10,556 bases of DNA from Candidatus Odinarchaeota archaeon (GTDB lineage: Archaea > Asgardarchaeota > Odinarchaeia > Odinarchaeales > Odinarchaeaceae). Positions 1-10,556 of the stretch are shown here, piece after piece (positions within the stretch are counted from its first letter, which is position 1; every line of letters begins with the position of its first letter). The notes beneath the pieces were generated by a model, which was not told the origin of the DNA, did no database searches, and saw only the letters and a list, made by a program, of their open reading frames with translations. The stretch covers positions 1 through 10,556 of the forward strand of contig JAWBON010000038.1 of NCBI GenBank assembly GCA_038826135.1, given 5' to 3'. Position numbers and translations under genes: made by a program.

Positions 1-555
1 AAGCGTAAATTAATGATTATAGCGGTTGACGGTGCTTTAACAGCTCTTATAGAAAACAAGCTGAACCCAAATATACTTGTAACAGATCTTGACGGGTTTA
101 AACTAGAATTTTTAAACCAAGTTCAGGGGGGGTTGATCGCTGTTCACGCTCATGGTGACAACATTGATAAAATTAAAAATTATCCTACACGCTTGTTATC
201 AAGAACTCTTGGAACATGTCAGGTGGATTTTAACAAAAATATTTTAAATATAGGAGGTTTCACAGACGGGGATCGAGCGGTCTGCTTATGTGAATGTTTC
301 GAGGCTGGAACTGTTTTTCTACTTGGTATGGACTTCGGCTATACTGTAGGGAGCTATTCTAAGCCCCATCTTAACCGTGCTGTAAAAGCCAGTTTGGTTA
401 AACGTAGAAAGATGGTTTACGCTATGAATATAATAAAAGAGTTAGTTTTTAATAGTGATATTAAATATTACTGTTTATTGCAAAGTTCAGAGTTAGACTC
501 TATCCCAGTAATGAAGATGGAGGAATTTAAGAATTATATTAAAGACTATTATTGA
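1..555 (+). CDS. mptE: 6-hydroxymethyl-7,8-dihydropterin pyrophosphokinase, archaeal MptE family (5'-truncated by window edge)
   Basis: Motifs AVDGA, VTDLDG, VHAHGDN, GGFTDGDRA and LGMDFG are those of the MptE (DUF115) family. The frame is open from base 1 (AAG CGT AAA TTA ATG), so the ATG at 13 is probably internal and the true start lies upstream of the window. Confidence 0.88.
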   Translation, partial: KRKLMIIAVDGALTALIENKLNPNILVTDLDGFKLEFLNQVQGGLIAVHAHGDNIDKIKNYPTRLLSRTLGTCQVDFNKNILNIGGFTDGDRAVCLCECFEAGTVFLLGMDFGYTVGSYSKPHLNRAVKASLVKRRKMVYAMNIIKELVFNSDIKYYCLLQSSELDSIPVMKMEEFKNYIKDYY

Positions 556-585
556 AAGTGAACTTTAATATTTAAGTGGTCTGAT

Positions 586-2688
586 ATGAGCATTCTGATA
601 ATCACTGAGAAACCTTCAGCTTGTTTAAGAATCGCCAACGCTCTAGACGACGGTAACACTTTAAAAAAGTTTGAGGAAGGGGGCGTTACATACTACCGTG
701 TTAAACATAATGGGGAACAATTGATCATAGTATCCGCTTTAGGTCATCTCTACACGGTTACTCAGAGAGGGGAAGGATGGGTTTACCCGGTTTTTAACAC
801 TACGTGGGTTCCCTCCTATAAGGTTAGTAAATCAGCTAGGAATACTAAAGGCTTCATAGAGGTTATTAGGAAGCTAGCGTCTGAAGCAGCGGTTTTTATA
901 AACGCATGTGACTTTGACTTGGAAGGAAGCCTTATAGGATACTCTGTTATTAAATACGCTTGCGGTGGGGGGGCTCTCAACTCGGCTAAGAGAATGAAGT
1001 TTTCAACTCTCACTAAGGGTGAGTTATTATCCGCTTTTGAAGACATGTCGGATGGTTTAGATCTTAACATGGTTGAAGCAGGGCAGACCAGGCATGAAGT
1101 CGACTGGTTGTTCGGAATAAACTTGAGCAGAGCTTTAACTCTTGCTTTAAAAAACACCAGTGGATTGTATAAAGCGTTGAGCACAGGTAGGGTTCAAGGC
1201 CCGACACTGTCATTCATATATCATCGAGAAAAGGAAATTCAATCGTTTGTACCAGTACCATACTGGGTTATTAACGCCGAGATCATAATAGATGAAACCG
1301 CATACCAGTTAGAATACTCTGAGAGTAGAATAAACGTTAAATCTGAGGCTGAGAGAACTCTCAAAGAGTGTTTAGGTAAACCCGCGCTTATAACCGATAT
1401 TAAAACCACAGAGTACCGGCAGAAACCCCCTGTTCCATTCGACATCGGCACTCTCCAGGTTGAAGCCTATAAGTTCTTCGGGTTCACACCCAGGCGTACT
1501 CTGAACATCGCTGAAAGACTTTATCTTGACGCTTTAATATCTTATCCTAGAACTAGTAGCCAGAAAATACCGGAATCCATAAACGTTATAGAAATATTGA
1601 AGGGAATGACTCAGCAGCAGGCTTATCGGAAAATAGCTGAAGAAATTCTCGGTCAAGACAGGATAGTCCCTAATCAGGGTGAGAAAGATGACCCTGCTCA
1701 TCCTGCTATTCATGTAACCGGTAATAAGCCTGAAAGAGAACTTGACGCGGATGAGAGGAAACTTTATGATTTAATCGCTAAAAGATTCTTCGCCTTATTC
1801 GGGGAACCCGCCTTAAAGGAGAGTGTGAAGGCTGAAGTTCACATAGGTCCTCATGTTTTCTATCTTAAAGGGCGTCAGATAAAATCACTGGGGTGGCTTC
1901 GCTTCTACGAGCCTTACTTTAAACAGGAAGATATTATACTACCCTCTTTATCTATCGGTCAACAGCTTGAAACTCCGCGGATGACGGTTGAGGAAAAATA
2001 TACAACTCCACCGCCTAGGTATAATCCTAGTTCTCTCCTTAAACTTATGGAGAAAGAGAACCTTGGGACTAAGGCTACTCGAGCTGATATAATAGACACT
2101 TTGATAAAACGCGGTTTTGTTACAAGCCAGCCTATGGAGATGACTGACCTGGGTTTTTCAATAATAGATGTTTTAGAGAAATATTCCCCAGGTGTTTTAT
2201 CTGTGAAGTTAACTCGTGATATTGAAGAAGACCTGGATAATATTCAAAAAAACAAGAAAACTAGGAAAGATGTTATAATAGAGTCGATTACCGCATTAAA
2301 GCCTATTCTAGAAGAGTTTAGAATGAGGGAGAACGTTATCGGTACAGATCTGGGGGCGGCGCTTAAAAAACTATGGAAGAAACAAAACTATATCGGTGTA
2401 TGCCCTAAATGCGGGACAGGCGAGTTAACAGTTATCTACTCCAGGTCATCTTATAAAAGATTTATAGGATGTTCTAATTATCGCAGCGGTTCATGTAATG
2501 CCAGTTTTCCACTGCCTCAAAAAGGGCGGGTTGAATCCACAGATAAGAAGTGTGAGCATTGCGGTTACCCTGTGATAAAAGTGTTCATGCCCGGTAGGAG
2601 GCCATGGAATATGTGTGTTAACTGGCTTCAATGCCCGGGTAGAAAGACTTCAAATGAAGTTAAACACGAGATCGGGGGCAGCTCATAA
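586..2688 (+). CDS. topA: Type IA DNA topoisomerase, archaeal TopA/Topo III type, 700 aa
   Basis: Toprim motifs ITEKPSA and ACDFDLEG, plus GRVQ, catalytic-Tyr region LISYPRT, HPAI and GTKATRA. Two C-terminal Cys4 zinc ribbons: CPKC...CSNY...C and CEHC...CVNWLQC. No intein-sized insertion. Confidence 0.96.
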   Translation: MSILIITEKPSACLRIANALDDGNTLKKFEEGGVTYYRVKHNGEQLIIVSALGHLYTVTQRGEGWVYPVFNTTWVPSYKVSKSARNTKGFIEVIRKLASEAAVFINACDFDLEGSLIGYSVIKYACGGGALNSAKRMKFSTLTKGELLSAFEDMSDGLDLNMVEAGQTRHEVDWLFGINLSRALTLALKNTSGLYKALSTGRVQGPTLSFIYHREKEIQSFVPVPYWVINAEIIIDETAYQLEYSESRINVKSEAERTLKECLGKPALITDIKTTEYRQKPPVPFDIGTLQVEAYKFFGFTPRRTLNIAERLYLDALISYPRTSSQKIPESINVIEILKGMTQQQAYRKIAEEILGQDRIVPNQGEKDDPAHPAIHVTGNKPERELDADERKLYDLIAKRFFALFGEPALKESVKAEVHIGPHVFYLKGRQIKSLGWLRFYEPYFKQEDIILPSLSIGQQLETPRMTVEEKYTTPPPRYNPSSLLKLMEKENLGTKATRADIIDTLIKRGFVTSQPMEMTDLGFSIIDVLEKYSPGVLSVKLTRDIEEDLDNIQKNKKTRKDVIIESITALKPILEEFRMRENVIGTDLGAALKKLWKKQNYIGVCPKCGTGELTVIYSRSSYKRFIGCSNYRSGSCNASFPLPQKGRVESTDKKCEHCGYPVIKVFMPGRRPWNMCVNWLQCPGRKTSNEVKHEIGGSS

Positions 2689-2912
2689 TGTCATGTCCTA
2701 TATGTGATAAGGGTGAGGGCGAGTTCTGTGAGAACCACGCTTCCGCATATATTAGCGTTGTTGAAGCCTTTAAAAAATGGCAGACAGCCACCCCAATCCG
2801 CTGGGAAGATTATCTTAAGAGAATTATAGATAACGAGTATACTGGTAAATGGGCTAGGGAGGTTGCGGAATACCTGTTACGTAAAGGCTCACCACCCAGC
2901 GGTGTTACATAA
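2688..2912 (+). CDS. Small uncharacterised protein, 74 aa, with an N-terminal CxxC-x7-CxxH putative zinc finger and a Trp-rich helical C-terminal part
   Basis: ATG overlaps the topA stop (TAATG at 2686-2690). SD-like GGGGG at 2674-2678. C3-x2-C6-x7-C14-x2-H17, and W31, W39, W55 in amphipathic-helix patterns. Confidence 0.8.
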   Translation: MSCPICDKGEGEFCENHASAYISVVEAFKKWQTATPIRWEDYLKRIIDNEYTGKWAREVAEYLLRKGSPPSGVT

Positions 2913-3633
2913 TCACACCATCTATAAACGCTCTTATCCTATCACTTGAAGGCTTACCGAATATTACTTGAGCGTTCCCCTCCTCCAGTATTTCACCGTT
3001 TAGAATGAATCCTACACGACCATCCAGTCTTTTAGCCTGAGACATGTTGTGAGTGGCTATAATTATAGTTGTCCCCATCTCTTTATTCATATCTTTAATT
3101 AAAGCTTCTATTAAAGCAACGTTAGGAGGGTCTAGGTTAGCGGTAGGCTCGTCGAGTAGAAGTAACTCCGGGTCTAAAACCATACATCTTGCTAAAGCTG
3201 TTCTCTGAGCTTCACCCCCCGATAATAGTGTAGCATTCTGTTTTTCAAACTCTGATAATCCAACCTTCAATAAGGCTTCTTGAACTTTTCTCCTTATAGT
3301 GTTTGATTGAACACCGCGGAGGCTAAGCCCATAAGCCACATTGTCAAAAACGCTCATATTAAATAATGTGACTTTTTGATGCAGTAACGCCATTCTTCTT
3401 CTTAAGTTAACCTGTTGGCTTTTATTTAAATTCCCTGTTCGAACACCGTTGAAGATTAGTTCCCCGCTTGAAGGTTCCTCTAAAAGATCGATTATTCTAA
3501 GGAGCGTGCTCTTGCCAGCTCCGCTTGGCCCTATTAAGGTGTAAATATCCCCCTTATTAATGTTTAAATTAACGTTTCTTAGGATTGTTTTCCCCTCATA
3601 CACTTTTGTTAAATTTTTAACTTCTAGTAGCAT
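2905..3633 (-). CDS. tupC: Tungstate ABC transporter ATP-binding subunit
   Basis: Walker A GPSGAGKS, signature LSGGEAQR, Walker B LLLLDEPTANLD, H-loop IATHN. SD AGGTG upstream. Directly downstream of tupA and tupB. Confidence 0.9.
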   Translation of the reverse strand: MLLEVKNLTKVYEGKTILRNVNLNINKGDIYTLIGPSGAGKSTLLRIIDLLEEPSSGELIFNGVRTGNLNKSQQVNLRRRMALLHQKVTLFNMSVFDNVAYGLSLRGVQSNTIRRKVQEALLKVGLSEFEKQNATLLSGGEAQRTALARCMVLDPELLLLDEPTANLDPPNVALIEALIKDMNKEMGTTIIIATHNMSQAKRLDGRVGFILNGEILEEGNAQVIFGKPSSDRIRAFIDGVIM

Positions 3634-3652
3634 GCTCTATTGCACCTTTACC

Positions 3653-4399
3653 TTACTTCACCGGTATCGGTCTTATTGACATTATTCTTCTACCTGCAAG
3701 CTTTTTAGAGCGTAATTGTAAACGTGTTAAAACTACACTGTTAATTATGAAAGCTATTATAATCAGAATTAATCCTAAGGCTAAGGCTTGACCGTAATTG
3801 CCTTGACTTGTCTGTAAAACTATGTCTGTGGTCATAACCCTAGTGAATCCTTCTATATTTCCGCCCAGCATCATGCTGGCCCCCACCTCTGAAATAGACT
3901 GGCCGAAGCCTACAGCTACGCCGCTGAGAATGCTGACTCTGGCCTCTCTAACTATAAGAGCCCATGTTTGACTGCGTGTCGCTCCAAGAGATTTAGCGGT
4001 TTCAATAACTGAGATATCTATTGAACTTACCCCCGCCAAAGTCACACCAGCTATTATAGGTGTGGCTATAATTATCTGGCCGATCATTATCGCTGTAGGA
4101 GTGTACAATAAGGATAGTGCTCCTAGGGGGCCTGTTCTTGAAATTAATATGAAGACAGCAAGGCCTACTACTACGGGTGGTAATCCCATTAAAGTGTTTA
4201 TCAGACTGATAATCATATTCTTTCCGAAAAAATTATTCATACCTATTATAACGCCTACGGGTACTCCGAGCATTGAGGCGAAAGCTACAGCTAGACCTGA
4301 AACTCTCAGTGAAAGTAAGATGACCTGCCATGTGGCAGGGTCGCCTGTGAACAATAATATGAACGCGTTTACAATGCCGTCAATTATAGGATCCGTCAT
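3653..4399 (-). CDS. tupB: Tungstate ABC transporter permease
   Basis: TupB-typical NTLMGLPPVVVGL, EAA loop ETAKSLGA, SISEVGASMMLGGNI and TRVMTT. I prefer the ATG at 4399 over the track's GTG at 4408 because AGGTGG (SD) lies 5 nt upstream of that ATG. Confidence 0.92.
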   Translation of the reverse strand: MTDPIIDGIVNAFILLFTGDPATWQVILLSLRVSGLAVAFASMLGVPVGVIIGMNNFFGKNMIISLINTLMGLPPVVVGLAVFILISRTGPLGALSLLYTPTAIMIGQIIIATPIIAGVTLAGVSSIDISVIETAKSLGATRSQTWALIVREARVSILSGVAVGFGQSISEVGASMMLGGNIEGFTRVMTTDIVLQTSQGNYGQALALGLILIIIAFIINSVVLTRLQLRSKKLAGRRIMSIRPIPVK

Positions 4400-4421
4400 T
4401 AAAACCACCTTTTATATTTTT

Positions 4422-5378
4422 TTAACTGTAGAATTCTCTGATGAGAGGATTCCAGTAATCTAAGTACTCAGCGACCTGTTCATCCGTGTCGAAGTCTAGT
4501 TCTGTTGAATTACTTCTACCGTAGCAGGAGTGAAATAATATCATATTATTTTTCTCGTATCCGTCAATCATTGCTTGCCCAGTGTCTGAACAGATGTAGG
4601 CTATAAACTTCACAGCTGTCTGAAAATTTATATACGGAAATTTTTCCGGATTGACGAGTATAGCACTATACGGGTTAAGTAATGCTTTATCTTTTTCAAC
4701 TAGGATTTCGAGGAATTGTAACCGGTTTATGAGCGAAGCGTATGTTCCTCTATCTGTTATAGTATAGCCTATACTATCCTCGTTCGCTATGAGGAGTGTG
4801 CTGCTCATCCCTTGCCCTGTTCTCTTATACCATGACTGTGTGTCTGGGTTGGGTGTTTGCAGTCCTGTGAGCTCCCAGATTTGTTTTTCACGCACTTCTG
4901 TTCCAGATCCGTCTCCTCTAGAGTAGAAGTGGCAGGCCCCGGCTTCCCCTGTTAAATATATTCTTTTGAAAGCCTCGGTCACGTTTACTAATCCTGTTAC
5001 ATTAGCCGGGTCGCTTTCAGGACCGACTATTATAAAGTCATTATACCACACTGTAACTCTGTGTACACCATATCCCTGTGTGATGAACTCATCTTCCAGG
5101 CTTCTCGCATGAACTATTAGTAGGTCGCAGTCGCCTGTTCTTCCAAGGGTTAATGCTTGCCCTGTTCCCACCGCCACTATTTGAACGTCAACTCTCCAGC
5201 GTGCCTCAAATGACGGTATTAAATAGTTTAGTAGACCTGTTTCATATGTGCTTGTGGTTGTTGCTATGATTAGTCTTTGCTGGGTTTGAGTGTGCTCTAT
5301 TACTGTTAGACCCGCCCCTACGCTGATTGTTGCTATTATAATGATTAGGAGGATTGTGTTTGTCTTCGAATACTTCAT
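4422..5378 (-). CDS. tupA: Tungstate-binding protein with N-terminal membrane anchor
   Basis: ATTTS motif (the TupA tungstate-binding signature), plus SRGDGSGTE, GQGM, TDRGTY and LLNPYS. Hydrophobic N-terminal segment ILLIIIIATISVGAGL. Confidence 0.93.
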   Translation of the reverse strand: MKYSKTNTILLIIIIATISVGAGLTVIEHTQTQQRLIIATTTSTYETGLLNYLIPSFEARWRVDVQIVAVGTGQALTLGRTGDCDLLIVHARSLEDEFITQGYGVHRVTVWYNDFIIVGPESDPANVTGLVNVTEAFKRIYLTGEAGACHFYSRGDGSGTEVREKQIWELTGLQTPNPDTQSWYKRTGQGMSSTLLIANEDSIGYTITDRGTYASLINRLQFLEILVEKDKALLNPYSAILVNPEKFPYINFQTAVKFIAYICSDTGQAMIDGYEKNNMILFHSCYGRSNSTELDFDTDEQVAEYLDYWNPLIREFYS

Positions 5379-5382
5379 ATCT

Positions 5383-5410
5383 ATCGATATGTTTTATCAT
5401 ACATATCGTA
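5383..5410. promoter_or_regulatory. Palindromic operator with ModE-box geometry immediately upstream of tupA
   Basis: Perfect inverted repeat CGATATGT (5385-5392), N8, ACATATCG (5401-5408). The 28-mer ATCG-A-TATGTT-N6-TACATA-T-CGTA fits the spacing of the ModE consensus as I recall it (ATCG-N-TATATA-N6-TATATA-N-CGAT), 15 of 20 defined positions. It begins 4 nt from the tupA ATG. Confidence 0.7.
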
Positions 5411-5421
5411 TAAAAATATAA
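5409..5421 (-). promoter_or_regulatory. Candidate TATA box for tupABC
   Basis: Minus-strand TTATATTTTTATA, with TTTATA about 31-36 nt upstream of the tupA ATG. No SD precedes tupA, consistent with a leaderless or short-leader transcript. Confidence 0.45.
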
Positions 5422-5450
5422 CGGTGCAACACATTGTAAAAATAGCGTCG

Positions 5451-6146
5451 TCAACTATTGAGGATTTTACCATCCTCCATTCTTAAGCCGATCTTAGCTC
5501 TCCGTGCTACTTTAATATCATGCGTTACAATAACAATAGTTTTCTTGAATTCACTATTTAACCGTTCAATAATATCCATTATCTCCTGTCCAGTCTTAGA
5601 GTCAAGTTCACCTGTAAGCTCATCCCCGAGTATTATAGGAGGATCAGATATCAATGCTCTTGCGATAGCTACTCTCTGTCTCTCTCCACCGCTCAACTCA
5701 CCGGGTTTATGGTTAACCCTGTTTTTTAAACCCATCATTTCAAGCAGCATAAGAGCTCTACCCTTGTCAGCAGGCTTAACACCCCTCGGCATTATAGGTG
5801 TTAACACATTGTCCAGCGCTGTTAATGTAGGGATTAAATAGAAGGCTTGGAAAACAAAGCCGATCTTATCTCTTCTGAAAACAGTTAATTTTCTCTCGGG
5901 GAGGTTTGTAATATCAGAGCCGTCTAAGTATACTTTTCCAGAGGTAGGCCGGTCTAAAGCACCTATTATATTCAGCAGGGTTGTTTTACCGCTACCAGAA
6001 GGCCCCATTATACAAATATAATCGCCCTTCATGATGGTTAAATTAACATTATCCAGCGCTTTAACCAGACTCCCCCCTAACTTATAGATTTTAGTCACGT
6101 CTTCGCATCGTATCTCAATTTCGTTTTCACTGTTTTGAACTTGCAA
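5451..6146 (-). CDS. ABC transporter ATP-binding protein, LolD/MacB/SalX-like
   Basis: Walker A GPSGSGKT, GFVFQ Q-loop, LSGGERQRVAIARAL, variant Walker B/D-loop ILGDELTGELD, VTHD. The start is either GTG 6155 (track) or TTG 6146. I prefer TTG 6146 because GGGGTG lies 7 nt upstream. Confidence 0.9.
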   Translation of the reverse strand: MQVQNSENEIEIRCEDVTKIYKLGGSLVKALDNVNLTIMKGDYICIMGPSGSGKTTLLNIIGALDRPTSGKVYLDGSDITNLPERKLTVFRRDKIGFVFQAFYLIPTLTALDNVLTPIMPRGVKPADKGRALMLLEMMGLKNRVNHKPGELSGGERQRVAIARALISDPPIILGDELTGELDSKTGQEIMDIIERLNSEFKKTIVIVTHDIKVARRAKIGLRMEDGKILNS

Positions 6147-6147
6147 T

Positions 6148-7284
6148 TTAAGCACCCCTAAGAATCTCTACAGGAGAGGCTTTAGACGCTTTGTACGCAG
6201 GGTAAAGACCGCCAACTATACCCATACCTATTACAAAAAGTATTATTTCAACTAAGACCATTGGGTGAAGCGGGTTCAGTAAAATATTGAAGAAAGCGGA
6301 GACCACCCCTAAGTATAGAATACCTATTGCGAATCCAACCACGCCGCCAACAGCAGTCACTATAAGCGATTCGTAGATTATATCTTTAATAACATCGGTG
6401 TTCTGCCAGCCTGTAGCCTTCAATGTAGCGTACTCCTTAAGTCTTTCAATAACGCTCATAAGCATCGCAACAACTATGCTCATACCGCCAGCTATGCCCG
6501 CGATAAGGGATATTGAAATCACTAATATATTTATCGTACTAGTGTACTGGCTTATAGTCTGAAGCTGTTCTTCAAAAAGAATCACTTCAAGATTGAGCTC
6601 CTCCTCCGCTGATATCCTTTCTATTTCACTCTTAATTTGGTTAACATTATCCGGGTTATCTGCTTTTATAAGTAGTATACTGTAAGTGTTGTTTGTGAAA
6701 CCGGGTTTAAATAATCTAGCAGTCTCCAACCTTGTATAAATATTCATTTGTGTGAGTATATTAGATGTTTCATAAAGACCTGTAATTGTTAAATTAACTA
6801 TTTTCGAGTCTGGTGTGTATAATGTGATGTTCTCCCCTAATTTTAATTTTAGAAACTCCGCGCTCATCTTACCTATTATACACTCATTTTCCTTTTGAAA
6901 TATACGGCCTTCCATAACACTTGAAGTGGGCCCGCCTATATCCGTGTCATTTTCCACGTTAACTCCAACCAGCTGAGGATTTACAAAACCAGCTCCTAAT
7001 TGAACTGTAGCTATCACCTGACCGGAATAAGCCTCTATGTGTTCTACCCTAGTAATATTATATATTTTTGAAAAATTCAGCTGACTTGTAAAAATTAACT
7101 GCCCTTTTTGCTGAACAGTTATAGAATCTAAATTCTGCTGAGCGAATTTATTCGTCTGATCACTTATCGTAGCGCTTAATGAAGCCATAGCTGTCATCAA
7201 TGAGACTCCTATAGCTATCCCAATTATTGAAACAGCCGCTATATTTCTTCTTCTAAACGCATTTTTAAACGCGTACCTTAACAT
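6148..7284 (-). CDS. ABC transporter permease, MacB/LolE/FtsX-type (type VII), 378 aa
   Basis: N-terminal FKNAFRRR followed by TM1, then a large extracytoplasmic domain with EGRIF...ECIIG, then ERLKEYATLKATGW and C-terminal GGLYPAYKASKASPVEILR. SD GAGGGG upstream of the ATG. Confidence 0.92.
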   Translation of the reverse strand: MLRYAFKNAFRRRNIAAVSIIGIAIGVSLMTAMASLSATISDQTNKFAQQNLDSITVQQKGQLIFTSQLNFSKIYNITRVEHIEAYSGQVIATVQLGAGFVNPQLVGVNVENDTDIGGPTSSVMEGRIFQKENECIIGKMSAEFLKLKLGENITLYTPDSKIVNLTITGLYETSNILTQMNIYTRLETARLFKPGFTNNTYSILLIKADNPDNVNQIKSEIERISAEEELNLEVILFEEQLQTISQYTSTINILVISISLIAGIAGGMSIVVAMLMSVIERLKEYATLKATGWQNTDVIKDIIYESLIVTAVGGVVGFAIGILYLGVVSAFFNILLNPLHPMVLVEIILFVIGMGIVGGLYPAYKASKASPVEILRGA

Positions 7285-7536
7285 TATAGCCCCTCATAAA
7301 ATATAAGTGCTGCAAGCTCATCCTCACTCTTCACTGGTTAGGTAATGGATTGCTAAATATCTCTCAATAATAATATATTAAGTAGACGGTTTATAAGCGG
7401 TAAACCTCTGTAAGGGGACGTGGAAACTGCAGCGCAAAATATTAAAGTAAAACCTCCAAGGTAATATATTTTTAAATAGTTATGCATTTATAAAAGATTA
7501 TTTAAATTTCATTAATAATTGCTGTGGGCGGGTTTT

Positions 7537-7839
7537 ATGGTTAAAAAATCTGAGCGCCTTCTCCAGAGAATACTTCATAATATTAATCTAATAGAACGGT
7601 TCATTTTAGATGGGGGGCTTTATAGGATTATTTCAGTTAAAGAACAGTTTTTACAAAGCTTAGAGACCATTACAGAAGCAATTAAAAAACTGTCTTCTAG
7701 AATTGGAGAAAACTACAAGTATATTAAAGATACTTTAATGGAAAAAATTTATACTGTAAAATCGGTTATTAACCAGCTTGCTTCAGCTAATAAAATAGAA
7801 AAAGCGTTTACATTAAAAGATATTTTAGATGAATTATAA
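7537..7839 (+). CDS. Hypothetical soluble, probably all-helical protein, 100 aa
   Basis: Open frame with GGGCGGG 4 nt before ATG 7537 (preferred over TTG 7519). Heptad-like Ile/Leu spacing and no overlap with other genes. No family recognised. Confidence 0.6.
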   Translation: MVKKSERLLQRILHNINLIERFILDGGLYRIISVKEQFLQSLETITEAIKKLSSRIGENYKYIKDTLMEKIYTVKSVINQLASANKIEKAFTLKDILDEL

Positions 7840-7975
7840 TATAATGTAAAAAGGAATTCACTCGCATAAACCCGTTTAGATCGAAACTGTCAGTAGACTT
7901 TTCAATAATATTTATTTAGAAGCTTAAGTATATTAGCACATAAACATATAAAATATTTTTAGAGGTGTATTAAAT

Positions 7976-8125
7976 ATGAGTGAAGGTAAGGAGAAGAAGA
8001 AGGGAAGGGCGGAAAAAGCAGGTGAAGCTGCTGGAAAAGGCTTAAAAAAAGGATGGGATAAGACTAAAGCCGCGGGGCGTGGTTTGAAGAAGGGTTTTAA
8101 GAAAGCGGTTAAAGAAGAAGAGTAA
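7976..8125 (+). CDS. Small Lys/Gly/Ala/Glu-rich protein, 49 aa, not in the ORF track: MSEGKEKKKGRAEKAGEAAGKGLKKGWDKTKAAGRGLKKGFKKAVKEEE
   Basis: ATG 7976 to TAA 8123-8125, translated by hand. SD GAGGTG at 7962-7967, an internal repeat, a purine-rich GC island in AT-rich flanks, and a hairpin plus oligo-T directly after the stop. Confidence 0.82.
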   Translation: MSEGKEKKKGRAEKAGEAAGKGLKKGWDKTKAAGRGLKKGFKKAVKEEE

Positions 8126-8163
8126 AAACTAGTATTTTTAATCTAGTTTTTTTAATTTTTTTT
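8124..8163 (+). terminator. Oligo-T terminator with AT-rich hairpin after the 49-aa gene
   Basis: AAAAACTAG (8124-8132) pairs with CTAGTTTTT (8143-8151). T7 at 8147-8153 and T8 at 8156-8163. Confidence 0.65.
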
Positions 8164-8483
8164 AAATAGTTACAGATAATCAGGTATAACTATTAAAACA
8201 GCTATTAATAACCTTGTACATCTTAATTATAGGTCTGTCGCACATCTAAACTTTGGAGTTCTGGACGATGGTTTTGTAAGTGAAGATATGATGTATTGTA
8301 TATTAAGCTGTAATATATTTTTAACTTACATATTGATGAAGTTTAGCAGGGGAAGTTGACCACTTATCTCTATCGGAAAAGCCTTCAGCCGTTAGCGTTA
8401 AATACGCTCTATTTTTAAAATACACTAATGTTTTTTAATCACTGTTCGACATATTTATTTTAAAAACATGTTGAGGGTGGCAT

Positions 8484-9068
8484 ATGAAGAAATCTTTTGG
8501 AGCTAAACCGTTTTTAATCCCCACGCCTGTTTGGATAGTCGGATCATATGATGCTGAGAGTAAACCTAACATTATGGCGGTCGCTTGGAGTGGAATATGC
8601 TCTTCGAAGCCGCCGTGCGTTACAGTATCGCTTAGAAAAGCAACATACACTTATCATAATATTAAGGCTAGAAAAGCGTTCACAGTGAACGTTCCCTCTA
8701 AAGATTTTCTATGGCAGTCAGATTTTGCAGGGATATTCTCCGGGAGGGAAGTTGATAAATTCGCGAGCACAGGTCTGACACCTGTAAAAAGCGATTTAGT
8801 TGACGCGCCATATGTTAAAGAGTTCCCGCTTATAGCTGAATGTAAACTTATTCAAACTCATGAAGTTGGTATTCACACAATGTTTATCGGAGAAATACTT
8901 GACATAAAAGTGGATGAGCACGCTCTTAATGAGAAGGGTTTACCTGAATGGGATATGATAATGCCATTCATGTATTCCCCTATTAATTCAAAATACTACG
9001 GTTCCAGTGTCTCTATCGGTGACGCATATTGCATAGGGGAGAGACCGGTGGTGAGAAAAACCAGGTAA
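8484..9068 (+). CDS. Flavin reductase-like FMN-binding protein (flavoredoxin / DIM6-NTAB family), 194 aa
   Basis: PTPVWIVGSYD, PNIMAVAW, SKPP, FTVNVP, SGREVDKF, APYVKEFPLIAECKL and HTMFIGEILD match the split-barrel flavin reductase pattern. SD GAGGGTGG upstream. Confidence 0.88.
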   Translation: MKKSFGAKPFLIPTPVWIVGSYDAESKPNIMAVAWSGICSSKPPCVTVSLRKATYTYHNIKARKAFTVNVPSKDFLWQSDFAGIFSGREVDKFASTGLTPVKSDLVDAPYVKEFPLIAECKLIQTHEVGIHTMFIGEILDIKVDEHALNEKGLPEWDMIMPFMYSPINSKYYGSSVSIGDAYCIGERPVVRKTR

Positions 9069-9164
9069 TAATATTAGACCTTTAACGTTAACAGAGCCCT
9101 GGTGAAATTGAGGTTAATCCCCAGTAATATTTTAGAATTATACATGCTTCAGGACGATGCTGAT

Positions 9165-10403
9165 ATGAGGGGGGGTGCTTTCAAGAACGGCGTCTCTAAA
9201 CGGCAGCGGACTCCCCCGTTAAATATTATTTTTATAACTTTATTGGTTGACTCAATAGGCTACGGATTAGTTATTCCATTAATTCCTTTTTATGCTTTAG
9301 AATTCGGCGCCAACTCTACACTTCTAGGGGTTTTAGTCTCATCCTTTGCCTTAATGCAATTCTTCTTCGCGCCTTTTCTGGGGCGCCTATCCGATAGAAT
9401 AGGCAGGAGGCGTGTATTACTATATTCGCTTCTATTCTCTGTAATCAGCTTCATTATTTTCACAACAGCGAATTCATTTATAATGCTGTTATGCTCTAGG
9501 CTAATAGCGGGGATGGCTACCGAGTACGGTGTCGCTTACGCTTATATTTCAGATATAACAGGTGAAAAATCCAGAACCTCAGCTCTCGGAAAGGTTGGAG
9601 CAGCATCTAATATAGGTATAATACTGGGTCCGGCTATCGGCGGTTTTATCAATATATATGGGCGTTTCTGGCTTCCAGGCTTAGCTGCTACAGCTCTGAC
9701 TCTTTTAAATCTGGTTTTTATATATTTATTTCTACCCGAAACCGTTAAATTAAAAGACGGTGATCCTGTTAACTATAAAATGTTTAAACCAGCTTCTTAT
9801 ATTAAAGAAATTCAAGTTTTACTTAAATCTTCGGCTATCGGCCCGGCTCTTGGAATTATTTTTGCTATGGCGTTCGCATTCGCAGCGATGCCTGTTGTAC
9901 TGCCGCTTTACAGCTGGGATGTATTTGGTTTAGGTGAGGCTGCTGTGGGAATCTTCTTCGCATATATCGGTATCCTAGGATTTATAATCCAGTTTATACT
10001 GGTAGGACGGCTTTCTAAAAAAATAGGTGATGACATTATTATTTTATCAGGTGTAATTTTAACTGTTACCGGCGTTTTCTCTCTACCCTTACTTCCTAGC
10101 ATAATATTGTTTATGACAGGGATAACAGTTGTGTCGATAGGCGTGTTCCTGGCTGATGTTGCAATATCTAGTTTTCTATCTAAGAAAACAAACCCTGAAA
10201 ATTACGGCATAACTATGGGTGTATCTGAATCTATGAGCAGTATCGCTCGAATACCTGGACCTATCATCGCCGGCTTAACCTATCAGCTTGCTTTATTCGC
10301 TCCATTCTTTGTAGCCGGGTTTCTGCTACTGATTGCTTTATGCCTAGGAGTCTTTATAATAATAAAAGAGCTTAGGAATAGAAAAGACGCTTCTTTAAGC
10401 TGA
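9165..10403 (+). CDS. MFS transporter, TetA/DHA1-like drug:H+ antiporter family
   Basis: TM1 FITLLVDSIGYGLVIPLIP, motif A GRLSDRIGRRRVL, motif B SRLIAG, antiporter motif C GIILGPAIGG, and about 12 hydrophobic segments. Start uncertain: GTG 9102, ATG 9144 or ATG 9165. Confidence 0.88.
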   Translation: MRGGAFKNGVSKRQRTPPLNIIFITLLVDSIGYGLVIPLIPFYALEFGANSTLLGVLVSSFALMQFFFAPFLGRLSDRIGRRRVLLYSLLFSVISFIIFTTANSFIMLLCSRLIAGMATEYGVAYAYISDITGEKSRTSALGKVGAASNIGIILGPAIGGFINIYGRFWLPGLAATALTLLNLVFIYLFLPETVKLKDGDPVNYKMFKPASYIKEIQVLLKSSAIGPALGIIFAMAFAFAAMPVVLPLYSWDVFGLGEAAVGIFFAYIGILGFIIQFILVGRLSKKIGDDIIILSGVILTVTGVFSLPLLPSIILFMTGITVVSIGVFLADVAISSFLSKKTNPENYGITMGVSESMSSIARIPGPIIAGLTYQLALFAPFFVAGFLLLIALCLGVFIIIKELRNRKDASLS

Positions 10404-10444
10404 AATTTCCTAATTATGAAAAATACTATGATGGAACATGCATG

Positions 10445-10555
10445 TTACTCTACTATCTTTCGACCGCAAAAAGGGCAGAAAGAAGCTTTACTATTTACTG
10501 TTGAACCGCAGTGAGGGCAAATAACGTTTTCAACCTTTTTTTCAGAAGTCTCGCT
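10445..10555 (-). CDS. 3' end of a protein with a C-terminal zinc ribbon (CPHCG...FCPFCG); the gene starts beyond the right edge; not in the ORF track
   Basis: The minus-strand frame is open from 10555 and reads SETSEKKVENVICPHCGSTVNSKASFCPFCGRKIVE*, with the stop at 10445-10447. The CxxCG-x9-CxxCG pattern is the common archaeal zinc_ribbon_2-type motif. Confidence 0.8.
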   Translation of the reverse strand, partial: SETSEKKVENVICPHCGSTVNSKASFCPFCGRKIVE

Positions 10556-10556
10556 C

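Follow-up and report, generated by a model that had tools for sequence, protein, structure and literature searches.

The closest described counterpart of the small gene discussed here is domain V of the Sulfolobus (Sso) topoisomerase III (PDB 6K8N/6K8O, residues 594-668), which consists of a Cys3His zinc site and three helices and packs on the hinge of the enzyme (10.1101/706986). It was shown that in this fused enzyme the deletion of domain V, or mutation of the CCCH site, abolishes decatenation and lowers both relaxation and ssDNA binding, the latter by about five-fold when domain V is absent (10.1101/706986). Small stand-alone proteins of this type were already noted, in further phyla as well, and the question was raised whether they bind the type IA enzyme (10.1101/706986). 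The words adjacent, operon, downstream and neighbour do not occur in the main text of that work, and the reviews on archaeal topoisomerases that were searched, from 2021 and 2024, do not mention these small proteins. Separate partners of type IA enzymes are also described for RMI1 with Top3-alpha and TDRD3 with Top3-beta (PDB 4CHT, 5GVE), where the partner is placed at the hinge or close to it and adjusts decatenation and the dynamics of the gate (10.1101/706986). In Nanoarchaeum equitans the reverse gyrase is made in two polypeptides and Topo III consists of NEQ045 and NEQ324 (PMC8185306, PMC10969213).

Here we looked at a window (the whole stretch of DNA that was analysed, 10,556 nucleotides in length) from an Asgard archaeon of the genus Odinarchaeum, in which a small gene overlaps the end of topA. 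In Ca. Odinarchaeum yellowstonii such a gene is labelled 'hypothetical protein'. The features of the locus, with positions counted in the window, are as follows.

586-2688, + strand: topA, encoding a 700-amino acid archaeal type IA topoisomerase (P0002), from TIGR01057 topA_arch.
1231-1263, + strand: TopA hinge residues 216-226 (KEIQSFVPVPY), the docking site predicted by the complex model, equivalent to the Sso hinge 218-226.
1333-1344, + strand: TopA residues 250-253 (domain II), second contact patch predicted by the complex model; in Sso, I250 contacts domain V.
1999-2010, + strand: TopA residues 472-475 (YTTP), second hinge strand and third contact patch predicted by the complex model; the Sso hinge includes 471-480.
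2395-2634, + strand: the two C-terminal 4-Cys zinc ribbons of TopA, residues 604-683, from the sequence and a weak PF01396 match.
2674-2678, + strand: SD-like GGGGG, 9 nt 5' of the ATG and within the last topA codons.
2686-2690, + strand: TAATG, in which the topA stop and the start of the small gene overlap; the small gene lies in frame +2 (-1) relative to topA.
2688-2912, + strand: stand-alone domain-V-like zinc-finger gene (P0001), from its ORF, its homologues and matches to 6k8n_A 601-666 and the NF004438 tail.
2694-2738, + strand: codons of the putative Cys3His zinc site, C3 (2694-2696), C6 (2703-2705), C14 (2727-2729) and H17 (2736-2738), from conservation and the Sso alignment.
2730-2789, + strand: helix 1, residues 15-34, bearing A20, V24, A27 and W31 and predicted to be the chief docking element (AF2 and complex models).
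2802-2831, + strand: helix 2, residues 39-48, with conserved W39 and L43 (conservation and AF2 model).
2847-2885, + strand: helix 3, residues 54-66 (AF2 model).

The small gene encodes a protein of 74 amino acids (P0001) and its stop codon is found at 2910-2912. Its ATG (2688-2690) and the TAA stop codon of topA (2686-2688) have one A in common. The N-terminus, MSCPICDKGEGEFCENH, contains the pattern C3-x2-C6-x7-C14-x2-H17, the three Trp residues are W31, W39 and W55, and the segment TGKWAREV covers residues 52-59. An earlier note, made from the DNA letters, had described the start inside the topA stop codon, the gene's own SD-like run, the Cys/His pattern, the three Trp with the TGKWAREV segment and the two zinc ribbons that end TopA, and all of these were found again. 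The 74-amino acid ORF of that note also stands, except for its start, which was placed at 2674; this is the first position of the SD-like run and the ORF begins at 2688. In relatives, purine runs of the GGAGG or GAGG type occupy the same position.

P0001 matches 215 clusters (50% identity) at E<=1e-3 and 22 at E<=1e-10, exactly one copy of the gene is present in 144 of the 301 genomes of the phylum, and the putative ligands are kept; therefore the ORF can be taken as a real gene and not as a product of chance. Nearly all of the homologues have a length of 50-110 amino acids, and the 144 genomic matches all sit in open frames shorter than 250 amino acids. Among 80 aligned homologues C3 and H17 are invariant while C6 and C14 are each found in 79, and outside the ligands A20 is kept in 76, W31 in 79, G53 in 79 and W55 in 74. 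One protein of 870 amino acids from the representative search (P0054) was discarded as a repeat-protein artefact with no matched stretch.

Analysis of the protein sequence and of its model indicates that the 74-amino acid protein is a stand-alone homologue of domain V of crenarchaeal topoisomerase III, although the earlier note had been unable to assign it to any named family. Residues 2-65 of P0001 align to residues 601-666 of 6k8n_A (E 6.9e-4), with C3, C6, C14 and H17 falling on C602, C605, C615 and H618, which bind the zinc in Sso topoisomerase III. The tail of NF004438 (positions 605-670 of 677) is matched with E 3.2e-8; NF004438 (PRK05776, DNA topoisomerase I) is a whole-protein equivalog with a cut-off of 793 bits, which the whole-protein score of P0001, 32 bits, does not reach. 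The monomer model predicted by AF2 (pLDDT 91.5) shows three helices (15-34, 39-48 and 54-66) and no strands. Its closest fold in the PDB is 6k8n_B/6k8o_A (TM 0.74, rmsd 1.7 Å over 65 columns, probability 1.00), with the runner-up at a TM of 0.46 or less. A Pfam search with P0001 gave no match at E<=0.01, the PF01396 C4 ribbon included; compared with a ribbon of that type, P0001 has three Cys and one His and a helical modelled fold instead. A gamma-glutamyl cyclotransferase (E 0.07) and other weak sequence matches in the PDB were rejected for partial coverage and lack of fold support.

The residues by which Sso domain V contacts the hinge also have counterparts in P0001. On helix alpha19 of Sso these are A621, L625, A628 and W632, paired with A20, V24, A27 and W31, and the stretch G654-K655-Y656-V657 is paired with G53, K54, W55 and A56. 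Sso R635, which makes an H-bond to the domain II body, corresponds to A34 in P0001, a position that is mostly Ala in the family. The two proteins are therefore alike in the Cys3His site (C-x2-C-x7/9-C-x2-H), with its three Cys in the loop ahead of helix 1 and its His where this helix starts, in the fold of three antiparallel helices, in the hinge-contact residues and in the predicted docking site. They differ in that domain V is the C-terminal part of the Sso enzyme whereas P0001 is a separate polypeptide; as its ORF is separate, in another frame and with its own ATG, there is no covalent joining to a topoisomerase core, and P0001 is a stand-alone homologue rather than an enzyme domain. It belongs to the set of small proteins described previously (10.1101/706986), and the idea of an accessory subunit for TopA is not new in kind. 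To that work we add the overlap with topA, the co-occurrence pattern, the conservation of the interface and a model of the complex.

The upstream gene product, P0002, scores 704 bits against TIGR01057 topA_arch (cut-off 458) and 691 bits against NF004438, under its 793-bit cut-off. In this genome, which is 93% complete, no other type IA enzyme was found, and reverse gyrase was rejected as another possible partner since the genome yielded no second PF01131 gene. TopA ends in two sets of four cysteines, C606/C609/C629/C637 and C656/C659/C677/C683, the first of which gives a weak PF01396 match, and these cysteines are invariant or nearly so in 38 TopA sequences. Both ribbons are missing from the fused crenarchaeal enzymes, that of Sso included; because of these two extra 4-Cys ribbons the C-terminal architecture of TopA differs from that of Sso, and the need for domain V could differ too. 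On the hinge of TopA, residues F221, V222, P223, P225 and Y226 show no or hardly any variation.

The small gene is tightly linked to topA. It adjoins topA in 99 of 100 fetched loci from Asgard archaea and Bathyarchaeia, 80 of which are biased to Bathyarchaeia by the search pattern used (WA[KR]EVA[ER][YH]L, from a six-sequence alignment), and the one exception lies at a contig end. In 97 loci the small gene is co-directional with topA and downstream of it; for 95 of these a start could be assigned, with 87 overlapping topA and 6 more lying at most 5 nt away. The co-occurrence follows the type of TopA: among 30 families of the phylum 12 have both genes, 16 have neither, none has the small gene alone and two have topA_arch alone, each of these represented by one genome with no detectable small gene. 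There are two departures from this arrangement, the genus g14 (G019, G038), where the small gene and topA are on different contigs, and the family f13, where the small gene is convergent to topA on the opposite strand.

Fused forms of the two proteins also exist, namely Sso topoisomerase III, P0155 and P0156. The C-terminus of P0155 shares 38% identity with P0001 (E 6e-14), and P0155 and P0156 score 907 and 835 bits against NF004438, above the 793-bit cut-off; their domains are PF01131 and PF01751 only, with no ribbon match. A word-indexed search for longer fused relatives with P0001 as a single query found none, while the same search with an 80-sequence profile found two fused topoisomerases.

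A model of TopA in complex with P0001 reached an ipSAE of 0.76, against 0.00 for the best of three controls; of 80 solved complexes 58 attain the ipSAE mark used, as do 2 of 110 mismatched pairs, and as the model may in part repeat the interface already solved within the 6K8N chain, it speaks for likeness and not for binding. The runs share at least 96% of their contacts, with a partner pLDDT of at least 83. On TopA the modelled interface comprises residues 216, 218-226, 250-253 and 472-475, in agreement with the published Sso interface (10.1101/706986), and on P0001 the turn T52-G53-K54-W55-A56, just before helix 3, is predicted to contact the hinge in addition to helix 1. The proposal of the earlier note, that the small protein is an accessory subunit or regulator of TopA, is thus supported by what it had suggested looking for: conserved adjacency, fusion with topA, conservation of the Cys/His ligands and a complex model that passes its controls.

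The mechanism that best fits these data is that a free-standing domain V is made alongside TopA, docks on its hinge, rebuilds the domain II/V interface in trans and aids catalysis, which we consider probable. The small protein would be translated separately from the topA message, and as its ATG overlaps the topA stop, the two proteins would be made together. One zinc ion, held by C3, C6, C14 and H17, would pin the N-terminal loop, with the three helices next to it. Helix 1 (through A20, V24, A27 and W31) and the T52-A56 turn would then dock on the hydrophobic TopA hinge, on a surface made of S220-F221-V222-P223-V224-P225-Y226 together with residues 250-253 and 472-475, and so restore in trans the interface seen within Sulfolobus topoisomerase III. 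To judge from that enzyme, the small protein would raise the affinity for DNA and control how the gate opens and closes, and for this reason decatenation would require it and relaxation would improve with it.

RMI1 and TDRD3 are OB-fold proteins, and a loop inserted in this fold extends to the gate of the topoisomerase. P0001 is similar to them in its proposed role, as a separately encoded type IA partner predicted to sit at the hinge, and this is an analogy and not a homology; its model is a zinc loop with three helices and no strands, and no RMI1 or TDRD3 chain is among the 50 fold matches listed for it. The split enzymes of Nanoarchaeum equitans resemble the present case in that a type IA topoisomerase is formed from separately encoded pieces. 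There, however, the cuts are between or within major domains and the pieces are at separate loci, while here what is split off is only a small accessory domain, encoded by a gene that overlaps topA.

A further step would be that the dissociable domain V serves as a switch, through its level, its zinc or redox state or its release, which moves the sole type IA enzyme between relaxation and a decatenating or chromosome-segregation mode, as an Asgard counterpart of RMI1 licensing Top3-alpha. Independent regulation of this kind would fit the unlinked gene in g14 and the convergent gene in f13, and yet we regard such a switch as rather unlikely.

By the same two arrangements the small protein can be expressed on its own, and it might act, without binding to TopA, as an independent zinc-finger nucleic-acid-binding protein, for example in the control of topA expression, in chromatin or in repair, that has only a common ancestry with domain V and an operon with topA. 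The roughly five-fold loss of ssDNA binding in Sso without domain V also suggests that the fold may touch DNA. Still, the most conserved residues apart from the ligands (A20, W31, G53 and W55) are those of the Sso hinge contacts and form no obvious DNA-binding surface. The strict co-occurrence at family level, the single copy per genome and the outcome of the TopA complex model also speak against an independent role, which makes it improbable.

Another possible option is programmed ribosomal frameshifting, -1 (+2), close to the GGGGG run, which would give a single TopA-domain V polypeptide, as in Sulfolobus. The ORF is out of the topA frame in 95 of the 97 co-directional loci and never in frame 0 (the other two have no assignable start), most ORFs overlap the end of topA, the frame of the ORF here stays open over the 8 codons that precede the ATG, and in two Bathyarchaeia loci the start position holds neither ATG nor GTG nor TTG. 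However, this locus has a clean ATG with the SD-like run at normal spacing, the upstream motif of the relatives is GGAGG- or GAGG-like with no conserved slippery heptamer, and a shift site would hardly fit into overlaps of 1 or 4 nt. In f13 and g14, with the gene on the opposite strand or on another contig, the small protein must be made independently, and we find a frameshift very improbable. Even though fused forms make the break of a fused gene conceivable, there is practically no chance that the ORF is a functionless, decaying remnant of a former C-terminal domain left by a gene-breaking mutation, as Asgard archaea and Bathyarchaeia keep the split form as an intact ORF, its ligands invariant at a sequence identity of 30-70%, and the two zinc ribbons between the TopA core and the stop codon do not fit a simple break of the fused architecture.

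Very probably, then, the topoisomerase of this Asgard archaeon is assembled from two proteins that are made separately. For annotation this is a correction, as genes of this type carry the label 'hypothetical protein' or, with an unusual start codon, may be overlooked. Type IA topoisomerases are the enzymes that untangle the chromosomes of every cell. Those of archaea decatenate although they lack the 'decatenation loop' known from bacteria and eukaryotes, and the only clue to how they do so is domain V of the Sulfolobus enzyme. If Asgard archaea and Bathyarchaeia, and also the further phyla named before (10.1101/706986), have domain V as a separate subunit that is co-translated, its role would become directly testable by mixing the two proteins, which is harder to do with a fused enzyme.

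The small open reading frame (ORF) and the topoisomerase gene that precedes it are arranged in the window as follows:

586-2688, plus strand: topA, an archaeal type IA topoisomerase of 700 aa with Toprim and Topoisom_bac domains
2686-2690, plus strand: TAATG, with one base common to the topA TAA stop and the small-ORF ATG
2688-2912, plus strand: the small gene, 74 codons, whose product begins MSCPICDKGEGEFCENH

What had been described earlier for the 74-aa ORF is all present: the TAATG junction, a GGGGG located 9 nt 5' of the ATG, the zinc ligands with the spacing C3-x2-C6-x7-C14-x2-H17, three tryptophans (W31, W39, and W55), the TGKWAREV segment and the two 4-Cys ribbons that close the TopA C-terminus. 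Across 38 relatives, the ribbon cysteines vary little or not at all. TopA itself matches TIGR01057 (topA_arch) with 704 bits (cut-off 458). On the minus strand, an ABC-transporter ATPase gene (2905-3633) converges with the small gene, and the two overlap by 8 nt (2905-2912), where its 3' end meets the last codons and the stop of the small gene. The ATPase gene opens a binding-protein-dependent transporter cluster that reaches 5378.

Exhaustive searching with HMMER yielded 215 clusters (at 50% identity) that match the small protein at E<=1e-3, nearly all with a length of 50-110 aa; the sole long match, an 870-aa protein (P0054), was rejected as a repeat artefact. The conservation of the Cys/His ligands, which the earlier note had asked for, is clear from an alignment of 80 homologues: C3 and H17 never vary, and C6 and C14 each occur in 79/80. 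A20, W31, W39, L43, G53, and W55 are present in at least 90% of them. In a sample of the window's phylum, 144 of 301 genomes have exactly one copy, always as a short open frame. A closed genome of the same genus as the window's organism encodes a 72%-identical protein, annotated as the hypothetical protein OdinLCB4_003015 of Candidatus Odinarchaeum yellowstonii. As judged from sequence, the small ORF is a real gene.

The small protein could not be assigned to any named family in the earlier note, and a Pfam search gave no model for it. It can now be placed by three independent comparisons. It matches positions 605-670 of 677 in NF004438, an NCBIfam model of crenarchaeal 'topoisomerase I' (E 3.2e-8), and it aligns ligand for ligand with residues 601-666 of Sulfolobus solfataricus (Sso) topoisomerase III (PDB 6K8N; E 6.9e-4). 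Its AlphaFold2 model (pLDDT 91.5; helices 15-34, 39-48, and 54-66) has one convincing PDB neighbour, 6k8n_B/6k8o_A (TM 0.74, rmsd 1.7 Å over 65 columns, probability 1.00), and the runner-up reaches a TM of at most 0.46. By alignment and predicted fold, the small protein is thus a stand-alone form of domain V of the Sulfolobus enzyme. Domain V consists of a Zn-pinned loop (C602, C605, C615, and H618) followed by three helices, and it packs on the domain II hinge; without it, or with the four ligands mutated, the enzyme no longer decatenates kDNA, and both its relaxation activity and its ssDNA binding are reduced (bioRxiv 10.1101/706986). With a numbering offset of 601, the Sso interface residues A621, L625, A628, W632, G654, K655, Y656, and V657 correspond to A20, V24, A27, W31, G53, K54, W55, and A56. 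Four of these eight counterparts rank with the best-conserved positions of the stand-alone family. R635 has Ala as its counterpart.

A fusion with topA, named in the earlier note as a supporting observation, does exist, as in Sso topoisomerase III. When a profile search was limited to proteins of greater length, two fused enzymes emerged: P0155 (657 aa) and P0156 (673 aa). In both, domain V comes straight after the topoisomerase core, and PF01396 ribbons are absent. Both pass the NF004438 cut-off, and the tail of P0155 shares 38% identity with the window's small protein (P0001; E 6e-14). The window TopA stays below this cut-off (691 bits against 793) because it has two zinc ribbons in place of the domain V tail; the two window genes jointly cover the profile.

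Co-folding of TopA (38-row alignment) with the small protein (80-row alignment), also proposed earlier, gave an ipSAE of 0.76, a mark reached in the calibration of the method by 58/80 solved complexes and 2/110 mismatched pairs; none of three controls scored above 0.00. Three runs share at least 96% of contacts, with a partner pLDDT of at least 83. The model places residues 16, 19-20, 23-24, 26-27, 30-31, 33-35, 46, 49, and 51-56 of the small protein on TopA residues 216, 218-226, 250-253, and 472-475. These TopA residues form the hinge (KEIQSFVPVPY and YTTP), and the Sulfolobus domain II/V interface uses this surface too (bioRxiv 10.1101/706986). Since the PDB contains a homologous interface within a single chain, the prediction may simply reproduce it; the model shows that the two proteins are compatible with a domain II/V-type interface and does not show binding itself. 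The strongest alternative is that the small protein binds DNA as a free factor, with no contact to TopA; we consider it unlikely.

To see whether adjacency to topA is conserved, 100 loci were compared: relatives within the phylum supplied 20, and scanning GTDB species genomes with a sequence pattern supplied the other 80, mostly Bathyarchaeia on account of the pattern chosen. The immediate neighbour is topA in 99 of them; in the lone exception the small gene sits right at the boundary of the retrieved sequence. The small gene is downstream and co-directional in 97 loci and convergent in two, both from one family (f13). Where its start can be assigned (95/97), it overlaps topA in 87 loci, by 1 nt in 7, 4 nt in 22, 20 nt in 7 and 23 nt in 34, and lies within 5 nt in 6 more; in none of the 95 is it in the topA frame. 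A purine-rich motif of the GGAGG or GAGG type precedes the start in relatives.

Individual loci show further features. In 34 Bathyarchaeia loci (among L021-L100, junction near 4001-4021) the start of the small gene, mostly TTG, precedes the topA stop by 23 nt. Two reading frames therefore share this stretch, which holds the final seven codons of TopA and the opening ones of the subunit, its first CxxC included. Two Bathyarchaeia copies (L064:3980-4010 and L080:3980-4010) have CTG where relatives have TTG or ATG; their open frame contains no ATG, GTG or TTG and the GGAGG-type SD is retained, which suggests CTG initiation. In the f13 loci (L018:1501-1719, G027; L020:1501-1716, G017) topA and the small gene lie on opposite strands, about 90-100 nt apart, so that co-translation is impossible despite the adjacency. 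The only clear loss of linkage was seen in genus g14, where the two genes are on different contigs and the neighbours are not topA (L106:2997-3230, G019:C7; G038:C219:13377-13568). In G244 (L109:2696-3404; C1:2240195-2240903) the small gene follows a 165-codon frame that matches only TopA 589-687 (the zinc ribbons), and some 570 kb of the same contig separate it from the TopA core (profile positions 1-544). A misassembly may account for this, as may a topA that has been rearranged or consists of three pieces.

A fusion of both products made by frameshift is very improbable: the small gene has a plain ATG and an SD, no conserved slippery site is seen, and convergent or unlinked copies exist. 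That the ORF is a dead remnant is hardly credible.

The two genes also co-occur. Among 30 families of the phylum, 12 have the small gene with a strong topA_arch match and 16 have neither, including three large ones (0/68, 0/19, and 0/21); two families, each with a single genome, have topA_arch alone, and none has the small gene alone. In 4/5 genomes sampled from families that lack the small gene there is a type IA enzyme that has diverged further and does not reach the TIGR01057 cut-off (G013, G033, G032, and G043; L101-L104; 712-910 aa, about 307-361 bits); the carriers belong to Asgard families with neither gene (f9, with 0/68, f15, and f16). The window's own genome, an Odinarchaeum-genus Asgard MAG (1.26 Mb, 93% complete), yielded no type IA topoisomerase besides TopA.

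Drawing on homology, fold, conservation and linkage, we infer that one message most likely yields both proteins, with the small-gene start coupled to topA termination. The small protein would fold around zinc, dock on the TopA hinge and act as domain V does in cis in Sulfolobus; the docked subunit would add DNA affinity and control gate dynamics, leading to the passage of duplex or catenated DNA.

Work on the fused enzyme has already established the fold and role of domain V. Small proteins of this kind were also pointed out in bioRxiv 10.1101/706986, which raised the question of whether they bind the type IA enzyme; the words adjacent, operon, downstream and neighbour are absent from its main text. 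In three reviews of archaeal or type IA topoisomerases (one from 2021, two from 2024) these small proteins go unmentioned. Added here are an overlap with topA that is nearly universal, the co-occurrence with topA_arch at the level of families, the conservation of interface residues, the complex model and the Odinarchaeal example. A stand-alone domain V will be no surprise to a specialist, yet it is a solid finding that is useful for annotation and for the design of in-trans experiments.
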